Source: Escherichia phage REP1
Sequence record: OQ174500.1
Length of the DNA stretch: 64,000 bases
Direction: 5' to 3' (one strand)
Notes under the pieces: generated by a model
Database searches by the model: none
What the model saw: only the letters and a program-made list of their open reading frames with translations
Told to the model about the DNA's origin: nothing
Shown: in pieces, positions 1 through 64,000 of the stretch
Position numbering within the stretch: position 1 is the stretch's first letter
Layout of the letters: every line of letters starts with the position of its first letter
Program-made: the position numbers and the translations under genes

Positions 1-68
1 TTATCGTCGAATTTTTAAAAGCTCGTAAAGCTAAAGTATGTCCTGTTATTGAATATAAGGCTGAATGA
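1..68 (+). CDS. 3' end of an upstream gene (truncated by window edge)
   Basis: Stop-free frame from window edge to TGA at 66-68, overlapping the next start (ATGA). Confidence 0.35.
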   Translation, partial: IVEFLKARKAKVCPVIEYKAE

Positions 69-1078
69 TGAAAACAGTAATGAAAAGCTATTTTGGTAGT
101 CATCTTTATGGAACTTCTACCCCAGAATCTGATGTAGATTTTAAAGAAATCTTTGTTCCTCCTGCTCGTGATATTCTTATCGGAAACGTTAAAGAGCACA
201 TGAGTAAAAACACTAACAACACATCATCTAAAAACACTAAAGATGATATTGACCATGAACTATACAGTCTTAAATATTTCTTTAAATTAGCAGCAGATGG
301 TGAAACTGTAGCATTGGATATGCTTCACACTCCACCTGAACTAGTGGTTAAATCTGATTTGCCTGATGTGTGGAAGTTTATTCAAGACAACCGTTCTCGT
401 TTTTATACGACTAACATGAAATCCTATTTAGGATATGTCCGCAAGCAAGCTTCTAAATACGGTGTCAAGGGTTCTCGTTTGGCTGCATTACGTGATGTAT
501 TGAAAGTAGTTAATCAAATCCCCGAGCAATGGGTTGATTACCAAGAAGACGGTTCCATTAAGCAGCGTCGCACTAAAGTTGAAGATATTAAGCATCGTCT
601 TCCAGAAAACGAATTCTGTGAATGGGTGTTCCATAATCATGAGAAAACAGGCCCACAAACGTTCTACACTGTGTTGGGTCGTAAATATCAGACAACGCTT
701 TCTCTTATTGAGCTTAAGCAGTCACTGAACAAATTAGATGCTGAATATGGTGAACGTGCTCGTAAGGCCGAAGCCAATGAAGGTATTGACTGGAAAGCTC
801 TGAGTCATGCTTGCCGTGGTGGACTCCAACTATTGGAAATTTACAAAACTGGTGACTTGGTTTATCCACTCAAAGATGCTCCATTTATTCTTGACGTGAA
901 GTTGGGTAAGCATCCATTTAAAACGGTTCAAGAGTTTTTGGAAGATGTGGTCGATCAAGTAGAAGCAGCATCTACTGAAGCTTCTAAGAACGGTATGCAG
1001 CAAAAAGTAGACATGAGTTTCTGGGATGACTTCCTTGAGAAGGTCTATCTTGAAAACCACCGAAGTTATTATAAATGA
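65..1078 (+). CDS. Pol-beta-superfamily nucleotidyltransferase-like protein
   Basis: 337 aa; N-terminal hG[GS]-x(9-13)-DhD signature (FGSHLYGTSTPESDVDF) with a downstream acidic residue (ALDMLH). Confidence 0.7.
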   Translation: MMKTVMKSYFGSHLYGTSTPESDVDFKEIFVPPARDILIGNVKEHMSKNTNNTSSKNTKDDIDHELYSLKYFFKLAADGETVALDMLHTPPELVVKSDLPDVWKFIQDNRSRFYTTNMKSYLGYVRKQASKYGVKGSRLAALRDVLKVVNQIPEQWVDYQEDGSIKQRRTKVEDIKHRLPENEFCEWVFHNHEKTGPQTFYTVLGRKYQTTLSLIELKQSLNKLDAEYGERARKAEANEGIDWKALSHACRGGLQLLEIYKTGDLVYPLKDAPFILDVKLGKHPFKTVQEFLEDVVDQVEAASTEASKNGMQQKVDMSFWDDFLEKVYLENHRSYYK

Positions 1079-1080
1079 TA

Positions 1081-1105
1081 GGGAGCCTTCGGGCTCCCTT
1101 TTTAT
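1081..1105 (+). terminator. GC-rich hairpin with UUCG tetraloop and T-run
   Basis: gggagcc-ttcg-ggctccc followed by tttttatttc directly after the stop codon. Confidence 0.6.
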
Positions 1106-1127
1106 TTCAAAAATTTTTCACAAAACT

Positions 1128-1157
1128 GTTTACAAGCATAAAGCTTTATGGTACTAT
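1128..1157 (+). promoter_or_regulatory. T4-type early promoter
   Basis: -35 GTTTAC, 18-bp spacer, extended -10 TGgTACTAT; conserved leader ...ACTATCAACT...GGAGAATAAAATG. Confidence 0.6.
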
Positions 1158-1191
1158 ACAACTATCAACTGATACGGATTTGGAGAATAAA

Positions 1192-2160
1192 ATGAAAACT
1201 GTAACTATCAATAAGGGTATCTACTTCGGTAAAGAAATCTCTGGAACTTTTGAGCTCTTAGGTGAATGGTTCCCAGATAATGCTCCGGTAGATGCACAAG
1301 GAGATGGTAAAGTTTTTGTTGAAATTGACGGTAAGCGTCGCGGTGTTTGGGTTTACAAATCAGACATTTCATATGATGGTGTAAAAGTTGAAGAAGTTAA
1401 AGAATCATATGAAGATATGAAAACCCGCATTAATAAAAGATTTAATGTTATGGGAATGATGACGAATGGTATTATTAACGGAAACATTCGTTCATTAATT
1501 ATCTCGGGAGCAGCAGGTATTGGTAAAACGTATTCTTTAGATAAAGCTTTAAATAAAGCAAATGATATTGGATACATTGAGTATAAAAGCATTAATGGTA
1601 AAATCTCTGGTATCGGTCTTTATGAACAGCTTTGGAATAATCGTGAAGAGAATTCTGTCCTTTTGATTGATGATGTGGATGTTTTCTCTGATATGGACAT
1701 TCTTAATCTTCTGAAAGCTGCTCTGGACACTGGAGAGACCCGTAAAGTCTGCTGGAGCACCGCATCTTCTTACTTAGAAGAAAAAGGCATTGAGCGTGAG
1801 TTTGAATTTAAAGGAACGATTGTTTTTATCACAAACGTTGACATTGACCGCGAATTAGACCGTGGTACTAAACTTGCTCCACATTTACAAGCATTAGTGT
1901 CCCGCTCAGTTTATTTGGATTTGGGTGTTCACACTAATGAAGAAATTATGGTCAGGGTTGAAGATGTTATTCTTTCAACTGACATGATGCAAAAGCGCGG
2001 TCTTTCTGATGAAGAAACTTATAAAGCATTATCATGGATGAAAGTCAATGTTAATCGTTTACGCAATGTTTCACTGCGTACTGCTCTTTATCTTGCTGAC
2101 TTTATTATGACCGACAAAAACGGTTGGGAAGAAATCGCTGAGGTTACTCTTCTGAAATAA
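1192..2160 (+). CDS. P-loop AAA-type ATPase
   Basis: Walker A GAAGIGKT, Walker B VLLIDDVD; start set to ATG 1192 after terminator, promoter and GGAG RBS (track start 1075 reads through them). Confidence 0.7.
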   Translation: MKTVTINKGIYFGKEISGTFELLGEWFPDNAPVDAQGDGKVFVEIDGKRRGVWVYKSDISYDGVKVEEVKESYEDMKTRINKRFNVMGMMTNGIINGNIRSLIISGAAGIGKTYSLDKALNKANDIGYIEYKSINGKISGIGLYEQLWNNREENSVLLIDDVDVFSDMDILNLLKAALDTGETRKVCWSTASSYLEEKGIEREFEFKGTIVFITNVDIDRELDRGTKLAPHLQALVSRSVYLDLGVHTNEEIMVRVEDVILSTDMMQKRGLSDEETYKALSWMKVNVNRLRNVSLRTALYLADFIMTDKNGWEEIAEVTLLK

Positions 2161-2249
2161 TTCATAAGAGGCCTTCTATGACAAAAAGGCAGTTCAGAAA
2201 TAGATTATATGGACTGCCATCAAAAAGATGACTAGAATTAAACTGGTAA

Positions 2250-2564
2250 ATGGAGGTAATGATGTTATACTCAAAGGCTCGTGAAATTTATGAAACTAAA
2301 ATTAAAGAAGCAGTATTTCAGTTCGCAACAACGATGCGATGGACAAATGATTGGGAATATTCAAAAAATCATAAGAAGCCCCTGGTGACAAGAAAGGCTC
2401 ATATGTTAGTGTTAATAGACCGTGAGCAGATTAAAGCCCGAGAAGCCCTCCAGAATCATAAAAAGGCTGCCTTTGAATGGTTTATGGATAACACTGCTCC
2501 TGAGACTAAGAAAGCAGTGAGCGCGTGGTTCAGTGGAAAAAATTGTGAAAGAAGTTTCTTTTAG
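2250..2564 (+). CDS. hypothetical protein
   Basis: 104-codon ORF; GGAGG RBS; true start may be ATG 2259 or 2262. Confidence 0.5.
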   Translation: MEVMMLYSKAREIYETKIKEAVFQFATTMRWTNDWEYSKNHKKPLVTRKAHMLVLIDREQIKAREALQNHKKAAFEWFMDNTAPETKKAVSAWFSGKNCERSFF

Positions 2565-2566
2565 TT

Positions 2567-2596
2567 GTTTACAAGACCGTTCCTCTGTGGTACTAT
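2567..2596 (+). promoter_or_regulatory. T4-type early promoter
   Basis: GTTTAC, 18 bp, TGgTACTAT; same leader family as the element at 1128. Confidence 0.6.
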
Positions 2597-2624
2597 ACAA
2601 CTATCAACTACGGAGGAACAGAAA

Positions 2625-3152
2625 ATGAATGCTAAAGATATTTTCAACTTGGTAAACTACAATGATGGTAAATTTAAATCTGAAGCTCAAAGCAAGTTCT
2701 TTAATGATGTCTCAATCGGTGGTGAAATCACGGTTGATGGAGGACAAATTTACAAATCTCGTTGGAATTGGATCGTTATTATTGATGAGATTGGTATCGT
2801 AGAAATTTATAAAAATACGAATAAAAATCGTACATTACACTGGTCTCGTGATACTAACGAACAGTACAAAAAGGATAAAGCATCTAAATTATCTCGTGTA
2901 ACTCAAGAAGATATTGAGTTCATCAAGAAAGATATTTTGATGTATGATAACTTAATTGCTGAAGAGCAAGCTGTTATTGATAAATTTGATGAGATTAAAG
3001 CTTCTCGTGAAATTCCTGATTTTATGAAAGAATCAGTAAATGAACGATACACTCTCATTTCAGAGCGTATTGAAACTTACAAAAAGCAAAGAGCTGAACG
3101 CCAAAATACTCTTCGGAAGTTTGAAGAACGGTTAAAGACGGTACTCGCATAA
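2625..3152 (+). CDS. hypothetical protein
   Basis: 175 aa from ATG 2625 preceded by GGAGG; track start 2565 lies inside the promoter. Confidence 0.6.
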   Translation: MNAKDIFNLVNYNDGKFKSEAQSKFFNDVSIGGEITVDGGQIYKSRWNWIVIIDEIGIVEIYKNTNKNRTLHWSRDTNEQYKKDKASKLSRVTQEDIEFIKKDILMYDNLIAEEQAVIDKFDEIKASREIPDFMKESVNERYTLISERIETYKKQRAERQNTLRKFEERLKTVLA

Positions 3153-3207
3153 CCGCTTTATACCAAGGATGGTATAATGGTTCTAAGCCCTTTTAATTGA
3201 GATTATT

Positions 3208-3615
3208 ATGAAACAGTTGATAATTAAAAGATTGAATTTATTGATATGTTGTTTATGCGTAGTAGTTGCATATGGTTATTATGCTATTAATGATTATATG
3301 CATTATAAAGATTATGATGTTACTGTAGTTAATACCTTTACAGGAACTCAAGGAAAGGGGTCTAGTTTATCGTTTATTGCCGTATATGAACTCAAAGACG
3401 GTTATAGATTTAGCGAATATATTTCCCCAGAGATGTATTCATCAATAGAAAAAGACGATAATATTACTGTAAGTTTACGTCCTTTCGACGTAAAACAGAC
3501 ATTGTTTGATAATATTGTTTGGTTCTTTGGAATGGTATTAGTTCAATCTGTATGCGGTGCTTATATAGTCTTTTCCATCATATTCTGCGTATTTAGTAAA
3601 ATTGAAATTGAGTGA
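3208..3615 (+). CDS. predicted membrane protein
   Basis: 135 aa, hydrophobic N- and C-terminal segments, very AT-rich. Confidence 0.55.
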   Translation: MKQLIIKRLNLLICCLCVVVAYGYYAINDYMHYKDYDVTVVNTFTGTQGKGSSLSFIAVYELKDGYRFSEYISPEMYSSIEKDDNITVSLRPFDVKQTLFDNIVWFFGMVLVQSVCGAYIVFSIIFCVFSKIEIE

Positions 3616-3622
3616 GGAAAAT

Positions 3623-4510
3623 ATGTCAGTAGTAATTAATAATGTCAATGCAGTAATTAAATCTTTAGTTAATAAAAAATTGAATGAATGGACTGTACTT
3701 CGTCGTGGAGAGCCAGATAAATTTTTTCATAGATTTAACCCAACTTTGGATTTGAATGTTATTGACAGAGATGTTCATGCAGAAATTTTAGATAAGTTTA
3801 AAGTTGATATTGGATTTGGATTAGAAAAACATTTACAGCGAACAAACGGGTCTGGAATGGGTTTATCTAATCGCATCATGAAAGCCCTTAATAAAATTGG
3901 AGCATTGTCTCGCATTAACGCGAGTGAAATTCTTCGCAATTATAATAAAGGATATGACCTTTATGGTCGACTAATGCCGAAATTGTCATTCGATCAAATG
4001 ATTGCGGATTTGTGGGAAAATCAACGACGATTATTAGCATTAGGTGCTCGATTGGCTAAAGGTCTAGATAAACAAATGATTTTTAAGACCAATAATACAG
4101 AAGACCTTAAATGCTTTAAATTTAGTATTCGCGGAGATGATTATTACATCAGAGCTCGCTCTACAGATTATGTTAATATGGGACATCATCTCTGTTTAGC
4201 TTTTGAAGTTTTAAAAGAAACCGGAACATTAGAATATTCGTCTGGTGCAAAATGCCCGATTGGTTCAAGTTGTATTTTAATTTATCGCCCGGATGAATCC
4301 AGTTCATCTAAATTACCTACAAAACCTGTACCAGTTCGTAGTAACGAAAAACATTCTGAACAAATTGATTATTTTAATAAGCAAATTGAAGAGCTGAATA
4401 TTTCTATTCAACAGTATGACGATGAAATTTTCAGACTATCTGGATTGAGTAGTAAAGCTAAATCTGAGCGTGAAAAATTAATTAAAATTGTTGATTTACT
4501 TAAATCTTAA
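3623..4510 (+). CDS. hypothetical protein with C-terminal coiled-coil tail (array member 1 of 4)
   Basis: ATG 3623 after GAGGAAA RBS; C-terminal heptad-like amphipathic segment. Confidence 0.6.
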   Translation: MSVVINNVNAVIKSLVNKKLNEWTVLRRGEPDKFFHRFNPTLDLNVIDRDVHAEILDKFKVDIGFGLEKHLQRTNGSGMGLSNRIMKALNKIGALSRINASEILRNYNKGYDLYGRLMPKLSFDQMIADLWENQRRLLALGARLAKGLDKQMIFKTNNTEDLKCFKFSIRGDDYYIRARSTDYVNMGHHLCLAFEVLKETGTLEYSSGAKCPIGSSCILIYRPDESSSSKLPTKPVPVRSNEKHSEQIDYFNKQIEELNISIQQYDDEIFRLSGLSSKAKSEREKLIKIVDLLKS

Positions 4511-4518
4511 GGAACACC

Positions 4519-5544
4519 ATGAAAACTCGTTCTCAAATTGAAGATATGGTTCGTAATGCCAGCTATACTCGTGATGTTATGACATTTTTGTGCCAAAATA
4601 ATTTAGACCCTGATAAAGTTAATCGTGATATTCACTTTAAGTATATGAATAGCAGTGAATGGTTACGTCATTTTAGTAAAGCGGGATATATTACACAAAT
4701 GACTGCTCGTGAGCAGCTCACCGATTTCTGTAAAACTATTGATTATAAAAATCCTTTATTTGTTCAAGGCGTTGGTCAGAGTAAGGTTGATTTATCAACA
4801 GGATTTTTTAATCCAAATCATTATCGTCTTGAATGGAGATTTATTGCTCTATTCCGTAAACAATTAAAGCAAATTTTGTCTACTGCTAGTCGATTAAAAG
4901 GTTCTGATATTAACTTAAAGAATCTTAAATTTGATGGTTATACTCTTCAGATGGAAGTAAGACCATTAAAGGAAAATAATAGAACTGCGCGAATTAGCTT
5001 TAAGCCTAATACTAAAAATTCTCTTTCAATTTGTGAATGCCTTAAATCACAGTTGACAGAAGCATTTAAGTATATGGATGTTGTTGCTGCTGTTCAATCT
5101 AAGATTTTACCTCGTTTTGAACGATTTAAATTAGACACAACAACATATGAACTTGATATGGTTGTTTCATTTAAATATGATTTTTTGAGAAAGGATGAAG
5201 TCCCGCAAGAGAAAAAGCAGGAAGTACAAGATAACTTAAATTTAAATTTATCCAATTACTTATCAAACGATCCTAAATTTTGGATGTATAGTTCAGGTAA
5301 TAAAGATGCATGGAAATTTAATAAAGTGAATTTTCTTCCTATTGAAAATCCGAGTCTTAAACCTGTTGAAAAATGGCATGCAGATGCGATTGAGAAGTCT
5401 ATCAAGGCAGTAGATGATGAACTCGTTAAAGCAACTAATGAAGTGCTAGAAGCTGAAAAGATGTTGGAAAAAGCTCAAGAAAAAGTCAAAAATCTTACGA
5501 AGCAACGTTCTAAACTGAACAATGCACTAAATGCACTGAACTAG
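4519..5544 (+). CDS. hypothetical protein with C-terminal coiled-coil tail (array member 2 of 4)
   Basis: 341 aa; C-terminal segment VLEAEKMLEKAQEKVKNLTKQRSKLNNALNALN. Confidence 0.6.
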   Translation: MKTRSQIEDMVRNASYTRDVMTFLCQNNLDPDKVNRDIHFKYMNSSEWLRHFSKAGYITQMTAREQLTDFCKTIDYKNPLFVQGVGQSKVDLSTGFFNPNHYRLEWRFIALFRKQLKQILSTASRLKGSDINLKNLKFDGYTLQMEVRPLKENNRTARISFKPNTKNSLSICECLKSQLTEAFKYMDVVAAVQSKILPRFERFKLDTTTYELDMVVSFKYDFLRKDEVPQEKKQEVQDNLNLNLSNYLSNDPKFWMYSSGNKDAWKFNKVNFLPIENPSLKPVEKWHADAIEKSIKAVDDELVKATNEVLEAEKMLEKAQEKVKNLTKQRSKLNNALNALN

Positions 5545-5573
5545 TTTACATTGCCACAAGGATGTGGTATAAT
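5544..5573 (+). promoter_or_regulatory. T4-type early promoter
   Basis: GTTTAC, 18 bp, GTGGTATAAT; near-identical copy at 51393. Confidence 0.6.
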
Positions 5574-5601
5574 GTTCTTACTTTCTACTGAGGAGATTAT
5601 T

Positions 5602-6603
5602 ATGACTCGTAACGAATATATCAAATCATTCAATAGCGTTATTGATGATAAAGCTATACCGATGTTTGGTCAAAATATCGTTCTTTCTATTATCAATCAA
5701 TGGCTCAATAGTGTTGATGCAAGTATTGTTTCTTCTACTAAATTTATTCATGAAATTCGTAAAATTTCTAGCCGTGTAGATAAAGATGTTATCAAGAAAA
5801 CCTTTAAAGAGTCTCGTCTTCTTTCATATTTGGTTAATCGGGATATTCTTGGTAATTTTGGGAAAGAAATTAAACGAACCAAAGATGTAGTAGGATATAA
5901 TTGGTTCGGTGATGTTAATTCTTATCATCTTAATAATAAAGAAGACCCTGAGAATATTTTTACTCGTCGTTGGATTAGTAATTTCAGACTTTTCAAAGGA
6001 CAGATTCTAAAATCAGCTTCTAAATTATGTTATGGCGATTATCGTCAAATTCATCCTTTGGCTTCTGATATGATTATCATAAAAGAATATGAACTTGATA
6101 AAAATAAAGTATCTATTTTTGTGAATTATGGATTTTTTACACCAGAAACTAACCAAAAGAACATTAATAAATTTTTCTCAATTGCTAGCACTATAACTCG
6201 TCAATTAGAGACCGCATTACTTTGTATGGAAACAGTAGAAAATATTCATACATATCCTTTTAAGAATATATGCGGCTGGGAAGGATATAAAATTGTAATT
6301 AGTCTTCGTGAAGTGAAATGTACTTATTCACCTACTAGTAAAGAAATTTACCAACAAAAATGTGATGAAATTGTGAATACTCCTAAAGAAGAAACTACCC
6401 TTGAGGAACTAATGGATAATCTTGATGATTCGCCTGAACCGGCAGAAATTCGTCCAGAAGTTATTGCACTAGAAAAAGCTTATAAAGAAGTTCTAGAAAT
6501 TTCTAATAAAGCGCAGAAAGAATATGAGCAGGCTAAAAGGATTTGGGAAGAATCTGTTAATCGTCTTGATCGTTTAGAACAGGCTTTACAGTTAATTAAG
6601 TAA
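5602..6603 (+). CDS. hypothetical protein with C-terminal coiled-coil tail (array member 3 of 4)
   Basis: 333 aa from ATG 5602 (GAGGAG RBS); track start 5551 is TTG inside the promoter. Confidence 0.6.
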   Translation: MTRNEYIKSFNSVIDDKAIPMFGQNIVLSIINQWLNSVDASIVSSTKFIHEIRKISSRVDKDVIKKTFKESRLLSYLVNRDILGNFGKEIKRTKDVVGYNWFGDVNSYHLNNKEDPENIFTRRWISNFRLFKGQILKSASKLCYGDYRQIHPLASDMIIIKEYELDKNKVSIFVNYGFFTPETNQKNINKFFSIASTITRQLETALLCMETVENIHTYPFKNICGWEGYKIVISLREVKCTYSPTSKEIYQQKCDEIVNTPKEETTLEELMDNLDDSPEPAEIRPEVIALEKAYKEVLEISNKAQKEYEQAKRIWEESVNRLDRLEQALQLIK

Positions 6604-6657
6604 AATTTAAAGCCAAGGATGGCTCGGAGTATAAATCATTAACCAAGTGAGAAGAAC

Positions 6658-7587
6658 ATGAAAACTCGTAAACATTATATTGATTATTTTGACAGTCTTA
6701 TTACTAAACACCGTAATTATCAGATCGGGCACAGAGCAGTAATCAATAATATTCTTCGTGATTTCCTTCAATATGTTGGTCAGGAAAATCATATCTGTAA
6801 AGATACTCAAAACGCTTATTCTCATTCGTTAGGCAATTTGCTTGAATGGTTTAAACGTTCTCGTATGTTATCTTCTACTGTAGCTCGTGAGAACATTAAA
6901 AACTTTATGAAGCCGAGCTTCATTAAATCTGAGACATCTATAACCGATTTGGTTGAATTTACTATTGTTAATGATGTTAAAAAGACCCATTTGGCTGATT
7001 GGTTATCTACCATTCCTGAAACTACATTTGCTGATAAGTTCGCTTGTCAATTCAATGACCAAGTGAATATGCTTTTTAAGCATGCTCGTAAACTATTTAC
7101 CGCGGGCGATGACCGTACAAATACAGTTCATGTTAAGGACTGGGTTATTGCTGATGAAGTAACACACAAGCCAGGTGGTTCATCAGTATTAATTAATATC
7201 CAGGTTCCTTATTATTACTCACGTAATCTTGGCACCATGACAGCTAAAGAAATTAATAAGCACAACAAAACTATTCGTTCGTTGTCTTATAAACTCCGCA
7301 TGATGTTAAAAATTATGGACGTAGTGGAAATGTATGACGAAACCGAAGATAATGGTTCAATGTTATACAGTTCACGCATTCTAATTAAACTGAAGAACCC
7401 TAATACATATAAGACAGTTGTAAAAGAGCCTAAAGTAGAAAAGGTTGATAACCTGAGCGAAGAACGTGAATATCTCAATGCTCGTTTGATTGAAGTTGAA
7501 GCCCAGATTGCCGAACACACCAAATTGTTAAAAGCTCTTAATGCAAAAGCAAATGGTTTACGTAATGCTATTGAGGTATTGAAATGA
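6658..7587 (+). CDS. hypothetical protein with C-terminal coiled-coil tail (array member 4 of 4)
   Basis: 309 aa; C-terminal segment [33 protein letters not shown]. Confidence 0.6.
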   Translation: MKTRKHYIDYFDSLITKHRNYQIGHRAVINNILRDFLQYVGQENHICKDTQNAYSHSLGNLLEWFKRSRMLSSTVARENIKNFMKPSFIKSETSITDLVEFTIVNDVKKTHLADWLSTIPETTFADKFACQFNDQVNMLFKHARKLFTAGDDRTNTVHVKDWVIADEVTHKPGGSSVLINIQVPYYYSRNLGTMTAKEINKHNKTIRSLSYKLRMMLKIMDVVEMYDETEDNGSMLYSSRILIKLKNPNTYKTVVKEPKVEKVDNLSEEREYLNARLIEVEAQIAEHTKLLKALNAKANGLRNAIEVLK

Positions 7588-7973
7588 AAAAGCGTTTATT
7601 AGAAGACATTGCAGCTTCAAGTAATTCCAGTTTAATTAAAATTATTATGGCTGGTGAGGAAGATGATATGGAAATGCGTGGAAAGATTCACGGCTGCGAC
7701 GATTTAGATTTTAAACCTCCAGCATGGGATGCTATTATGGCTATGGTTGAACGCCGCGAAAGGGCTTCTAAAAACGTTCCTAATTGCCCTGAATGCGGTA
7801 CTGAACAAGTTCAATTGATTAACTGGCGTAAACCAGAGCTTGAATATAAATGCCGTCAATGTAAACATAAATTCAGTAAGCATGCTCCGGAAATGGTTAA
7901 ATTGCCTGACTCTACTGAGTTCTTTAAAGAACTTGTGAGTGTTCAACCAATGCCTAATAATATTTTGGATTAA
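7584..7973 (+). CDS. zinc-ribbon protein
   Basis: 129 aa; CPECG...x18...CRQC; start overlaps upstream stop (ATGA). Confidence 0.55.
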
Positions 7974-7975
7974 AA

Positions 7976-8218
7976 ATGACCAAGCGTAAAGAATATATGG
8001 AGGCTGCTGAAAAGGCAGTCCGTGAATTAGCAATAGCTTATTATAATGAACACGGTAAATTTCCTGATAGATACAGCGTGCTTAAATCTGCTTTAACTCG
8101 TTCATACAAAAATATGCTATCAGAAGTAAGTGATATTATATACAAACATAAAGAACAAACAGGCCAAAGTCTTGATTACGATGAGACTTTTAAACAAGTA
8201 CTAGGAATTAAGGAATAA
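7976..8218 (+). CDS. hypothetical protein
   Basis: 80-codon ORF tightly packed with neighbours. Confidence 0.5.
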
Positions 8219-8219
8219 T

Positions 8220-8483
8220 ATGTTTAAAGTATATGGTTATGATAGCAACATCCATAAATGTGTGTATTGTGATAATGCAAAGCGTCTTTTGACCGTGAAG
8301 AAACAGCCGTTTGAATTTATCAACATTATGCCGGAAAAAGGTGTTTTTGATGATGAGAAAATCGCTGAGCTTCTGACTAAACTAGGTCGTGATACTCAAA
8401 TCGGCTTAACAATGCCCCAAGTATTTGCTCCTGATGGAAGTCATATTGGTGGATTTGACCAACTGCGAGAATATTTTAAATGA
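8220..8483 (+). CDS. nrdC: phage thioredoxin/glutaredoxin
   Basis: 87 aa, CVYC active site; matches my recollection of T4 NrdC. Confidence 0.85.
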   Translation: MFKVYGYDSNIHKCVYCDNAKRLLTVKKQPFEFINIMPEKGVFDDEKIAELLTKLGRDTQIGLTMPQVFAPDGSHIGGFDQLREYFK

Positions 8484-8695
8484 TGCTCGAAGGAACTGAC
8501 TATATTCATGATTACCGCGGAAGCGCGGTATATGTAGGTGATGAAGTTGCAGTTTATTATGGGTATGGAACTTTGATGACAGCAAAGGTTATTCAAATTA
8601 AAAATAATCGTGCTAAACTTGAAGTTTATTATTCTAACGGTGAAAAGTCTATTTCTAAGTGGAAATACGGCGATTGTATGGTCAAACTGGGGTAA
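8480..8695 (+). CDS. hypothetical protein
   Basis: 71-codon ORF; ATGA overlap with nrdC stop. Confidence 0.5.
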   Translation: MMLEGTDYIHDYRGSAVYVGDEVAVYYGYGTLMTAKVIQIKNNRAKLEVYYSNGEKSISKWKYGDCMVKLG

Positions 8696-8697
8696 AT

Positions 8698-8868
8698 ATG
8701 ATTTACGATATTAATGTAGCAAGAGCTCCGTCAATGGTTACTATTCCTGCTGAAGAACTAGATCGTCTTCATAAAATTGAAGAACTTCTTTGGGAAATTG
8801 AATCTGATTTGCCATCAGGATTAGAATCCTGGATTGATTATGAAGAACTTAATAAATTGCGAAATTAA
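8698..8868 (+). CDS. hypothetical small protein
   Basis: 56 aa from ATG 8698; track start 8659 overlaps the previous gene. Confidence 0.4.
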   Translation: MIYDINVARAPSMVTIPAEELDRLHKIEELLWEIESDLPSGLESWIDYEELNKLRN

Positions 8869-8878
8869 TTGGTGAAAA

Positions 8879-9199
8879 ATGACTATTGAAAATAAATTAG
8901 ATGTTGATGCAGTTCTGAGCGAAATTATTGAAGACCATGATGCATTTTCGGAAAACTATGATTTCGATTTTTCCGATTATCTTAAACCTGTCGAAATAGA
9001 AGACTGGGTGCAAGATGGTAAATGTCAATATCGTCAGTGTGTTTACTTTAGTCCAAAACATAATGTACATGTAGCGGTAAATGAATCTCGGTCAGGTTCT
9101 TATCATTCTGATTGGTATTATGCAGTTCCTACCGTTGAACTGGTTGAGCTTCGAGAACGTGTAGTAACTCAGACAGTAAGAGAATGGATTACGCTATAA
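8879..9199 (+). CDS. hypothetical acidic protein
   Basis: 106-codon ORF. Confidence 0.5.
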   Translation: MTIENKLDVDAVLSEIIEDHDAFSENYDFDFSDYLKPVEIEDWVQDGKCQYRQCVYFSPKHNVHVAVNESRSGSYHSDWYYAVPTVELVELRERVVTQTVREWITL

Positions 9200-9252
9200 A
9201 ACCTTGGTGGGCGGCTAGATGGGAAACTGTAGAGCCAGAGCCGGAAGAACCG

Positions 9253-9282
9253 GTTTACACTGATGAAGAAACGGTGTATAAT
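9253..9282 (+). promoter_or_regulatory. T4-type early promoter
   Basis: GTTTAC, 18 bp, TGTATAAT, in the intergenic gap upstream of ATG 9323. Confidence 0.55.
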
Positions 9283-9322
9283 GAACCAACGATAAATGAC
9301 TTAATTGATATGGAGATGGGAC

Positions 9323-9808
9323 ATGATTACAGTAGATAAGTGGTTTAGAATTAATCGTGCTGATACAGGGCTGTGTAATTACTGGCCGGAACTTAGTGCA
9401 GGTACTGTCTTTAAAGTTCGTGAACTTGCAAAAGAATGTGAAGATGATATAGAACCTGATACTGGAATTATTGAAATTGAACTTTCTGATGGAAAGATTA
9501 TTAACATCTACGATAAGCCAATTACGTATTGGTGTTTGTGGAATACTGAATCAGTCGAAAATGGCGAAATTGAAGAAGTTGTAGAGCGAACTAATCAAGT
9601 TGTTCAGAAGCCTAAAGCCGATTTTCAAGGTGAACGTATTTCATACGCATTAGCTAAATTAGCTGCACAAGAAAATAACGATGGCTATGAAGGTAACCTG
9701 ATGCAAGCTGCCGCAGAATACATTGAATGGCTTGAAACTCAAATTTCTTTTTCTGACCGAATGATTCAGCAATATAAGCGATTGCATCAAATGTTTTACA
9801 ATACTTGA
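9323..9808 (+). CDS. pin: protease-inhibitor-like protein (T4 Pin position)
   Basis: 161 aa from ATG 9323; size and position immediately upstream of gene 49. Confidence 0.5.
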   Translation: MITVDKWFRINRADTGLCNYWPELSAGTVFKVRELAKECEDDIEPDTGIIEIELSDGKIINIYDKPITYWCLWNTESVENGEIEEVVERTNQVVQKPKADFQGERISYALAKLAAQENNDGYEGNLMQAAAEYIEWLETQISFSDRMIQQYKRLHQMFYNT

Positions 9809-9812
9809 AAAT

Positions 9813-9849
9813 AATAAATACCCTTATCTATTTAAGGTAAGGGTTTATT
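9813..9849 (+). promoter_or_regulatory. late-promoter-like AATAAATA plus hairpin sequestering the gene 49 RBS
   Basis: aataaata at 9813-9820; cccttatc...taaggg stem covers the SD region before ATG 9850. Confidence 0.45.
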
Positions 9850-10323
9850 ATGTTATTGACTGGCAAATTATATAAAGAAGAAAAACAGAAATTTTATGAT
9901 GCACAAAACGGTAAATGCTTAATTTGCCAACGAGAACTAAATCCTGATGTTCAAGCTAATCATCTTGACCATGACCATGAATTAAATGGACCAAAAGCAG
10001 GAAAGGTACGTGGATTGCTTTGTAATCTCTGTAATGCCGCAGAAGGTCAAATGAAGCATAAATTTAATCGTTCTGGCTTAAAGGGACAAGGTGTTGATTA
10101 TCTTGAATGGTTAGAAAATTTACTTACTTATTTAAAATCCGATTACACCCAAAATAATATTCACCCTAACTTTGTTGGAGATAAATCAAAGGAATTTTCT
10201 CGTTTAGGAAAAGAGGAAATGATGGCCGAGATGCTTCAAAGAGGATTTGAATATAATGAATCTGACACCAAAACACAATTAATAGCTTCATTTAAGAAGC
10301 AGCTTAGAAAGAGTTTAAAATGA
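9850..10323 (+). CDS. 49: endonuclease VII (Holliday junction resolvase)
   Basis: 157 aa; CxxC...HLDHDHELN...CNLCN His-Cys box. Confidence 0.8.
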   Translation: MLLTGKLYKEEKQKFYDAQNGKCLICQRELNPDVQANHLDHDHELNGPKAGKVRGLLCNLCNAAEGQMKHKFNRSGLKGQGVDYLEWLENLLTYLKSDYTQNNIHPNFVGDKSKEFSRLGKEEMMAEMLQRGFEYNESDTKTQLIASFKKQLRKSLK

Positions 10324-12137
10324 CAATTGAAAAAGAAATTGAAGGATTGATTCATAAAACTAATAAAGACCTTTTAAACGAGAATGCTAATAAAGATTCT
10401 CGTGTTTTTCCAACTCAACGGGACCTTATGGCTGGTATTGTGTCTAAACACATTGCCAAAAATATGGTCCCGTCTTTTATTATGAAAGCGCATGAAAGCG
10501 GAATTATTCATTTCCATGATATTGATTATTCCCCTGCTCTTCCATTTACTAATTGCTGTTTAGTAGATTTAAAAGGAATGCTTGAGAATGGATTTAAATT
10601 AGGCAATGCTCAAATTGAAACGCCTAAATCGATTGGTGTTGCTACTGCAATTATGGCACAAATTACTGCACAAGTTGCTTCCCATCAATACGGCGGAACG
10701 ACTTTTGCTAATGTAGATAAAGTACTTTCTCCTTATGTTAAACGCACCTATGCAAAACATATTGAGGATGCAGAAAAATGGCAAATCGCTGATGCGTTGA
10801 ATTATGCTCAATCCAAAACAGAAAAAGATGTATACGATGCATTCCAAGCTTATGAATATGAAGTAAATACTCTCTTTAGTTCAAACGGACAAACGCCTTT
10901 TGTAACAATTACATTTGGTACGGGAACTGACTGGACTGAACGAATGATTCAGAAAGCAATTCTGAAAAATCGTATTAAAGGTCTTGGTCGTGATGGAATA
11001 ACTCCTATTTTCCCTAAGCTTGTTATGTTTGTTGAAGAAGGTGTTAATCTTTATAAAGACGATCCGAACTATGATATTAAACAGCTTGCTCTAGAGTGCG
11101 CAAGCAAAAGAATGTATCCTGATATTATTTCAGCTAAGAACAATAAAGCTATCACCGGCTCATCTATTCCTGTTTCTCCAATGGGTTGTCGTAGTTTCTT
11201 GAGTGTGTGGAAAGATTCGACTGGCAATGAAATTCTTGATGGACGTAATAATCTCGGTGTTGTAACACTGAATCTTCCTCGTATCGCGTTAGATTCTTAT
11301 ATTGGAACACAATTCAATGAACAGAAATTTGTTGAGCTATTTAATGAACGAATGGATCTGTGTTTTGAAGCATTGATGTGTAGAATTAGTTCCTTAAAAG
11401 GAGTTAAAGCGACTGTTGCTCCTATTCTTTACCAAGAAGGTGCATTCGGGGTTCGTCTTAAACCTGATGACGATATAATTGAGTTATTTAAAAATGGTAG
11501 AAGTTCAGTGTCTCTAGGATACATTGGTATTCACGAATTGAATATTCTTGTCGGTCGTGATATTGGACGAGAAATTTTAACTAAAATGAATGCTCATCTT
11601 AAGCAGTGGACTGAAAGAACCGGATTTGCTTTTAGTTTATATTCGACTCCTGCTGAAAACCTTTGTTATCGCTTCTGTAAACTTGATACAGAAAAATATG
11701 GAAGTGTAAAAGATGTTACCGATAAAGGCTGGTACACTAACAGTTTCCACGTTTCAGTAGAAGAAAATATTACTCCGTTTGAAAAGATTTCTCGTGAAGC
11801 GCCATATCATTTCATTGCGACAGGTGGTCACATTTCTTATGTTGAACTTCCTGATATGAAAAATAACTTAAAGGGTCTTGAGGCCGTATGGGATTATGCT
11901 GCACAACATTTAGATTATTTTGGTGTTAACATGCCAGTAGATAAATGTTTTACATGTGGAAGTACCCATGAAATGACTCCTACTGAAAATGGATTTGTTT
12001 GTTCTATTTGTGGAGAAACTGATCCTAAAAAGATGAACACAATAAGAAGAACATGTGGTTATTTGGGAAATCCGAACGAACGCGGATTTAATCTCGGCAA
12101 AAATAAAGAAATCATGCATAGGGTTAAGCACCAATGA
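10320..12137 (+). CDS. nrdD: anaerobic ribonucleoside-triphosphate reductase
   Basis: 605 aa; C-terminal zinc ribbon CFTCGS...CSICG and glycyl-radical motif RTCGYLG; uninterrupted. Confidence 0.9.
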   Translation: MTIEKEIEGLIHKTNKDLLNENANKDSRVFPTQRDLMAGIVSKHIAKNMVPSFIMKAHESGIIHFHDIDYSPALPFTNCCLVDLKGMLENGFKLGNAQIETPKSIGVATAIMAQITAQVASHQYGGTTFANVDKVLSPYVKRTYAKHIEDAEKWQIADALNYAQSKTEKDVYDAFQAYEYEVNTLFSSNGQTPFVTITFGTGTDWTERMIQKAILKNRIKGLGRDGITPIFPKLVMFVEEGVNLYKDDPNYDIKQLALECASKRMYPDIISAKNNKAITGSSIPVSPMGCRSFLSVWKDSTGNEILDGRNNLGVVTLNLPRIALDSYIGTQFNEQKFVELFNERMDLCFEALMCRISSLKGVKATVAPILYQEGAFGVRLKPDDDIIELFKNGRSSVSLGYIGIHELNILVGRDIGREILTKMNAHLKQWTERTGFAFSLYSTPAENLCYRFCKLDTEKYGSVKDVTDKGWYTNSFHVSVEENITPFEKISREAPYHFIATGGHISYVELPDMKNNLKGLEAVWDYAAQHLDYFGVNMPVDKCFTCGSTHEMTPTENGFVCSICGETDPKKMNTIRRTCGYLGNPNERGFNLGKNKEIMHRVKHQ

Positions 12138-12604
12138 ATTATGATAGATTTTATCCTTGCGATTTTGTTAATGGTCCTGGCTGCAGGACCGTTCTTTTCG
12201 TTACAGGTTGTTTGCATAAATGCGAAGGGTGTTATAATAAATCAACATGGAATGCTAGAAATGGTGTTCCATTCACTGGTGAAACACTAGAACAATTAAT
12301 TGAATGTTTGAATAATGATTATATAGAAGGATTGACTATAACCGGAGGTGACCCTCTCTATCCTGATAACAGAGACGTGATTCACTCTGTGGTTCAAACT
12401 ATTAAAAATCTTTATCCCAATAAAAGCATTTGGTTGTGGACAGGATATAAGTTTGAAGATATTAAACAACTAGAAATGCTTAAATATGTTGATGTTATTA
12501 TTGATGGGAAGTATGAGAAAAATCTTCCGACTAAAAAGCTGTGGCGAGGATCAGATAATCAGCGACTTTGGTCAAATACCGATGGGGTGTGGAAACATGA
12601 TTAA
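12134..12604 (+). CDS. nrdG: anaerobic RNR activating enzyme (radical SAM)
   Basis: 156 aa; CLHKCEGC (CxxxCxxC) cluster; ATGA overlap with nrdD. Confidence 0.85.
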   Translation: MNYDRFYPCDFVNGPGCRTVLFVTGCLHKCEGCYNKSTWNARNGVPFTGETLEQLIECLNNDYIEGLTITGGDPLYPDNRDVIHSVVQTIKNLYPNKSIWLWTGYKFEDIKQLEMLKYVDVIIDGKYEKNLPTKKLWRGSDNQRLWSNTDGVWKHD

Positions 12605-12719
12605 ATTGAATTATATTATGGACACTATAAATGATATGATTTTTCATTTTGGTCCAGAATTTTATTCGCAATATAGTTTAGTGCTTATCAATGCTTGGTT
12701 AATCAATTAAGGGTAAAAT

Positions 12720-12935
12720 ATGTATAAATTTCGTAAAGGTTTAGCTGATTTTCTTACAACTGTAACGTTCTTTCTGTTTATGGCAGTTGGAGCTATTTTT
12801 CTTATTCCTTTTATTGTTGTATTTTTCGTGATTAGTTTAATTTCTCCAGAAAAGGGCTTATCTTCTAGTGAGTTCAATGAGCGTCTGGATAAAATTACTA
12901 ACAAGCTGAATGCGGTTCTTGATAAAAAGGATTAA
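12720..12935 (+). CDS. small membrane protein
   Basis: 71 aa; long hydrophobic stretch LTTVTFFLFMAVGAIFLIPFIVVFFVISLI. Confidence 0.55.
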   Translation: MYKFRKGLADFLTTVTFFLFMAVGAIFLIPFIVVFFVISLISPEKGLSSSEFNERLDKITNKLNAVLDKKD

Positions 12936-12937
12936 TT

Positions 12938-13249
12938 ATGATTAGTTTTGAGCGGTATGTAGTAGAGAGTTGGAATGGTTTTGATATGTTCGGTAATGAC
13001 TATTATTTCTATGAATGTAGTCTGAACCCAAGCTTCTGGGCTGGACGTGAACAAGACCTCGAAGAAATCAACGCTCGTGCCGATTTGTTAGGTGAACTGC
13101 CTACGGTTTATTTTACCTTTGATGAATCCGGCTTCGTTATCCAGGTTTATTTTCCTGAAGAAAACTCTGGTGAGGATTCTGTTAATCCTCCTTATTGGGC
13201 TTACCAAGGAATTATTTCTCGTGGAACAAAACTCGAACTTAAAGAATAA
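12938..13249 (+). CDS. hypothetical protein
   Basis: 103-codon ORF starting 2 nt after the upstream stop. Confidence 0.55.
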   Translation: MISFERYVVESWNGFDMFGNDYYFYECSLNPSFWAGREQDLEEINARADLLGELPTVYFTFDESGFVIQVYFPEENSGEDSVNPPYWAYQGIISRGTKLELKE

Positions 13250-13544
13250 GATTGAAGTCTATGGAATTCCAGATGAAGTAGGTCGTTGTCCTGGATGTCA
13301 ATCAGTTACAAAACTTCTAAAGGAGCTCAATGCTCCTTTTACTTTTTATAAAGTTCTTACTAATAATGGTAAGATTGAGTATGATCGTCAACTGATTGTA
13401 TCTCTTGCTAAACGCGCTGGATTCACATCTCTTAACATTCGTTATCCAGTCATTTTCATTAATGATTCCAGACAAAAGAACATTAAACACTTCAAAGAAA
13501 CTCTCATTTCACTTGGATATGATAGAGATATCATAGAAGACTAA
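13221..13544 (+). CDS. glutaredoxin/NrdH-like thiol-disulfide oxidoreductase
   Basis: VYG...CPGC active-site context; no in-frame ATG after the upstream stop, candidate GTG start at 13221 with AAGGA 10 nt upstream; overlaps the previous ORF. Confidence 0.55.
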   Translation: MEQNSNLKNKIEVYGIPDEVGRCPGCQSVTKLLKELNAPFTFYKVLTNNGKIEYDRQLIVSLAKRAGFTSLNIRYPVIFINDSRQKNIKHFKETLISLGYDRDIIED

Positions 13545-13545
13545 G

Positions 13546-13566
13546 ATGGGCCCTCTGGGCCTTTCT
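13546..13566 (+). terminator. GC hairpin plus T-rich tract
   Basis: gggccctctgggcc followed by tttctttctt. Confidence 0.5.
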
Positions 13567-13642
13567 TTCTTACATTCTGTATATTACCATTCTAAGCTAT
13601 CGTTCCTTTCTTATCATTCCCTAAAATATTTTTCACAAAGTT

Positions 13643-13672
13643 GTTTACAACAAGTTCAAACCGTGGTATTAT
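13643..13672 (+). promoter_or_regulatory. T4-type early promoter
   Basis: GTTTAC, 18 bp, GTGGTATTAT. Confidence 0.55.
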
Positions 13673-13702
13673 TAACATATGAATTACCTTTGAGGAATTG
13701 AT

Positions 13703-13885
13703 ATGATTATGGTTGATAAAGAAATTAAAAAGGGACAGTATTATCTCATTAATGGTAATGCTGTTCGTGTTACTCATGTAAATAGTTTTGAAGTTTGCTA
13801 TATTATACTCAAGTTACATAAACGCATGATTTGCGATCGTGCTGCATTTAGTTCAGTTGCTAAGGAAATTAAACTCCATGGGTAA
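13703..13885 (+). CDS. hypothetical small protein
   Basis: 60-codon ORF downstream of the promoter with GAGGAA RBS. Confidence 0.5.
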   Translation: MIMVDKEIKKGQYYLINGNAVRVTHVNSFEVCYIILKLHKRMICDRAAFSSVAKEIKLHG

Positions 13886-14171
13886 AACGTATCGTCGTAA
13901 AGATTTAAAAGTACGTGATTATGACTATTTCGGAAAGCGTAAAGCTCCTGATGGTGTAAGTCATAAAGATATGGTTGAAAACATTTTTCGCTCAGATAAA
14001 TGGCGTAGAATGAAAGGCATTGATTCAGAAGTTAAAGATGAGCTAAATCGCCAATTACGTGGTGAAGTAAGAAAGTTGAAAAAATCAGTTTACATTGACG
14101 ATGATTTTGATTATAATACTTCTCAACGAGTTGCTAAACGTAAATCAAACGAGTGTTATCGTTACAGCTGA
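13878..14171 (+). CDS. hypothetical basic protein
   Basis: 97 aa from ATG 13878 overlapping the upstream stop; track start 13839 is upstream in the same frame. Confidence 0.5.
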   Translation: MGKTYRRKDLKVRDYDYFGKRKAPDGVSHKDMVENIFRSDKWRRMKGIDSEVKDELNRQLRGEVRKLKKSVYIDDDFDYNTSQRVAKRKSNECYRYS

Positions 14172-14178
14172 GGAAAAT

Positions 14179-14310
14179 ATGAATATCAAACGAATGCTTT
14201 TTAAGCAGGGGTTATACACTTTAAATGTTACTCCAAAAGGCGATACAACTAAGTGGTCAGTAAATGACTGGATTAAATTCATTGATGAAAATGGTAATTG
14301 GGAAATTTAA
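14179..14310 (+). CDS. hypothetical small protein
   Basis: 43 aa from ATG 14179 with GAGGAAAAT RBS; track start 14095 overlaps the previous gene. Confidence 0.4.
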   Translation: MNIKRMLFKQGLYTLNVTPKGDTTKWSVNDWIKFIDENGNWEI

Positions 14311-14511
14311 ATGAATCCTGAATCTAAATTATCGCAACGAATTGCCGAAGCTCGTCGTCAGTTCTTTGAAAATATGATAGCACAAGGTATTGATGATGAA
14401 GTTTTTCTAAACTGGTTTTGGAATCACAAATATTCAAGTTGCTCAGGAGCAATATTAATATCAGCCGCAATGATGTACGAAGGCTGGAAGGGTGCCAAAA
14501 AGTTTAGCTAA
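14311..14511 (+). CDS. hypothetical small protein
   Basis: 66-codon ORF followed by a UUCG hairpin. Confidence 0.5.
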   Translation: MNPESKLSQRIAEARRQFFENMIAQGIDDEVFLNWFWNHKYSSCSGAILISAAMMYEGWKGAKKFS

Positions 14512-14513
14512 GG

Positions 14514-14535
14514 GCTTCGGCCCTTTTTGGATAAT
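14514..14535 (+). terminator. UUCG-tetraloop hairpin with T-run
   Basis: agggc-ttcg-gccct then ttttgg. Confidence 0.55.
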
Positions 14536-14563
14536 AAAATTTTAACGTAATTGAGGATAATGT

Positions 14564-14890
14564 ATGACTATTCAAATTAAAAACGTCATTAATTCTTACG
14601 CATATGATAAAGTAGTTTCTTTGCTAGAAAAAGGCGATATTGTAACTCCTCAAAGTTTGGATAAATGGGAAAAAGAGCTTCATCAAACGATGAAACAGAA
14701 TGATCAGAAGATTGGACGCAATACTGTCCGTGAATTGTTGGTTCAATATATCTTGTCAGAATTTGATGTTAAAGCTTTTGGTGTAGAATCTAAAGCTTAT
14801 CAAAAGCATGAAATTTCCGATAAAACTATTCGTCGCATGAAAAATCAACGCAAGAAAAAATTTGCAGACCTGAAAATTACTAAGGTATAA
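14564..14890 (+). CDS. hypothetical protein
   Basis: 108-codon ORF with GAGGATAA RBS. Confidence 0.55.
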   Translation: MTIQIKNVINSYAYDKVVSLLEKGDIVTPQSLDKWEKELHQTMKQNDQKIGRNTVRELLVQYILSEFDVKAFGVESKAYQKHEISDKTIRRMKNQRKKKFADLKITKV

Positions 14891-14892
14891 TT

Positions 14893-15108
14893 ATGAACGA
14901 AGCTCTTATTAACGATTTGCGTCTTGCTGGATATGAAGTAAATACAAATGGCATTGGTTTAACTCAAATTGAAGGAAACGGATTCATCCTTGAGTATGAA
15001 TTTAGCCAATGGTGGTTATATGCCAATTATGGCGAATTGATTGAATACGTTGACCAATTTGATTCACTAGATGCAGCTCTTGAAGCGGCTAAGTTGATGA
15101 ATGTATGA
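14893..15108 (+). CDS. hypothetical small protein
   Basis: 71-codon ORF. Confidence 0.5.
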   Translation: MNEALINDLRLAGYEVNTNGIGLTQIEGNGFILEYEFSQWWLYANYGELIEYVDQFDSLDAALEAAKLMNV

Positions 15109-15374
15109 AATTTATTAATATTTCTATTACTATTGAAAATTATGGCATTTTCTATGTTGACCAATACATGAAAATTTCATTTTTCCCAAATAAGACTGGT
15201 GTTGGATATTGGGAAAGCCATGTTTCTGAATTAAATGAAAGTGAATATGTTAGTACACATGAAAAGTTTTTAGACTTTTTATATCATGCTGATCTAACTA
15301 GTCATTATATAGATATTCATGAATTTAAAAAGATGATGGAAAAAGTATTCCAAGCATACTGTTTACTTAGATAA
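15105..15374 (+). CDS. hypothetical protein
   Basis: 89-codon ORF, ATGA overlap with the upstream gene. Confidence 0.5.
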   Translation: MKFINISITIENYGIFYVDQYMKISFFPNKTGVGYWESHVSELNESEYVSTHEKFLDFLYHADLTSHYIDIHEFKKMMEKVFQAYCLLR

Positions 15375-15452
15375 CTGATATCCTCTATGCTTTAAGATAG
15401 ATCTTCAAATATTATGATATAATAGATCTATGAATTGAGCTAAGAGGTGAAA

Positions 15453-16010
15453 ATGTCAGAAACTAAGCCTAAATATAATTACGTAAACAATAAAGAGCTT
15501 TTACAAGCTATTATTGATTGGAAAACAGAATTAGCAAATAATAAAGACCCAAATAAAGTAGTTCGTCAGAATGATACTATCGGATTAGCCATTATGCTTA
15601 TTGCAGAAGGCTTATCTAAGCGTTTCAACTTTTCAGGATACACCCAGTCTTGGAAACAAGAAATGATTGCAGATGGTATAGAAGCTTCTATTAAGGGGCT
15701 TCACAATTTTGATGAAACGAAATATAAAAACCCACATGCATATATAACTCAAGCTTGTTTTAATGCATTCGTCCAGCGTATTAAAAAAGAACGTAAGGAA
15801 GTTGCAAAGAAATATAGTTACTTCGTTCACAATGTCTATGACAGCCGTGACGACGATATGGTTGCGTTAGTAGATGAAACTTTTATTCAAGACATCTATG
15901 ATAAAATGACGCATTACGAAGAATCAACCTATAGAACACCGGGGGCTGAAAAGAAAAGTGTTGTAGACGATTCTCCTAGTTTGGATTTTTTATATGAGGC
16001 TAACGATTAA
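15453..16010 (+). CDS. 55: late-transcription sigma factor gp55
   Basis: 185 aa from ATG 15453 ([20 protein letters not shown]...), matches recalled T4 gp55; AAGAGGTGA RBS. Confidence 0.9.
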
Positions 16011-16212
16011 CCTCTCCGGATTCTTGGAAGAAATACCTGAAGTTGAAGCTATTCCCTATTTACTTAAAATGTATCTCAGGGAAGTTTTAGCTCTTGACAT
16101 TGATATTGATCCAGAAAATCCGTATGATACCGCTTTTAAATCTAATGGTGTAGAATTAAACTATCGGTATCATTTAACAGATGATGATTTTTATTTTATA
16201 TTAGAGAAATAA
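15994..16212 (+). CDS. hypothetical small protein
   Basis: 72-codon ORF overlapping the end of gene 55. Confidence 0.45.
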
Positions 16213-16213
16213 T

Positions 16214-16531
16214 ATGACTGATAAACCCGAAATTAATGATGAAGTGGAAAAGCTTATTTCTTCTATTGAAGAAAAGAACCGTCTTGAAGCAGAAAGAAAA
16301 GCAAATAAGTTATTGTCTAAAAACAAACGCGAACTGAACCGTCTTTATAAACACGCTCAGATTGCAGCTGAAAACAATAATTTTGCTCAATACGAATATG
16401 CTATCAAGAAAAGTCGGGATATTCTAAAACAGCCATATAACGATGAACTTATTAGTATTCTTTGGAAGACTACTAGATCGCAGATTGAGGATATGATTGA
16501 TGCTTACACACGTAAAATTCAAGCGTCTTAA
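16214..16531 (+). CDS. hypothetical coiled-coil protein
   Basis: 105-codon ORF. Confidence 0.5.
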   Translation: MTDKPEINDEVEKLISSIEEKNRLEAERKANKLLSKNKRELNRLYKHAQIAAENNNFAQYEYAIKKSRDILKQPYNDELISILWKTTRSQIEDMIDAYTRKIQAS

Positions 16532-16703
16532 AATTAATGCAGGATTTACTGAATCTTTGAATGGTCATCTTTGTGTGAAAATTTCTGAAAAAGAATACCA
16601 TGATAGTTCAATTAAAGAAGTTAATCCTCCTATTGTAAGAGCAGACCCTAATATGAAAGTGTGGGTTGATTCTTATCAAGTCAAAAAATGGTGGCAACTG
16701 TGA
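16500..16703 (+). CDS. hypothetical small protein
   Basis: 67 aa from ATG 16500, overlapping the previous gene by 32 nt. Confidence 0.4.
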   Translation: MLTHVKFKRLKINAGFTESLNGHLCVKISEKEYHDSSIKEVNPPIVRADPNMKVWVDSYQVKKWWQL

Positions 16704-16877
16704 AAGATGAACGCCCAGACTTGTGAAATAGATTATAATAAAATTCGTTCCTCTAAAGTAGAAATGATGAGACGCTTTAAAGAGTCTCATGATAAAGCTA
16801 AAGCAGAAGGAACTATAACATATAAGCGTATAAAATTTAGAAGCTCTAATGAGCCTCTGTATGGTGTATTATGCGGA

Positions 16878-16893
16878 TAGGAGCTTCGGCTCC
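16878..16893 (+). terminator. UUCG-tetraloop hairpin
   Basis: ggagc-ttcg-gctcc. Confidence 0.45.
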
Positions 16894-16896
16894 TAT

Positions 16897-16921
16897 ATTG
16901 CTTTATAAATTTTTGGTAAAA
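16897..16921 (+). promoter_or_regulatory. MotA-dependent middle promoter candidate for agt
   Basis: MotA box aTTGCTTTA with TAAAAT -10 about 15 nt downstream; same geometry as the gene 45 promoter at 22715. Confidence 0.5.
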
Positions 16922-16946
16922 TAAACCAAAACAATGAGGATATTAA

Positions 16947-18149
16947 ATGAAAGTATGCATTTTTATGGCTCGAGGTCTTGAAGGTTGTGGCGTAACTAAA
17001 TTTTCTCTTGAGCAGCGTGATTGGTTTATTAAAAATGGTCATGAAGTAACTTTGGTTTATGCTAAAGATAAATCATTTACCCGTAATTGCGCGCATGATT
17101 ATAAATCATTTTCAATTCCGGTTTTATTGGCAAAAGAATACGATAAAACACTTAAACTGGTAAATGATTGTGATATTCTAATTATCAATTCAGTTCCTGC
17201 TACTTCGGTTGAAGAAGACACTATTAATAACTATAAAAAAATTATTGATAACATTAAACCTTCTGTTCGTGTTGTAGTTTATCAACATGACCATTCTTCT
17301 CTTTCTTTGCGTCGAAATTTGGGATTAGAAGAAACTGTTCGTCGAGCTGATGTTATTTTTAGCCATTCTGATAATGGTGATTTTAATAAAGTTCTGATGA
17401 AAGAATGGTATCCAGAAACTGTTTCTCTGTTTGATGATATTGAAGAAGCACCGACAGTATATAACTTTCAGCCTCCTATGGATATTGCGAAGGTTCGGTC
17501 AACATACTGGAAAGATGTTTCTGAAATTAACATGAATATCAACCGTTGGATTGGTCGTACGACTACATGGAAAGGTTTTTATCAGATGTTTGATTTTCAT
17601 GAAAAACATCTTAAACCTGCAGGACTAAGTACTATTATGGAAGGTCTGGAACGTTCTCCAGCGTTCATTCCCATTAAAGAAAAAGGAATTCCATACGAGT
17701 ATTATCGTCTTCATCAAGTAGACCAAATTAAAATTGCTCCTAATTTGCCAACGCAAATTCTTGACCGTTATGTAAATAGCGAAATGCTTGAACGTATGAG
17801 TAAATCCGGATTTGGTTATCAGCTGAGTAAGTTGGACAAAAAATATCTACAACGTTCTTTAGAATATACTCATCTCGAGCTTGGTGCATGTGGAACAATT
17901 CCGGTATTTTGGAAATCTACTGGCGAAAATTTAAAATTCCGTGTTGATAATACTCCTTTGACCTCGCATGATAGCGGTATCATTTGGTTTGATGAAAATG
18001 ACATGGAATCAACATTTGAACGTATTAAAGAACTGTCATCTGACCGAGCTCTTTATGACCGTGAGCGAGAAAAAGCATATGAATTTTTGTATCAGCATCA
18101 AGATTCAAGCTTCTGCTTTAAAGAACAGTTTGACATTATTACAAAATAA
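16947..18149 (+). CDS. agt: DNA alpha-glucosyltransferase
   Basis: 400 aa; MKVCIFMARGLEGCGVTKF... matches recalled T4 alpha-gt; position between 55 and 47. Confidence 0.85.
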   Translation: MKVCIFMARGLEGCGVTKFSLEQRDWFIKNGHEVTLVYAKDKSFTRNCAHDYKSFSIPVLLAKEYDKTLKLVNDCDILIINSVPATSVEEDTINNYKKIIDNIKPSVRVVVYQHDHSSLSLRRNLGLEETVRRADVIFSHSDNGDFNKVLMKEWYPETVSLFDDIEEAPTVYNFQPPMDIAKVRSTYWKDVSEINMNINRWIGRTTTWKGFYQMFDFHEKHLKPAGLSTIMEGLERSPAFIPIKEKGIPYEYYRLHQVDQIKIAPNLPTQILDRYVNSEMLERMSKSGFGYQLSKLDKKYLQRSLEYTHLELGACGTIPVFWKSTGENLKFRVDNTPLTSHDSGIIWFDENDMESTFERIKELSSDRALYDREREKAYEFLYQHQDSSFCFKEQFDIITK

Positions 18150-18165
18150 AGGGCTTCGGCCCTTT
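18150..18165 (+). terminator. UUCG-tetraloop hairpin
   Basis: agggc-ttcg-gccct directly after the agt stop. Confidence 0.55.
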
Positions 18166-18325
18166 AGCTTTATGCGGAGTTTGATATAATGATATTTCTT
18201 GGATATGTGATACTTTTTCTTGCATTTTATCTATTCACTAGAGCATGTTGGATTGGGTTCTTTAGCACTCCAGATGGATTTATTTCAATAATTTTATTTT
18301 GCATTTCAATGACGGTTCTTGATAT

Positions 18326-18949
18326 ATGAAAAAATATATAACTTATTTAACAATATATAGTGGAGATAAACTTCCTCCTTTTTATATTGGATCTACATCT
18401 TTAGATAGGCATTTAGCTGGATATCATGGATCAGTTTTATCTAAAAAGTATAAGAAAATTTATAATAAAGAACTTTCAGATAACCCGCATCTATTTGATT
18501 CATGCATTTTAGCTGAATTTGATACGCGTGAAGAAGCTATTAAATGCGAGCTATATTATCAACGATTGCATGATGCAGTTAAAAATCCATTATTCTTTAA
18601 TATGTCATATGCTGCTCCAAAAGGTTCATTTGGAAGAGATATTAAAGGACAAAATCATCCATTATATGGTTCTCATAATTGTAAAGGAAATATACATTCA
18701 CATGATCCATTAACAGGAAAATCTGCATTTTTACCTTATATTCCAGAAGGTTATGTAAAAGGAAGGTCAAATAAATTTAAAGCTTCATCACATAATAAAG
18801 GTAAAAAATGGTATAATAACGGAGTTAAGCAAATGTTATGTCATGAACCTCCTGGTCCTGAATGGACAAAAGGAAAAATTAAAGAACTGGTTTCAAAAGC
18901 AGCTAAATTAGGATGGAAAAGACACCATGAAAATACTAAACTTGGGTGA
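18326..18949 (+). CDS. free-standing GIY-YIG homing-endonuclease-like protein (seg-like)
   Basis: 207 aa; YITY...FYIGST N-terminal motif, conserved acidic ILAEF segment, repeated NUMOD-like G-x-H-x-K motifs; markedly AT-rich; 3' end overlaps gene 47 start. Confidence 0.6.
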   Translation: MKKYITYLTIYSGDKLPPFYIGSTSLDRHLAGYHGSVLSKKYKKIYNKELSDNPHLFDSCILAEFDTREEAIKCELYYQRLHDAVKNPLFFNMSYAAPKGSFGRDIKGQNHPLYGSHNCKGNIHSHDPLTGKSAFLPYIPEGYVKGRSNKFKASSHNKGKKWYNNGVKQMLCHEPPGPEWTKGKIKELVSKAAKLGWKRHHENTKLG

Positions 18950-19946
18950 TTGGCATTTAGGCGTTAAAGCTGATGATGAGTGGATTCGCGGTATTCAAAT
19001 TGATGGAATTAAGCAAGCGATAGAATATTCTAAGAAAAATGGAATTACGGTATGGATTCAATACGGTGATATTTTTGATGTGCGAAAAGCGATCACGCAT
19101 AAAACTATGGAGTTTGCCCGTGAAATAGTTCAAATGCTTGATGGTGCTGGAATCACATTACATACTATTGTAGGAAATCACGATCTCCACTACAAAAATG
19201 TAATGCATCCAAATGCTTCTACTGAGCTTTTGGCTAAATATCCTAATGTTAAAGTATATGATAAGCCTACTACAGTAGATTTTGACGGATGTTTGATTGA
19301 TTTAATTCCTTGGATGTGTGAAGAAAATACTGGTGAAATTCTTGAACACATCAAAACTTCATCTGCTTCTTTTTGTGTTGGTCACTGGGAACTGAATGGA
19401 TTTTATTTTTATAAAGGAATGAAATCTCACGGTCTTGAACCTGATTTCCTTAAGACTTATAAAGAAGTGTGGTCTGGTCACTTCCATACTATCTCTGAGG
19501 CTGCTAACGTCAGATATATTGGGACACCATGGACACTAACTGCAGGTGACGAGAATGACCCTCGCGGGTTCTGGATGTTTGATACAGAAACAGAACGAAT
19601 GGAATTTATTCCAAACAATACTACCTGGCATCGTAGAATTCATTATCCATTTAAAGGAAAAATTGACTATAAAGATTTTACAAATCTATCAGTACGTGTT
19701 ATAGTAACTGAAGTAGACAAAAATCTGACGAAGTTTGAATCTGAACTAGAGAAAGTTGTGCATTCATTACGAGTTGTGTCAAAGATTGATAACTCTGTCG
19801 AGTCAGATGACAGTGAAGAAGTTGAAGTTCAATCTCTTCAGACGTTGATGGAAGAATACATTAATGCAATTCCAGACATCACTGATTCTGATCGCGAAGC
19901 ACTTATTCAATATGCAAATCAGTTATATGTAGAGGCAACACAATGA
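18927..19946 (+). CDS. 47: recombination nuclease subunit gp47 (Mre11-like)
   Basis: 339 aa; phosphoesterase motifs LGDWHLG, GNHD. Confidence 0.85.
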   Translation: MKILNLGDWHLGVKADDEWIRGIQIDGIKQAIEYSKKNGITVWIQYGDIFDVRKAITHKTMEFAREIVQMLDGAGITLHTIVGNHDLHYKNVMHPNASTELLAKYPNVKVYDKPTTVDFDGCLIDLIPWMCEENTGEILEHIKTSSASFCVGHWELNGFYFYKGMKSHGLEPDFLKTYKEVWSGHFHTISEAANVRYIGTPWTLTAGDENDPRGFWMFDTETERMEFIPNNTTWHRRIHYPFKGKIDYKDFTNLSVRVIVTEVDKNLTKFESELEKVVHSLRVVSKIDNSVESDDSEEVEVQSLQTLMEEYINAIPDITDSDREALIQYANQLYVEATQ

Positions 19947-20206
19947 CTTTTGATGAATTTAAAAATGTTATGATGAGTCAGCATTTTGAATGCGAAGTAA
20001 AAGATGATATTGGTCATAAAGAAATTATTGAATATTGGTTTGAACCGCTAGAGGTTGAAGATAATTGTATTAAAAAGGTTACAGTCTGCACTGACTGGGC
20101 TGTATCTTTTAACTTCAACATTTTAGATAATGACACACCTAAATCATTACGAGATATGGCTGTATCTTGTATTAAGGATGCATACTGTGAAGTTTTCGAC
20201 ATTTGA
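19943..20206 (+). CDS. hypothetical small protein
   Basis: 87-codon ORF, ATGA overlap with gene 47. Confidence 0.5.
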   Translation: MTFDEFKNVMMSQHFECEVKDDIGHKEIIEYWFEPLEVEDNCIKKVTVCTDWAVSFNFNILDNDTPKSLRDMAVSCIKDAYCEVFDI

Positions 20207-20393
20207 CATTAATGATGAATTCATAGCAAACATTGATTATACCGAAGAAGATTCTAGATATGTTGGAATAATTTATATTACATCAAAAACAGCACAAGGT
20301 GTTGTTTGCATGGCTGAATTTGATGAATACTTTTTAGATTATGATGATATGATAGAATGGTCTAAAAGATACATTAAAAGGAATCTTTTGTGA
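20178..20393 (+). CDS. hypothetical small protein
   Basis: 71 aa from ATG 20178 with AAGGA RBS; overlaps neighbours on both sides. Confidence 0.4.
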   Translation: MHTVKFSTFDINDEFIANIDYTEEDSRYVGIIYITSKTAQGVVCMAEFDEYFLDYDDMIEWSKRYIKRNLL

Positions 20394-22072
20394 AGAATTT
20401 TAAACTAAACCGAGTTAGGTATCAAAATATAATGTCAGTAGGTGGAAATCCTATTGACATTCAATTAGATAAGGTTCAAAAAACTCTTATTACTGGACGA
20501 AATGGCGGTGGTAAGTCTACTATGTTAGAAGCCATCACATTTGGGCTTTTTGGCAAGCCATTTCGCGATGTAAAGAAAGGTCAATTAATAAACAGCACAA
20601 ATAAGAAAGAACTTTTAGTTGAACTGTGGATGGAATATGATGAGAAAAAGTACTATATCAAAAGAGGACAAAAACCGAACGTTTTTGAAATCACCGTTAA
20701 CGGTACACGTCTTAATGAATCTGCCAGCAGTAAAGATTTCCAAGCAGAATTTGAACAGCTTATCGGAATGTCATATGCCAGTTTCAAGCAGATTGTTGTC
20801 CTTGGTACAGCAGGGTATACCCCTTTCATGGGTTTGTCGACCCCTGCACGAAGAAAGCTTGTGGAAGACCTGCTTGAGGTAGGAACATTAGCTGAAATGG
20901 ATAAGCTTAATAAAGCACTAATACGTGAATTAAATTCGCAGAACCAAGTGCTTGATGTTAAAAAAGATAGTATTATCCAACAAATTAAAATATATAATGA
21001 TAATGTTGAACGCCAGAAAAAATTGTCTGGTGACAACCTTACTCGTCTACAAAATATGTATGATGATTTGGCAAAAGAAGCTAGAACGCTAAAATCGGAA
21101 ATAGAAGAAGCTAATGAAAGATTAGTTAATATTGTTTTGGATGAAGACCCGACTGATGCATTTAATAAAATCGGTCAAGAAGCAGTTTTAATTAAATCAA
21201 AAATTGACTCGTATAATAAAGTCATTAATATGTATCACGAAGGTGGATTATGTCCAACCTGTTTGTCACAATTAAGTTCCGGTGATAAAGTTGTTTCTAA
21301 AATTAAAGATAAAGTTTCTGAATGTACGCATTCGTTTGAACAGCTTTCAACACACCGTGATAATTTAAAAGTTCTTGTCGATGAATACCGAGATAATATT
21401 AAAACCCAACAGTCGTTGGCGAATGATATTCGCAATAAAAAGCAATCCCTAATCACAACGGTAGATAAAGCTAAAAAAGTTAAAGCAGCTATAGAAAAAG
21501 CATCTTCTGAGTTTATTGACCATGCTGATGAAATAGCACTGCTTCAAGAAGAACTTGATAAAATTATTAAGACAAAAACTAATTTAGTAATGGAAAAATA
21601 CCACCGAGGAATTTTGACTGATATGCTCAAAGATTCTGGTATTAAAGGTGCTATTATTAAAAAGTACATTCCATTATTTAATAAGCAGATTAACCATTAT
21701 CTTAAAATAATGGAAGCGGATTATGTGTTTACATTAGATGAAGAATTTAATGAGACAATTAAATCCCGTGGTCGTGAAGATTTTAGTTATGCTTCATTCA
21801 GTCAAGGTGAAAAAGCGCGAATTGATATTGCTCTTTTATTTACTTGGCGTGATATTGCTGAAAAAGTTTCAGGTGTTAAAATAAACACACTAATTCTTGA
21901 TGAAGTTTTTGATTCAGCGACCGACGTTGAAGGTGTAAAAGCTATTTCAACTATTTTAGATAGTTTAAAAAATACTAATGTTTTTGTTATTTCACATAGA
22001 GACCATGACCCGCAAGCATACGGTCAGCATCTTCAAATGAAGAAAGTTGGTCGATTTACTGTAATGGTTTAA
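20390..22072 (+). CDS. 46: recombination nuclease subunit gp46 (Rad50/SbcC-like)
   Basis: 560 aa; Walker A GRNGGGKST, CPTC zinc hook, Walker B ILDEVFDS; GTG start overlapping upstream stop. Confidence 0.85.
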   Translation: MKNFKLNRVRYQNIMSVGGNPIDIQLDKVQKTLITGRNGGGKSTMLEAITFGLFGKPFRDVKKGQLINSTNKKELLVELWMEYDEKKYYIKRGQKPNVFEITVNGTRLNESASSKDFQAEFEQLIGMSYASFKQIVVLGTAGYTPFMGLSTPARRKLVEDLLEVGTLAEMDKLNKALIRELNSQNQVLDVKKDSIIQQIKIYNDNVERQKKLSGDNLTRLQNMYDDLAKEARTLKSEIEEANERLVNIVLDEDPTDAFNKIGQEAVLIKSKIDSYNKVINMYHEGGLCPTCLSQLSSGDKVVSKIKDKVSECTHSFEQLSTHRDNLKVLVDEYRDNIKTQQSLANDIRNKKQSLITTVDKAKKVKAAIEKASSEFIDHADEIALLQEELDKIIKTKTNLVMEKYHRGILTDMLKDSGIKGAIIKKYIPLFNKQINHYLKIMEADYVFTLDEEFNETIKSRGREDFSYASFSQGEKARIDIALLFTWRDIAEKVSGVKINTLILDEVFDSATDVEGVKAISTILDSLKNTNVFVISHRDHDPQAYGQHLQMKKVGRFTVMV

Positions 22073-22127
22073 TTTATAAGAGATTATGCTTTAATTTATT
22101 AGAGTATAATCTCTATGGAGGAAAAAC

Positions 22128-22316
22128 ATGGAATATTCAACTGGACAGCATTTATTAACTTTTCCTGAAATAAAACGATATATTCTGAGAAATAATTTTT
22201 CTAATGAAGAGCATATAGTTACTGAATCTATGCTTAGGAATGCATTTAAAGCAGAATATACAAAAATAATGTCCAATAGAAATGAAGCTTGGACTGTTAC
22301 TGATTATTATGACTAA
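22128..22316 (+). CDS. hypothetical small protein
   Basis: 62-codon ORF with GGAGGAAAAAC RBS. Confidence 0.5.
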   Translation: MEYSTGQHLLTFPEIKRYILRNNFSNEEHIVTESMLRNAFKAEYTKIMSNRNEAWTVTDYYD

Positions 22317-22325
22317 AGGTGTATT

Positions 22326-22715
22326 ATGACTAAAATTACTGTGAATTATACTGTTGACGTAAAAGATATTCAGCCAAAACACGTGCGTTCTGAATCAAAT
22401 CCACAAAACCAAAATAAAATTCGTCGAGCATGGGTTTTGTCTCTTTCTGATAACGCAATGGAAGTTATTCAGAACAAAATTAAATCTGCACCTGCTCGTC
22501 ATGCGTATTATGAAGCTATCGATCGTGAAGTAAGTAATAAATGGATTGAACTAATGCGCAAACATACTACAGAATCCCTAAACGCCGGTGCTAAATTTAT
22601 TATGACTTCATGTGGTGAACGCCTTGAAGATGATTATTGTGGTAATGCAGATGAACGTCTAATTGTTGCTGCTCAAATTGTTGCGGAAACAATTGCGGCT
22701 GATTTTAATCGTTAA
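22326..22715 (+). CDS. rpbA: RNA polymerase-binding protein
   Basis: 129 aa; size and position immediately upstream of gene 45 as in T4. Confidence 0.6.
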
Positions 22716-22744
22716 TTGCTTTATTAAATTAGTTATAAAATTAA
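22715..22744 (+). promoter_or_regulatory. MotA-dependent middle promoter of gene 45
   Basis: MotA box aTTGCTTTA and TATAAA(A) -10 region 26-55 nt upstream of ATG 22771. Confidence 0.55.
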
Positions 22745-22770
22745 ATCTCATTTGAATTGAAGGAAATTAC

Positions 22771-23457
22771 ATGAAACTGTCTAAAGATACTACTGCTCTG
22801 CTTAAAAATTTCGCTACTATTAACTCCGGTATTATGCTTAAATCCGGTCAATTTATTATGACTCGCGCAGTTAATGGTACAACTTATGCGGAAGCAAATA
22901 TTTCTGACGTTATTGATTTTGATGTAGCAATTTACGATTTGAACGGTTTTCTCGGTATTCTGTCTCTAGTTAATGATGATGCAGAAATTTCCCAGTCAGA
23001 AGATGGAAATATTAAAATTGCTGATGCCCGTTCAACAATTTTTTGGCCAGCAGCCGATCCGAGTACAGTAGTTGCTCCTAATAAACCAATTCCATTCCCG
23101 GTAGCATCTGTTGTTACTGAAATTAAAGCTGAAGACCTTCAACAACTGTTGCGTGTATCTCGTGGTCTGCAAATTGATACAATTGCTATCACGGTAAAAG
23201 AAGGTAAAATCGTAATTAACGGTTTTAATAAAGTAGAAGATTCTGCTCTGACCCGTGTTAAATATTCTTTGACTCTTGGTGATTATGATGGTGAAAATAC
23301 ATTTAATTTCATTATCAATATGGCAAATATGAAAATGCAACCAGGAAATTATAAACTTCTGCTCTGGGCAAAAGGTAAACAAGGTGCTGCTAAATTTGAA
23401 GGTGAACATGCGAATTATGTAGTAGCTCTTGAAGCTGATTCTACCCACGATTTTTAA
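22771..23457 (+). CDS. 45: sliding clamp gp45
   Basis: 228 aa; size and synteny with 44/62. Confidence 0.9.
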   Translation: MKLSKDTTALLKNFATINSGIMLKSGQFIMTRAVNGTTYAEANISDVIDFDVAIYDLNGFLGILSLVNDDAEISQSEDGNIKIADARSTIFWPAADPSTVVAPNKPIPFPVASVVTEIKAEDLQQLLRVSRGLQIDTIAITVKEGKIVINGFNKVEDSALTRVKYSLTLGDYDGENTFNFIINMANMKMQPGNYKLLLWAKGKQGAAKFEGEHANYVVALEADSTHDF

Positions 23458-23460
23458 TAG

Positions 23461-23476
23461 AGGGCTTCGGCCCTTT
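23461..23476 (+). terminator. UUCG-tetraloop hairpin
   Basis: agggc-ttcg-gccct after the gene 45 stop. Confidence 0.5.
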
Positions 23477-23508
23477 ATAATTTACACTAAAACTTGAATG
23501 AGGAAATT

Positions 23509-24468
23509 ATGATTACCGTAAATGAAAAAGAACACATTCTTGAACAGAAATATCGTCCATCTACTATCGATGAATGTATTCTTCCCGCCTTTGATAAAGA
23601 AACCTTTAAATCTATTACAAGTAAAGGTAAGATTCCACATATTATTCTTCATTCTCCTTCTCCAGGAACAGGTAAAACAACTGTAGCAAAAGCATTGTGT
23701 CATGATGTAAATGCTGATATGATGTTTGTAAATGGATCAGACTGTAAAATTGATTTCGTTCGTGGTCCTTTAACTAATTTTGCGAGTGCAGCTTCATTTG
23801 ATGGTCGTCAAAAAGTAATCGTTATTGATGAATTTGACCGCTCAGGTTTAGCAGAATCTCAGCGACATCTTCGTTCCTTTATGGAAGCTTATAGTTCAAA
23901 CTGTAGTATTATTATTACTGCTAACAATATTGATGGTATTATTAAACCACTTCAGTCACGCTGCCGAGTTATTACGTTCGGTCAACCGACCGATGAAGAT
24001 AAAATTGAAATGATGAAGCAGATGATTCGTCGATTGACTGAAATCTGTAAACATGAAGGTATTGCTATAGCTGATATGAAAGTTGTAGCAGCTTTGGTTA
24101 AAAAGAATTTTCCTGATTTTCGTAAAACTATTGGCGAGCTCGATAGTTATTCATCTAAAGGTGTTTTGGATGCTGGTATTTTATCACTGGTTACTAACGA
24201 TCGTGGTGCTATTGATGATGTTCTTGAGTCTCTCAAAAATAAAGATGTTAAACAACTCAGAGCTTTAGCACCAAAATATGCAGCCGATTATTCGTGGTTC
24301 GTGGGTAAACTTGCCGAAGAAATCTATTCACGTGTAACTCCACAGAGTATTATTCGTATGTACGAAATTGTCGGCGAAAATAATCAGTATCATGGTATTG
24401 CAGCTAATACTGAATTGCATTTAGCTTATCTTTTCATTCAATTAGCATGCGAAATGCAGTGGAAGTGA
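23509..24468 (+). CDS. 44: clamp loader large subunit gp44 (AAA+)
   Basis: 319 aa from ATG 23509 ([17 protein letters not shown]...); Walker [14 protein letters not shown] motif. Confidence 0.92.
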
Positions 24469-24469
24469 T

Positions 24470-25033
24470 ATGAGCTTATTTGAAGATGATATTCAATTAA
24501 ACGAGCATCAAGTTGCTTGGTATTCTAAAGATTGGACAGCTGTCCAATCTGCTGCTGATACTTTTAAAGAAAAAGCTGAAAATGAATTTTTTGAAATAAT
24601 TGGAGCTATTAATAATAAAACTAAATGCTCTATTGCTCAAAAAGATTATTCAAAATTCATGGTTGAAAATGCATTATCACAATTTCCAGAGTGCATGCCA
24701 GCTGTATATGCTATGAATTTAATTGGATCAGGCTTAAGTGATGAAGCTCATTTTAATTATCTAATGGCTGCAGTTCCTCGTGGTAAAAGATATGGTAAAT
24801 GGGCAAAACTAGTTGAAGATTCCACCGAAGTATTGATTATTAAGTTACTTGCTAAGCGGTATCAAGTTAATACAAATGATGCAATTAACTATAAATCAAT
24901 TCTTACTAAAAATGGAAAACTACCTTTAGTATTAAAAGAACTTAAAGGATTAGTCACGGATGATTTTTTAAAAGAAGTGACTAAGAACGTAAAAGAACAG
25001 AAACAACTCAAAAAACTAGCATTGGAATGGTAA
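24470..25033 (+). CDS. 62: clamp loader small subunit gp62
   Basis: 187 aa; starts 2 nt after the gene 44 stop. Confidence 0.9.
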
Positions 25034-25034
25034 A

Positions 25035-25403
25035 ATGATTGAAATTACTCTTAAAAAACCTGAAGATTTTCTGAAAGTAAAAGAAACTTTGACTCGTATG
25101 GGAATTGCTAATAATAAAGATAAAGTTCTGTATCAGTCCTGTCATATTCTTCAGAAAAAAGGACTATACTATATCGTTCATTTTAAAGAAATGCTTCGTA
25201 TGGATGGCCGTCAAGTTGAAATGACAGAAGAAGATGAAGTTCGTCGTGATTCGATTGCATGGCTGTTAGAAGATTGGGGACTGATTGAAATCGTTCCTGG
25301 ACAAAGAACTTTTATGAAAGATTTAACTAATAACTTCCGAGTTATTTCTTTTAAACAAAAACATGAATGGAAACTCGTTCCTAAATATACGATTGGTAAT
25401 TAA
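25035..25403 (+). CDS. regA: translational repressor RegA
   Basis: 122 aa; MIEITLKKPEDFLKVKETL... matches recalled RegA. Confidence 0.9.
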   Translation: MIEITLKKPEDFLKVKETLTRMGIANNKDKVLYQSCHILQKKGLYYIVHFKEMLRMDGRQVEMTEEDEVRRDSIAWLLEDWGLIEIVPGQRTFMKDLTNNFRVISFKQKHEWKLVPKYTIGN

Positions 25404-25413
25404 GGTAAATTAT

Positions 25414-25638
25414 ATGACACAATCAGAGATTCAGTTTACCGAAGCTTTTCTAATATTCGAAAATCTAAAACAAACATATGGTCTGTCTTCTACCCAACTG
25501 GTTTTTGACCTCCCGGAAGATAAACAAAAAGAATTCCAACGATTAGTTTACCCACGCCAACGCGCATTTCATGCGATTATCAAAACCACAAATAAAGATG
25601 GCAAGTCCGTTATATCGCGTCGTACAATAGAAATTTAA
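25414..25638 (+). CDS. hypothetical small protein between regA and 43
   Basis: 74 aa from ATG 25414 with AAGG RBS, followed by a hairpin. Confidence 0.45.
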   Translation: MTQSEIQFTEAFLIFENLKQTYGLSSTQLVFDLPEDKQKEFQRLVYPRQRAFHAIIKTTNKDGKSVISRRTIEI

Positions 25639-25642
25639 AGCA

Positions 25643-25662
25643 AAGGGGCTTCGGCCCCTTAT
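25643..25662 (+). terminator. UUCG-tetraloop hairpin
   Basis: aggggc-ttcg-gcccct then ttattt. Confidence 0.55.
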
Positions 25663-25682
25663 TTGGAGTATAATATATCAAG

Positions 25683-25721
25683 AGCCTAATAACTCGGGCT
25701 ATAAACTAAGGAATATCTATG
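25683..25721 (+). promoter_or_regulatory. gene 43 translational operator (gp43 autoregulatory RNA hairpin)
   Basis: 5-bp stem with 8-nt loop AAUAACUC followed by the SD and ATG; matches the known gp43-binding hairpin. Confidence 0.75.
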
Positions 25722-28415
25722 AAAGAATTTTATATCTCTATCGAAACAGTCGGAAATAACATTGTTGAACGTTATATTGATGAAAATGGAAAGGAACGTA
25801 CTCGTGAAGTAGAATATCTTCCAACTATGTTTAGACACTGTAAGGAAGAATCAAAATACAAAGACATTTACGGTAAAAACTGTGCTCCTCAAAAATTTCC
25901 ATCAATGAAAGATGCCCGAGATTGGATGAAACGAATGGAAGACATCGGTCTCGAAGCTCTCGGTATGAACGATTTTAAACTCGCTTATATCAGTGATACA
26001 TACGGTTCAGAAATTGTTTATGACCGAAAATTTGTTCGTGTAGCTAACTGTGACATTGAGGTTACTGGTGATAAATTTCCTGACCCAATGAAAGCTGAAT
26101 ATGAAATTGATGCTATCACTCATTACGATTCAATTGATGATCGTTTTTATGTTTTCGACCTTTTGAATTCAATGTATGGTTCAGTATCAAAATGGGATGC
26201 AAAGTTAGCTGCTAAGCTTGACTGTGAAGGTGGTGATGAAGTTCCTCAAGAAATTCTTGACCGAGTAATTTATATGCCATTCGATAATGAGCGTGATATG
26301 CTCATGGAATATATCAATCTCTGGGAACAGAAACGACCTGCTATTTTTACTGGTTGGAATATTGAGGGGTTTGACGTTCCGTATATCATGAATCGCGTTA
26401 AAATGGTTCTCGGTGAACGTAGTATGAAACGCTTCTCTCCAATCGGTCGAGTAAAATCTAAACTAATTCAAAATATGTACGGTAGCAAAGAAATTTATTC
26501 TATTGATGGCGTATCTATTCTTGATTATTTAGATTTGTACAAGAAATTCGCTTTTACTAATTTGCCGTCATTCTCTTTGGAATCAGTTGCTCAACATGAA
26601 ACCAAAAAAGGTAAATTACCATACGACGGTCCTATTAATAAACTTCGTGAGACTAATCATCAACGATACATTAGTTATAACATCATTGACGTAGAATCAG
26701 TTCAAGCAATTGATAAAATTCGCGGGTTTATCGATCTAGTTTTAAGTATGTCTTATTACGCTAAAATGCCTTTTTCCGGTGTAATGAGTCCTATTAAAAC
26801 TTGGGATGCTATTATTTTTAACTCATTGAAAGGTGAACATAAGGTTATTCCTCAACAAGGTTCGCACGTTAAACAGAGTTTTCCGGGTGCATTCGTATTT
26901 GAACCTAAACCAATTGCTCGTCGATATATTATGAGTTTTGACTTGACGTCTCTGTATCCGAGCATTATTCGTCAGGTTAACATTAGTCCTGAGACTATTC
27001 GTGGACAGTTTAAAGTTCATCCAATTCATGAATATATCGCAGGAACAGCTCCTAAACCGAGTGATGAATATTCTTGTTCTCCGAATGGATGGATGTATGA
27101 TAAGCATCAAGAAGGTATCATTCCAAAGGAAATCGCTAAAGTATTTTTCCAGCGTAAAGATTGGAAAAAGAAAATGTTCGCTGAAGAAATGAATGCCGAA
27201 GCTATTAAAAAGATTATTATGAAAGGCGCAGGGTCCTGTTCAACTAAACCAGAAGTTGAACGATATGTTAAGTTCAGTGATGATTTCTTAAATGAACTAT
27301 CGAATTATACTGAATCTGTTCTCAATAGTCTGATTGAGGAATGTGAAAAAGCGGCTACACTTGCTAATACAAATCAACTGAACCGTAAAATTCTCATTAA
27401 CAGTCTTTATGGTGCTCTTGGTAATATTCATTTCCGTTACTATGATTTGCGAAATGCTACTGCTATCACAATTTTCGGCCAAGTTGGTATTCAGTGGATT
27501 GCTCGTAAAATTAATGAATATCTGAATAAAGTATGCGGAACTAATGGTGAAGATTTCATCGCAGCAGGTGATACTGATTCGGTATATGTTTGTGTAGATA
27601 AAGTTATTGAAAAAGTTGGTCTTGACCGATTCAAAGAGCAGAACGATTTGGTTGAATTCATGAATCAGTTCGGTAAGAAAAAGATGGAACCTATGATTGA
27701 TGTTGCATATCGTGAGTTATGTGATTATATGAATAACCGCGAGCATCTGATGCATATGGACCGTGAAGCTATTTCTTGTCCTCCACTTGGTTCAAAGGGC
27801 GTTGGCGGATTTTGGAAAGCGAAAAAGCGTTATGCTCTGAACGTTTATGATATGGAAGATAAGCGTTTTGCTGAACCACATCTAAAAATCATGGGTATGG
27901 AAACTCAGCAGAGTTCAACGCCTAAAGCGGTCCAAGAAGCTCTCGAAGAAAGTATTCGTCGTATTCTTCAGGAAGGTGAAGAGTCTGTCCAAGAATATTA
28001 CAAAAACTTCGAGAAAGAATATCGTCAACTTGACTATAAAGTTATTGCTGAAGTAAAAACTGCGAACGATATAGCGAAATATGATGATAAAGGTTGGCCA
28101 GGATTTAAATGCCCGTTCCATATTCGTGGTGTGCTAACTTATCGTCGAGCTGTTAGTGGTCTGGGTGTAGCTCCAATTTTGGATGGAAATAAGGTAATGG
28201 TTCTTCCATTGCGTGAAGGAAATCCATTTGGTGACAAGTGCATTGCTTGGCCGTCGGGCACAGAACTTCCAAAAGAAATTCGTTCTGATGTACTGTCTTG
28301 GATTGACTACTCAACTTTGTTCCAAAAATCGTTTGTTAAACCGCTTGCGGGTATGTGTGAATCGGCTGGTATGGACTATGAAGAAAAAGCTTCGTTAGAC
28401 TTCCTGTTTGGCTGA
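25719..28415 (+). CDS. 43: DNA polymerase gp43
   Basis: 898 aa; exonuclease motifs, polymerase motifs DxxSLYPS, KILINSLYGALG, GDTDS. Confidence 0.95.
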   Translation: MKEFYISIETVGNNIVERYIDENGKERTREVEYLPTMFRHCKEESKYKDIYGKNCAPQKFPSMKDARDWMKRMEDIGLEALGMNDFKLAYISDTYGSEIVYDRKFVRVANCDIEVTGDKFPDPMKAEYEIDAITHYDSIDDRFYVFDLLNSMYGSVSKWDAKLAAKLDCEGGDEVPQEILDRVIYMPFDNERDMLMEYINLWEQKRPAIFTGWNIEGFDVPYIMNRVKMVLGERSMKRFSPIGRVKSKLIQNMYGSKEIYSIDGVSILDYLDLYKKFAFTNLPSFSLESVAQHETKKGKLPYDGPINKLRETNHQRYISYNIIDVESVQAIDKIRGFIDLVLSMSYYAKMPFSGVMSPIKTWDAIIFNSLKGEHKVIPQQGSHVKQSFPGAFVFEPKPIARRYIMSFDLTSLYPSIIRQVNISPETIRGQFKVHPIHEYIAGTAPKPSDEYSCSPNGWMYDKHQEGIIPKEIAKVFFQRKDWKKKMFAEEMNAEAIKKIIMKGAGSCSTKPEVERYVKFSDDFLNELSNYTESVLNSLIEECEKAATLANTNQLNRKILINSLYGALGNIHFRYYDLRNATAITIFGQVGIQWIARKINEYLNKVCGTNGEDFIAAGDTDSVYVCVDKVIEKVGLDRFKEQNDLVEFMNQFGKKKMEPMIDVAYRELCDYMNNREHLMHMDREAISCPPLGSKGVGGFWKAKKRYALNVYDMEDKRFAEPHLKIMGMETQQSSTPKAVQEALEESIRRILQEGEESVQEYYKNFEKEYRQLDYKVIAEVKTANDIAKYDDKGWPGFKCPFHIRGVLTYRRAVSGLGVAPILDGNKVMVLPLREGNPFGDKCIAWPSGTELPKEIRSDVLSWIDYSTLFQKSFVKPLAGMCESAGMDYEEKASLDFLFG

Positions 28416-28428
28416 TAGAATAAATCTA

Positions 28429-28450
28429 GGGACCTCCGGGTCCCTTTTTC
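28429..28450 (+). terminator. GC hairpin with T-run
   Basis: gggacc-tcc-gggtccc then tttttcat. Confidence 0.55.
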
Positions 28451-28532
28451 ATACAAGTAATATAAATCTATACTTATGAAAAACAGATGATTCTGGACCT
28501 TTAGAATTCCCTAAAAAATTTTTCACAAAACT

Positions 28533-28562
28533 GTTTACAAGACTGTTCCTCTGTGGTACTAT
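28533..28562 (+). promoter_or_regulatory. T4-type early promoter
   Basis: GTTTAC, 18 bp, TGgTACTAT; leader near-identical to the element at 1128. Confidence 0.6.
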
Positions 28563-28596
28563 ACAACTATCAGCTAATACGGATTTGGAGAATAAA

Positions 28597-28833
28597 ATGA
28601 AAATTGTTTATGGTTGCTTAGCAGTGTGTTTAGTTGCATTAGCAGCAGTTCCATTTGTTAGTGTTGAAAATGATACTCAACCTGTGATTGAATCTAGCAC
28701 CGTTATTCACACTAATGGTAAAATATCAGTTAAAATTGATGATAATCTTCATGTGAATACAAATGGATCTTTAGGTGTGCAAATGGGTAATACCTGCATA
28801 AGCACTACTGGAGTAATTACTACTTGCATTTGA
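28597..28833 (+). CDS. small secreted protein (signal-peptide-like N-terminus)
   Basis: 78 aa from ATG 28597; MKIVYGCLAVCLVALAAVPFVSVEN; track start 28585 is TTG. Confidence 0.55.
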   Translation: MKIVYGCLAVCLVALAAVPFVSVENDTQPVIESSTVIHTNGKISVKIDDNLHVNTNGSLGVQMGNTCISTTGVITTCI

Positions 28834-28843
28834 GGAAATTATT

Positions 28844-29224
28844 ATGAAAATCGCTATTTTGGTTATTGCATTAGGTCTTACTGGTTGTGTAGCTCAAGGA
28901 CCGGTAGTAAATCAGTCTGATGTAGGAAAAATTGTAAACTGTTCAAGCAAATTTTATAATCCTAATGTCAAGTGTTATAAAGAAGCTCCAAAACAGACAG
29001 TAGAACAAATGCAGGCGAATTTTGACGAAGCTATTCGTCCAGATGAATCTGCTCAAGCATATCGTAATTCGGATGTAATTACACGCGAAGAAAAAATTGA
29101 AAACTACTGCGCCGAGCTTTGGGCTAATTGGGCTAATAATTACCAATGGCGTACTGGTAAAAATGCTCCGATGGAGTATGTAGTGAATTCTTATAATTCA
29201 TGTGTAAAAAATTTGACTAAGTGA
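28844..29224 (+). CDS. predicted lipoprotein
   Basis: 126 aa; signal peptide with lipobox LTGC. Confidence 0.6.
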   Translation: MKIAILVIALGLTGCVAQGPVVNQSDVGKIVNCSSKFYNPNVKCYKEAPKQTVEQMQANFDEAIRPDESAQAYRNSDVITREEKIENYCAELWANWANNYQWRTGKNAPMEYVVNSYNSCVKNLTK

Positions 29225-29231
29225 GGAAAAC

Positions 29232-29483
29232 ATGGAAACTTTAGTAGCAGGTTCAATTTTTATGGTTTTAGTTTCAGGCGTGTTGGCTATTATTATATAC
29301 ATGCTTCCATGGTTTATCGCCTTGATGCGTGGGTCAAAATCGACAGTAGGAATCTTTTTCACATCTTTACTGTTTAACTGGTCAATTATTGGTTGGTTTA
29401 TTACATTTATTTGGTCAATTGCGGGTGAAACTAAAAAGTCTGCACAGCCAAATCAGGTAATTATCATCAGAGAGAAGGAATGA
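29232..29483 (+). CDS. imm: superinfection immunity membrane protein
   Basis: 83 aa, two hydrophobic helices; position between 43 and 42. Confidence 0.7.
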   Translation: METLVAGSIFMVLVSGVLAIIIYMLPWFIALMRGSKSTVGIFFTSLLFNWSIIGWFITFIWSIAGETKKSAQPNQVIIIREKE

Positions 29484-29629
29484 AAAGCAAAATTATAACA
29501 GTGTTGCTTTTAATCTTGATGATTATAATAAGTATATACTATAGTGTAACGGTTCCTCTTATGATTCCAACTATTATTTTAGGTTGGGGTTTATTACTGT
29601 TACAAGTTAAATATGAATGTATCAATTGA
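29480..29629 (+). CDS. small membrane peptide
   Basis: 49 aa, one long hydrophobic helix; ATGA overlap with the imm stop; not in the ORF track (<60 aa). Confidence 0.4.
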   Translation: MKSKIITVLLLILMIIISIYYSVTVPLMIPTIILGWGLLLLQVKYECIN

Positions 29630-29636
29630 GGTTTAA

Positions 29637-30377
29637 ATGATTAGTGACTCTATGACAGTTGAAGAAATCCGTCTTCATTTGGGGCTTGCATTAAAAGAAA
29701 AAGATTTCGTAGTTGATAAAACTGGTGTTAAAACTATTGAAATTATTGGCGCATCATTTGTAGCAGATGAACCGTTTATTTTTGGCGCTCTTAATGATGA
29801 ATACATTCAGCGTGAACTTGAATGGTATAAATCTAAAAGCTTGTTTGTTAAAGATATTCCAGGTGAAACACCAAAGATTTGGCAGCAGGTAGCATCTTCT
29901 AAAGGCGAAATTAACTCGAATTATGGTTGGGCTATTTGGTCAGAAGATAACTATGCCCAGTATGATATGTGTTTAGCTGAACTTGGTCAAAATCCTGATT
30001 CTCGACGTGGTATCATGATTTATACTCGTCCATCCATGCAATTTGATTACAATAAAGATGGTATGTCAGATTTCATGTGTACTAATACAGTACAGTACCT
30101 GATTCGTGATAAGAAAGTCAATGCAGTAGTAAGCATGCGCTCAAATGATGTGGTCTTCGGATTCCGTAATGATTATGCATGGCAAAAATACGTATTAGAT
30201 AAATTAGTATCTGATTTGAATGCCGGCGATTCAACTCGTCAGTATAAAGCAGGTTCTATTATATGGAATGTTGGAAGTCTTCATGTATATTCTCGTCATT
30301 TTTACTTGGTTGATCATTGGTGGAATACTGGCGAAACTCATATTGTGAAAAAAGATTATAACGGTGAGTGGAAATGA
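29637..30377 (+). CDS. 42: dCMP hydroxymethylase gp42
   Basis: 246 aa; thymidylate-synthase-like fold motifs; size equals T4 gp42. Confidence 0.85.
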   Translation: MISDSMTVEEIRLHLGLALKEKDFVVDKTGVKTIEIIGASFVADEPFIFGALNDEYIQRELEWYKSKSLFVKDIPGETPKIWQQVASSKGEINSNYGWAIWSEDNYAQYDMCLAELGQNPDSRRGIMIYTRPSMQFDYNKDGMSDFMCTNTVQYLIRDKKVNAVVSMRSNDVVFGFRNDYAWQKYVLDKLVSDLNAGDSTRQYKAGSIIWNVGSLHVYSRHFYLVDHWWNTGETHIVKKDYNGEWK

Positions 30378-31216
30378 TTCAATTCGTAATTCCAAGCTAT
30401 CAACGCGTAGGGGCAGTTTCTGCCCTTGATATGTTTCCGACTGATTATGAACCACATATTGTAGTGCGTGAACATGAAGAAAAAGCTTATCATGACGCTT
30501 ATGGGTCTAGAGTTAAAATTATAACTATTCCTGATGATGTAAACGGAATTGCCGGTACTCGTAAAGCAATTACTGATATGTATGCAGGTCAACGAATCTG
30601 GATGATTGACGATGATACTACTATTCGTATGAGTTCAATGCGAAAAAGAGATGATCGTCGTTGCGTAGATAAAGTCAATCAATTGACTCGTGAACAGTTC
30701 TATGAATTGATTCAATATGTTGAGGATGCCATGGATTGTGGGTATTATCATGGCCATGCTCGTCTACCTATTTTTAAAATTACTTCATCTTGGGGTAATT
30801 ATCGTGAAAATTCATATGGATTCACGAATACATGGTATGACCTCGGAAAACTTACGACAGAACAAATTGGGTATGGAAAAATTGATTTATGCGAAGATAT
30901 GTATGCATTTCTCAATTTAATTAATCAAGGTTATCCGCATTTGGCCTTGTTCAAATATCTGGTTGTATCTGGAAAAGCACAAGCTCCTGGCGGGTGCAGT
31001 TCAATTCGCAGTAATTCTAAACATAATAGAGCGCTTGAGCAGATCAATAGAGAGTTTCCAGAGCAAGCTCGTTGGAAAACTTCTAATATTGAAAAACGAA
31101 AATCGTTGGGTGAAGAAGACGAGCCATTAAAGGTTCTTCGTATGTGTGTTTCACGTAAAGAAAAATCAGAAGCATTTCATAAGTTTAATGCTATTCATCC
31201 AATAGCAGTTGATTAA
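30374..31216 (+). CDS. GT-A-type DNA glycosyltransferase at the beta-gt position (possibly beta-glucosyl-HMC alpha-glucosyltransferase)
   Basis: 280 aa from ATG 30374 (ATGA overlap with gene 42); DxD-type WMIDDDTTI motif; unrelated to recalled T4 beta-gt. Confidence 0.55.
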   Translation: MIQFVIPSYQRVGAVSALDMFPTDYEPHIVVREHEEKAYHDAYGSRVKIITIPDDVNGIAGTRKAITDMYAGQRIWMIDDDTTIRMSSMRKRDDRRCVDKVNQLTREQFYELIQYVEDAMDCGYYHGHARLPIFKITSSWGNYRENSYGFTNTWYDLGKLTTEQIGYGKIDLCEDMYAFLNLINQGYPHLALFKYLVVSGKAQAPGGCSSIRSNSKHNRALEQINREFPEQARWKTSNIEKRKSLGEEDEPLKVLRMCVSRKEKSEAFHKFNAIHPIAVD

Positions 31217-31293
31217 TGCCTAAATTTATTGTGTTATAATTACTCTATCTTTAACCAGTGAGGAAAATATAATGATGCCTATGGAAAAAATGA

Positions 31294-32475
31294 ATGTCTA
31301 TTGCAGATTTAAAATCCCGTTTGATTAAAGCTTCCACTTCTAAAATGACTGCTGAACTGACTACATCTAAATTCTTTAATGAAAAGGATGTAATCCGTAC
31401 AAAAATCCCAATGCTTAATATTGCTATTTCTGGTGCGATTGATGGCGGCATGCAGTCTGGTTTAACTATTTTCGCAGGGCCTTCTAAACACTTTAAATCA
31501 AATATGTCTTTGACTATGGTTGCGGCATATTTGAACAAATATCCTGACGCGGTTTGTCTATTCTATGATAGTGAATTTGGTATTACTCCAGCTTATTTGC
31601 GATCCATGGGAGTTGACCCGGAACGAGTAATTCATACGCCGATTCAGTCAGTTGAACAGCTGAAAATTGATATGGTGAACCAGCTTGAAGCTATTGAGCG
31701 TGGTGAAAAGGTTATTGTATTCATCGACTCAATCGGTAATATGGCTTCTAAGAAAGAAACGGAAGATGCCTTAAATGAAAAATCTGTGGCAGATATGACT
31801 CGTGCTAAATCACTGAAGTCATTATTCCGTATTGTTACTCCTTATTTTAGCATTAAAAATATTCCGTGCGTTGCGGTTAACCATACAATTGAAACAATTG
31901 AAATGTTTAGTAAAACCGTGATGACAGGTGGTACAGGCGTAATGTATTCGGCTGATACAGTATTCATTATCGGTAAGCGTCAGATTAAAGATGGTTCTGA
32001 TCTTCAGGGGTATCAATTTGTTCTAAATGTAGAAAAATCTCGTACCGTTAAAGAAAAAAGTAAATTCTTTATTGATGTTAAATTTGACGGTGGTATTGAT
32101 CCTTATTCTGGATTGCTAGATATGGCTCTTGAATTAGGATTTGTAGTAAAACCTAAAAATGGTTGGTATGCTCGTGAATTTCTTGACGAAGAAACCGGCG
32201 AGATGATTCGCGAAGAAAAATCTTGGCGTGCAAAAGATACCAACTGCACTACATTCTGGGGTCCTTTATTTAAGCATCAACCATTCCGAGATGCTATTAA
32301 ACGTGCTTATCAATTAGGTGCTATTGATAGTAATGAAATTGTTGAAGCTGAAGTTGATGAATTGATTAACTCAAAGGTTGAAAAATTTAAATCTCCAGAA
32401 AGTAAAAGTAAATCAGCAGCTGATTTAGAAACTGACCTCGAACAGTTAAGTGATATGGAAGAATTTAATGAATAA
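31294..32475 (+). CDS. uvsX: recombinase UvsX (RecA/Rad51-like)
   Basis: 393 aa; Walker A GPSKHFKS; near-identical to recalled T4 UvsX. Confidence 0.9.
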   Translation: MSIADLKSRLIKASTSKMTAELTTSKFFNEKDVIRTKIPMLNIAISGAIDGGMQSGLTIFAGPSKHFKSNMSLTMVAAYLNKYPDAVCLFYDSEFGITPAYLRSMGVDPERVIHTPIQSVEQLKIDMVNQLEAIERGEKVIVFIDSIGNMASKKETEDALNEKSVADMTRAKSLKSLFRIVTPYFSIKNIPCVAVNHTIETIEMFSKTVMTGGTGVMYSADTVFIIGKRQIKDGSDLQGYQFVLNVEKSRTVKEKSKFFIDVKFDGGIDPYSGLLDMALELGFVVKPKNGWYAREFLDEETGEMIREEKSWRAKDTNCTTFWGPLFKHQPFRDAIKRAYQLGAIDSNEIVEAEVDELINSKVEKFKSPESKSKSAADLETDLEQLSDMEEFNE

Positions 32476-32812
32476 AGATGATTTAGATTTAGATCTAGAA
32501 ATTATCGACGAATCCCCCTCTTCGGAGGGGGAAGAAGAAAGAAAAGAACGTCTTTTTAATGAATCTCTTAAGATAATTAAATCTGCCATGGAAAATGTTA
32601 TCCAGGAGATTGTCATTAAACTAGAAGATGGTTCTACACACATTGTGTATGTGACAAAATTAGATTGGGTTGATGGAAAAGTCGTAATGGACTTTGCTGT
32701 TCTTGACCAAGAAAGAAAAGCTGAGTTAGCTCCTCATGTAGAAAAATGTATTACAATGCAACTACAAGATGCATTTAATAAAAGGTCAAAGAAAAAGTTT
32801 AAATTCTTTTAA
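32450..32812 (+). CDS. 40: gp40 head vertex assembly protein
   Basis: Position between uvsX and 41; start may be ATG 32468 (114 aa). Confidence 0.55.
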   Translation: MIWKNLMNKDDLDLDLEIIDESPSSEGEEERKERLFNESLKIIKSAMENVIQEIVIKLEDGSTHIVYVTKLDWVDGKVVMDFAVLDQERKAELAPHVEKCITMQLQDAFNKRSKKKFKFF

Positions 32813-32821
32813 GGAGTAAGT

Positions 32822-34249
32822 GTGGTAGAAATTATTCTTTCTCATCTCATATTTGATCAAGCTTATTTTTCAAAAGTTTGGCCATATATGGATTCAGAAT
32901 ATTTTGAAAGTGGTCCAGCTAAAAATACATTCAAATTAATTAAATCTCATGTTAACGAGTATCATAGCGTTCCATCTATTAATGCGTTAAATGTTGCGTT
33001 AGAAAATAGTTCATTTACTGAAACAGAATATTCTGGTGTAAAAACACTTATTTCAAAACTGGCTGATTCTCCAGAAGACCACAGTTGGTTAGTAAAAGAA
33101 ACAGAAAAATATGTTCAGCAAAGGGCGATGTTTAATGCTACGTCTAAAATAATCGAAATTCAAACTAATGCTGAACTTCCTCCGGAAAAACGAAATAAGA
33201 AAATGCCGGATGTTGGTGCTATTCCTGACATCATGCGTCAAGCATTATCAATTTCATTTGATAGCTACGTTGGTCATGATTGGATGGATGACTACGAAGC
33301 ACGCTGGCTATCTTATATGAATAAAGCTCGTAAGGTTCCATTTAAACTTCGTATTTTGAATAAAATTACAAAAGGCGGAGCTGAAACAGGAACACTGAAC
33401 GTTTTAATGGCTGGCGTTAACGTTGGTAAATCATTAGGACTTTGCTCATTAGCAGCAGATTATTTGCAGCTTGGTCATAACGTTCTTTATATCTCCATGG
33501 AAATGGCAGAAGAAGTCTGTGCTAAACGTATTGATGCTAACATGCTCGATGTTTCTCTTGACGATATTGATGATGGACATATTTCTTACGCCGAATATAA
33601 AGGAAAAATGGAAAAATGGCGTGAGAAATCTACTCTCGGTCGTTTAATCGTTAAGCAATATCCTACTGGTGGAGCAGACGCTAATACATTCAGGTCTCTC
33701 TTGAATGAATTGAAGCTCAAGAAGAATTTTGTTCCAACAATCATTATTGTCGACTATCTAGGTATTTGTAAATCTTGCCGCATTAGAGTTTATTCAGAAA
33801 ATAGTTACACAACTGTTAAAGCTATCGCAGAGGAATTACGTGCTCTGGCTGTTGAAACAGAAACTGTTCTTTGGACTGCAGCACAGGTTGGTAAACAAGC
33901 TTGGGACTCTTCCGATGTTAACATGAGCGATATTGCAGAATCTGCTGGTCTTCCAGCAACAGCTGATTTTATGCTTGCGGTCATTGAAACCGAGGAGCTA
34001 GCAGCTGCTGAACAACAACTCATTAAGCAAATCAAATCACGATATGGTGATAAGAATAAGTGGAATAAGTTTTTGATGGGTGTTCAAAAAGGAAATCAAA
34101 AGTGGGTAGAAATTGAACAAGATTCTACTCCAACTGAAGTGAGTGAAGTAGCAGGTTCACAACAGATTCAGGCTGAACAGAATCGCTATCAAAGAAATGA
34201 ATCCACTCGAGCTCAGTTAGATGCTTTGGCAAATGAATTAAAATTTTAG
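32822..34249 (+). CDS. 41: replicative DNA helicase gp41 (DnaB family)
   Basis: 475 aa, GTG start; Walker A GVNVGKS; matches recalled T4 gp41. Confidence 0.92.
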   Translation: MVEIILSHLIFDQAYFSKVWPYMDSEYFESGPAKNTFKLIKSHVNEYHSVPSINALNVALENSSFTETEYSGVKTLISKLADSPEDHSWLVKETEKYVQQRAMFNATSKIIEIQTNAELPPEKRNKKMPDVGAIPDIMRQALSISFDSYVGHDWMDDYEARWLSYMNKARKVPFKLRILNKITKGGAETGTLNVLMAGVNVGKSLGLCSLAADYLQLGHNVLYISMEMAEEVCAKRIDANMLDVSLDDIDDGHISYAEYKGKMEKWREKSTLGRLIVKQYPTGGADANTFRSLLNELKLKKNFVPTIIIVDYLGICKSCRIRVYSENSYTTVKAIAEELRALAVETETVLWTAAQVGKQAWDSSDVNMSDIAESAGLPATADFMLAVIETEELAAAEQQLIKQIKSRYGDKNKWNKFLMGVQKGNQKWVEIEQDSTPTEVSEVAGSQQIQAEQNRYQRNESTRAQLDALANELKF

Positions 34250-34278
34250 TTTACAAGCTGGCAAGACTATGGTATAGT
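34249..34278 (+). promoter_or_regulatory. T4-type early promoter
   Basis: GTTTAC (overlapping the gene 41 stop), 18 bp, TGGTATAGT. Confidence 0.55.
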
Positions 34279-34307
34279 AGTCTTGTTGGTTAAATGAGGA
34301 GATTGTT

Positions 34308-34490
34308 ATGGAATTAGTAAAGGTAGTTTTTATGGGGTGGTTTAAGAATGAAAGCATGTTTACTAAAGAAATCACAATGATGAAAGATGACGTTCAATGG
34401 GCTACTACTCAATATGCTGAAGTTAATAAAGCATTAGTTAAAGCTTTCATTGATGACAAGCAAGTGTGTGAAGTAGATTGCAGAGGATAA
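34308..34490 (+). CDS. dmd: Dmd antitoxin (inhibitor of RnlA/LsoA)
   Basis: 60 aa; first gene after 41 as for T4 61.5. Confidence 0.65.
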   Translation: MELVKVVFMGWFKNESMFTKEITMMKDDVQWATTQYAEVNKALVKAFIDDKQVCEVDCRG

Positions 34491-34491
34491 T

Positions 34492-34749
34492 ATGCATATT
34501 GTTTTATTTAAACCTACTCCGTATAATGTTAGGAAAAATACTCAATTCAAGGCACTTATTGCGGATACGTGGGAATTGGTGTTAGATATTCCAGCAGAAG
34601 AAAGTCCTCCATTTGGTCGAGTGGAATTTATTAAGTTTGCTGTGCGCCCTACGAAGCGACAGATTCGCCAATGCAAAAGATACTTTCGTAAAATCGTCAA
34701 GTTAGAGAAACAGTTTGTAACATGTGATTATGCAGAAGTTTTAAAATAG
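34492..34749 (+). CDS. hypothetical protein (61.4 position)
   Basis: 85-codon ORF. Confidence 0.5.
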   Translation: MHIVLFKPTPYNVRKNTQFKALIADTWELVLDIPAEESPPFGRVEFIKFAVRPTKRQIRQCKRYFRKIVKLEKQFVTCDYAEVLK

Positions 34750-34751
34750 CT

Positions 34752-34780
34752 GTTTACTTTTGTTGGAAATTGATATACTA
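34752..34780 (+). promoter_or_regulatory. T4-type early promoter
   Basis: GTTTAC, 16-17 bp, TATACT. Confidence 0.5.
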
Positions 34781-34809
34781 TATAAACATAAACTACTGAG
34801 GAGATTATC

Positions 34810-35103
34810 ATGAAAAAATTTATTTTTGCTACAATTTTTACTTTGGCTTCTTGTGCTGCTCAGCCTTCTATGGCAGGATATGATAAAGATTTGTGTGAAT
34901 GGTCTATGACTGCAGATCAGACTGAAGTTGAAACTCAAATTGAAGCGGATATTATGAATATCGTTGAGCGCGATCGTCCTGAAATGAAAGCTGAAGTGCA
35001 AAAACAACTTAAGTCTGGTGGTGTAATGCAGTATAATTATGTTCTGTATTGCGATAAAAACTTTAATAACAAAAATATCGTAACCGAAATCACAGGCGAA
35101 TAA
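34810..35103 (+). CDS. sp: periplasmic superinfection exclusion protein (Spackle-like)
   Basis: 97 aa with N-terminal signal peptide; position and size of T4 sp (61.3). Confidence 0.6.
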   Translation: MKKFIFATIFTLASCAAQPSMAGYDKDLCEWSMTADQTEVETQIEADIMNIVERDRPEMKAEVQKQLKSGGVMQYNYVLYCDKNFNNKNIVTEITGE

Positions 35104-35104
35104 T

Positions 35105-35737
35105 ATGATTTATTATATGCACAAAAATCCACCGTTTAAATACGGTAAATTTCCTGATGCACAATGTTATAATATAACGCCTGATGAAAATAACCGTGGA
35201 TATCTTATTGGCACAATTTTTGTAATTGTTAAAGATAACGAAATCGTTGCCTGGGCAGATTTTAAAGGTACAACATATGATGTTAATCCGGTGCCTTTCA
35301 CATATTACAATTTAATGGATTTGGCATACGATTATAATTGGTTTAATCATGACACTTTGGCTCATATTGAAGGTGTAGGATTTGATATTTCATATTCGGA
35401 ATACACTTTAAGCCCTATGAGTCGAGCCCATAAAGAACCTGAATATTTTTCATTTAGGAAACGTTTAAACTTTAAACGCAGCACAGAGTATGTCGGTGGA
35501 ATCTTTGTTAAAGATAATCGAATTATTCGTATTAATTATGCTTTGAGCGTTAGTCAAAAAGATATTGATGTTGATTTAGATTTCACTGAAAATAATATTA
35601 ATAATATTGCTTCTGTGTATTTTGGTATCGATCACAAAATTGTAATATGTGGATATGAATTACCGTTTGAAGAACAGCCTAAAGTAAAAGTTTCTATTGA
35701 CGATCAAATTTTTAATGCTTTTATGAATAAAGGTTAA
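35105..35737 (+). CDS. hypothetical protein (61.2 position)
   Basis: 210 aa; C-terminus IDDQIFNAFMNKG shared with the next ORF. Confidence 0.55.
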   Translation: MIYYMHKNPPFKYGKFPDAQCYNITPDENNRGYLIGTIFVIVKDNEIVAWADFKGTTYDVNPVPFTYYNLMDLAYDYNWFNHDTLAHIEGVGFDISYSEYTLSPMSRAHKEPEYFSFRKRLNFKRSTEYVGGIFVKDNRIIRINYALSVSQKDIDVDLDFTENNINNIASVYFGIDHKIVICGYELPFEEQPKVKVSIDDQIFNAFMNKG

Positions 35738-35738
35738 T

Positions 35739-36095
35739 ATGTATAGTTCTGAATTTTCATATTTAAAAATGGAAAAAATTTCATACGATTTTATAGATGA
35801 AAAGGTTTATTACAGTTTCCATGAACCGCGTTTTAATAGTGAGGTTGGGTTTATTGTAGTAAAAGACAATTTCATTTTAAAGATATATTCGGCATTAAAG
35901 GATTTTCACTACGAAAATATTAACCTAAAATTTGATAAAGAAAACGTTCGTAATTGTGCAGTAACAATTACAGGAAATAAAGGTACATGTGTTATGCTAT
36001 CTGATGAAATTAATGATTTGCTAAATGATGCAGAAAATATTACTGCGCCATCTATTGATGACCAAATTTTTAATGCTTTTATGAATAGAGGTTAA
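35739..36095 (+). CDS. hypothetical protein (61.1 position)
   Basis: 118 aa; C-terminus IDDQIFNAFMNRG shared with the previous ORF. Confidence 0.55.
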   Translation: MYSSEFSYLKMEKISYDFIDEKVYYSFHEPRFNSEVGFIVVKDNFILKIYSALKDFHYENINLKFDKENVRNCAVTITGNKGTCVMLSDEINDLLNDAENITAPSIDDQIFNAFMNRG

Positions 36096-36096
36096 T

Positions 36097-36261
36097 ATGA
36101 AAACATATAAAGAATTTATTAAAGAAGATATGGTCGCTGGAGATTCAGGTGGTAATCCTGAAAATATCTCTACTGGAACAACGTCAGGTGCTGTAGTAAA
36201 TAAAGGTCCTGAACAGATTCCTAAAAAGAAAAAAGAGGAATCTAAAGAAAAAGAAGAGTAA
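36097..36261 (+). CDS. hypothetical small lysine/glutamate-rich protein
   Basis: 54 aa, tightly packed between neighbours; not in the ORF track. Confidence 0.4.
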   Translation: MKTYKEFIKEDMVAGDSGGNPENISTGTTSGAVVNKGPEQIPKKKKEESKEKEE

Positions 36262-36263
36262 AA

Positions 36264-37292
36264 ATGTCATCAATACCTTGGATTGATAATGAGTTTGCAT
36301 ACCGTGCATTAGCTCATCTACCTAAATTCACACAAGTAAATAATAGTTCAACTTTTAAATTACGGTTTAGATGTCCTGTTTGTGGAGATTCAAAAACCGA
36401 TCAAAATAAAGCCCGTGGATGGTATTATGGCGATAATAATGAAGGAAATATTCATTGTTATAACTGTAATTATCATGCACCAATCGGAATATATTTAAAG
36501 GAGTTTGAACCTGATTTATATCGTGAGTATATCTTTGAAATAAGAAAAGAAAAAGGTAAAAGTCGTCCAGTAGAAAAACCTAAAGAACTTCCTAAGCAAC
36601 CTGAGAAGAAAATAATTAAATCTCTTCCGTCATGTGTTAGATTAGATAAACTGGCGGAAGACCATCCAATTATAAAATATGTAAAAGCTCGTTGTATTCC
36701 AAAGGATAAATGGAAATATCTTTGGTTTACAACCGAATGGCCTAAATTAGTTAATAGCATAGCACCGGGAACATACAAAAAGGAAATTTCTGAGCCTCGT
36801 CTTGTTATTCCAATTTATAATGCTAATGGAAAAGCTGAGTCTTTTCAAGGACGTGCATTAAAGAAAGATGCTCCACAAAAGTATATCACCATCAAAGCTT
36901 ATCCTGAGGCAACAAAAATTTACGGTGTTGAACGAGTTAAAGATGGTGATGTATATGTTCTAGAAGGACCCATCGATTCACTTTTTATTGAAAATGGTAT
37001 AGCCATTACTGGCGGTCAATTAGACCTAGAAGTTGTTCCATTTAAAGATAGACGAGTGTGGGTTTTAGATAATGAACCTCGTCACCCTGACACTATCAAA
37101 CGAATGACTAAATTAGTTGATGCAGGAGAAAGGGTTATGTTTTGGGATAAATCTCCCTGGAAATCAAAAGATGTTAATGATATGATTAGAAAGGAAGGTG
37201 CAACCCCTGAACAAATTATGGAATATATGAAAAATAATATTGCCCAGGGGTTGATGGCTAAAATGCGGTTATCTAAATATGCTAAGATTTAA
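36264..37292 (+). CDS. 61: DNA primase gp61
   Basis: 342 aa; N-terminal zinc ribbon CPVCGDS...CYNC; TOPRIM-like region. Confidence 0.9.
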   Translation: MSSIPWIDNEFAYRALAHLPKFTQVNNSSTFKLRFRCPVCGDSKTDQNKARGWYYGDNNEGNIHCYNCNYHAPIGIYLKEFEPDLYREYIFEIRKEKGKSRPVEKPKELPKQPEKKIIKSLPSCVRLDKLAEDHPIIKYVKARCIPKDKWKYLWFTTEWPKLVNSIAPGTYKKEISEPRLVIPIYNANGKAESFQGRALKKDAPQKYITIKAYPEATKIYGVERVKDGDVYVLEGPIDSLFIENGIAITGGQLDLEVVPFKDRRVWVLDNEPRHPDTIKRMTKLVDAGERVMFWDKSPWKSKDVNDMIRKEGATPEQIMEYMKNNIAQGLMAKMRLSKYAKI

Positions 37293-37489
37293 ATTAACCC
37301 AACTAAAGCAAATGCTAAATCTACAAATGTATCAAGAGTAACCACTGGAATATTAATACCATGTGCAATTGCAATAGGTGATAGAATAAAGTTCCAGAGT
37401 AAAATTCCTACCATAGCAGAAATAGTAAAAGCTATACGTTTTTTATTACCTTTTATGGCATTAACAAGTGCCATTAATTTTTGTACCAT
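37289..37489 (-). CDS. small membrane protein on the opposite strand
   Basis: 66 aa with two hydrophobic helices; fills the 61-56 gap, 3' end overlaps the gene 61 stop. Confidence 0.4.
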   Translation of the reverse strand: MVQKLMALVNAIKGNKKRIAFTISAMVGILLWNFILSPIAIAHGINIPVVTLDTFVDLAFALVGLI

Positions 37490-37500
37490 ATATCCTCCTT

Positions 37501-37525
37501 ATTGCTTTATATTTATTGTATAATT
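37501..37525 (+). promoter_or_regulatory. MotA-dependent middle promoter candidate for gene 56
   Basis: MotA box aTTGCTTTA plus TGTATAAT. Confidence 0.45.
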
Positions 37526-37558
37526 AATCTACTAACCCATGAATTGAAAGGAAAAATA

Positions 37559-38077
37559 ATGGCTTACTTTAATGAATGTGCTCATTTGATCGAAGGTGTT
37601 GATAAAGCAAATCGTGCATATGCTGAGAATATTATGCACAATATTGACCCACTGCAGGTTATGCTTGATATGCAGCGGCATTTACAGATTCGTTTGGCTA
37701 ATGATAAACCAGAAACAAATCGTCATCCTGATTCACTTGAAACTGCAGGAGAAGTTCTTGCTTGGTTGCGAAACCAAGACGATTATATCGCAGATGAAAC
37801 TCGCGAGCTATATACTTCTCTTGGTGGTATGAGTAATGGTGAAAAAGAAGCTTCTGCCGTATGGAAACCTTGGAAGAAACGTTATTCTGAAATGCAATCC
37901 AAGAAAATTCAAGACTTATCTCCTGAAGATCAGCTTGAAATTAAATTTGAACTGATTGACCAATTTCACTTTTTCATGAATAAATTTATTGCTCTTGGAA
38001 TGTCAGCTGAAGAAATCTTTAAACTTTATTACCTGAAAAATGCTGAAAACTTCGCTCGTCAAGACCGAGGTTATTAA
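37559..38077 (+). CDS. 56: dCTP/dCDP pyrophosphatase gp56
   Basis: 172 aa from ATG 37559; MazG-like acidic helical protein; track start 37481 lies on top of the antisense ORF and promoter. Confidence 0.65.
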   Translation: MAYFNECAHLIEGVDKANRAYAENIMHNIDPLQVMLDMQRHLQIRLANDKPETNRHPDSLETAGEVLAWLRNQDDYIADETRELYTSLGGMSNGEKEASAVWKPWKKRYSEMQSKKIQDLSPEDQLEIKFELIDQFHFFMNKFIALGMSAEEIFKLYYLKNAENFARQDRGY

Positions 38078-38271
38078 TGGCTCGTTTAAATAAGCGTCAG
38101 CTTAAGAAAGCTCATAAGAAACGTATTGACCAACTATTTAAAGATTATGACAAGGAGCTCGTGTGTGAGCTCTTAACTAATCAACTTCGTATGGTTGAAG
38201 TTATAGAAGGTCCTGACGAAATTTTTGTCAGTGAAGAAGCTTTAAAATTAATTATAGAGCATTCAAAATGA
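38077..38271 (+). CDS. hypothetical small protein
   Basis: 64-codon ORF, ATGA overlap with gene 56. Confidence 0.5.
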   Translation: MARLNKRQLKKAHKKRIDQLFKDYDKELVCELLTNQLRMVEVIEGPDEIFVSEEALKLIIEHSK

Positions 38272-38441
38272 AAATATCCAAAGAAGAATTTATTAGACGT
38301 CAAAAAGCTTTAATTAATTTACACGAGTGGTATGCTTATCAACTTAAAGTAGATAGCTCTAATATAAATGCTGTAATGGCTTTATATAAACAAATTCAAG
38401 ATGAACACGAATTCCTGGCACAAGTTTTCATTGAAGACTGA
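38268..38441 (+). CDS. hypothetical small protein
   Basis: 57 aa, ATGA overlap with the upstream gene; not in the ORF track. Confidence 0.4.
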   Translation: MKISKEEFIRRQKALINLHEWYAYQLKVDSSNINAVMALYKQIQDEHEFLAQVFIED

Positions 38442-38449
38442 TATAAATA
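38442..38449 (+). promoter_or_regulatory. late promoter (TATAAATA) for soc
   Basis: Exact TATAAATA 32 nt upstream of the soc ATG. Confidence 0.65.
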
Positions 38450-38480
38450 CACCTGTAATTAAACAATAAAGGAGTTTATT

Positions 38481-38717
38481 ATGGGTGGTTTCGTTAACAT
38501 CAAGACCTTTACTCATCCAGCAGGTGAAGGCAAAGAAGTTAAAGGTATGGAAGTTTCTGTAGCATTTGATGTATATTCAAATGAACACCGTATTGCAGAT
38601 TCTCATTATCAAATCTTTCCGTCAGAAAAAGCAGCTTATTCTGATGTAGTTTCCGATGCAGCAACTTGGAAAACTAAGAATGCTGCAATGTTTACACCTA
38701 CAGAAATAGGTGGTTAA
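38481..38717 (+). CDS. soc: small outer capsid protein
   Basis: 78 aa; VNIKTF...VSVAF...HYQIFPSEKAAYS resembles recalled T4 Soc. Confidence 0.75.
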   Translation: MGGFVNIKTFTHPAGEGKEVKGMEVSVAFDVYSNEHRIADSHYQIFPSEKAAYSDVVSDAATWKTKNAAMFTPTEIGG

Positions 38718-38725
38718 TAATTCAA

Positions 38726-38748
38726 GGACTCCTTCGGGAGTCCTTTTT
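38726..38748 (+). terminator. UUCG-tetraloop hairpin with T-run
   Basis: ggactcc-ttcg-ggagtcc then tttttc. Confidence 0.6.
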
Positions 38749-38758
38749 CATTTTACTG

Positions 38759-38788
38759 GTTTACTTTCCAAAATGAGTATGGTATAAT
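38759..38788 (+). promoter_or_regulatory. T4-type early promoter
   Basis: GTTTAC, 18 bp, TGGTATAAT. Confidence 0.6.
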
Positions 38789-38814
38789 AGAATTATCTTA
38801 TAGAGGAGAGTACT

Positions 38815-39021
38815 ATGTTAAATCGTTGGATTAAACCAAATGAAGATTTAGATATTATCATTTCACGGCATGTAATGAAGAAATATGAACTGCAGCCATG
38901 GTCTACAGAAGTTGTTGTGCACTCATTTATGATGTACGCAGATGGTTCTGTCGAATTTAATGCAGAGATTCGATATGATTATGGCGAAAAGCAAGTCGAA
39001 TTCAAGAGAGGCTTTTTGTAA
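38815..39021 (+). CDS. hypothetical small protein
   Basis: 68-codon ORF with GAGGAGAG RBS. Confidence 0.5.
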   Translation: MLNRWIKPNEDLDIIISRHVMKKYELQPWSTEVVVHSFMMYADGSVEFNAEIRYDYGEKQVEFKRGFL

Positions 39022-39362
39022 TGTTTATCTTTAATTGGTTTAAAAGTTTCTTTACGGATTTTTTCTCTACAACTCCGGGGGAAGGTGTAGTTCCTATTTC
39101 AAATGACTACCTTCCTTTAACTGTAGTTGAGTATGTTTATATGGGAGATGGAACAGTAGAAGCAGTCACTATGACTTATGAAGAAGCCCAAGAATATTAT
39201 AAAAATCCTTGGCGCTGGTCAGTACCTACTACATCATCTAACACACAGAATACACAGTCTAGTTCTGATTCATATGACACTAATGTTCCTGTTCATGTAT
39301 GGACGGGCGATTCGTGTGGAAGTTCTTGCGATTCTAGTTGTTCATCTACATCTTGTGATTGA
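39021..39362 (+). CDS. hypothetical protein with Ser/Cys-rich C-terminal tail
   Basis: 113 aa; tail [18 protein letters not shown]. Confidence 0.5.
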
Positions 39363-39370
39363 GGAAAATT

Positions 39371-39856
39371 ATGGAAGCGATTTTGTTTGAAATGTATATT
39401 AGCAGTAATAGTATGTCGTTTGCTAAAGACGTTCCAATTACCGTAGCAGTAATGATTGATAAGGGTTATTGTGACCCAATGTATCTCGTAGAAAATTTTG
39501 TTTCAATGCCAGTTCCAGAAGATGCTGAAATAAAACTTAAAAAGATCGGAATTATTGAAACTGTACCAAATATTCCGTTTAGAGCAATTGAAGCATTTAC
39601 TAAATCCGAATACATTAATGTTAGCGCAGAACAATATAATGATAAACCTTTATCTTTCTATTCGTATGATTCAGTATATAGCTGGAAAATAGATAAAGGA
39701 AATAAATTTATAATTGTGAGTGAAGATGCTTTATCATACTTTATTTCTTCTGTATGGAATAGTTTACATCCAAATTTGCTAAAAATTCATGAATTTGATG
39801 ATGCTCCTACTGTTGTTTTAGGTAAAACAAATGAAAGTTCTGAAGAAAATGCTTGA
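39371..39856 (+). CDS. hypothetical protein
   Basis: 161 aa from ATG 39371 with GAGGAAAATT RBS; track start 39359 is TTG. Confidence 0.55.
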
Positions 39857-40034
39857 ATGGTTCAGTAGACCAAACTCAATGTACATTGATGATGGCTGGG
39901 TTGAACAAGCAAATAAAGAAATGCAGAACGAATCAGAAGAATGGATGAAATCAATGATTAGTGCTGAGAAAGAAAAGAAATTAGAACGCTCAGCGCTTAA
40001 ATTGATGAGAGACATCTATGGTGATAAATCATGA
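39831..40034 (+). CDS. hypothetical small protein
   Basis: 67-codon ORF; alternative start ATG 39849. Confidence 0.4.
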
Positions 40035-40195
40035 TCAAAGATATGACGTTGGAAGAGGCAAAGGCTAAAGCAAATGAAGCCTTGGATTTGCTTCTTAAAA
40101 TTGGCAGTAAAATGATGGAAGAAAATGAAAAATACATTCAGGAAAATAAAATTCCTGACGGTCCATTAGTAGGCAAAAGGAAATCACATGATTGA
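40031..40195 (+). CDS. hypothetical small protein
   Basis: 54 aa; ATGA overlap upstream; not in the ORF track. Confidence 0.35.
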
Positions 40196-40658
40196 AGTAG
40201 CAAAATTATATTCAATAGAATTTATGTCTAAAGAAGGTAAATCAGTAAATACACTTGATAAAAAATGCTCGTTAATTATTCCTTTAGCAGAAAATCCGGA
40301 TATTTTAATTAAAGATATAAAAGAAAGAAAATATCCAGAAAATGTTATTCTAATTATAAAGCATACTGAAGATATTTTGCAGAATACAGATTCACCATTT
40401 TCTTCTTCTGAAGCTTTAACTATTAAAGGCTATAAAAGAGCTCATGAATATGGTCTTTTTGACATGTTTGAAGACGATAAAGTTAAATTAGCGAGTCAAC
40501 CTTCTAAAAGTAAAACATTCATTATTGAAGATATTAAAGATATAAATGCATTTGTTAGGATGGTCTGGGCTCATTTTGATGTTGGACTACGCTGGAGAAT
40601 GTCCGAAGAAGAAAGAAAGATTATTGAAGCTAATCGTCAATTTGGTTTTTATCGCTAG
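40188..40658 (+). CDS. hypothetical protein
   Basis: 156-codon ORF. Confidence 0.55.
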
Positions 40659-40666
40659 GAATTAGT

Positions 40667-40849
40667 ATGGATTTATTTGAGATGTTAGAAGATAATCATT
40701 CTACGAATATCCAGAATGATTCTAGTGATTATAAGAAAGAATACCGTATAGTATTACAGAATTATGGAATTGAAGCCCCAGATGCTCTTCTAGAAGAACT
40801 AGCTTCATACCATCTTGACCCTCCGCCTTGGGCTCCCTGGGCAAAATAA
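40667..40849 (+). CDS. hypothetical small acidic protein
   Basis: 60-codon ORF. Confidence 0.45.
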   Translation: MDLFEMLEDNHSTNIQNDSSDYKKEYRIVLQNYGIEAPDALLEELASYHLDPPPWAPWAK

Positions 40850-40860
40850 TTCAAAAAGTT

Positions 40861-40890
40861 GTTTACTTTCCTTTCTAACGATGATATGAT
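40861..40890 (+). promoter_or_regulatory. T4-type early promoter
   Basis: GTTTAC, 18 bp, TATGAT. Confidence 0.5.
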
Positions 40891-40916
40891 AGCTTCTGAA
40901 GTATACGGAGGCTATC

Positions 40917-41540
40917 ATGATTATTAATCTTGCAGATGTTGAACAGTTATCTATAAAAGCTGAAAGCGTTGATTTTCAATATGATATGTATAAAAAGGTC
41001 TGTGAAAAATTTACTGACTTTGAGCAGTCTGTTCTTTGGCAATGTATGGAAGCTAAAAAGAATGAAGCTCTTCATCGGCAGTTGAATAAAATCGTTAAAA
41101 AGCATTTAACTAAATCACCTTATCAGTTATATCGCGGTATATCAAAATCGACAAAAGAACTTATTAAAGATTTACAGGTTGGAGAAGTGTTTTCAACGAA
41201 CAGGGTAGATTCATTTACTACTAGTTTGCATACAGCGTGTTCTTTTTCTTATGCTGAATATTTCACTGAAACAATACTTCGTTTAAAAACTGATAAAGCT
41301 TTTAATTATTCTGACCATATCAGCGATATTATACTTTCTTCTCCTAATACTGAGTTTAAGTATACATATGAAGACACTGATGGATTAGATTCAGAAAGAA
41401 CTGATAACTTAATGATGATTGTACATGAACAAGAATGGATGATTCCAATTGGAAAGTATAAAATAACTTCTATTTCAAAAGAAAAATTACACGATTCATT
41501 TGGAACATTTAAAGTTTATGATATTGAGGTAGTTGAATGA
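40917..41540 (+). CDS. modB: ADP-ribosyltransferase ModB
   Basis: 207 aa; R-S-E ART signature (LYRG, STS, EQEWMIP); paralog of the next gene. Confidence 0.7.
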   Translation: MIINLADVEQLSIKAESVDFQYDMYKKVCEKFTDFEQSVLWQCMEAKKNEALHRQLNKIVKKHLTKSPYQLYRGISKSTKELIKDLQVGEVFSTNRVDSFTTSLHTACSFSYAEYFTETILRLKTDKAFNYSDHISDIILSSPNTEFKYTYEDTDGLDSERTDNLMMIVHEQEWMIPIGKYKITSISKEKLHDSFGTFKVYDIEVVE

Positions 41541-42139
41541 AATACTCAGTAATGCAACTAAAAGATTTTAAAATAAAATCAATGGATGCATCGGTGCGTG
41601 CTTCTATTCGTGAAGAATTACTTTCTGAAGGGTTTAATTTATCTGAAATTGAACTTTTAATTCATTGTATTACCAACAAACCAGATGACCATACTTGGTT
41701 AAATGAAATAATCAAATCTCGTTTGGTTCCAAACGATAAACCTCTTTGGAGAGGTGTTCCAGTCGAGACTAAGCAGGTGTTAAATCAAGGAATTGATATT
41801 ATTACATTTGATAAAGTCGTATCAGCTTCATATGATAAAAATATAGCTCTACATTTTGCTTCCGGTTTAGAGTATAACACACAGGTTATTTTTGAATTCA
41901 AAGCTCCTATGGTATTCAATTTCCAGGAGTATGCTATAAAAGCTCTACGCTGTAAAGAATACAATCCAAACTTTAAGTTTCCGGATAGCCATCGTTATCG
42001 TAATATGGAATTAGTTTCAGATGAACAAGAAGTAATGATACCAGCTGGAAGTGTATTTAAAATTGCAGATAGATATGAGTACAAAAAGTATTCAACATAC
42101 ACTATCTATACTCTTGATTTTGAAGGATTTAATCTATAA
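41537..42139 (+). CDS. modA: ADP-ribosyltransferase ModA
   Basis: 200 aa; LWRG, SAS, EQEVMIP; ATGA overlap with modB. Confidence 0.7.
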   Translation: MKYSVMQLKDFKIKSMDASVRASIREELLSEGFNLSEIELLIHCITNKPDDHTWLNEIIKSRLVPNDKPLWRGVPVETKQVLNQGIDIITFDKVVSASYDKNIALHFASGLEYNTQVIFEFKAPMVFNFQEYAIKALRCKEYNPNFKFPDSHRYRNMELVSDEQEVMIPAGSVFKIADRYEYKKYSTYTIYTLDFEGFNL

Positions 42140-42195
42140 TGGAAGGACTTAGATTCATTATACCATGAAATTTTTAAAGCATTTTTACATAAAGT

Positions 42196-42227
42196 TGTTT
42201 ACAATCTGAAGTAAAAATGTTATAGTA
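42196..42227 (+). promoter_or_regulatory. T4-type early promoter
   Basis: GTTTAC with TGTTATAGT -10 region. Confidence 0.5.
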
Positions 42228-42264
42228 TAAGTAGTTAACCCGTCCGTGAGAAAAATAGAAAAAT

Positions 42265-43011
42265 ATGAAACTGACTAATAATCAAATTCGTAAAATTAAA
42301 CGTCGTTTAGAGCACACTCAGGCATCTGCAAAAAGACGTTCTAAAGATTTTAACTTAGACTTCAATTACATTAAGAATATTTTAGATCAAAAAGTTTGTG
42401 CCTATTCAGGAGAACCTTTTGATAATCGTATTGAAGGAGAGAAATTATCATTAGAACGTTTTGATAATAACATTGGATACATTAAAGGGAATGTTATTGC
42501 AGTAAAGAAAAAGTATAATACATTTCGTTCTGATTACACTTTAGAAGAGTTGATTGAAAAGCGTGATTTATTTGCTTTGCGAATTGGTCGTTCATCTGCG
42601 AAAAAAGTTCATAAACTAAATTTAGATGAAAAGAAATGGGCTAAAATCAAAAAGACTTATAATCAAATTAAAGCTATACAGAAAAAACGTGAAAACCGAA
42701 TTGAACACATTTCTCAGCTTTCTAAATCAAAACAGACCTCTGACATTAAGCTAAGGATTATAGCACTTAAAGCTCGTATTGATGGTTCTCGCATAGCAGA
42801 AGGCGCTGAAGTTGTTAAACTGAACGTTCTTCTTAAAGGCTCGGATTGGAAAATTGTGAAAAAGTTGTCAGAAGCAGAAATGCAATATGATATGTGTGAT
42901 AAAATTATTCAAGGTGTAGAGCGGTATCAAAACTTGTCTTTTATTGATAAACTTAAACTGAAAAGAGGATACCCGCTAAATTGTTCAATTTTTAAACTTA
43001 TCCGAGGATAA
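42265..43011 (+). CDS. srd: Srd-like protein
   Basis: 248 aa basic protein; position between modA and dda. Confidence 0.5.
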   Translation: MKLTNNQIRKIKRRLEHTQASAKRRSKDFNLDFNYIKNILDQKVCAYSGEPFDNRIEGEKLSLERFDNNIGYIKGNVIAVKKKYNTFRSDYTLEELIEKRDLFALRIGRSSAKKVHKLNLDEKKWAKIKKTYNQIKAIQKKRENRIEHISQLSKSKQTSDIKLRIIALKARIDGSRIAEGAEVVKLNVLLKGSDWKIVKKLSEAEMQYDMCDKIIQGVERYQNLSFIDKLKLKRGYPLNCSIFKLIRG

Positions 43012-43012
43012 T

Positions 43013-43324
43013 ATGGTTTATGTATATGCGATAGTTTACCGAGACAAAGACGGATTTACTGCGCCAGTTCCACTTGATGAACATCGTCCTGCTGTGTTTT
43101 TTGAAAGAGAGATTGCTGATAGAGTTTTTACTACTCTCAAAGACCAATATCGACTAGCTTTAGGTATGGGAATTCCAAGACTAGTTGAGACTCCACGCAA
43201 GTTTTGGTTTAATAAAATAGAAGTTAAACATGTTAAGCCTGATGTAGATACACAAAGATTATATCAACGAATTCTAGATACTGGGCGTATTGTTAGTATT
43301 CCAATTGCAGGGACTTTCCGATGA
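43013..43324 (+). CDS. hypothetical protein (dda.1 position)
   Basis: 103-codon ORF, ATGA overlap with dda. Confidence 0.55.
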   Translation: MVYVYAIVYRDKDGFTAPVPLDEHRPAVFFEREIADRVFTTLKDQYRLALGMGIPRLVETPRKFWFNKIEVKHVKPDVDTQRLYQRILDTGRIVSIPIAGTFR

Positions 43325-44640
43325 CATTTGATGATTTGACAGAAGGCCAGAAAAATGCCTTTAACATCGTTATGAGGGCTATTAAAGAAAAGAAACATCA
43401 TGTAACTATTAATGGACCTGCTGGTACTGGTAAGACTACTCTTACTAAGTTCATCATTGAAGCTTTAATATCAACAGGCGAAACTGGTATCATTTTGGCA
43501 GCTCCTACACATGCAGCTAAAAAGATTCTTTCAAAACTGTCGGGGAAAGAAGCGAGTACTATTCACAGTATTCTTAAAATTAACCCAGTTACGTATGAAG
43601 AAAACGTTCTTTTTGAACAGAAGGAAGTACCAGATTTAGCTAAATGCAGGGTATTAATCTGCGACGAAGTGTCAATGTATGATAGAAAGCTATTTAAAAT
43701 TCTGCTTTCAACTATTCCACCTTGGTGTACTATAATTGGAATAGGTGATAATAAGCAAATTAGACCTGTTGATCCAGGAGAAAATACTGCTTATATCAGT
43801 CCATTCTTTACACACAAAGATTTTTATCAGTGTGAACTTACTGAAGTTAAACGCAGTAATGCTCCTATTATTGATGTAGCTACTGATGTTCGCAACGGTA
43901 AGTGGATTTATGATAAAGTTGTTGACGGGCATGGAGTACGTGGATTTACTGGTGATACCGCTTTACGCGATTTTATGGTAAATTATTTTTCAATCGTAAA
44001 ATCATTAGATGATTTGTTTGAAAATCGCGTAATGGCATTTACGAATAAATCTGTTGACAAGTTAAATAGCATTATTCGTAAAAAGATTTTTGAAACTGAT
44101 AAAGATTTTATTGTTGGTGAAATTATTGTAATGCAGGAACCATTAATTAAAACATATAAAATTGATGGAAAGCCTGTGTCAGAAATTATTTTTAATAACG
44201 GACAATTAGTTCGTATTATAGAAGCAGAGTATACATCAACGTTTGTTAAAGCTCGTGGTGTTACTGGAGAATACTTAATTCGTCATTGGGATTTAACAGT
44301 AGAAACTTATGGCGATGATGAATATTATCGTGAAAAGATTAAAATAATTTCATCTGATGAAGAGCTATATAAGTTTAACCTGTTTTTAGGTAAAACGGCA
44401 GAAACTTATAAAAATTGGAACAAAGGCGGAAAAGCTCCGTGGAGTGATTTTTGGGATGCTAAATCACAGTTTAGTAAAGTGAAAGCACTTCCTGCATCAA
44501 CATTCCATAAAGCTCAGGGTATGTCTGTAGACCGTGCTTTCATTTATACGCCTTGTATTCATTATGCAGATGCTGAACTAGCTCAACAACTTCTTTATGT
44601 TGGTGTAACACGTGGTCGTTATGATGTATTTTATGTGTGA
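43321..44640 (+). CDS. dda: SF1 DNA helicase Dda
   Basis: 439 aa; Walker A GPAGTGKTT, Walker B LICDEVSM. Confidence 0.9.
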   Translation: MTFDDLTEGQKNAFNIVMRAIKEKKHHVTINGPAGTGKTTLTKFIIEALISTGETGIILAAPTHAAKKILSKLSGKEASTIHSILKINPVTYEENVLFEQKEVPDLAKCRVLICDEVSMYDRKLFKILLSTIPPWCTIIGIGDNKQIRPVDPGENTAYISPFFTHKDFYQCELTEVKRSNAPIIDVATDVRNGKWIYDKVVDGHGVRGFTGDTALRDFMVNYFSIVKSLDDLFENRVMAFTNKSVDKLNSIIRKKIFETDKDFIVGEIIVMQEPLIKTYKIDGKPVSEIIFNNGQLVRIIEAEYTSTFVKARGVTGEYLIRHWDLTVETYGDDEYYREKIKIISSDEELYKFNLFLGKTAETYKNWNKGGKAPWSDFWDAKSQFSKVKALPASTFHKAQGMSVDRAFIYTPCIHYADAELAQQLLYVGVTRGRYDVFYV

Positions 44641-44646
44641 GGCTAT

Positions 44647-44907
44647 ATGATTAACATCAATTCAAAATATTTAAATCGTCTAATAGATGGTATAAGGAAG
44701 CATACTAATAAGCAAGATAATCTCGATGTTATGGTAACAGGAGCTGAGCTCCTTCATAAGCTTTATCTTATAAGTGATACTATATTAGCAATTAAACGAA
44801 TTGAAAAACAATCATATCACAGTAATACAGATACGGTAATTACACTAGATGAAAGTGTCTGTAAATTACTAATTAAATTTGAGGAAGCTATTCGTGGAAA
44901 TAACTAA
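44647..44907 (+). CDS. hypothetical protein (tandem paralog 1 of 3)
   Basis: 86 aa; shared pattern with the next two ORFs. Confidence 0.5.
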   Translation: MININSKYLNRLIDGIRKHTNKQDNLDVMVTGAELLHKLYLISDTILAIKRIEKQSYHSNTDTVITLDESVCKLLIKFEEAIRGNN

Positions 44908-45139
44908 AGATCAGTTTTATCTTCTTCAGGATAAAGTTAGCGAAATTTATGAAATTGCTCATGGTAAAAATCGTGAAACTGTAAAAATTGAATCTAGTAA
45001 GTTGATGCTTCAATTAGAAGAAATTGAACGAGATTTAATTGCGTTAGAATTCTTTTGCGGTGAAGTGAAAACTGTTACAATTAATGATTATGTTTTAGGC
45101 GAAATTAGCTATCTTTATGAGGCGATTATTAATGATTGA
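44879..45139 (+). CDS. hypothetical protein (tandem paralog 2 of 3)
   Basis: 86 aa; overlaps neighbours. Confidence 0.5.
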   Translation: MRKLFVEITKDQFYLLQDKVSEIYEIAHGKNRETVKIESSKLMLQLEEIERDLIALEFFCGEVKTVTINDYVLGEISYLYEAIIND

Positions 45140-45374
45140 ATTAAGTTGGTACCAATTTAAATCTCTTATGACAAATGTTAAAGCTGTCATTGAAGAAAAT
45201 TCAGGACCTGATAATGTTACTATTCGCGAAAAAGCTTTAAAGATAGTATACAGTCTTGAAGAGATACAAAAAGATATTGAATCTATGGCAAAATTTATTG
45301 ATGAGCCTATTAATAAAGTTTATATTCAAGACTATACTGTAGGTCAAATTCGCGATTTAGCAAGGAAAATTTAA
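45117..45374 (+). CDS. hypothetical protein (tandem paralog 3 of 3)
   Basis: 85 aa; similar to the previous ORF (LEEIE/QKDI, DY-x-GQI). Confidence 0.5.
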   Translation: MRRLLMIELSWYQFKSLMTNVKAVIEENSGPDNVTIREKALKIVYSLEEIQKDIESMAKFIDEPINKVYIQDYTVGQIRDLARKI

Positions 45375-46057
45375 TGTTTGATTTTATTATAGATTTTGAA
45401 ACAATGGGAAGTGGTGAAAAAGCAGCTGTTATTGATTTGGCTGTAATTGCTTTTGACCCTAATCCAGAAGTCGTTGAAACATTTGATGAATTAGTTTCAC
45501 GTGGCATTAAAATCAAATTTGATTTAAAAAGCCAAAAAGGACATCGTCTTTTTACTAAAAGCACTATCGAATGGTGGAAGAATCAATCCCCTGAAGCTCG
45601 AAAAAATATTGCGCCATCAGATGAAGATGTAAGCACTATCGATGGTATTGCAAAATTTAATGATTACATCAATGCGCATAATATCGATCCTTGGAAATCT
45701 CAAGGCTGGTGCCGTGGAATGTCGTTTGATTTTCCAATTTTAGTCGATCTCATTCGCGATATTCAACGTCTTAACGGCGTTTCCGAGAATGAGCTTGATA
45801 CATTTAAGTTAGAACCGTGTAAATTCTGGAATCAGCGTGATATTCGTACCAGAATTGAAGCACTTCTCCTTGTTCGTGATATGACTACGTGTCCTCTTCC
45901 AAAAGGAACTTTAGATGGATTCGTTGCGCATGATTCCATTCATGACTGTGCGAAAGACATCCTGATGATGAAGTATGCTTTGCGCTATGCTATGGGTCTT
46001 GAAGATGCTCCGTCAGAGGAAGAGTGCGATCCTCTATCTCTTCCAACAAAACGATAA
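45374..46057 (+). CDS. dexA: exonuclease A
   Basis: 227 aa; DnaQ-like exonuclease motifs; size equals T4 DexA. Confidence 0.8.
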   Translation: MFDFIIDFETMGSGEKAAVIDLAVIAFDPNPEVVETFDELVSRGIKIKFDLKSQKGHRLFTKSTIEWWKNQSPEARKNIAPSDEDVSTIDGIAKFNDYINAHNIDPWKSQGWCRGMSFDFPILVDLIRDIQRLNGVSENELDTFKLEPCKFWNQRDIRTRIEALLLVRDMTTCPLPKGTLDGFVAHDSIHDCAKDILMMKYALRYAMGLEDAPSEEECDPLSLPTKR

Positions 46058-46063
46058 AAAGTT

Positions 46064-46093
46064 GTTTACTTCCTCGGTTAGTTGTGGTATTAT
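46064..46093 (+). promoter_or_regulatory. T4-type early promoter
   Basis: GTTTAC, 18 bp, GTGGTATTAT. Confidence 0.55.
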
Positions 46094-46120
46094 AACACCA
46101 TAGCTACTGAGGATAATAAA

Positions 46121-46624
46121 ATGAAAATTTATCGTGTTGAATCATCATTTAGTATTCTTAATTATGAAGATGCTATAACAATACGTCGAGATCTTTGTGT
46201 TCAAATAACTCCGTACAGGAGTATAATGGATTCATGGAGCGAAGAGTGGTTATTACACGTAGGTTATGACAGACCTAATTTTATGCATCATAGTAATGAT
46301 AATAAAAGAATTCCTCTTCCGCACGAAGACAAACTATTAGTTAAAAATGCTAATATAGCAATTAATACTAATTTTGAGAAAGAAGAATATGTAGGCGTAG
46401 ATCACTATATTCCAGGATGGTTTATAGCTCTTTATCATTTTGCTTTTGCTAGTGAATATGATATGATGAGATGGTTCACACGAGAAGAGCGTGAAGAATT
46501 AGCTTCTAAAGGATTTTATCTCGCTGTATACGAAGTACCTGAAGATAAAGTTATCATTGGTGGGCATCAAGTAATGTTCCGCAAGTCACATGCCGAATTA
46601 AAAGGCTTTATTACCTTAGATTAA
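46121..46624 (+). CDS. hypothetical protein (motB region)
   Basis: 167 aa from ATG 46121 with GAGGATAATAAA RBS. Confidence 0.5.
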   Translation: MKIYRVESSFSILNYEDAITIRRDLCVQITPYRSIMDSWSEEWLLHVGYDRPNFMHHSNDNKRIPLPHEDKLLVKNANIAINTNFEKEEYVGVDHYIPGWFIALYHFAFASEYDMMRWFTREEREELASKGFYLAVYEVPEDKVIIGGHQVMFRKSHAELKGFITLD

Positions 46625-46634
46625 AGAGAAAATT

Positions 46635-47072
46635 ATGATTAAAAATAATGCTGTTTATCAATTGAAAAAATTTGATGAAATTAAGAATTTTTCGGTACTG
46701 TCTAATACAGCTCATAATAAGTTTTGTGAACTTCTTGGTTTAACTGGCGGATATCCTTTTACTGTTATTAGTGTTAATAGCGGAATTCTTATCGGTATGA
46801 TGTATATTGAAATTAGAAACTATTATGGAATGGTATCACCGCTTATTATTTATGAAAAAGATTTTAGTCTATTGACAGAAATTGAAAAACCTGAAGATCC
46901 AACTGATCTGCTGTGTAAGGCAGTTTATATTCGTCGTCCATTCGCGAATCCTGTGGGTGGATGGGTGACTGATCAGTGGATTGAAGATGGTGTTGAACTT
47001 CTGAACGTAGTTCATGCTGGAGAGTACTCTGTAGTTCCTCGCAGCGCAGTGATTAATGTTCGTGTAAGCTAG
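46635..47072 (+). CDS. hypothetical protein (DQW-EDG family, member 1 of 3)
   Basis: 145 aa; C-terminal TDQWIEDGVELLNVVHAGEYSVVP. Confidence 0.55.
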   Translation: MIKNNAVYQLKKFDEIKNFSVLSNTAHNKFCELLGLTGGYPFTVISVNSGILIGMMYIEIRNYYGMVSPLIIYEKDFSLLTEIEKPEDPTDLLCKAVYIRRPFANPVGGWVTDQWIEDGVELLNVVHAGEYSVVPRSAVINVRVS

Positions 47073-47100
47073 TTTACAAACTCTTGGACCAGAGTATAAT
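47072..47100 (+). promoter_or_regulatory. T4-type early promoter
   Basis: GTTTAC overlapping the upstream stop, 17 bp, TATAAT; followed by a TATAAATC element at 47113. Confidence 0.55.
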
Positions 47101-47143
47101 GGTCCTGCGGAGTATAAATCTTAACAACAAAGAGAGAAAAATT

Positions 47144-47617
47144 ATGATTACTATCGGTGAAATTAAGCGTGTATCGTCTGCATCTCGTTCTAAAGCTGCA
47201 GGTCGTCTAGTTGAAGTGGTAGGACTTCGTACTAATGGTACTGGTCGTGTTAAAGAAGTTAAAGTTCGAATCATTCCTAGTTCTGGAAAAACTGAAACTC
47301 AGTACGCTTACGTAAGTCCTAAATTTCTGGAAACTCGTGTTAGCTCTCATTTTGCTTCTGTTGAAGAAGTTGAATCCACTGAGTCTAATGCACAATTTAA
47401 ATGGGCGTTGTGTAAAGGCGTTGAATTTGTAACTGATGAAGAATTCGATTATATTGATGATTTCGCTGGTCCAAGTAAAACTGATAGGATGTGTGGCTTC
47501 ATCACAGACCAATGGGTTGAAGATGGTGAAAAGCTCTACAATATCGTATTCTTAGGTGACTTCCGGGTTGTTGAAGAATCTGAAATCACTCGTTATGCTT
47601 CTCCTCATAAAGCTTAA
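47144..47617 (+). CDS. hypothetical protein (DQW-EDG family, member 2 of 3)
   Basis: 157 aa from ATG 47144; ITDQWVEDGEKLYNIVFLGDFRVV. Confidence 0.55.
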   Translation: MITIGEIKRVSSASRSKAAGRLVEVVGLRTNGTGRVKEVKVRIIPSSGKTETQYAYVSPKFLETRVSSHFASVEEVESTESNAQFKWALCKGVEFVTDEEFDYIDDFAGPSKTDRMCGFITDQWVEDGEKLYNIVFLGDFRVVEESEITRYASPHKA

Positions 47618-47626
47618 GGAATTATT

Positions 47627-48046
47627 ATGAATATTGTAAATCTCTCTACTGGTGATTACGTATATGTATCCGTTGCTTCTCGTTCTAAAGTTGCAGGAAA
47701 GCTGGTTGAAGTTCTTTCTGTAAGTGATCCAGTTTTTGGTCGTAACGAGGTTAAAGTTCGTGACGCTGATGGTAACATTGGTTATGTCTCAAGTCAGTTC
47801 ATTGAGCCAGAAGAAAGCGCATTTAAATGGAAACTTTGTTCTTCAGTTTTAGTTGTAAAAGACCATAAATTCACAATTGCGGCGGCAACAGATGGAACTC
47901 CATGGACAACGAATCAAGTCGCTGGTTTTATTTCGGACCGTTGGGTAGAAGATGGTGTCAAGCTCTACAATATTGTTTTTGCAGGCCAGTTCATGGTAGT
48001 TCCTGAATTCCAAATTAAAAAATGGTGCGAAGCAGCTTTAGCATAA
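47627..48046 (+). CDS. hypothetical protein (DQW-EDG family, member 3 of 3)
   Basis: 139 aa; ISDRWVEDGVKLYNIVFAGQFMVVP; N-terminal ASRSKVAGKLVEV shared with member 2. Confidence 0.55.
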   Translation: MNIVNLSTGDYVYVSVASRSKVAGKLVEVLSVSDPVFGRNEVKVRDADGNIGYVSSQFIEPEESAFKWKLCSSVLVVKDHKFTIAAATDGTPWTTNQVAGFISDRWVEDGVKLYNIVFAGQFMVVPEFQIKKWCEAALA

Positions 48047-48100
48047 ATTTGCATAAAGTTTAAAATTTTTCATAAAACTATATACATCAGTAGTTGATTA

Positions 48101-48109
48101 TGGTACTAT
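48101..48109 (+). promoter_or_regulatory. early-promoter-like extended -10 with conserved leader (no canonical -35)
   Basis: TGgTACTAT plus leader ...ATCAACTACTGATACAG...GGAGAATAAAATG. Confidence 0.4.
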
Positions 48110-48152
48110 ATCAATATCAACTACTGATACAGAAAACAACTTGGAGAATAAA

Positions 48153-48422
48153 ATGGAAAATTTAATTATCATCGAGCAATCTTTCAATGATTATGGTATG
48201 GCTTATGGTTATCGTGCGATAATGGAAGATTCTCGTGGATGTGTTATCGATATTGCTGAATGTAAAGATTTACTGCAGCTTTTGAAGATTGTTCGCAAAA
48301 ATTGGGATTGTGAAAATATTAAAGTTCGAGTTGTTACAGAAGAAGAAACTGTTTTTCATGATGTAAAATTTGCCAAAGGTGCTGCTACTCTTCTGAAACG
48401 CATCGCTCCACTGTTCAATTAA
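48153..48422 (+). CDS. hypothetical protein
   Basis: 89 aa from ATG 48153; track start 48141 is TTG. Confidence 0.5.
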   Translation: MENLIIIEQSFNDYGMAYGYRAIMEDSRGCVIDIAECKDLLQLLKIVRKNWDCENIKVRVVTEEETVFHDVKFAKGAATLLKRIAPLFN

Positions 48423-48435
48423 TGAGGAAATTGTA

Positions 48436-48651
48436 ATGAAACGTAAAATTGTTCAGAATTGCACTAATGACGAATTTGAAGATGTATTATTTGATCCAGA
48501 TTTGGTAGTGGTTCAAAAGGAACATACCGTTAAGTTTACTCACTTGACTTCGGTTTATGTGTATGAGAAAGTCGGTGATAAACAGCCAATTTACGGTGTA
48601 TTTCGTGAAATTACTGAAAACGGCACAACTTACTGGAAGGAAATTTATTAA
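48436..48651 (+). CDS. hypothetical small protein
   Basis: 71-codon ORF with GAGGAAATTG RBS. Confidence 0.5.
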
Positions 48652-49064
48652 TGGCTATTAAATTTGAAGTTAATAAATGGTATCAATTTAAAAATAAACA
48701 AGCTCAAGAAAATTTTATTAAAGACCATACTGAAAACGGACTCTACGCACGACGTTTAGGTATGTATCCTTTTAAAATTTTAGATGTGGACGCTCTTGGG
48801 CGTCCAATTAAAATTTTGTCATCTACTGGAAATTTAGTACTATCTTCTGGTAAAGATGTTTTGGATGAAGACTTTATTTGGCTTTCAAAAAGTGAAGCTG
48901 GGTTCTTTGATGAAGTGGAAAATCCATATCAGGCAGCTGAAGAGCAGGAAGACCCTGCACCAGTAATTGACCCATCTGAGTTTCCTTTAATGAAAATTAC
49001 TATTGAAAATAATTACCAAGCATGGTCTTTATATCAGATGCTGAAAGCTCACTTTAAGGAATAA
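48651..49064 (+). CDS. hypothetical protein
   Basis: 137-codon ORF; TAATG overlap. Confidence 0.5.
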
Positions 49065-49066
49065 TT

Positions 49067-49243
49067 ATGCCACTTTATGATTATAAATGTCAATTCAAAG
49101 ACTGTGCAAAAGAATACGAAAAAATCAAGAAAATTTCTGAAAGGGATACTGATGTATGTCCTGATTGTTATCGGCTGGCTGTTCGGTTAGTTTCCGCTCC
49201 TAAGCGTGTGAATGGCGGATTTTACGACTTGCTTAAAGGGTAA
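49067..49243 (+). CDS. FmdB-family zinc-ribbon small protein
   Basis: 58 aa; MPLYDYKCQFKDC...CPDC; not in the ORF track. Confidence 0.5.
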   Translation: MPLYDYKCQFKDCAKEYEKIKKISERDTDVCPDCYRLAVRLVSAPKRVNGGFYDLLKG

Positions 49244-49245
49244 TT

Positions 49246-49506
49246 ATGAAATATGTTAATCGTTCTATCGCAGCATTAGTATTAGCAGTATCTTTAGTAG
49301 GATGTACTGATGCTGATAATGCAACTAAAATTTTATCATCAAGTGGTTTTACTAATATTGAAATCACTGGATATAACTGGTTCGGTTGCTCTGAAAATGA
49401 TTTCCAACATACTGGATTTCGTGCTATTGGACCTACCGGGCAGAAAGTAGAAGGAACAGTATGTTCTGGGCTGTTCTTTAAGGATTCAACTATTCGTTTT
49501 AAATAA
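49246..49506 (+). CDS. predicted lipoprotein
   Basis: 86 aa; signal peptide with lipobox LVGC. Confidence 0.55.
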   Translation: MKYVNRSIAALVLAVSLVGCTDADNATKILSSSGFTNIEITGYNWFGCSENDFQHTGFRAIGPTGQKVEGTVCSGLFFKDSTIRFK

Positions 49507-49508
49507 AA

Positions 49509-49525
49509 GGCCTTCGGGCCTTTAG
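49509..49525 (+). terminator. UUCG-tetraloop hairpin
   Basis: ggcc-ttcg-ggcc then ttt. Confidence 0.5.
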
Positions 49526-49575
49526 CTTTATGATTACTGGAGTATAATATTCCCGAAACCAAACGAGGATAAGTG

Positions 49576-51393
49576 ATGATTAAGAATGAAATTAAAATTC
49601 TGAGCGATATTGAACATATCAAAAAGCGTAGCGGCATGTACATTGGCTCTTCAGCTAATGAAATGCATGAGCGCTTTCTGTTTGGTAAATGGGAAAGTGT
49701 TCAGTATGTACCTGGTCTTGTTAAGCTTATTGATGAAATTATCGATAACTCAGTAGATGAAGGTATTCGTACTAAGTTTAAATTCGCGAATAAAATTAAT
49801 GTTACCATTAAAAATAATCAGGTAACAGTTGAAGATAATGGTCGCGGTATTCCACAAGCGATGGTTAAAACACCTACCGGTGAAGAAATTCCTGGTCCAG
49901 TTGCTGCTTGGACTATTCCAAAAGCAGGTGGTAACTTCGGTGATGATAAAGAACGCGTCACTGGTGGTATGAATGGTGTTGGTTCTAGTTTGACAAACAT
50001 TTTTTCTGTGATGTTTGTCGGTGAAACTGGCGATGGTCAAAATAATATTGTAGTTCGTTGTTCAAATGGCATGGAAAATAAATCATGGGAAGATATTCCT
50101 GGAAAATGGAAAGGAACCCGTGTTACTTTCATTCCTGATTTTATGTCATTTGAAACTAATGAGCTGTCCCAAGTTTATCTTGACATTACACTAGATCGTC
50201 TCCAAACACTTGCTGTTGTTTATCCTGATATTCAATTTACCTTTAATGGTAAAAAGGTTCAGGGTAATTTTAAGAAATACGCACGCCAATATGATGAACA
50301 TGCTATCGTTCAAGAACAAGAAAATTGTTCTATTGCGGTTGGTCGTTCACCGGATGGATTTCGTCAGTTAACTTATGTGAATAACATTCACACTAAGAAT
50401 GGTGGCCATCATATTGACTGTGTTATGGATGATATTTGTGAAGACCTTATTCCACAAATCAAACGTAAGTTCAAAATTGATGTAACTAAAGCACGCGTTA
50501 AAGAATGTTTGACTATCGTTATGTTTGTTCGTGATATGAAAAACATGCGATTTGATTCTCAAACTAAAGAGCGTTTGACTTCTCCATTTGGCGAAATTCG
50601 TAGTCATATTCAACTTGATGCTAAAAAGATTTCACGTGCTATTCTAAATAATGAAGCAATTCTAATGCCAATTATTGAAGCAGCATTAGCTCGTAAATTG
50701 GCAGCAGAAAAAGCAGCAGAAACTAAAGCAGCTAAAAAGGCTTCTAAAGCTAAGGTTCATAAACATATTAAAGCGAATCTTTGCGGTAAAGATGCTGACA
50801 CTACTCTTTTCTTGACTGAAGGTGATTCTGCTATCGGATATCTTATTGATGTTCGTGATAAAGAACTTCATGGTGGTTATCCATTACGTGGTAAAGTTCT
50901 TAATAGTTGGGGTATGTCATATGCTGATATGCTTAAAAACAAAGAACTATTTGATATTTGCGCAATCACTGGATTAGTTCTTGGTGAAAAGGCTGAAAAC
51001 TTGAATTATCATAATATTGCTATTATGACCGATGCTGACCATGATGGTCTAGGAAGCATTTATCCTTCTCTGCTCGGATTTTTTAGTAATTGGCCAGAAT
51101 TGTTTGAGCAAGGACGAATTCGCTTTGTCAAAACTCCTGTAATCATCGCTCAGGTCGGTAAAAAACAAGAATGGTTTTATACAGTCGCTGAATATGAGAG
51201 TGCCAAAGATGCTCTACCTAAACATAGCATCCGTTATATTAAAGGACTTGGCTCTTTGGAAAAATCTGAATATCGTGAGATGATTCAAAACCCAGTATAT
51301 GATGTTGTTAAACTTCCTGAGAACTGGAAAGAGCTTTTTGAAATGCTCATGGGGGATAATGCTGACCTTCGTAAAGAATGGATGAGCCAGTAG
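49576..51393 (+). CDS. 39: DNA topoisomerase II large (ATPase, GyrB-like) subunit, unsplit
   Basis: 605 aa from ATG 49576; GHKL ATPase and TOPRIM-like motifs; a single ORF covers both the 39 and 60 portions. Confidence 0.85.
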   Translation: MIKNEIKILSDIEHIKKRSGMYIGSSANEMHERFLFGKWESVQYVPGLVKLIDEIIDNSVDEGIRTKFKFANKINVTIKNNQVTVEDNGRGIPQAMVKTPTGEEIPGPVAAWTIPKAGGNFGDDKERVTGGMNGVGSSLTNIFSVMFVGETGDGQNNIVVRCSNGMENKSWEDIPGKWKGTRVTFIPDFMSFETNELSQVYLDITLDRLQTLAVVYPDIQFTFNGKKVQGNFKKYARQYDEHAIVQEQENCSIAVGRSPDGFRQLTYVNNIHTKNGGHHIDCVMDDICEDLIPQIKRKFKIDVTKARVKECLTIVMFVRDMKNMRFDSQTKERLTSPFGEIRSHIQLDAKKISRAILNNEAILMPIIEAALARKLAAEKAAETKAAKKASKAKVHKHIKANLCGKDADTTLFLTEGDSAIGYLIDVRDKELHGGYPLRGKVLNSWGMSYADMLKNKELFDICAITGLVLGEKAENLNYHNIAIMTDADHDGLGSIYPSLLGFFSNWPELFEQGRIRFVKTPVIIAQVGKKQEWFYTVAEYESAKDALPKHSIRYIKGLGSLEKSEYREMIQNPVYDVVKLPENWKELFEMLMGDNADLRKEWMSQ

Positions 51394-51422
51394 TTTACTT
51401 TACCACAAGGATGTGGTATAAT
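51393..51422 (+). promoter_or_regulatory. T4-type early promoter
   Basis: GTTTAC, 18 bp, GTGGTATAAT; near-identical to the element at 5544. Confidence 0.6.
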
Positions 51423-51447
51423 TAATTGGGCAAATGAGGATATTGAA

Positions 51448-51651
51448 ATGAAATCATATAAAGTAAATTTAGAACTTTTTGATAAAGCAGTTCATCGAGA
51501 ATATAGAATCATTCAACGCTTTTTCGATATGGGAGAAGCCGAAGAATTTAAAAACCGCTTTAAAGATATTAGAGATAAAATTCAATCCGACACCGCAACT
51601 AAAGATGAACTACTAGAAGTTGCTGAAGTTATTAAGCGTAATATGAATTAA
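51448..51651 (+). CDS. hypothetical small protein (rIIA.1 position)
   Basis: 67-codon ORF with GAGGATATTGAA RBS. Confidence 0.5.
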
Positions 51652-51661
51652 TGAGGAAATT

Positions 51662-53839
51662 ATGATTATCACCACTGAAAAAGAAACAATTCTTGGTAAT
51701 GGTTCTAAATCAAAAGCATTTAGCATCACAGCATCTCCTAAAGTATTTAAAATTCTGTCATCTGATTTGTATACAAACAAAATTCGCGCAGTTGTTCGTG
51801 AATTGATTACCAACATGATTGATGCCCATGCTCTCAATGGAAATCCTGAAAAATTTATCATACAAGTTCCTGGACGTTTAGATCCACGATTTGTTTGCCG
51901 AGATTTTGGTCCGGGTATGAGCGATTTTGATATTCAGGGTGATGATAATTCTCCTGGTCTGTATAATTCATACTTCAGTTCATCTAAGGCTGAATCTAAC
52001 GATTTCATTGGCGGATTTGGTTTAGGTTCTAAATCTCCGTTTAGTTATACTGATACGTTTAGTATTACTTCGTATCATAAAGGTGAAATTCGTGGTTATG
52101 TAGCTTACATGGATGGTGATGGCCCACAGATTAAACCTACATTCGTAAAAGAAATGGGTCCAGATGATAAAACTGGTATTGAAATCGTAGTTCCAGTTGA
52201 AGAAAAAGACTTTAGAAACTTTGCTTATGAAGTTTCTTATATCATGCGACCGTTCAAAGATTTGGCTATCATTAATGGTCTTGACCGCGAAATTGATTAT
52301 TTTCCTGATTTTGATGATTATTATGGTGTAAATCCAGAAAGATACTGGCCTGATCGTGGTGGATTATATGCTATCTATGGCGGTATTGTTTATCCTATCG
52401 ATGGTGTTATTAGAGACCGTAACTGGCTAAGCATTCGCAATGAAGTGAATTACATTAAGTTTCCAATGGGTTCACTTGATATTGCTCCATCTCGCGAGGC
52501 TCTTTCACTAGATGATCGCACTCGTAAAAATATCATTGAACGAGTTAAAGAACTCAGTGAGAAAGCATTTAATGAAGATGTAAAACGATTTAAAGAATCT
52601 ACATCTCCTCGTCACACATATCGCGAATTAATGAAGATGGGGTATTCTGCTCGAGATTATATGATTAGTAATTCAGTCAAATTCACGACTAAAAATCTGT
52701 CATATAAAAAGATGCAGAGCATGTTTGAACCTGACAGTAAGTTATGCAATGCAGGAGTTGTGTATGAAGTAAATCTTGACCCTCGACTGAAACGCATTAA
52801 GCAAAGTCATGAAACTTCAGCCGTTGCATCAAGTTATCGTCTGTTTGGTATTAATACAACAAAAATTAATATCGTTATTGATAATATTAAAAATCGTGTT
52901 AATATTGTTCGTGGATTAGCACGTGCGTTAGATGATAGTGAATTTAATAACACTTTGAATATTCATCATAACGAACGCCTTTTGTTTATTAACCCAGAAA
53001 TAGAATCGCAGATTGATTTACTTCCTGATATTATGGCGATGTTTGAAAGTGATGAAGTTAACATTCATTATTTGTCAGAAATTGAAGCTTTAGTAAAAAG
53101 TTATATTCCAAAGGTAGTTAAAAGTAAAGCTCCTCGTCCTAAAGCTGCTACAGCATTTAAGTTTGAAATTAAAGATGGGCGTTGGGAAAAAGAGGAATTA
53201 TTTACACTTACGTCAGAAGCAGATGAAATTACTGGTTATGTAGCGTATATGCATCGTTCTGATATTTTCTCTATGGATGGTACTACATCACTTTGTCATC
53301 CATCTATGAATATTTTGATTCGTATGGCTAATCTTATTGGCATTAATGAATTTTATGTTATTCGTCCGCTTTTACAGAAAAAGGTAAAAGAACTCGGTCA
53401 GTGCCAATGTATTTTTGAAGCTTTGCGTGATTTATATGTAGATGCTTTTGATGATGTAGATTATGATAAGTATGTAGGTTATTCAAGTTCAGCTCAACGA
53501 TATATTGATAAAATTATCAAGTATCCTGAACTAGATTTTATGATGAAGTACTTCAGTACAGATGAAGTTTCTGAAGAATATACACGACTTGGTAATATGG
53601 TTAGTTCATTACGCGGTGTGTATTTCAATGGTGGAAAAGATACCATCGGTCATGATATCTGGACAGTAACTAATCTCTTTGATGAATTATCACGTAATGC
53701 TTCAAAAAATAGTGATAAAATGGTTGCTGAGTTTACCAAGAAATTCCGTATTGTTTCCGACTTCATCGGTTATCGCAACTCTTTAAGTGATGATGAAGTT
53801 TCCCAAATCGCTAAAACTATGAAGGCCCTTGCGGCCTAA
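51662..53839 (+). CDS. rIIA: rIIA protein
   Basis: 725 aa; N-terminal GHKL-like ATPase motifs; size and position. Confidence 0.9.
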
Positions 53840-53850
53840 TAAGGAAAATT

Positions 53851-54789
53851 ATGTACAATATTAAATGCCTGACCAAAAACGAACAAGCTGAAATTGTTAA
53901 GCTGTATTCAAGTGGTAATTACACCCAACAGGAATTGGCTGATTGGCAAGGTGTATCGGTTGACACAATTCGTCGTGTTTTGAAAAATGCTGAAGAAGCT
54001 AAACGCTCTAAAGTTACTATTAGCGGTGATATTACAATTAAAGTTAATAGCGATGCAGTTATTGCTCCAGTTGCTAAATCTGACATTATTTGGAATGCAT
54101 CTAAAAAATTCATTTCAATTACTGTTGACGGTGTAACTTATAACGCAACTCCTAATACTCATTCAAACTTCCAGGAAATTCTTAATCTGCTTGTAGCAGA
54201 TAAGTTGGAAGAAGCGGCACAAAAAATTAATGTTCGTCGCGCTGTTGAAAAATATATTTCCGGCGATGTTCGAATTGAAGGCGGAAGCTTGTTCTATCAA
54301 AATATCGAATTACGGTCTGGTTTAGTTGATCGTATTCTCGATTCGATGGAAAAAGGTGAAAACTTTGAATTTTATTTTCCGTTCTTGGAAAATCTGCTGG
54401 AAAACCCAAGCCAGAAAGCGGTATCTCGACTCTTTGATTTCTTGGTAGCAAACGATATTGAAATTACAGAAGATGGTTACTTCTATGCTTGGAAAGTAGT
54501 TCGTGACAACTACTTTGACTGTCACTCAAACACCTTTGATAACAGTCCTGGTAAAGTAGTTAAAATGCCGCGTACTCGTGTGAATGACGATGATACACAA
54601 ACTTGTTCTCGTGGTCTGCATGTATGTTCTAAATCTTATATTCGTCACTTTGGCAGTTCAACCAGCCGAGTTGTAAAAGTTAAAGTACATCCACGTGATG
54701 TAGTATCAATTCCGATTGATTACAACGATGCTAAAATGCGTACCTGCCAATACGAAGTAGTTGAAGACGTTACTGAACAATTTAAATAA
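53851..54789 (+). CDS. rIIB: rIIB protein
   Basis: 312 aa; N-terminus MYNIKCLTKNEQAEIVKLY matches the classic rIIB start. Confidence 0.92.
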   Translation: MYNIKCLTKNEQAEIVKLYSSGNYTQQELADWQGVSVDTIRRVLKNAEEAKRSKVTISGDITIKVNSDAVIAPVAKSDIIWNASKKFISITVDGVTYNATPNTHSNFQEILNLLVADKLEEAAQKINVRRAVEKYISGDVRIEGGSLFYQNIELRSGLVDRILDSMEKGENFEFYFPFLENLLENPSQKAVSRLFDFLVANDIEITEDGYFYAWKVVRDNYFDCHSNTFDNSPGKVVKMPRTRVNDDDTQTCSRGLHVCSKSYIRHFGSSTSRVVKVKVHPRDVVSIPIDYNDAKMRTCQYEVVEDVTEQFK

Positions 54790-54806
54790 GGGCTTCGGCC
54801 CTTATC
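54789..54806 (+). terminator. UUCG-tetraloop hairpin
   Basis: agggc-ttcg-gccct overlapping the rIIB stop. Confidence 0.5.
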
Positions 54807-54821
54807 ATATTAAGGAAAATT

Positions 54822-55016
54822 ATGTTAGGTTATCAAGCACGAGTAAAAGAAGAATACGATCAATTAATGCTCAAAATTAATGCACTGAGCAAATTTTTAG
54901 AAAGCGCAAAGTTTCTAACAGTTAACGCAGTTGAGCAAGAACTGCTACTTTCGCAGTTCATCTCAATGAAATCTTATGCTGAGTGTCTAGAGAAAAGAAT
55001 CGCACAATTCAAATAA
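54822..55016 (+). CDS. hypothetical small protein
   Basis: 64-codon ORF flanked by two UUCG hairpins. Confidence 0.5.
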   Translation: MLGYQARVKEEYDQLMLKINALSKFLESAKFLTVNAVEQELLLSQFISMKSYAECLEKRIAQFK

Positions 55017-55020
55017 AATA

Positions 55021-55040
55021 AGGGCTTCGGCCCTTTTGTT
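55021..55040 (+). terminator. UUCG-tetraloop hairpin with T-run
   Basis: agggc-ttcg-gccct then tttgtttt. Confidence 0.55.
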
Positions 55041-55079
55041 TTAAGAGAAATTATGATTCCGACATAAAGGAAAGTTTAA

Positions 55080-55637
55080 ATGCAGAAAACGAATCCGGGT
55101 TTACAGAGACTATTTCAGATTCCGACATTTACCCTATCGAACAGTGACTTGACTAGTGAAATGAAGGTCAAAATTGCTGATACAGCAAGATACTCTTTAA
55201 AACAAAACCCGAACCAGGATAAAGCAGAAGTTATCGAAAGATGCCGTATCGCTGTGTACGCAGAGTTTTTTGTGGCAGATTGGCTAAGCGGATATGTCAA
55301 TAAAGGCCAAGAAAATGTCGATGATCCGTACACGTATGCATGGGATGTTTTAGCGCATCCAAAATATTGCGGGCTTCGTGTAGAAGTCAAAACACATCAA
55401 ACTGACTCGCGTTGGATTTCGGTAACAACGGGATGCAGCGGAGAGTATCCATATGGTTCTGGAATAAATTTAGGGCCCATTCTAAATCATCAAGTCGCTG
55501 ACTGTATAATTATATTCAACACTAAAGAAATTCATCCAGGTGTCATCCAGTACACTCCGAAGTTCATCGGTGACAGAGAAGACCTTCGTAAGGTTGTAAG
55601 AAAAAGCAACTACAACGGATGGTATCTTTCCATTTAA
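55080..55637 (+). CDS. denB: endonuclease IV (DenB)
   Basis: 185 aa; size and position after rIIB. Confidence 0.6.
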   Translation: MQKTNPGLQRLFQIPTFTLSNSDLTSEMKVKIADTARYSLKQNPNQDKAEVIERCRIAVYAEFFVADWLSGYVNKGQENVDDPYTYAWDVLAHPKYCGLRVEVKTHQTDSRWISVTTGCSGEYPYGSGINLGPILNHQVADCIIIFNTKEIHPGVIQYTPKFIGDREDLRKVVRKSNYNGWYLSI

Positions 55638-55655
55638 AAATTTTTTCACAAAACG

Positions 55656-55685
55656 GTTTACATACCACAAGGACCGTGGTACTAT
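55656..55685 (+). promoter_or_regulatory. T4-type early promoter
   Basis: GTTTAC, 18 bp, TGgTACTAT, conserved leader. Confidence 0.6.
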
Positions 55686-55722
55686 ACAACTATCAACTAC
55701 TGATACGGATTTGGAGAATAAA

Positions 55723-55986
55723 ATGAAATTTAAATTTTATTACGCTAAACATAAAATAACTGATGAGTTTGTGTCAGTTGAATATTCGAGCGATGATGAA
55801 GGCATGATTTATACTCGCTTAGGATTATCGCATTGGGAGTCTGATCAGCCTTATTTTTCAACTCCTGAAGAAATTACACGCTTAGTTAATGGTCATATGA
55901 ATGACCACTGGAATGTAATTCTTTCAGATAGTCTTAAAGAGGCTATTAATAGTAATGAAATGAAAATCGCTGAGATTGAGCTATGA
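55723..55986 (+). CDS. hypothetical protein
   Basis: 87 aa from ATG 55723; track start 55711 is TTG. Confidence 0.5.
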   Translation: MKFKFYYAKHKITDEFVSVEYSSDDEGMIYTRLGLSHWESDQPYFSTPEEITRLVNGHMNDHWNVILSDSLKEAINSNEMKIAEIEL

Positions 55987-56171
55987 GTTCACTATGGTGG
56001 TGTTTCGTTTGGTTAATTAGTATTCCATTAATTTGTTTAACATTTACTTTTGTAATGAGGTTATTATGAAAATTTTGAATTCTGTACTTATTGCTTGCGC
56101 GTGGTGGGTTGCACAGGTTTCAGCGGTAGTAGTTGGTATTCACATTTATTACGAATATTTTTAAAAAAGTT

Positions 56172-56201
56172 GTTTACAAGACTGTTCTTCCGTGGTACTA
56201 T
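56172..56201 (+). promoter_or_regulatory. T4-type early promoter
   Basis: GTTTAC, 18 bp, TGgTACTAT; leader as at 2567. Confidence 0.55.
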
Positions 56202-56229
56202 TACCCTATCAACTACGGAGGAACAGAAA

Positions 56230-56343
56230 ATGAAAAAGATTATTAAAGCTATATGGAATGTAGTTATAATACTAATAGTTTTGAGTATATTCCCAATCGT
56301 TTTAATGATTGATGTATTAAACGTTTACTTTGGATTTATGTGA
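56230..56343 (+). CDS. micro membrane peptide
   Basis: 37 aa, single hydrophobic helix; GGAGGAACAG RBS. Confidence 0.4.
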   Translation: MKKIIKAIWNVVIILIVLSIFPIVLMIDVLNVYFGFM

Positions 56344-56350
56344 GGAAAAT

Positions 56351-56548
56351 ATGAAGCGTAAACGCAGTGCTTTTACATTTATTGAATGGTTTTTCGATAA
56401 TATTTTTCCGGCTTTATTCATTTTCATGCTGATTTTTGCCTTAGGTTCAGTTGTAGTTGGAATCTATTTGATGACAGTAGTCGGAATTGATATTCATCAA
56501 AATGGTTTAAAATCCGTGGTTGAAACAATTTGGAACGGTGTAAAATGA
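56351..56548 (+). CDS. small membrane protein
   Basis: 65 aa from ATG 56351, two hydrophobic segments; GAGGAAAAT RBS. Confidence 0.5.
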   Translation: MKRKRSAFTFIEWFFDNIFPALFIFMLIFALGSVVVGIYLMTVVGIDIHQNGLKSVVETIWNGVK

Positions 56549-56655
56549 TGAATTTGTTGAGCGGTTGGTTTTATATTCTTATGTTTTACATTGGTGCAAA
56601 TTTTCCATATTGGATGGGATGGTCAACAACTGCATTCGGATTTTATACTCCTTGA
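56545..56655 (+). CDS. micro membrane peptide
   Basis: 36 aa hydrophobic/aromatic; ATGA overlap upstream. Confidence 0.35.
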   Translation: MMNLLSGWFYILMFYIGANFPYWMGWSTTAFGFYTP

Positions 56656-56663
56656 GGTAAATT

Positions 56664-56879
56664 ATGAAAAGTTTTAAAGATGTAAAAGTTGGTGAAATTT
56701 TTTGTTTAGATAACGGTGATCAGTTAATTCGTATTTCACCTCTTAAGAGCACCAGCGAGAAAATGACAGTTAACGCTACTTTAGCAAATAACAGTAATGA
56801 ACGTTTCTGTATTGAAAATGATACTGAAACTTACACCGTAGAAGAATTCTGGGAATTGAGCGTCGACTGCGACGATTAA
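56664..56879 (+). CDS. hypothetical small protein
   Basis: 71-codon ORF. Confidence 0.5.
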   Translation: MKSFKDVKVGEIFCLDNGDQLIRISPLKSTSEKMTVNATLANNSNERFCIENDTETYTVEEFWELSVDCDD

Positions 56880-56939
56880 TTTAATGGCCGTGTGTATTCA
56901 TGCGGCCTTGGAGTAGAAAATAATTTAGAGGAAATTAAT

Positions 56940-57383
56940 ATGAAATACATGACTGTTACTGATCTGAATGATGCAGGCGCTACTGTTATTGGTACAATCA
57001 AGGGTGGTGAGTGGTTTTTGGGAACTCCGCATAAAGATATTTTATCTAAACCTGGATTTTACTTTTTAGTAAGTGAATTCGATGGTTCATGCGTATCTGC
57101 ACGATTTTATGTAGGTAATCAGCGTTCTAAGCAAGGATTCAGTGCAGTTCTAAGTCATATTCGTCAACGCCGGTCTCAACTTGCGCGTACTATTGCAAAT
57201 AACAATATGGTATACGCAGTGTTTTATCTGCCTGCTTCTAAGATGAAACCTCTGACGACGGGATTTGGAAAAGGTCAGTTAGCTTTGGCGTTTACTCGTA
57301 ATCATCATTCTGAGTATCAAACACTTGAAGAAATGAACCGTATGTTGGCTGATAACTTTAAATTCGTTTTGCAGGCATATTAA
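56940..57383 (+). CDS. ndd: nucleoid disruption protein
   Basis: 147 aa from ATG 56940 ([30 protein letters not shown]...), closely matches recalled T4 Ndd. Confidence 0.8.
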
Positions 57384-57463
57384 TGAGTAATTTCCATAAC
57401 GAACATGTGATGCAGTTTTATCGTAATAATTTTAAAACTAAAGGCGTCTTCGGACGCCAGTGA
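57383..57463 (+). CDS. stp: Stp peptide (host PrrC/EcoprrI interaction)
   Basis: 26 aa [26 protein letters not shown], one substitution from recalled T4 Stp; start overlaps the ndd stop (TAATG). Confidence 0.85.
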
Positions 57464-57470
57464 GGAAAAT

Positions 57471-57626
57471 ATGAATATTGCAAAATTATTAGGAGTTATT
57501 TCATTTATTTGTTGGATAGTAGCATGTGTTTTAACTATCTGTATTGATGCCAGCAGTGTGTTTTCGCAGGCTTTAGCCCAAGGTATGTGTGCATATTTAA
57601 CATTTGTGTTGTTATCTAATGATTAA
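57471..57626 (+). CDS. ac: small membrane protein at the ac (acriflavine resistance) position
   Basis: 51 aa hydrophobic protein after stp with GAGGAAAAT RBS. Confidence 0.55.
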   Translation: MNIAKLLGVISFICWIVACVLTICIDASSVFSQALAQGMCAYLTFVLLSND

Positions 57627-57759
57627 GAAAATCTTGGGCTATTCATTAGCCCTTGCTATTTTATTGATAGCGTTATATTACGGAATAATGTTCGGATTAA
57701 TTCAAGTCGTGCTTTTCATTTCTGATGTTATTATGGCACTACATTCACTAGTATGGTAA
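57619..57759 (+). CDS. micro membrane peptide
   Basis: 46 aa, overlaps the ac stop; ends 4 nt before gene 52. Confidence 0.4.
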   Translation: MIKKILGYSLALAILLIALYYGIMFGLIQVVLFISDVIMALHSLVW

Positions 57760-57763
57760 ATTT

Positions 57764-59092
57764 ATGCAACTGAATAATCGCGATTTAAAAAGTATCATTG
57801 ATAATGAAGCATTGGCTTATGCTATGTACACGGTTGAAAATCGTGCTATCCCAAATATGATTGACGGATTTAAGCCAGTTCAACGATTTGTTATTGCTCG
57901 AGCTCTTGATTTGGCACGAGGAAATAAAGATAAGTTTCACAAACTCGCTTCTATTGCAGGTGGTGTAGCGGACCTTGGATATCATCATGGTGAAAACTCC
58001 GCACAAGACGCAGGCGCTTTGATGGCTAATACTTGGAATAATAACTTTCCTCTGTTAGATGGTCAAGGAAACTTTGGTTCTCGTACCGTTCAAAAGGCAG
58101 CTGCGAGTCGTTATATTTTTGCTCGTGTAAGTAAAAATTTCTATAGCGTATATAAAGATACTGAATATGCTCCGGTACATCAAGATAAAGAACACATTCC
58201 GCCTGCTTTTTATTTGCCTATTATTCCTACTGTTCTTCTTAATGGTGTTTCCGGTATTGCAACTGGTTATGCAACTTACATTCTTCCTCATAGCGTTTCT
58301 TCTGTCAAGAAAGCTGTACTGCAAGCTCTTCAAGGAAAGAAAGTAACTAAACCGAAGGTTGAATTCCCAGAATTTCGTGGTGAAGTCGTTGAAATTGACG
58401 GTCAATATGAAATTCGTGGAACATACAAGTTTACTTCACGAACTCAAATGAATATCACTGAGATTCCGTATAAGTATGATCGTGAAACTTATGTGAGTAA
58501 AATCTTAGACCCACTTGAAGATAAAGGCTTCATTACATGGGATGATGCTTGTGGTGAGCACGGCTTCGGCTTTAAAGTTAAATTCCGTAAAGAATATTCT
58601 TTGAGCGATAACGAAGAAGAACGCCATGCAAAAATTATGAAAGACTTCGGGTTGATTGAGCGTCGTTCTCAGAATATTACCGTCATTAATGAGAAAGGAA
58701 AGCTACAAGTTTACGATAACGTAGTTGATTTAATTAAAGATTTCGTTGAAGTTCGTAAAACTTATGTCCAAAAACGAATTGATAACAAAATTAAAGAAAC
58801 TGAGTCAGCTTTTCGTTTAGTCTTTGCCAAGGCGCATTTCATTAAGAAAGTAATTTCAGGTGAAATTGTTGTACAAGGTAAAACTCGTAAAGAACTGACC
58901 GAAGAACTTTCTAAAATTGATATGTATTCTTCTTATGTTGATAAACTAGTTGGTATGAACATTTTTCATATGACTTCCGACGAAGCAAAGAAACTTGCTG
59001 AAGAAGCTAAAGCTAAAAAAGAAGAAAACGAATATTGGAAAACTACTGATGTAGTTACAGAATACACTAAAGATTTAGAGGAAATCAAATGA
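57764..59092 (+). CDS. 52: DNA topoisomerase II medium (DNA-binding/cleavage, GyrA-like) subunit gp52
   Basis: 442 aa; GyrA N-terminal-like region (FKPVQRFV...). Confidence 0.85.
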   Translation: MQLNNRDLKSIIDNEALAYAMYTVENRAIPNMIDGFKPVQRFVIARALDLARGNKDKFHKLASIAGGVADLGYHHGENSAQDAGALMANTWNNNFPLLDGQGNFGSRTVQKAAASRYIFARVSKNFYSVYKDTEYAPVHQDKEHIPPAFYLPIIPTVLLNGVSGIATGYATYILPHSVSSVKKAVLQALQGKKVTKPKVEFPEFRGEVVEIDGQYEIRGTYKFTSRTQMNITEIPYKYDRETYVSKILDPLEDKGFITWDDACGEHGFGFKVKFRKEYSLSDNEEERHAKIMKDFGLIERRSQNITVINEKGKLQVYDNVVDLIKDFVEVRKTYVQKRIDNKIKETESAFRLVFAKAHFIKKVISGEIVVQGKTRKELTEELSKIDMYSSYVDKLVGMNIFHMTSDEAKKLAEEAKAKKEENEYWKTTDVVTEYTKDLEEIK

Positions 59093-59238
59093 GTCCATTC
59101 ATTGGTATCACAAGCGCTGCATTAGTATCTGGTAGCATTTTACTGGCGGGTTTAGGTGTTGTTCTAGCCGTAGCAGGAGGTCTTCTTGCATTCGGAATTC
59201 AACGTGTTATCATGACAGTTATCACAGTCATGCAGTAA
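59089..59238 (+). CDS. micro membrane peptide
   Basis: 49 aa glycine/alanine-rich hydrophobic; ATGA overlap with the gene 52 stop. Confidence 0.4.
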   Translation: MSPFIGITSAALVSGSILLAGLGVVLAVAGGLLAFGIQRVIMTVITVMQ

Positions 59239-59243
59239 TTTTA

Positions 59244-59270
59244 GGGAGAGCCGAGGCTCTCCCTTTTTTA
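59244..59270 (+). terminator. GC hairpin with T-run
   Basis: gggagagcc-ga-ggctctccc then tttttta. Confidence 0.6.
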
Positions 59271-59294
59271 TTTCAAAAATTTTTTCACAAAACG

Positions 59295-59324
59295 GTTTAC
59301 AACCAAAGCATACTATGGTACTAT
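59295..59324 (+). promoter_or_regulatory. T4-type early promoter
   Basis: GTTTAC, 18 bp, TGgTACTAT, conserved leader; upstream of motA. Confidence 0.6.
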
Positions 59325-59365
59325 ACAACTATCAACTATTGATACAGAATTACGGAGATTAGAAA

Positions 59366-60001
59366 ATGTCTAAAGTAACTTACATCATCAAAGCTTCTAA
59401 CGATGTTCTGAATGAAAAAACCGCTGCGATTTTAATTACTATTGCTAAGAAAGATTTCATTACAGCTGCAGAAGTTCGTGAGGTGCATCCAGATTTAGGT
59501 AACGCAGTAGTTAATAGTAATATTGGGGTGTTGATTAAAAAAGGCCTGGTGGAGAAATCAGGTGATGGACTAATCATTACTGGTGAAGCTCAGGATATTA
59601 TTTCAAATGCAGCAACTTTATACGCACAGGAAAACGCTCCTGAACTGCTGAAAAAACGAGCAACTCGTAAAGCTCGCGAAATTACTTCTGATATGGAAGA
59701 AGATAAAGACTTCATGTTAAAACTTTTAGATGAAAATGGATTTGTTCTTAAAAAGGTTGAAACTTATCGTAGTAACTATCTCGCTATTTTAGAAAAACGC
59801 ACTCACGGAATTCGTAATTTTGAAATTAATAACAATGGAAATATGCGAATTTTTGGATACAAAATGATGGAACATCATATTCAGAAATTTACTGATATCG
59901 GAATGTCATGTAAAATCGCTAAAAACGGTAATGTGTATCTTGACATTAAACGCTCGGAAGAAAACATTGAAGCAGTAATCACTGTAGCATCTGAACTGTG
60001 A
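59366..60001 (+). CDS. motA: middle-transcription activator MotA
   Basis: 211 aa; size and position between 52 and asiA. Confidence 0.75.
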   Translation: MSKVTYIIKASNDVLNEKTAAILITIAKKDFITAAEVREVHPDLGNAVVNSNIGVLIKKGLVEKSGDGLIITGEAQDIISNAATLYAQENAPELLKKRATRKAREITSDMEEDKDFMLKLLDENGFVLKKVETYRSNYLAILEKRTHGIRNFEINNNGNMRIFGYKMMEHHIQKFTDIGMSCKIAKNGNVYLDIKRSEENIEAVITVASEL

Positions 60002-60011
60002 GGAATAAATA

Positions 60012-60341
60012 ATGAACAAGTTAGAAATTATCAATGAACTTCGTCGTTGTGCAGAACCCACTCAAGAGGGGTGGGATATCTGGTACCATGGAGCTTATCT
60101 TGGAACTATCGTAAAGATTAAGACTGGTAAATACATGATTATTCGTGAAAGTAAAGATGCTCCAGTAGGTATTCGCAATAATTTCATGGCAGCGATAAGT
60201 TCCTTTACAGATGCAGCTTACGAAATTTACCTTGCCGATTATAAAGAATTCCAGGAATCTCAACCGGTTATTCGCTCAATTGGCGTTAACAAAGCTCGAC
60301 AGAAAACTTTGTGGCAGCGTATTAAAGGATGGTTTAAATGA
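60012..60341 (+). CDS. hypothetical protein
   Basis: 109-codon ORF with GAGGAATAAATA RBS. Confidence 0.5.
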
Positions 60342-60799
60342 ACCCATTTATCAATCGTTTAAAAATGCTGAATGTTCCTTTATCTCGTGAGACTCCAGAA
60401 AGTCTTGTTGAAAAATTTAAAGCGCATGGTTATAAATGCACAGAAGAAGATATTCTGAAAGAAGTTCCTGAAATCTGTTGGCAGACTGCGTATTGGGATG
60501 AAAACCAAAAGTATCAACGACGAATTGTCTGTGCAGCCAACCGTTTTAAATTAAAAGATGGACGAACTCTTATTATTCCAGGTGCTCGTCATTATTCTAA
60601 AGATATGGCAGAAGTTTTAGATGTAGTTAAACCTCAATTAGTTACTCAACAAGTTTGTAATGATGACCAAGGGTTTATTGACCAATATAGTAATTATTGG
60701 ACACGTGAAGAAGCAATGATTATTGCAACTTACGCTGGACAAGTACGTATTGAACGTGGTGGTAATGAAAAAGAACTTTACTCTGAGGACCTTTACTAA
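60338..60799 (+). CDS. hypothetical protein
   Basis: 153-codon ORF, ATGA overlap. Confidence 0.5.
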
Positions 60800-61095
60800 T
60801 GAATATTAAAAAGTTTCAAATTGATGGAATTAAGAATCAAATCCAGGCGTTGGAATATGCTAATAAAATGATGTCAACTAATTGGGGAATTTATGCCAAT
60901 GAACCGGGATTTAAGTTCTGCGATATGGAATTCACTAAAAAGCTTGTAGGAAAAGATTATGTATGTCCATTTAGTTCTATAATAAATGACATGTTAAAAC
61001 CCGCTTTACGCGATCTTTATATTGCGATGAACGAAGAAATGATAAAAGAACTAAAACGTCAACTGAAGGTGATTCAATTTGGCCAGGGAAATTAA
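60799..61095 (+). CDS. hypothetical protein
   Basis: 98-codon ORF, TAATG overlap. Confidence 0.5.
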   Translation: MNIKKFQIDGIKNQIQALEYANKMMSTNWGIYANEPGFKFCDMEFTKKLVGKDYVCPFSSIINDMLKPALRDLYIAMNEEMIKELKRQLKVIQFGQGN

Positions 61096-61297
61096 TTCAA
61101 AATCCGATTATTTTAATTCTCTTAATGATAAAGATAAAAATCTAATACGGCATTTTATCGTTGAGATGGGATATACTGATACACGTGATTTAAGAGAACA
61201 TATATTTGAATGTGGTGTAGCTAAAAAGTTTTCATTCACATGCAAATGTTTGAGAGAGGTAATTCAGCACTATGAACAATTTAGTCGCAAAACATAA
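61079..61297 (+). CDS. hypothetical small protein (start uncertain)
   Basis: Track ORF starts at TTG; first in-frame ATG is at 61166. Confidence 0.3.
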   Translation: MAREINSKSDYFNSLNDKDKNLIRHFIVEMGYTDTRDLREHIFECGVAKKFSFTCKCLREVIQHYEQFSRKT

Positions 61298-61380
61298 TTT
61301 TAATAAAGCTTCTGTTCATAAGGATAAGAAGAAAGCGTTTAAAGAATCTAATCGCAAACAGAAACATAAGGGGAAGGTCT

Positions 61381-61659
61381 ATGATTATTGATTCTCAATC
61401 CGTGGTTCAATACACAATCAAAATTGATATTCTAGAAAAGCTATATAAGTTTCTACCAAACCTATACCATTCAATTGTTAATGAATTAGTTGAAGAACTG
61501 CATCTTGAGAATAATGATTTCTTGATTGGAACTTATAAAGACCTCTCAAAAGCAGGATATTTTTACGTAATTCCAGCTCCAGGAAAAAGTATTGATGATG
61601 TATTAAAAATTATAATGATTTATGTCCATGATTACGAAATTGAAGATTATTTCGAATGA
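61381..61659 (+). CDS. arn: anti-restriction nuclease (Arn)-like acidic protein
   Basis: 92 aa acidic protein immediately upstream of asiA. Confidence 0.5.
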   Translation: MIIDSQSVVQYTIKIDILEKLYKFLPNLYHSIVNELVEELHLENNDFLIGTYKDLSKAGYFYVIPAPGKSIDDVLKIIMIYVHDYEIEDYFE

Positions 61660-61808
61660 GTCATAATCTTGAAAAAGTAATCGAGCATAATGTAGCTCAG
61701 GAACGTAAGTCGTTCAAGGAATTCGTAGAAAAAATTTTTGAAGAAAATAACACAGACCAGTTTACAAATCAAGCGTCTGATGATATTATAACAAAGTCAA
61801 CTAATTGA
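61656..61808 (+). CDS. hypothetical small protein
   Basis: 50 aa; ATGA overlap with the upstream gene; not in the ORF track. Confidence 0.35.
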   Translation: MSHNLEKVIEHNVAQERKSFKEFVEKIFEENNTDQFTNQASDDIITKSTN

Positions 61809-61820
61809 GTGGTATAGTTA

Positions 61821-62093
61821 ATGAATAAAAACATTGATACAGTTCGTGAAATTATTACTGTTGCGTCTATTTTGATTAAATTTTCCAGAGAAGATATTGT
61901 TGAGAATCGTGCTAATTTTATTGCATTTCTGAATGAGATTGGAGTAACGCATGAAGGTAGAAAATTAAATCAGAATTCATTCCGTAAAATTGTTTCTGAA
62001 TTAACTCAAGAAGATAAGAAAACCCTCATCGACGAATTCAACGAGGGTTTTGAGGGTGTATATCGATATCTAGAGATGTATACGAACAAATAA
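61821..62093 (+). CDS. asiA: anti-sigma-70 factor AsiA
   Basis: 90 aa; MNKNIDTVREIITVASILIKFSREDIVENRANFIAFLNEIGVTHEGRKLN... matches recalled T4 AsiA. Confidence 0.92.
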   Translation: MNKNIDTVREIITVASILIKFSREDIVENRANFIAFLNEIGVTHEGRKLNQNSFRKIVSELTQEDKKTLIDEFNEGFEGVYRYLEMYTNK

Positions 62094-62750
62094 TTATTTA
62101 GCCCTTCCTAATATTCTGGCCGCCTGGGCACATATTGATTCAAGGCGGTCATTACTTATATGATCATTTCTATACCAGTACATGGTTATCGTTCCAGCAT
62201 AGATATTATCCAAATTAAAATATGGACAACTGTACATGTAGTTTATTTCAGGAGTAGGCTTTTTAGTTGGTAAAAAAGCAAATTTTGAGTTGGAATAATA
62301 ATGACGTCCATTTAAATGAACTGTATATTCATCCATAGTTTTATCAACAGGATATCCTCCAAGTGATTTTTCAGTTATTGTTGAAGGTAATCTTCCTTCG
62401 TATGCTATAATATCAACAAAATAGTTTAAGTTTTTAGGGCGGAAAGAATACACCGCACTAAAGTCTGCCTCAGATGATATATGAACTATCTGGAGTTGTT
62501 CCAGGGCGACAGATTCAAAGCGTGCATTTCTTTCCTTTTCAATAATTTCACTGTATGTTTCATACTTTGATTGCTTATAGTACTCAAAGAAACTATCTCC
62601 CCTATACCAAACAATCGCCATCATAAATAAAAGAATTACGACAGCTACCCGGGAAGCAAGAACCTTCCCGGTAGCGTTATCTTTGAACAAGCGATCTAGA
62701 ACACCAAACAGAATATCAGAGGGCGAAAATGATATTCTAGGTGCTGCCAT
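62094..62750 (-). CDS. t: holin T
   Basis: 218 aa; N-terminal cytoplasmic region, single TM (VAVVILLFMMAIVWY), large periplasmic domain. Confidence 0.85.
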   Translation of the reverse strand: MAAPRISFSPSDILFGVLDRLFKDNATGKVLASRVAVVILLFMMAIVWYRGDSFFEYYKQSKYETYSEIIEKERNARFESVALEQLQIVHISSEADFSAVYSFRPKNLNYFVDIIAYEGRLPSTITEKSLGGYPVDKTMDEYTVHLNGRHYYSNSKFAFLPTKKPTPEINYMYSCPYFNLDNIYAGTITMYWYRNDHISNDRLESICAQAARILGRAK

Positions 62751-62769
62751 AGACCCTCCTTTTAAGGAT

Positions 62770-62778
62770 ATTTATTCA
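62770..62778 (-). promoter_or_regulatory. late-promoter-like element (AATAAATA) upstream of t
   Basis: Minus strand reads gaATAAATAtcc about 20 nt upstream of AAGGAGG and the t ATG. Confidence 0.4.
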
Positions 62779-62781
62779 AAA

Positions 62782-63567
62782 TTATACTCTTGAACCATAT
62801 ATTGTACCAACTTTAGTCCAAGATGGAGCATTACCAGTAACAGCTTTACCAGCAGCGCCGCCGTTATATTCTGATCCTTGACCGCGAATATTACATTTAC
62901 CTCCTGCGGCACCGGCATCACCACCATTCCCGCCATTATAGATACCATTGACAGACCCTTTACCGGGCGCAGAAATAGTACCAGCAGTAGCACCCTGTTC
63001 CATATTAGCAGACCCACCAGCAGCACCAAATGGACGACCACCTCCACCGCCAAAAGTCAATCTCATTTGTGAAAAAGGAGAGTAGTATCCGCCGCCACCG
63101 CCGCCACCGCCACCTGCGATAACACCATTGTTATTAATACGTAATCTAGTTCCAATTCCGTTATTTATTGCAGTTCCTCCTGCTCCGCCAGCAGAGTTAT
63201 TTCCACCATTCCCGCCGCGACCCCAAACATGCACGCCTGAATTGATATTAAGTGTCACGTATGCATTAGTTAATGAACTAGGAAAATCTAAGCAAGGTTG
63301 CCCAGCTGATGAAGAAACAATATTTCCTGTAATAGTAACAACAACAGGAGTACTACCTTGAGATTTGAGATAATTTATTAGCGTGTCTTTATTATATGAA
63401 TTACTAGCGCCAATACTGTAATATACTTCTTTAGATTGCCCAGCCATTGAACTCATCCAACCGGGAACTGAAACACGAACTGCTCTCATCGCAGCATCCA
63501 TCCAACGTTGTCCAGTTTCATTCACGGCAGATTCGCCAATCCAGCCAGGAACACCTACAATTGCCAT
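62782..63567 (-). CDS. 38: long tail fiber tip adhesin gp38, T2-type (glycine-rich)
   Basis: 261 aa; conserved N-terminal region then several poly-Gly islands separated by variable segments; lies between 37 and t. Confidence 0.8.
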   Translation of the reverse strand: MAIVGVPGWIGESAVNETGQRWMDAAMRAVRVSVPGWMSSMAGQSKEVYYSIGASNSYNKDTLINYLKSQGSTPVVVTITGNIVSSSAGQPCLDFPSSLTNAYVTLNINSGVHVWGRGGNGGNNSAGGAGGTAINNGIGTRLRINNNGVIAGGGGGGGGGYYSPFSQMRLTFGGGGGRPFGAAGGSANMEQGATAGTISAPGKGSVNGIYNGGNGGDAGAAGGKCNIRGQGSEYNGGAAGKAVTGNAPSWTKVGTIYGSRV

Positions 63568-63578
63568 TAAAAATCCTT

Positions 63579-63596
63579 AGAGGGCCGAAGCCCTCT
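63579..63596 (+). terminator. UUCG-tetraloop hairpin between genes 37 and 38
   Basis: agagggc-cgaa-gccctct palindrome; folds on either strand. Confidence 0.45.
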
Positions 63597-63597
63597 T

Positions 63598-64000
63598 TTA
63601 CATAAGTTTAGATTCAAGTTCTTTTACACGAGAAGAAAGTGTTTTCACAGCTTCAACCAGAAGAGCAATCTGGGATTGAGAAGAAACAGTGAGTATTTTA
63701 TTACCCTTAATATCTTCAACTTCACGAACTGCTTCTGGTAAAACATCTTGCAGTGTTTGAGCCACAATACCCGCTTCAGTTTGAACAATTTCACCGCCTA
63801 TATAGTCAGCTTTATCATAGATTAAACCATCAAGCTGTTCAACCTTTTCAAGAGCATTTTCAATAGGTCTGAAATTAGATTTCAAACGAATATCAGAACG
63901 AATATAAACGTTTGGGGCATTTATATTCATGTCAGAATAAGTGTCACCCGTTTGGAATCTCATTCGGCGTGCGGCATTAGTAATGATATCAAGAACTCCG
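63598..64000 (-). CDS. 37: long tail fiber distal subunit gp37, C-terminal part (truncated by window edge)
   Basis: Frame stays open to the window end; C-terminal segment resembles an intramolecular chaperone/autoproteolytic domain (SDIRLK motif). Confidence 0.7.
   Translation of the reverse strand, partial: GVLDIITNAARRMRFQTGDTYSDMNINAPNVYIRSDIRLKSNFRPIENALEKVEQLDGLIYDKADYIGGEIVQTEAGIVAQTLQDVLPEAVREVEDIKGNKILTVSSQSQIALLVEAVKTLSSRVKELESKLM

Follow-up and report, generated by a model that had tools for sequence, protein, structure and literature searches.

A shared 3' module of tandem AdfA-family genes in T-even phages, with an invariant C-terminal peptide and the P61 promoter sequence, at a locus that varies between relatives

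Two adjacent genes of Escherichia phage REP1 (OQ174500.1) end in almost the same DNA, which raises the question of what this repeated end is, what keeps its copies alike and what follows from them for the locus. An initial annotation of the 64,000-nucleotide stretch analysed here (the window) had described near-identical 48-bp 3' ends about 355 bp apart, with the same junction to the next start codon. A repeat search gave a direct repeat of 49 nt with a start-to-start spacing of 358 nt (Table 1). The copies are identical at 46/49 positions, or 94% on alignment, where the annotation had allowed for values down to about 80%. Their three mismatches are, exactly as it had listed them, GAC GAT versus GAT GAC (two synonymous Asp codons) and AAA versus AGA (Lys/Arg), and its limits for the open reading frames of 210 and 118 aa were also right. 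Each copy closes with TAA-T-ATG, and the start codon of the following gene thus lies inside the repeat.

When up to three mismatches were allowed, the 49-mer was found at two sites only in the 64-kb window, which are the two repeat copies; the chance expectation from 100 dinucleotide-preserving shuffles was 0.00. There was no Rfam match in the whole window, and the RNA folds of both copies were no better than those of shuffled sequences (z = +1.85 and -1.30). A search for terminator-like sites found none, and sigma-70 matches occurred at background level, with none in the repeat. Searches with PADLOC and NCBIfam gave no matches.

The window comes from a Tequatrovirus (T4-like). It is matched by 665 phage records, the best being Shigella phage Phaginator (99.8% over 3 kb), and the gene order around the repeat is 41 helicase, dmd, 61.4 (tifA), sp, the 210-aa open reading frame, the 118-aa open reading frame, 61.1 and primase gene 61.

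Table 1. Features of the repeat locus, and motA, in window coordinates.
Feature	Position	Strand	Remarks
dmd and 61.4 (tifA)	34308..34749	+	Pfam Dmd, DUF7279; other members of the 'anti-TA island'
sp (spackle)	34810..35103	+	Pfam T4_Spackle, E = 2.5e-44; conserved left flank of the variable slot
adfA (T4 gene 61.2, anti-DarT factor A), 210 aa	35105..35737	+	Two-domain protein plus C-terminal tail; Pfam PF23813
Left repeat copy	35693..35741	+	Final 14 codons of adfA (SIDDQIFNAFMNKG), stop, ATG of the short gene
Second P61 copy, predicted	35713..35740	+	Lies within the tail of adfA; same MotA box, spacing and -10 as the right copy
Short AdfA paralog, 118 aa	35739..36095	+	One domain; GenBank 'RB32ORF033c, similar to gp61.2'; absent from T4
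Right repeat copy	36051..36099	+	Final 14 codons of the short gene (SIDDQIFNAFMNRG), stop, ATG of 61.1
P61 ortholog, MotA-dependent middle promoter	36071..36098	+	49/49 identity to T4 around the mapped start
MotA box of the right copy, TAATGCTTTT	36071-36080	+	GCTT at -30 to -27, 12-nt spacer
-10 of the right copy, TAATAT	36093-36098	+	Predicted start 36105, 8 nt inside 61.1
61.1, 54 aa	36097..36261	+	Downstream of the right repeat copy
Gene 61, DNA primase	36264..37292	+	Served by P61
motA	59366..60001	+	Activator required by MotA-box promoters; Pfam MotA_activ E = 4.7e-61, MotCF E = 7e-66

The 210-aa product is AdfA. Like T4 gp61.2, it matches the Pfam family over its full length (positions 1–210, E = 1.3e-137, 456.4 bits against a cut-off of 27) and lies in the same slot between sp and 61.1; it is PHROG 3781. 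This placement within the dmd-tifA island, after sp and before 61.1 and 61, agrees with that of T4 and of more than 20 related loci. AdfA, for which the source study is LeRoux et al. (2022; as cited in PMC11257639 and PMC9391042), was discovered through mutants of RB69 that escape the toxin-antitoxin defence DarTG1 (PMC11257639). Its target, DarT, is a DNA ADP-ribosyltransferase toxin (PMC11257639, PMC9391042), and binding and neutralisation of DarT were demonstrated in experiments on the RB69 and T4 AdfA proteins (PMC11257639). The gene is encoded by 13/17 Tevenvirinae tested and is absent from T2 (PMC11257639); the stretch dmd-tifA-adfA has been named the anti-TA island, with 61.4 renamed tifA (PMC9391042). 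Both papers deal with which phages have adfA; neither takes up the paralog, the invariant tail or the repeat.

The allele in the window has diverged as an arms-race gene typically would. Over the first ∼170 nt of adfA, identity between T4 and the window is ∼55%, as compared with ∼95% in the flanks. In the RB69 protein, the change R164H places a histidine at the specificity position of DarT1-neutralising AdfA (PMC11257639). In the corresponding alignment column, T4 and the relatives P0008, P0012, P0017, P0020 and P0021 have His, the RB69-like P0018 has Arg and the window has Asn (its own residue 167). If the site is equivalent, as the H/R pattern suggests, the window AdfA would not carry the histidine of the DarT1-neutralising alleles.

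The 118-aa product is a paralog of AdfA with one domain rather than two. BLASTP aligned it to AdfA residues 111–210 with 38% identity (E = 2e-11), and it passes the Pfam AdfA cut-off of 27 bits with a score of 31.9 over model positions 113–211 only, the C-terminal half of the family model. It is PHROG 4122, and a literature search found RB32ORF033c mentioned in no paper. The AF2 model (mean pLDDT 81) has a confident domain at residues 7–100, a linker at 101–105 with pLDDT below 50 and a tail helix at 106–115. The domain is strand-rich and followed by helices, the same strand-plus-helix pattern as in the two units of AdfA, whose model has domains at 2–77 and 113–173, a low-confidence linker at 191–196 and a helix at 198–207. 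No solved fold resembles either model. Profiles of the N-domain and C-domain groups, made with the tails removed, matched each other at E = 4.4e-5 (69% probability), which gives moderate support to an internal duplication. The short paralog, present in about 300 of the ∼480 related records (157 + 141, see below), is a ready candidate for an anti-defence gene.

What is repeated here is thus no unknown element but the end that two paralogs of the AdfA family have in common, with the peptide, the promoter P61 and the start of the next gene. Similarity at the protein level extends beyond it, while the DNA directly upstream of TCTATT, when the aligned sequences were read by eye, had no evident similarity between the two genes. 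This indicates an old duplication of tandem genes, of which the repeat is the best-preserved end, with a sharp boundary. The continuing protein-level similarity had been missed in the initial annotation, as had the identity of the repeat as an AdfA-family gene end with promoter P61.

We consider it probable that the repeat is a shared 3' module of tandem AdfA-family paralogs, which combines the peptide, P61 and the start of the next gene, is kept by selection and homogenisation, and enables recombination by one unit. Three functions overlap in the DNA of the module. It encodes a C-terminal peptide that stayed unchanged in the members examined while the globular parts diverged almost beyond recognition; it has the sequence of the MotA-dependent middle promoter P61, which serves the primase gene; and it provides the following gene with a Shine-Dalgarno sequence and a start codon. 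Duplication of the gene gives this phage the module twice, and two P61-type promoters are therefore predicted. Selection acting on both the peptide and the promoter, with occasional homogenisation by recombination, would keep the copies nearly identical. In a highly recombinogenic phage, a direct near-identity of 49 bp may then allow unequal recombination to remove or add one 358-bp unit, the removed state being the arrangement of T4.

Both proteins end in SIDDQIFNAFMN[KR]G (S-I-D-D-Q-I-F-N-A-F-M-N-[K/R]-G). The core DDQIFNAFM was unchanged in 13/13 aligned family members, in which identity to AdfA falls to 26–37%, and the segment before it varied in both length and sequence. Dhakavirus-like phages encode proteins of 122–145 aa that resemble the N-domain of AdfA and have the same tail; in the clade of L015, L016 and L056 both tails have Lys for Asn (FMKR). 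Within the core of nine codons, every substitution observed was synonymous. Distant T4-like contigs, collected via profile matches of the protein bodies, have an identical peptide with changed codons (CAG, AAC, TTC, GGC), and one of them has it without the TAATATG junction. A fully degenerate DNA pattern for DDQIFNAFM had no site in 185,579 bacterial and archaeal species genomes and matched T4-like contigs only (16 in IMG/VR and 12 in metagenomes), while an AdfA-family profile search gave only 10 matches among 1.84 billion representatives. Invariance despite synonymous change, in T4-like sequences only, indicates that the tail is under strong purifying selection at the protein level and specific to a small phage family. 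Its recognition as the one invariant feature of the AdfA family, among the members examined, is new here as far as these alignments go.

The same DNA contains a promoter sequence. The T4 P61 start site is at 19122 (Table 1 of Hinton's review, PMC2988021, where the mapping is credited to Marshall, Sharma and Hinton, 1999). In T4 (NC_000866), 61.1 is the complement of 18966–19130 and 61.2 the complement of 19132–19758; position 19122 therefore falls 8 nt inside 61.1. Counted back from 19122 by hand, TAATAT spans -12 to -7, and GCTT covers -30 to -27. The right repeat copy is identical to the end of T4 61.2 at 49/49 positions, which maps P61 onto the window at the coordinates given in our Table 1, with the same GCTT position, 12-nt spacer and TAnnnT -10 as in T4. 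In TAATAT, the stop codon is followed by a single T and then by the first two bases of the next ATG; GCTT sits in the N-A-F codons.

The consensus used for MotA promoters was (a/t)(a/t)(a/t)TGCTTtA, its GCTT falling near -30 to -27, followed 12 ± 1 bp downstream by a sigma-70 -10 element, TAnnnT. Both copies conform: TAATGCTTTT agrees at 9/10 consensus positions and TAATAT follows after a 12-nt spacer. The three differences between the copies all fall outside the MotA box, the spacing and the -10. In contrast to T4, the window has the promoter sequence twice, 358 bp apart, the activity of the upstream copy being a prediction. Its start would be at 35747, 8 nt inside the short gene. In phage Lutter (MT682714), both tails are annotated 'promoter'. 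If it is active, transcripts from this left copy would be without the start codon of the short gene and would add to transcription of 61.1 and 61. On the available genomes, the finding that P61 appears duplicated in about a third of relatives is new here. P61 lies within the final 49 bp of adfA, and removing or recoding either adfA or the short gene can therefore alter primase expression and confound phenotypes, a practical constraint on phage engineering.

Could the repeat be kept only as P61, the peptide being a passive read-out of promoter DNA? The exact match to the P61 elements at their canonical positions would fit, as would the annotation of both tails in phage Lutter. However, the elements span only ∼16/49 nt, and the upstream 20 nt (S-I-D-D-Q-I-F) are outside them. 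Moreover, the peptide is unchanged where the promoter is not: L015 and L016 have GCCT in place of GCTT, and L041 has TAAAGA where the -10 would be. Loss of the elements in some lineages that keep the peptide means that the promoter cannot explain the module everywhere, and the purely synonymous nature of the core-codon substitutions also speaks for selection on the protein. We regard an explanation by promoter duplication alone as very improbable.

The converse explanation is that conservation of the peptide alone accounts for the repeat, DNA identity being a by-product of an invariant tail and the strong AT-rich codon bias of T4-like phages. The peptide is indeed invariant in the aligned family and kept with other codons in distant relatives, and every tail codon is the one preferred by the genome (frequencies 0.36–0.78). 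With the codon usage of the window and independent codings, 5.4 differences would be expected between two tails over 12 degenerate codons, as compared with 2 observed in the window (P = 0.035), 1 in L014 (P = 0.006) and 0 in RB18 and L060 (P = 0.0005). When the three promoter codons were left out, zero differences still had P ∼0.003 in a hand calculation. Seven non-coding or stop bases are identical too, and the identity coincides base for base with a mapped promoter. It is decidedly unlikely that the peptide acts alone. That the tails are more alike than its conservation predicts points to promoter constraint plus homogenisation, as read from the codon comparison.

A third possibility is that the duplication is young: the tail or the whole second gene would have been copied recently, and the bodies would have diverged fast in an arms race, with no continuing homogenisation. 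Anti-defence genes do evolve fast, as the 5' part of adfA beside its conserved flanks illustrates. However, the genomes L015, L016 and P0023 carry orthologs of the short gene with 46–49% identity, as compared with ∼30–38% to adfA of the same genome. The short gene is closer to its orthologs in another clade than to its own neighbour, which dates the duplication to before the clades separated. The tails tell the opposite of the bodies, differing by only 1–3 nt within Tequatrovirus genomes and by 7–9 nt between Tequatrovirus and the clade of L015, L016 and L056. A young duplication is consequently improbable. An old duplication with tails more alike within genomes than between clades makes the tails look homogenised in Tequatrovirus and in L016, and recombination between the copies is the likely cause, judged from this pattern of differences. 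Homogenisation is not universal, since the paired tails of L015 and L056, which are tandem genomes outside Tequatrovirus, differ by 7–9 nt within one genome.

The initial annotation had also proposed that the locus may vary between isolates. It does, in three states. Among about 480 related phage records in the phage collection, 157 are tandem (adfA plus the short gene), 141 have the short gene only and, by subtraction, ∼170–180 have adfA only, T4 included; an evenly spaced sample of 40 rows held 13 of each. These proportions agree with the 13/17 Tevenvirinae that encode adfA and its absence from T2, as cited above. The adfA-only phages, such as T4, T6 and S1P5QW, always have the right-copy variant of the tail. 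RB18, KMB23 and L060 combine a T4-type adfA with the short gene, and their tails are identical at 48/49 positions. Alignment of T4 with RB18 revealed a single gap of exactly 358 nt, one period of the repeat, with one tail left and 38 mismatches elsewhere. This is the outcome that the annotation had foreseen in supposing that recombination between the repeats would precisely delete the second gene. We infer from these end states that T4 and RB18 differ by repeat recombination; deletion in one lineage and insertion in the other fit alike. Both the three-state polymorphism and the finding that T4 is short of exactly one unit appear here for the first time, from genome comparison.

All of the 60 records that best match the adfA allele of the window are tandem (span 908 = 550 + 358), and none of these 60 is a precise 358-nt deletion derivative. 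With 0/60 nearest records carrying the deletion, the 358-bp event would seem too rare to segregate among close relatives.

The short-only phages arose by another route. In UFV-AREG1, RB14 and L013, a 13-nt tail remnant, AGAGGTTAATATG, lies between the stop codon of sp and the ATG of the short gene. The remnant at the junction indicates that these phages are derived from a tandem ancestor by removal of adfA, and that the 49-nt repeat was not used. This second type of variation, loss of adfA, bypassed the repeat recombination foreseen in the initial annotation.

Presence or absence of the short gene as a precise unit would also be expected of a mobile cassette, for which the repeat would be an attachment or target site and the short gene would have been inserted by site-specific recombination or by a homing endonuclease. 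T4-like genomes are rich in homing endonucleases, and L038 has an HNH gene near the locus. However, the unit is a paralog of its neighbour rather than foreign DNA, and the repeat is coding sequence common to every family member, the single-copy ones included. We rejected the idea, as neither the window nor any of the tandem phages examined has a recombinase or endonuclease gene within or beside the unit; insertion of a mobile cassette is extremely unlikely.

Recombination between the copies of the 3' module has a precedent close by. T4 recombines at repeats of 6–10 bp in the dmd-tifA-adfA island (PMC9391042), and such mini-homology recombination leads to deletions and segmental amplifications (Wu, 1991; Wu, 2021; both as cited in PMC9391042). 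As T4 uses microhomologies of 6–10 bp in the same island, a near-identity of 49 bp is ample for recombination. The two situations are alike in that direct repeats flank a unit in the anti-TA island and one repeat copy is left after its loss. They differ in that the T4 repeats are chance matches of 6–10 bp and the events were seen in the laboratory, whereas here 49 bp of selected, functional sequence would be involved, in events deduced from natural variants. The locus would be a natural example of how functional sequence common to tandem paralogs becomes a substrate by which T-even phages gain and lose counter-defence genes.

What the tail does for the protein can be approached from its predicted structure. 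In the AF2 models of both proteins, a low-confidence linker is followed by a short helix over the motif (tail helix pLDDT ∼50–58). With I at position i, F at i+1 and i+4, and M at i+5, these residues would form one face of this helix, consistent with a short amphipathic helix on a flexible linker. A tentative reading, possible though not the one we would bet on, is that the tail helix is a portable docking peptide that tethers interchangeable AdfA-family domains to a single conserved partner, that the short paralog acts as a counter-defence factor in its own right, and that the module of tail and promoter is the right-hand recombination joint at which cassettes are swapped, stacked or dropped. 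The interchangeable domains could be those of the two-domain AdfA, the one-domain paralog and the 122–145-aa Dhakavirus forms. For the partner, a protein associated with the replisome or with ssDNA would be a candidate, and so would a surface that DarT-type toxins have conserved. If this reading is true, co-infecting T-even phages would swap, stack or drop cassettes at the tail-plus-promoter joint.

Replication proteins offer a loose parallel. The clamp-binding tails of T4 gp43 (...ASLDFLFG) and gp55 (...PSLDFLYE) and the end of Escherichia coli SSB (...DDDIPF) are short docking peptides; gp43 and gp55 of the window itself end in SLDFLF/Y. As in the AdfA tail, a short acidic-then-aromatic peptide ends a flexible linker, with the pattern S-[IL]-D-...-[IL]-F. 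The AdfA tail differs from those of gp43 and gp55 in its spacing (SIDDQIF as compared with SLDFLF) and in having seven further residues, so that the resemblance may serve as a lead only and not as a classification. In the members examined, the 12-residue tail is the only invariant part of the family, which makes it the obvious first target for mutagenesis.

A minor difference between the copies concerns the Shine-Dalgarno segment. In every tandem genome seen, the left tail reads AAAGG or AGAGA and the right tail AGAGG.

The left and right tails differed, in all tandem genomes seen and across several lineages, in the Shine-Dalgarno segment that serves the following gene. It read AAAGG or AGAGA/CGAGA in the left tail and AGAGG/CGAGG in the right; besides the window, the difference was found in six compared loci, L034, L035, L060, L015, L016 and L056. 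The change also turns the final residues into KG or RD, rather than RG. The left-tail change in the Shine-Dalgarno segment is recurrent.

A different tandem was found in another clade, represented by T4-like contigs from IMG/VR and from metagenomes (L015, L016 and L056), where an N-domain-like protein of ~145 aa is accompanied by a short C-domain protein, both carrying the tail. This arrangement resembles a two-gene version of AdfA produced by splitting, or else a state that preceded gene fusion. Among phages with the short gene only, three loci (L002, L013 and L036) retained 13 nt of the tail, AGAGGTTAATATG, in the interval that separates the stop codon of sp from the ATG of the short gene. 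This remnant indicates that adfA was lost from a tandem ancestor, and that the deletion took place without involvement of the 49-nt repeat.

The first ~170 nt of the window adfA were only ~52–58% identical to T4 (L004), as compared with ~88–90% for the 3' half of the gene and ~95% for the genes flanking it, indicating that the N-terminal segment is hypervariable and sharply bounded. Protein alignment placed Asn, residue 167 of the window AdfA (within TENNINNIAS), in the probable specificity column, 'position 164' in the numbering of the AdfA paper. This column holds His in DarT1-neutralising alleles and Arg in RB69-type alleles; His was also present in close relatives at 95% identity (P0008).

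A loose MotA-promoter pattern, TGCTT-N13-15-TANNNT, occurred 30 times in the whole window, against 14.3 ± 4.0 expected, and most sites lay on the + strand upstream of genes. The start of the AdfA tail, S-I-D-D-Q-I-F, loosely resembles the C-terminal ends of gp43 (ASLDFLFG) and gp55 (PSLDFLYE), the sliding-clamp-binding tails of these proteins.

Downstream, gp61.1 (54 aa) matched the C-terminal 46 residues of the 156-aa PHROG family phrog_2086, and a 155-aa protein occupied the 61.1 position in the RB69-like loci L023 and L026. On these sequence comparisons, the window 61.1 may be a shortened form of a longer protein. In T4, dam (259 aa) lies between genes 61 and 56, whereas in the window dam was absent from this interval, its sole ORF being a 66-aa RB69ORF029w-like frame with no Pfam match. 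In L021 (IMGVR_UViG_2974741249), primase gene 61 appeared split into several ORFs, preceded by an additional 176-aa ORF. In L038, gene 41 and the dmd region lie on either side of an HNH endonuclease gene.

Coordinates of the features discussed (window positions unless a compared locus is named)
Feature	Position	Strand
Shine-Dalgarno segment, left tail	35729-35734	
Shine-Dalgarno segment, right tail	36087-36092	
N-domain-like + short C-domain tandem	L015 2023-2857	
N-domain-like + short C-domain tandem	L016 1951-2809	
N-domain-like + short C-domain tandem	L056	
Tail remnant	L002 1105-1119	
Divergent adfA 5' segment	35105-35280	
AdfA Asn167 codon	35603-35605	
gp43 C-terminal end	28392-28415	
gp55 C-terminal end	15990-16010	
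gp61.1	36097-36261	
RB69ORF029w-like ORF	37289-37489	-
Apparently split primase gene 61	L021 3167-4400	
HNH endonuclease gene	L038 871-1491

What the first reader, a model, noticed from the sequence alone, without database searches (positions are those of the whole stretch)
46635..48046. Three paralogs with a conserved C-terminal D-Q/R-W-V/I-E-D-G...N-V/I-V-F/H-x-G motif
ORFs 46635-47072, 47144-47617 and 47627-48046 share a C-terminal block (TDQWIEDGVELLNVVHAGEYSVVP / TDQWVEDGEKLYNIVFLGDFRVV / SDRWVEDGVKLYNIVFAGQFMVVP). Members 2 and 3 also share an N-terminal ASRSKxAGxLVEV motif, and two of the three have their own early promoters. Function is unknown.
Basis: seen in the sequence. Interest (0 to 1): 0.45.

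Follow-up and report, generated by a model that had tools for sequence, protein, structure and literature searches.

The report
MotB-family paralogs of a T4-like phage
The three small genes are the known motB.1, motB and second motB-like genes of a T4-like phage; the C-terminal domain they share has been published and annotated, so the finding is real but ordinary.

Summary
ORFs 46635-47072, 47144-47617 and 47627-48046 are paralogs (BLASTP E 1e-29 to 2e-11), and all pass the Pfam PF17613 (MotB) cut-off. The window is a Tequatrovirus, 98% identical to RB3. The genes are the orthologs of T4 motB.1 and motB, plus a second motB-like gene that T4 lacks but about 207 phage records carry.

The shared C-terminal domain (CTD), the KOW-like N-terminus of MotB and the LSm-like N-terminus of MotB.1 are already published (Patterson-West 2021; Kim 2025). 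The motif is invariant across 66 homologs. The family is tiny: 36 clusters among 1.84 billion proteins.

New here:
- The shared domain, and most family members including all three here, are acidic. T4 MotB (pI 9.3) is an outlier.
- Only motB has its own strong promoter, so "two of three" is not supported.
- The 119-aa T4 reference MotB.1 results from one extra G found only in the reference record.

I infer that the N-terminal barrels bind nucleic acid and the shared barrel is a protein-interaction module. This is untested. Novelty: already known. Interest is low.

The parts
46065..46093 (+). Promoter-like site (TTTACT-17-TATTAT with TG) upstream of the motB.2 ortholog. It is the likely source of the transcript that carries motB.1.
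   Evidence: scan; sequence. motB.1 begins only 10 nt after the motB.2 stop.
46635..47072 (+). motB.1 ortholog, 145 aa. It has an LSm-like N-terminal barrel and a MotB-type C-terminal barrel.
   Evidence: PHROG 2333 E=9e-68 and PF17613 32.7 bits. It is 80% identical to re-sequenced T4 MotB.1 of 143 aa. AF2 model pLDDT 84.
46635..46895 (+). MotB.1 N-terminal domain (residues 1-87), the LSm-like / GoF-type barrel.
   Evidence: AF2 strands 7-10, 42-49, 55-61, 67-73, 80-83 with helix 24-37. BLASTP to the window's GoF gives E=3e-4. Published as LSm-like in PMC12152347.
46896..47069 (+). MotB.1 shared C-terminal domain (residues 88-145), with core GGWVTDQWIEDGVELLNVVHAGEYSVVP.
47073..47100 (+). Strong sigma-70-type early promoter of motB (GTTTACA ... 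TATAAT). The -10 hexamer sits in the loop of a short inverted repeat, GGACCA/TGGTCC (47086-47105).
   Evidence: 11 of 12 matches. The same sequence is present upstream of T4 motB although the MotB proteins are only 48% identical.
47144..47617 (+). motB ortholog, 157 aa. It has a KOW-like N-terminal barrel, an acidic linker and the shared C-terminal barrel (47396-47614).
   Evidence: PF17613 141.3 bits over positions 2-158 of 162. RB3 annotates the same CDS as motB. The ATG at 47144 lies downstream of the promoter and after a GAGAGA ribosome-binding-like stretch.
47627..48046 (+). Second motB-like paralog, 139 aa, absent from T4. It has a KOW-like N-terminal barrel (47627-47815) and the shared C-terminal barrel (47822-48043). 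It starts 9 nt after motB.
   Evidence: 100% identical to the 'MotB-like transcriptional regulator' of RB68 (P0121). PF17613 72.1 bits. An ortholog of at least 80% identity occurs in 207 of 777 matching phage records. AF2 pLDDT 84.

Best explanation
The three ORFs are the motB.1, motB and second motB-like genes of a T4-like phage (Tequatrovirus, close to RB3). They are early genes in the dispensable dexA-to-cef segment. Each protein consists of two small beta-barrels joined by a linker. MotB and MotB-like have a KOW-like N-terminal barrel carrying the SRSKxAG motif. MotB.1 has an LSm-like, GoF-type N-terminal barrel. L-x-N-[VI]-V ... G ... V-[VI]-P). That barrel is predicted to be SH3/Tudor-like. 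The paralogs arose by duplication and by swapping of N-terminal domains. Shown: the identity of the genes, the paralogy, conservation and purifying selection, the predicted fold, and co-transcription as motB.2-motB.1 and motB-motB-like. Taken from the literature on T4 MotB only: abundant early protein, non-specific DNA binding, changed H-NS footprint and de-repression of H-NS-silenced host genes, and a two-fold effect on burst size. Inferred: the variable N-terminal barrel supplies nucleic-acid binding (DNA for KOW-type MotB, possibly RNA for the LSm-like MotB.1). The shared, mostly acidic C-terminal barrel would be a common protein-interaction module, either self-association or docking to one shared partner, rather than the DNA-binding surface. 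My confidence is about 0.97 for gene identity, 0.8 for the fold and 0.35 for this division of labour.
Confidence: 0.55

Rival explanations
1. This is the published view. The shared CTD is an OB-fold, cold-shock-like nucleic-acid-binding domain, so all three proteins are DNA- or RNA-binding proteins through this block.
For: HHpred in PMC7827196 assigned the MotB CTD to SCOPe b.40.4.5, with eIF5A as the closest hit. T4 MotB binds DNA tightly and non-specifically. The T4 MotB CTD is net +3, pI 8.9. From general knowledge, not tested here: SH3-like barrels can also bind DNA.
Confidence: 0.2
2. The shared CTD is an oligomerisation domain through which the three paralogs form hetero-oligomers. These would combine KOW and LSm-like heads in one complex, for example to bridge DNA or to link DNA and RNA.
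For: The three genes are adjacent and expressed early from two neighbouring promoters. The CTD is the only part all three share. T4 MotB.1 runs as monomer and dimer on non-reducing SDS-PAGE. From recall of the Son et al. 2021 paper, which is not held in the library: DNA compaction by MotB would be helped by multivalency.
Against: The copy number of family genes varies. JK45 has motB and motB-like but no motB.1, and T4 has no motB-like. So no particular heteromer can be required. Published AlphaFold3 homo-multimer models had ipTM below 0.3; that test appears to have used the 119-aa (13.8 kDa) T4 sequence, which lacks half the CTD. Subfamily-specific differences in b3 (VELLNVVH vs VKLYNIVF) could argue for separate rather than mixed interfaces.
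Confidence: 0.2
3. The block is a chance or compositional resemblance, or the ORFs are not real genes.
For: None found.
Against: E-values of 1e-29 to 2e-11, Pfam scores above cut-off, invariant columns in 66 homologs and dN/dS of 0.12-0.34.
Confidence: 0.01

Closest known systems
T4 MotB (Pfam PF17613, PHROG 1671)
   Same: ORF 47144-47617 matches the whole Pfam model (141 bits) and ORF 47627-48046 matches it in two stretches (72 bits). Both have the same KOW-like NTD and CTD architecture. The position between dexA and cef is the same, and the early promoter is conserved.
   Different: The window's MotB is only 48% identical to T4 MotB and is acidic (pI 5.3 against 9.3). The second copy (139 aa, 37% identical to T4 MotB) has no T4 counterpart. 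No biochemistry exists for either.
T4 MotB.1, and the GoF / MotB.1 / Frd.2 LSm-like family (Kim et al. 2025, PMC12152347)
   Same: ORF 46635-47072 is the MotB.1 ortholog, 80% identical to re-sequenced T4 MotB.1. Its predicted N-terminal five-stranded barrel with one helix matches the published description, and it shows weak sequence similarity to the window's GoF.
   Different: The protein here (145 aa) carries the complete CTD. The 119-aa (13.8 kDa) T4 reference form described in the paper stops inside it.
Tudor / 'Royal family' and other SH3-like small barrels (53BP1, PHF19, ERCC6L2 Tudor; PWWP, chromo, BAH; PsaE; R67 DHFR)
   Different: Sequence identity is 9-21%, and there is no sequence-level relationship to any PDB chain. 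No aromatic cage could be checked. This is a fold resemblance only, not evidence for methyl-lysine reading.
KOW domains of NusG/Spt5 and ribosomal proteins
   Different: The window's own NTDs do not reach the Pfam KOW threshold. There is no NGN domain or other NusG context.
Archaeal SH3-like chromatin proteins (Sul7d/Sso7d, Cren7). This is recalled from general knowledge and was not tested.
   Same: They are small SH3-like barrels that act as abundant, non-specific DNA-binding nucleoid proteins, which is what T4 MotB is reported to be.

Membership tests
MotB family (Pfam PF17613) | Whole-protein score above the curated gathering cut-off (25 bits) | tested here: met
   32.7 bits (motB.1 ortholog, CTD only), 141.3 bits (motB) and 72.1 bits (motB-like).
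MotB family (Pfam PF17613) | C-terminal core motif G-x-[VI]-[ST]-D-x-W-x-E-[DE]-G ... L-x-N-[VI]-V ... G ... V-[VI]-P | tested here: met
   Present in all three. The columns are invariant or nearly invariant in 66 and 61 homologs and are retained in the most distant hits.
MotB family (Pfam PF17613) | KOW-like N-terminal domain with the SRSKxAG motif (MotB 'Category 1' of PMC7827196) | tested here: met
   Met for 47144-47617 and 47627-48046. Not met for 46635-47072, which therefore belongs to the MotB.1 branch (Category 2) rather than to MotB proper.
MotB family (Pfam PF17613) | Location in the early, dispensable dexA-cef segment of a Tevenvirinae genome | tested here: met
   The order dda, dexA, motB.2, motB.1, motB, motB-like, ORF, cef, goF, 39 matches RB3 and T4.
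MotB family (Pfam PF17613) | Non-specific DNA binding and alteration of H-NS binding or silencing | not testable with these tools
   Shown only for T4 MotB. The window's proteins are acidic, unlike T4 MotB.
GoF / MotB.1 / Frd.2 LSm-like family | N-terminal bent five-stranded antiparallel beta-sheet making up the first half of the protein | tested here: met
   The AF2 model of 46635-47072 has strands 7-10, 42-49, 55-61, 67-73 and 80-83. BLASTP to GoF gives E=3e-4. A GoF structure appears among the BFVD hits (rank 38).
SH3-like / Tudor-like small barrel (fold level) | Five strands in the order b1-b2-b3-b4, a 3-10 turn, then b5; structural neighbours are SH3-like barrels | tested here: met
Tudor 'reader' domains (functional family) | Aromatic cage that binds methylated Lys or Arg | not tested
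I do not claim membership.
OB-fold, cold-shock DNA-binding family (SCOPe b.40.4.5), as proposed in PMC7827196 | b1-b2-b3, a helix, then b4-b5 barrel; structural neighbours are OB-folds | tested here: not met

The most novel reading that the evidence does not exclude
The shared C-terminal barrel is a Tudor-like docking module. Its invariant acidic-aromatic strand (T-D-x-W-x-E-[DE]-G plus N-V-V) would recognise one conserved basic partner, for example a basic segment of H-NS/StpA or of another nucleoid or RNA-associated host protein. T-even phages would then use a set of interchangeable 'heads' (KOW-like, LSm-like, tandem GoF-like) on this one 'tail' to bring DNA- or RNA-binding activities to the same host target. 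On this reading, the DNA binding and compaction seen with the unusually basic T4 MotB would be a lineage-specific addition rather than the family's core function.
Probability: 0.2. Interest if true: 0.5.

Novelty: already known. Interest (0 to 1): 0.18.

Why it matters
The finding changes little by itself. The genes, the family (PF17613) and the CTD shared by MotB and MotB.1 are already in the literature and in RefSeq annotation.

The side results could help people who work on T4 host takeover:
- The shared domain looks SH3/Tudor-like and acidic rather than like an OB-fold DNA binder. This shifts the search for its function towards protein partners.
- T4 MotB is a charge outlier in its own family, so its nucleoid-protein behaviour may not generalise.
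- The 119-aa MotB.1 of the T4 reference record, the form described in the recent structure-prediction and expression study, seems to be truncated by a single-base insertion that other T4 genome records lack.

Tried and rejected
1. I looked for further copies of the block in the window with an HMM over all six frames. None turned up beyond the three.

2. I tested whether the N- and C-terminal barrels of MotB are an internal duplication, using hhalign of A4 against A3. The probability was 0.65%, so no relationship is detectable.

3. Sequence searches of the PDB with the full-length and CTD profiles found nothing meaningful. The best hit was V-ATPase subunit D at E=5, and the CTD profile had no hits.

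4. A BFVD (viral structure) fold search returned only family members, GoF and weak unannotated hits, so it gave no functional lead.

5. I tried to read Son et al. 2021 (NAR; the MotB DNA-compaction paper) by DOI and by PMC id. It is not held, so statements about compaction rest on how other held papers cite it and on my recall.

6. I considered RNA polymerase binding of the kind known for bacterial Tudor-like domains (CarD/Mfd RID, the PcrA C-terminal domain; from memory). I dropped it because the published account of the MotB pull-downs that I read names only H-NS and StpA as co-purifying partners.

7. A long-ORF start at 47084 (TTG) for motB was rejected in favour of the ATG at 47144. The promoter lies inside the extension, and related genomes annotate the shorter CDS.

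Full report
**What the window is.** The 2.7 kb around the finding is 98% identical to phages RB3, RB5-10, RB27 and JLBYU31. It matches 671 Tequatrovirus-type records. The + strand of the window is the transcribed strand of the T4 early region that runs from dda to gene 39. Comparison with the RB3 and T4 records gives this gene order:
- dda (43321-44640) and three small ORFs
- dexA (45374-46057)
- the motB.2 ortholog (46121-46624)
- ORF 46635-47072, the motB.1 ortholog
- ORF 47144-47617, motB
- ORF 47627-48046, a second motB-like gene that T4 lacks
- an extra small ORF (48153-48422), also absent from T4
- cef, goF, 39.2 and gene 39

**Checking the observation.** The three ORFs and the quoted peptide blocks are present as described.
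- BLASTP: motB vs motB-like is 40% identical over the whole length (E=1e-29). motB.1 vs motB gives E=2e-12. motB.1 vs motB-like is 53% identical over 32 residues (E=2e-11).
- The relationship is visible in DNA, with direct repeats 64-79% identical over 39-93 nt.
- All three exceed the curated cut-off of Pfam PF17613 'motB' (25 bits). The motB.1 ortholog matches through its C-terminus only, positions 118-153 of the model. PHROGs gives the same picture.
- An HMM of the block finds only these three copies in the 64-kb window.
It comes out the other way: eight columns are invariant and nine more are at least 90% conserved in 66 homologs.
- Against diverged orthologs, all three genes show dN/dS of 0.12-0.34.

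**The one part that does not hold is the promoter statement.** Only motB has a convincing promoter directly upstream (47073-47100, TTTACA-16-TATAAT, 11 of 12). Its sequence is nearly unchanged in T4, although the MotB proteins are only 48% identical. motB.1 begins 10 nt after the preceding gene and motB-like 9 nt after motB. A second promoter-like site (46065-46093) lies upstream of the motB.2 ortholog. The likely transcription units are therefore motB.2-motB.1 and motB-motB-like.

**What is already known.**
- Patterson-West et al. 2021 (PMC7827196) aligned 102 phage homologs. They described four categories that share the CTD, and named MotB.1 as a protein with the MotB CTD and a different NTD. 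They noted phages with extra copies and proposed a duplication.
- By HHpred they predicted a KOW-like NTD and an OB-fold CTD.
- T4 MotB binds DNA tightly without sequence specificity and co-purifies with H-NS and StpA only when DNA is present. It changes the H-NS footprint, de-represses part of the H-NS regulon when over-expressed, is toxic to E. coli, and raises burst size two-fold.
- Kim et al. 2025 (PMC12152347) showed by AlphaFold that the MotB.1 NTD belongs with GoF and Frd.2 in an LSm-like fold family. Deleting motB.1 gave no phenotype.
- The second motB-like protein is 100% identical to a protein that RefSeq names 'MotB-like transcriptional regulator'.

The finding is therefore a correct re-discovery.

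**Distribution.** A tblastn of the second paralog finds an ortholog of at least 80% identity in 207 of 777 matching phage records. The rest carry only the more distant MotB. A profile of the CTD alone was scored against 1.84 billion cluster representatives. It found 36 clusters at E<=1e-3. About 27 of these look real, and all are small two-domain proteins. The long multi-stretch hits, judged from the one I inspected (P0240), are repetitive proteins.

Most distant members have a KOW-like NTD plus the CTD, so that architecture is probably ancestral. The CTD is also found behind several other N-termini:
- an LSm-like NTD (143-169 aa)
- a different GoF-like NTD (177-183 aa)
- two tandem such NTDs (244-252 aa)
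- in a Klebsiella phage, a KOW NTD with a MotB.1-type CTD

The cassette is also rearranged between phages.

**Structure.** I predicted the motB.1 ortholog and the motB-like protein with alignments of 66 and 61 sequences. Both models have mean pLDDT 84.
- In both, the C-terminal domain is a five-stranded unit with a 3-10 turn between strands 4 and 5 and no helix between strands 3 and 4. This is the SH3-like pattern, not the OB pattern.
- KOW domains of Spt5 and NusG rise in rank only in the KOW-bearing model. No OB-fold protein appears in either top 60.
- The two models share only the CTD, so I attribute the common Tudor hits to it. The tool does not report aligned residue ranges, so this is an inference.
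- The NTD matches Pfam KOW in 4 of 18 members (best E=6.5e-6).
- The N- and C-terminal barrels are not detectably related in sequence. Neither profile finds a solved relative by sequence.

**Charge.**
- The CTD is acidic in most members (pI 4.1-5.2).
- The N-terminal region (KOW barrel plus linker) is basic in the window's MotB, T4 MotB and the most diverged members, but not in MotB-like (pI 4.6).
- T4 MotB is net +7 (pI 9.3), yet only 19 of 100 KOW-plus-CTD representatives are net positive.
- The window's MotB (-4) and MotB-like (-2) are acidic.
- None of the 125 proteins with a MotB.1-type CTD is net positive.

The columns that are invariant across the family are D, W, E, L, N, V and G, with no basic residue. 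A family-wide role of the shared block as an electrostatic DNA-binding surface is therefore unlikely. For the same reason, transferring the nucleoid-protein function of T4 MotB to these orthologs needs caution.

**Most likely mechanism.**
- Shown: three early-region genes (transcription units inferred from promoter and spacing, not measured) under purifying selection, encoding two-barrel proteins that share one C-terminal barrel.
- From the literature, for T4 MotB only: nucleoid and H-NS modulation.
- Inferred: the N-terminal barrels carry the nucleic-acid-binding activity. That would be DNA for the KOW type and perhaps RNA for the LSm-like type. The shared barrel would be a common protein-interaction module, either for self- or hetero-association or for docking on one partner.

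I put about 0.35 on this division of labour. None of these can be decided with the tools at hand. The published AlphaFold3 multimer test (ipTM below 0.3) appears to have used the 119-aa (13.8 kDa) T4 MotB.1, which lacks half of the CTD, so it does not bear on the question.

**Side observation on T4.**
- The T4 reference MotB.1 (119 aa) ends ...GGWVTDQWIGRWR*. Relative to the window, the reference has one extra G (tggattGgaagatgg). The remainder of the CTD is intact in the next frame.
- An 81-nt probe over the site matches without a gap only AF158101.6 and its RefSeq copy NC_000866.4.
- The 11 other T4-named records listed, plus RB55 and RB59, align over 80 nt.
- MT984581 annotates a 143-aa MotB.1 that is identical to the reference over its first 115 residues.
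- The 2025 paper does not contain the words 'frameshift' or 'truncat'.

This looks like an error or a stock-specific mutation in the reference sequence.

**Verdict.** The object is a known family in a known place, so novelty is 'already known' and interest is low. The fold re-assignment, the charge pattern and the T4 reference indel are modest additions.

Noticed in passing
L002 4218-4300 (T4 NC_000866.4, about 7217-7300, minus strand); corresponds to window 46975-47072: The T4 reference motB.1 (119 aa) is cut short by one extra G inside the conserved W-I-E-D-G codons, and the rest of the domain is intact in the next frame. Only AF158101.6 and NC_000866.4 have the extra base. The 11 other T4-named records listed, plus RB55 and RB59, lack it, and MT984581 annotates 143 aa. 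The 2025 MotB.1 study describes the protein as 13.8 kDa, the 119-aa size, and never mentions a frameshift.
   Followed up: yes
window 47144-47617 and 47627-48046; proteins P0207 and others: T4 MotB (net +7, pI 9.3) is a charge outlier. Only 19 of 100 KOW-plus-CTD representatives are net positive, and the window's MotB and MotB-like are acidic (pI 5.3-5.4). The DNA-binding nucleoid-protein behaviour of T4 MotB may not generalise.
   Followed up: partly
proteins P0004, P0027, P0030, P0040, P0119, P0230-P0238 (absent from window 46635-47072): A short module of about 20 residues, of the form h-D-x-D-h-x-S-M-Y-h-x-P-h-x-P, recurs in the linker or at the N-terminus of many family members. It is inserted or deleted as a unit: the 167-aa P0004 equals the window's 145-aa MotB.1 plus this insert. 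Its role is unknown.
   Followed up: no
protein P0241 (43 aa): This small ORF fuses the first 16 or so residues of MotB.2 (MKIYRVESSFSIL.YED) to the last 27 residues of the MotB.1 CTD. It is apparently a deletion remnant, comparable to the 29-aa RB69 peptide ('Category 3') mentioned in PMC7827196.
   Followed up: no
window 48047-48422: Between motB-like and cef lies an inverted repeat with 20-nt arms, 85% complementary, and a 3-nt loop (48086-48128). There is no T-run after it. It is followed by a 90-93-aa ORF (48141/48153-48422, PHROG 3720, unknown function). The ORF is absent from T4; in JK45 and phiE142 that position is occupied by a motB.2-like gene.
   Followed up: partly
window 47086-47105: The -10 hexamer of the motB promoter lies in the loop of a short inverted repeat, GGACCA-N8-TGGTCC. 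In T4 the stem is one pair longer (GGGACCA/TGGTCCC). On read-through RNA from motB.1 this would form a hairpin just after the stop codon.
   Followed up: no
window 46635-46895 vs 48651-49064: The N-terminal domain of the motB.1 ortholog shows weak but detectable sequence similarity to the window's GoF (BLASTP E=3e-4; YQxK ... YPF.V/I). This agrees with the published LSm-like family, which the authors reported finding with deep searches and structure prediction after conventional BLASTP showed no similarity.
   Followed up: yes
L004 2280-2804 and L005 2280-2804: In phages JK45 and phiE142 a motB.2-like gene (174 aa) sits downstream of motB-like instead of upstream of motB.1, and JK45 has no motB.1 at all. 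The dexA-cef segment is a shuffled cassette of small early genes.
   Followed up: partly
L001 395-640 and L002 6144-6389 (RefSeq records of RB3 and T4); window about 44879-45139: RefSeq names the 81-aa product of gene dexA.2 'dextranase'. This looks like a name-driven mis-annotation, since dexA stands for DNA exonuclease A.
   Followed up: no

Follow-up and report, generated by a model that had tools for sequence, protein, structure and literature searches.

The gp38 receptor-recognizing adhesin of Escherichia phage REP1: a mosaic gene with a length-conserved nine-glycine run

The gene 38 locus and its product

The window analyzed here is a stretch of 64,000 nucleotides from Escherichia phage REP1 (OQ174500.1). 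Its backbone is of the Tequatrovirus type and matches Sf24, slur02 and relatives at about 95-96% identity. At its far end lies an adhesin locus, in which gene 37, gene 38 and gene t follow one another on the minus strand. Gene 37, which encodes the distal subunit of the long tail fiber, is present with its 3' end (63598..64000) and runs off the window; its product ends in a Peptidase_S74 intramolecular chaperone domain (PF13884, 4.9e-15), and gp37 is annotated at homologous loci. Gene 38 occupies positions 62782..63567 of the minus strand and starts with ATG, coding for 261 amino acids followed by a stop codon at 62782-62784. A Shine-Dalgarno sequence, AAGGA (63574-63578), precedes the start codon by 6 nt. 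Between this signal and the stop codon of gene 37 (63598-63600), a C(UUCG)G tetraloop hairpin can be formed on the same strand (63579..63596), with a predicted RNA folding energy of -13.4 kcal/mol (z = -2.1) and a match in a scan for terminator-like elements; its counterpart in phage NR1 is annotated as a terminator. Immediately downstream of gene 38 lies the holin gene t (62094..62750, minus strand), identified by the Pfam family Phage_holin_T (PF11031, 1.1e-116). No tRNAs or Rfam families were found in the whole window. Two open reading frames on the plus strand opposite gene 38 (62878-63072 and 63128-63361) were considered and dismissed as genes, their Pro/Thr/Ser/Ala-rich translations being mirror images of glycine codons.

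The product of gene 38 belongs to the class of receptor-recognizing gp38 adhesins known from T2, T6, K3, Ox2 and S16, an assignment that is fully supported. The protein scores above the curated cut-offs of both adhesin families in Pfam, with GP38 (PF05268) covering residues 47-261 (5.8e-71, 239 bits, cut-off 25) and Gp38_N (PF21721) covering residues 1-42 (8.2e-18, 64.6 bits, cut-off 25). Sequence searches likewise matched two proteins of solved structure, gp38 of Salmonella phage S16 (PDB 6F45 chain D, 3.8e-50) and gp38 of the Escherichia coli phage PP01 (PDB 9V85, 7e-32). The first-pass annotation had proposed this adhesin class correctly; for a finer comparison, the protein was aligned with gp38 of T2, T6, Ox2 (accession X05675), M1, RB49, slur07 and FriedrichMiescher. 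The object as such is already known: the identical 261-residue protein is deposited in GenBank as WBY52762.1, 'tail fiber protein [Escherichia phage REP1]', the family has been characterized, and structures of homologues have been solved. The literature documents well how its members combine glycine-rich motifs (GRM) with hypervariable segments (HVS), their polyglycine-II structure and the part they play in host range.

The name gp38 also covers a protein of another kind. In T4 (NC_000866), gp38 is a tail-fiber assembly chaperone, which serves another function and does not form part of the virion. That the window gene encodes such a chaperone for gp37, absent from the particle, is a reading with a single point in its favor, namely that T4 gene 38, too, lies between gene 37 and gene t. 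The proteins themselves show no detectable similarity (BLASTP E = 16 over 23 residues), the Pfam matches are to adhesin families only, and the gp37 of the window ends in the Peptidase_S74 self-chaperone domain. The sequence comparison thus refutes a T4-type chaperone, in line with the first-pass annotation, and we regard that reading as almost certainly wrong.

Domain layout and the nine-glycine run

A set of 110 sequences was used for an AlphaFold2 model of the adhesin, which reached a mean pLDDT of 94.4. These 110 full-length sequences, which also underlie the conservation values below, comprise the window protein and 109 homologues chosen as cluster representatives. A Foldseek search of the PDB with the model returned S16 gp38 first (6f45_D, TM 0.81, E 9e-22), followed by PP01 gp38 (9v85_C, TM 0.75), the sole significant matches, with all others at E > 2. 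The predicted fold has three parts: a helical attachment domain, a beta-helix and a polyglycine sandwich; DSSP labels much of the putative polyglycine-II (PGII) region of the model as coil. S16 gp38 and the receptor-binding domain of PP01 gp38 are 45% and 42% identical to the window protein, respectively; both bind OmpC, and their loops differ from those of the window protein.

The N-terminal attachment domain (residues 1-46; 63430..63567, minus strand), which contains the Gp38_N match, forms three short helices in the model (residues 10-18, 23-29 and 38-41). Each is directly preceded by a tryptophan (Trp9, Trp22 and Trp37), and the first two of these are nearly invariant among the homologues. 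The role of the three tryptophans has been described for S16 gp38 (PMC6851490), and we predict that the domain of REP1 gp38 docks onto the gp37 trimer. It is followed by a central part of the beta-helix (residues 47-115; 63223..63429, minus strand), modeled as beta strands, which occurs in two allelic forms among relatives, YLKS..V..SSSAGQ and WIKA..I..SQSTGV. The specificity domain (residues 116-235; 62863..63222, minus strand), delimited by the conservation profile and by alignment with T6, T2, Ox2 and M1, alternates glycine-rich motifs with hypervariable segments and is predicted to form a PGII sandwich with distal receptor loops. Across the 110 sequences the most variable segments are residues 161-172, 186-211 and 224-235, and the glycine columns are at least 80% conserved. 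A conserved C-terminal segment (residues 236-261; 62785..62862, minus strand), with model strands at residues 243-245, 249-252 and 255-257, closes the beta-helix. It contains S249, a residue private to the window protein: all relatives fetched have threonine at this position, except RB49, which has arginine.

Glycine accounts for 60 of the 261 residues (23%) and for 33% of residues 116-261. The first-pass annotation had pointed to several glycine runs of up to nine residues in this 261-residue protein, and we indeed find one run of nine (G9, residues 152-160; 63088..63114, minus strand), one of five (G5, residues 173-177; 63037..63051, minus strand) and nine GG doublets. G9 corresponds to GRM2 of Trojet et al.; G5 opens the GGGGGRPFG motif (GRM3), in which G174-G177, R178, P179, F180 and G181 are nearly invariant among the 110 sequences. 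Between the two runs lies HVS2 (YYSPFSQMRLTF, residues 161-172; 63052..63087, minus strand), which occupies the place of loop B in PP01 gp38. On the coding strand, G9 is written GGT GGC GGT GGC GGC GGT GGC GGC GGA. The (GCC/ACC)n repeat reported for the plus strand at 63089-63115 is therefore placed one base off, and eight of the nine triplets (63091-63114, 24 nt) are GCC or ACC as described, the ninth being TCC. Tandem Repeats Finder detects within the tract a perfect 9-nt unit, CCGCCGCCA, in 2.6 copies at 63089-63111. Around the tract, the GC content rises to 0.49-0.53 (62800-63200) against 0.35 in the whole window; this follows from the glycine codon content, and we rejected it as a sign of foreign origin.

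A run of nine glycines is rarely expected from composition, having appeared in 577 of 200,000 shuffles (0.29%) of residues 116-261. Among the 110 full-length sequences, the homologous run has exactly nine residues in 58 and at least seven in 101. A HMMER alignment places G9 opposite residues 151-GGGGGGGG-158 of S16 gp38, which the authors of that structure described as helix 3 in a 'polyglycine sandwich' made of ten polyglycine-II helices, with the variable segments as distal loops. PP01 gp38 contains a similar PGII lattice, and its loop B begins straight after the long glycine run. In T6 gp38, deletion of individual motifs or segments (dGRM2/3/4 and dHVS1/2/3) yielded no viable phage. Because of the alignment with S16 helix 3, the lattice in PP01 and the non-viable T6 deletions, G9 is best read as a structural element, probably a packed PGII helix, with the GCC/ACC repeat as its coding footprint.

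Mosaic structure and predicted receptor

The closest known relatives of REP1 gp38 are the proteins of NR1, Sf24, KFS-EC3, IME339, FriedrichMiescher and JK38, at identities of 93-98% (protein) and 89-96% (DNA); they agree with the window in gp38 length and gene order. The window gene differs from this cluster in carrying a slur07-type 5' part on an NR1-type 3' part, in addition to its private S249. From position 64000 in gene 37, through the intergenic region and up to nt 308 of the gene 38 coding sequence, the window and slur07 show 100% identity; beyond nt 308 there are 137 differences. Compared with NR1, there are 26 differences within nt 33-291, followed by full identity over nt 292-744. 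Both switches are statistically strong (Fisher p = 1e-11 and 4e-34), and judged by its sequence, gene 38 is a clean natural recombinant. Since the identity to slur07 ends at nt 308 and that to NR1 begins at nt 292, the crossover can be placed in nt 292-308 (63260..63276, minus strand), which encode residues 98-103, SLTNAY. It precedes the first glycine motif and lies some 150 nt upstream of the G9 tract. Each of the two N-terminal alleles is found in nature with each of the two specificity-domain alleles, the four pairings being represented by the window, FriedrichMiescher, slur07 and RB18.

A junction that lies in conserved sequence, ahead of the first glycine motif, agrees with laboratory crosses. 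In all 14 selected RB5 x RB32 chimeras, the whole HVS block had been swapped by crossovers in the conserved flanks, with none of the 14 showing a crossover between GRM1 and GRM5 (Trojet, PMC3157838). Crossovers at glycine motifs do occur in the gp38 family: in Sf24, a divergent patch has its right edge (last difference at nt 525) inside the G5/GRM3 motif, and in an engineered CM8 x EV240 recombinant gp38 was swapped only 'from HVS2 onwards', which puts the crossover at or near the G9 tract. In this family, recombination shifts specificity, and G9 is not the junction that was used in the REP1 gene.

The first-pass label 'T2-type' holds for the attachment end of the protein and fails for its receptor loops. 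Over residues 1-46 the protein is 98% identical to T2 and 65% to T6, whereas HVS2, HVS3 and HVS4 are 92, 77 and 83% identical to T6 and 0, 23 and 0% to T2; in HVS2, 11 of 12 residues match T6 (YYSPFPQMRLTF). We therefore refine the description to a T6-like adhesin on a T2-like attachment domain. T2 gp38, which is specific for FadL/OmpF, has the same fold class and locus and is 73% identical over residues 1-115; its receptor loops are unrelated, and it has seven glycines followed by AA where the window protein has G9. T6 gp38 has the GRM/HVS architecture and the G9 and G5 lengths of the window protein (PMC3157838). It is 64% identical overall and 79% over residues 116-261, with only 46% identity in its N-terminal 115 residues, an attachment allele of the Ox2/M1 type.

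These loops offer a way to predict the receptor. T6 gp38 is specific for Tsx, and binders of Tsx have one HVS set in common (Trojet 2011, PMC3157838); HVS1-4 of the window protein belong to this set. Over residues 116-261, REP1 gp38 is 99% identical to FriedrichMiescher and JK38, from which it differs by R169K and S249T only. For FriedrichMiescher (Bas39), Tsx is listed as the primary receptor in the BASEL supplement (PMC8594841). For JK38, tsx was a top-scoring gene in RB-TnSeq, with fitness scores of about 15 in both replicates, and the phage is classed as Tsx/Kdo. Because the loops are near-identical to those of two Tsx-dependent phages and the hypervariable segments are T6-like, the primary receptor of REP1 gp38 is most likely the Tsx nucleoside channel.

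An adhesin of the same kind could still use another primary receptor, or Tsx together with others: OmpA, or Tsx/OmpA/LPS as in PST. RB49 gp38, reported to target OmpA, is 73% identical to the window protein over residues 116-261, close to the 79% of T6, and its HVS2 and HVS4 diverge strongly, at 25% and 58% identity. Residue 169, which lies in HVS2, is arginine in the window protein and lysine in both Tsx-validated phages; T6 has arginine there as well, and the remaining loop residues are identical to those of FriedrichMiescher and JK38. None of the loops of the window protein is identical to that of T6, and a T6-like adhesin can gain recognition of OmpA or Yersinia through two or three substitutions in its loops (Trojet 2011, PMC3157838). 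On balance we consider such a different or broader receptor use improbable and retain Tsx as the predicted primary receptor. A literature search on phage REP1 found no phenotype data, and a search for receptor data on RB18 and slur07 showed that neither phage is covered by Trojet 2011 or by the supplements of a 2026 preprint.

The glycine tract and host range

The G9 tract had also been proposed as a hotspot of slippage or recombination that could shift host range. At the DNA level this idea finds weak support, in the perfect 9-nt repeat and in a few metagenomic relatives with in-frame deletions starting in the homologous tract; as a mechanism of host-range change it is unsupported, the run being nine residues long in all close relatives examined and the visible crossover lying upstream of it. 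In its strong form, the proposal would make the (GGY)9 tract behave like a contingency locus, where length changes or crossovers inside the tract reposition the adjacent loop. The tract-length polymorphism among close relatives that characterizes such loci was not seen in 29 phage records and 13 cluster members listed. Gene 38 measures 786 nt in each of the 29 records at a nucleotide identity of at least 88.9%, and a length of 261 residues is shared by the 13 full-length proteins that are listed in the 90% cluster. In the seven clade sequences compared codon by codon, the window included, the tract invariably consists of nine glycine codons, with synonymous GGT/GGC/GGA differences inside it. 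As its codons drift synonymously while its length stays constant, the tract would appear to be held at nine by purifying selection.

More distant relatives present another picture at the DNA level. Among the 109 homologues, six representatives have in-frame deletions with an endpoint that falls within the homologous tract, which is therefore not mutationally inert. In one pair (P0006 compared with P0003), 9 nt are lost in frame between 8-9-nt direct repeats, with zero other nucleotide differences; in another (P0023 compared with P0014), the 9-nt loss removes one copy of the tandem GGTGGCGGT, again between 8-9-nt direct repeats and with one other difference. A 15-nt deletion in the tract is found in P0033, and larger deletions in P0012, P0101 and P0117 extend from G9 to the next glycine motif, with loss of HVS2. 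Among pairs of at least 93% amino acid identity, indel events mostly start at residues 151-153. A role of the DNA tract as a site of microhomology deletion is thus plausible, and the edges of exchange in Sf24 and in the CM8 x EV240 recombinant fit a tract at which crossovers can occur.

Several observations argue against extending this to host range. The repeat in the tract is short and imperfect as a whole. In the alignment, the run falls opposite the central PGII helix of S16, and T6 did not survive removal of the corresponding motif. All six deletion variants derive from assemblies (metagenome or Logan) that provide no evidence of viability, and one of the contigs also encodes an abnormally short gp37 of 477 residues. 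We saw no sign that tract deletion variants persist in cultured phages or have a changed host range. The documented host-range mutations are point changes in loops: Q161H/R, W189R, Y159H, N163H and T207I in PP01, and Q206L in RB68, which moves the phage from OmpF to OmpW. PST and T6 gp38 likewise differ by Q167R, M168I and G208I (Trojet, PMC3157838). We found no report of an altered glycine-run length in the literature on host-range changes. Taken over the sequence, its relatives and the literature, there is no sign that the nine-glycine run of REP1 gp38 acts as a host-range switch, and we judge a contingency-like role of the tract unlikely. A milder possibility is that the GGY tracts of G9 and G5, as microhomology sites, generate viable in-frame variants at low frequency, shortened by one PGII turn (three glycines) or lacking loop B/HVS2, whose altered or broadened receptor use would add a standing host-range pool to point mutation and module swapping. 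To this we attach a very low probability.

The reading that we prefer, and hold to be probably correct, is that of a Tequatrovirus gene 38 adhesin with Tsx as its predicted receptor and G9 as a structural PGII helix whose length is under purifying selection. On this reading, each long tail fiber would end in a gp38 monomer that caps the gp37 trimer and docks onto it through its N-terminal three-helix domain, with a tryptophan before each helix. The middle and C-terminal parts would form a small beta-helix, from which two long excursions build the polyglycine-II sandwich. The glycine runs, including the run of nine, would be its tightly packed helices, and the variable segments between them the distal loops that touch the receptor; the GCC/ACC repeat would then simply be the GGY-codon coding of a poly-Gly structural helix. 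Host range would change mainly in two ways, by exchange of the whole specificity module through homologous recombination in conserved flanks or glycine motifs, and by point mutation in the loops. REP1 gene 38 is itself the product of such a module exchange.

For the field overall these results change little. Should viable tract-length variants that change host range be real, they would constitute a modest new mechanism, relevant to the engineering of phages for therapy. The analysis makes small additions to what is known of the family: a natural example of specificity-module exchange, and rare in-frame deletion alleles with endpoints in the glycine-coding tracts of uncultured relatives. Its practical value lies in a confident prediction of Tsx as the receptor of phage REP1.

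RNA elements and reading frames around gene 38

The junction between genes 37 and 38 carries on the minus strand a 7-bp hairpin closed by a C(UUCG)G tetraloop (AGAGGGC-UUCG-GCCCUCU, 63579-63596). It starts two bases past the stop codon of gene 37, its end directly abuts the Shine-Dalgarno sequence of gene 38, and RNA folding gives it a free energy of -13.4 kcal/mol (z = -2.1). In the close relative NR1 the hairpin is annotated as a terminator, and in REP1 it may act as an mRNA-stabilising or attenuating element between the two genes. A second hairpin, terminator-like and with a stem of 14 bp, is found 3' of gene t (62019-62051, minus strand). It falls within the 3' end of a convergent asiA-like open reading frame on the plus strand (61821-62093), and its equivalent in NR1 is likewise annotated as a terminator.

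Gene 38 shares its DNA with three mechanically called open reading frames, two on the plus strand (62878-63072 and 63128-63361) and one in another frame on the minus strand (62772-63053). As genes they are unsupported; their products are rich in Pro/Thr/Ser/Ala or in Leu/Val and mirror the Gly-codon tracts. Across the whole window (1-64000), neither tRNA genes nor Rfam families at the gathering threshold were detected.

Codon and residue choice within gp38

The Gly runs of gene 38, both the nine-residue G9 tract (63088-63114) and others in 62863-63222, over-represent the codon GGC. It accounts for five of the nine codons in the G9 tract (binomial p = 0.002) and for 11 of 32 in all runs of two or more Gly (binomial p = 0.0007), compared with a background of 11.7%, defined as its share of Gly codons in the window's 44 other long open reading frames, those of 150 aa or more. 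Neither the G9 tract nor the five-residue G5 run uses GGG, and gene 38 contains no G homopolymer longer than 4 nt. Possible causes of the GGC excess are tRNA choice or the avoidance of frameshift-prone G runs.

Codon 249 (62821-62823) encodes Ser in the context APSWTKVG, a residue that no other fetched sequence has. Of the relatives retrieved, RB49 has Arg and all others have Thr at this position, as do T6, Ox2 and M1; T2 has Asn. Ser249 is located in the conserved C-terminal β-helix segment, outside the receptor loops.

A natural mosaic patch and candidate deletions

Gene 38 of Shigella phage Sf24 differs from that of JK38 at 46 positions within nt 249-525 of the coding sequence and at nearly none elsewhere. 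Nature thus supplies a second mosaic patch in this stretch, which ends on the right in the G5/GGGGGRPFG motif.

Three metagenomic gp38 alleles, P0012 (L020:318-1022), P0101 (L021:1501-2217) and P0117, carry an in-frame deletion that fuses the long Gly tract with the next Gly motif and removes the whole hypervariable segment HVS2 (loop B). Since T6 without HVS2 is reported to be non-viable, these alleles may represent defective genomes, true altered-specificity variants or assembly errors. The Logan contig L021, which bears P0101, also encodes directly 3' of gene 36 a gp37 of just 477 aa (L021:33-1466), whereas gene 37 in the annotated tequatrovirus records fetched spans 3.8-4.0 kb (about 1250-1340 aa). 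The short gp37 may reflect gp37 repeats that collapsed during assembly, or else a large deletion of natural origin, similar to the gp37 deletions selected in evolution experiments with PP01 (PMC6027323).
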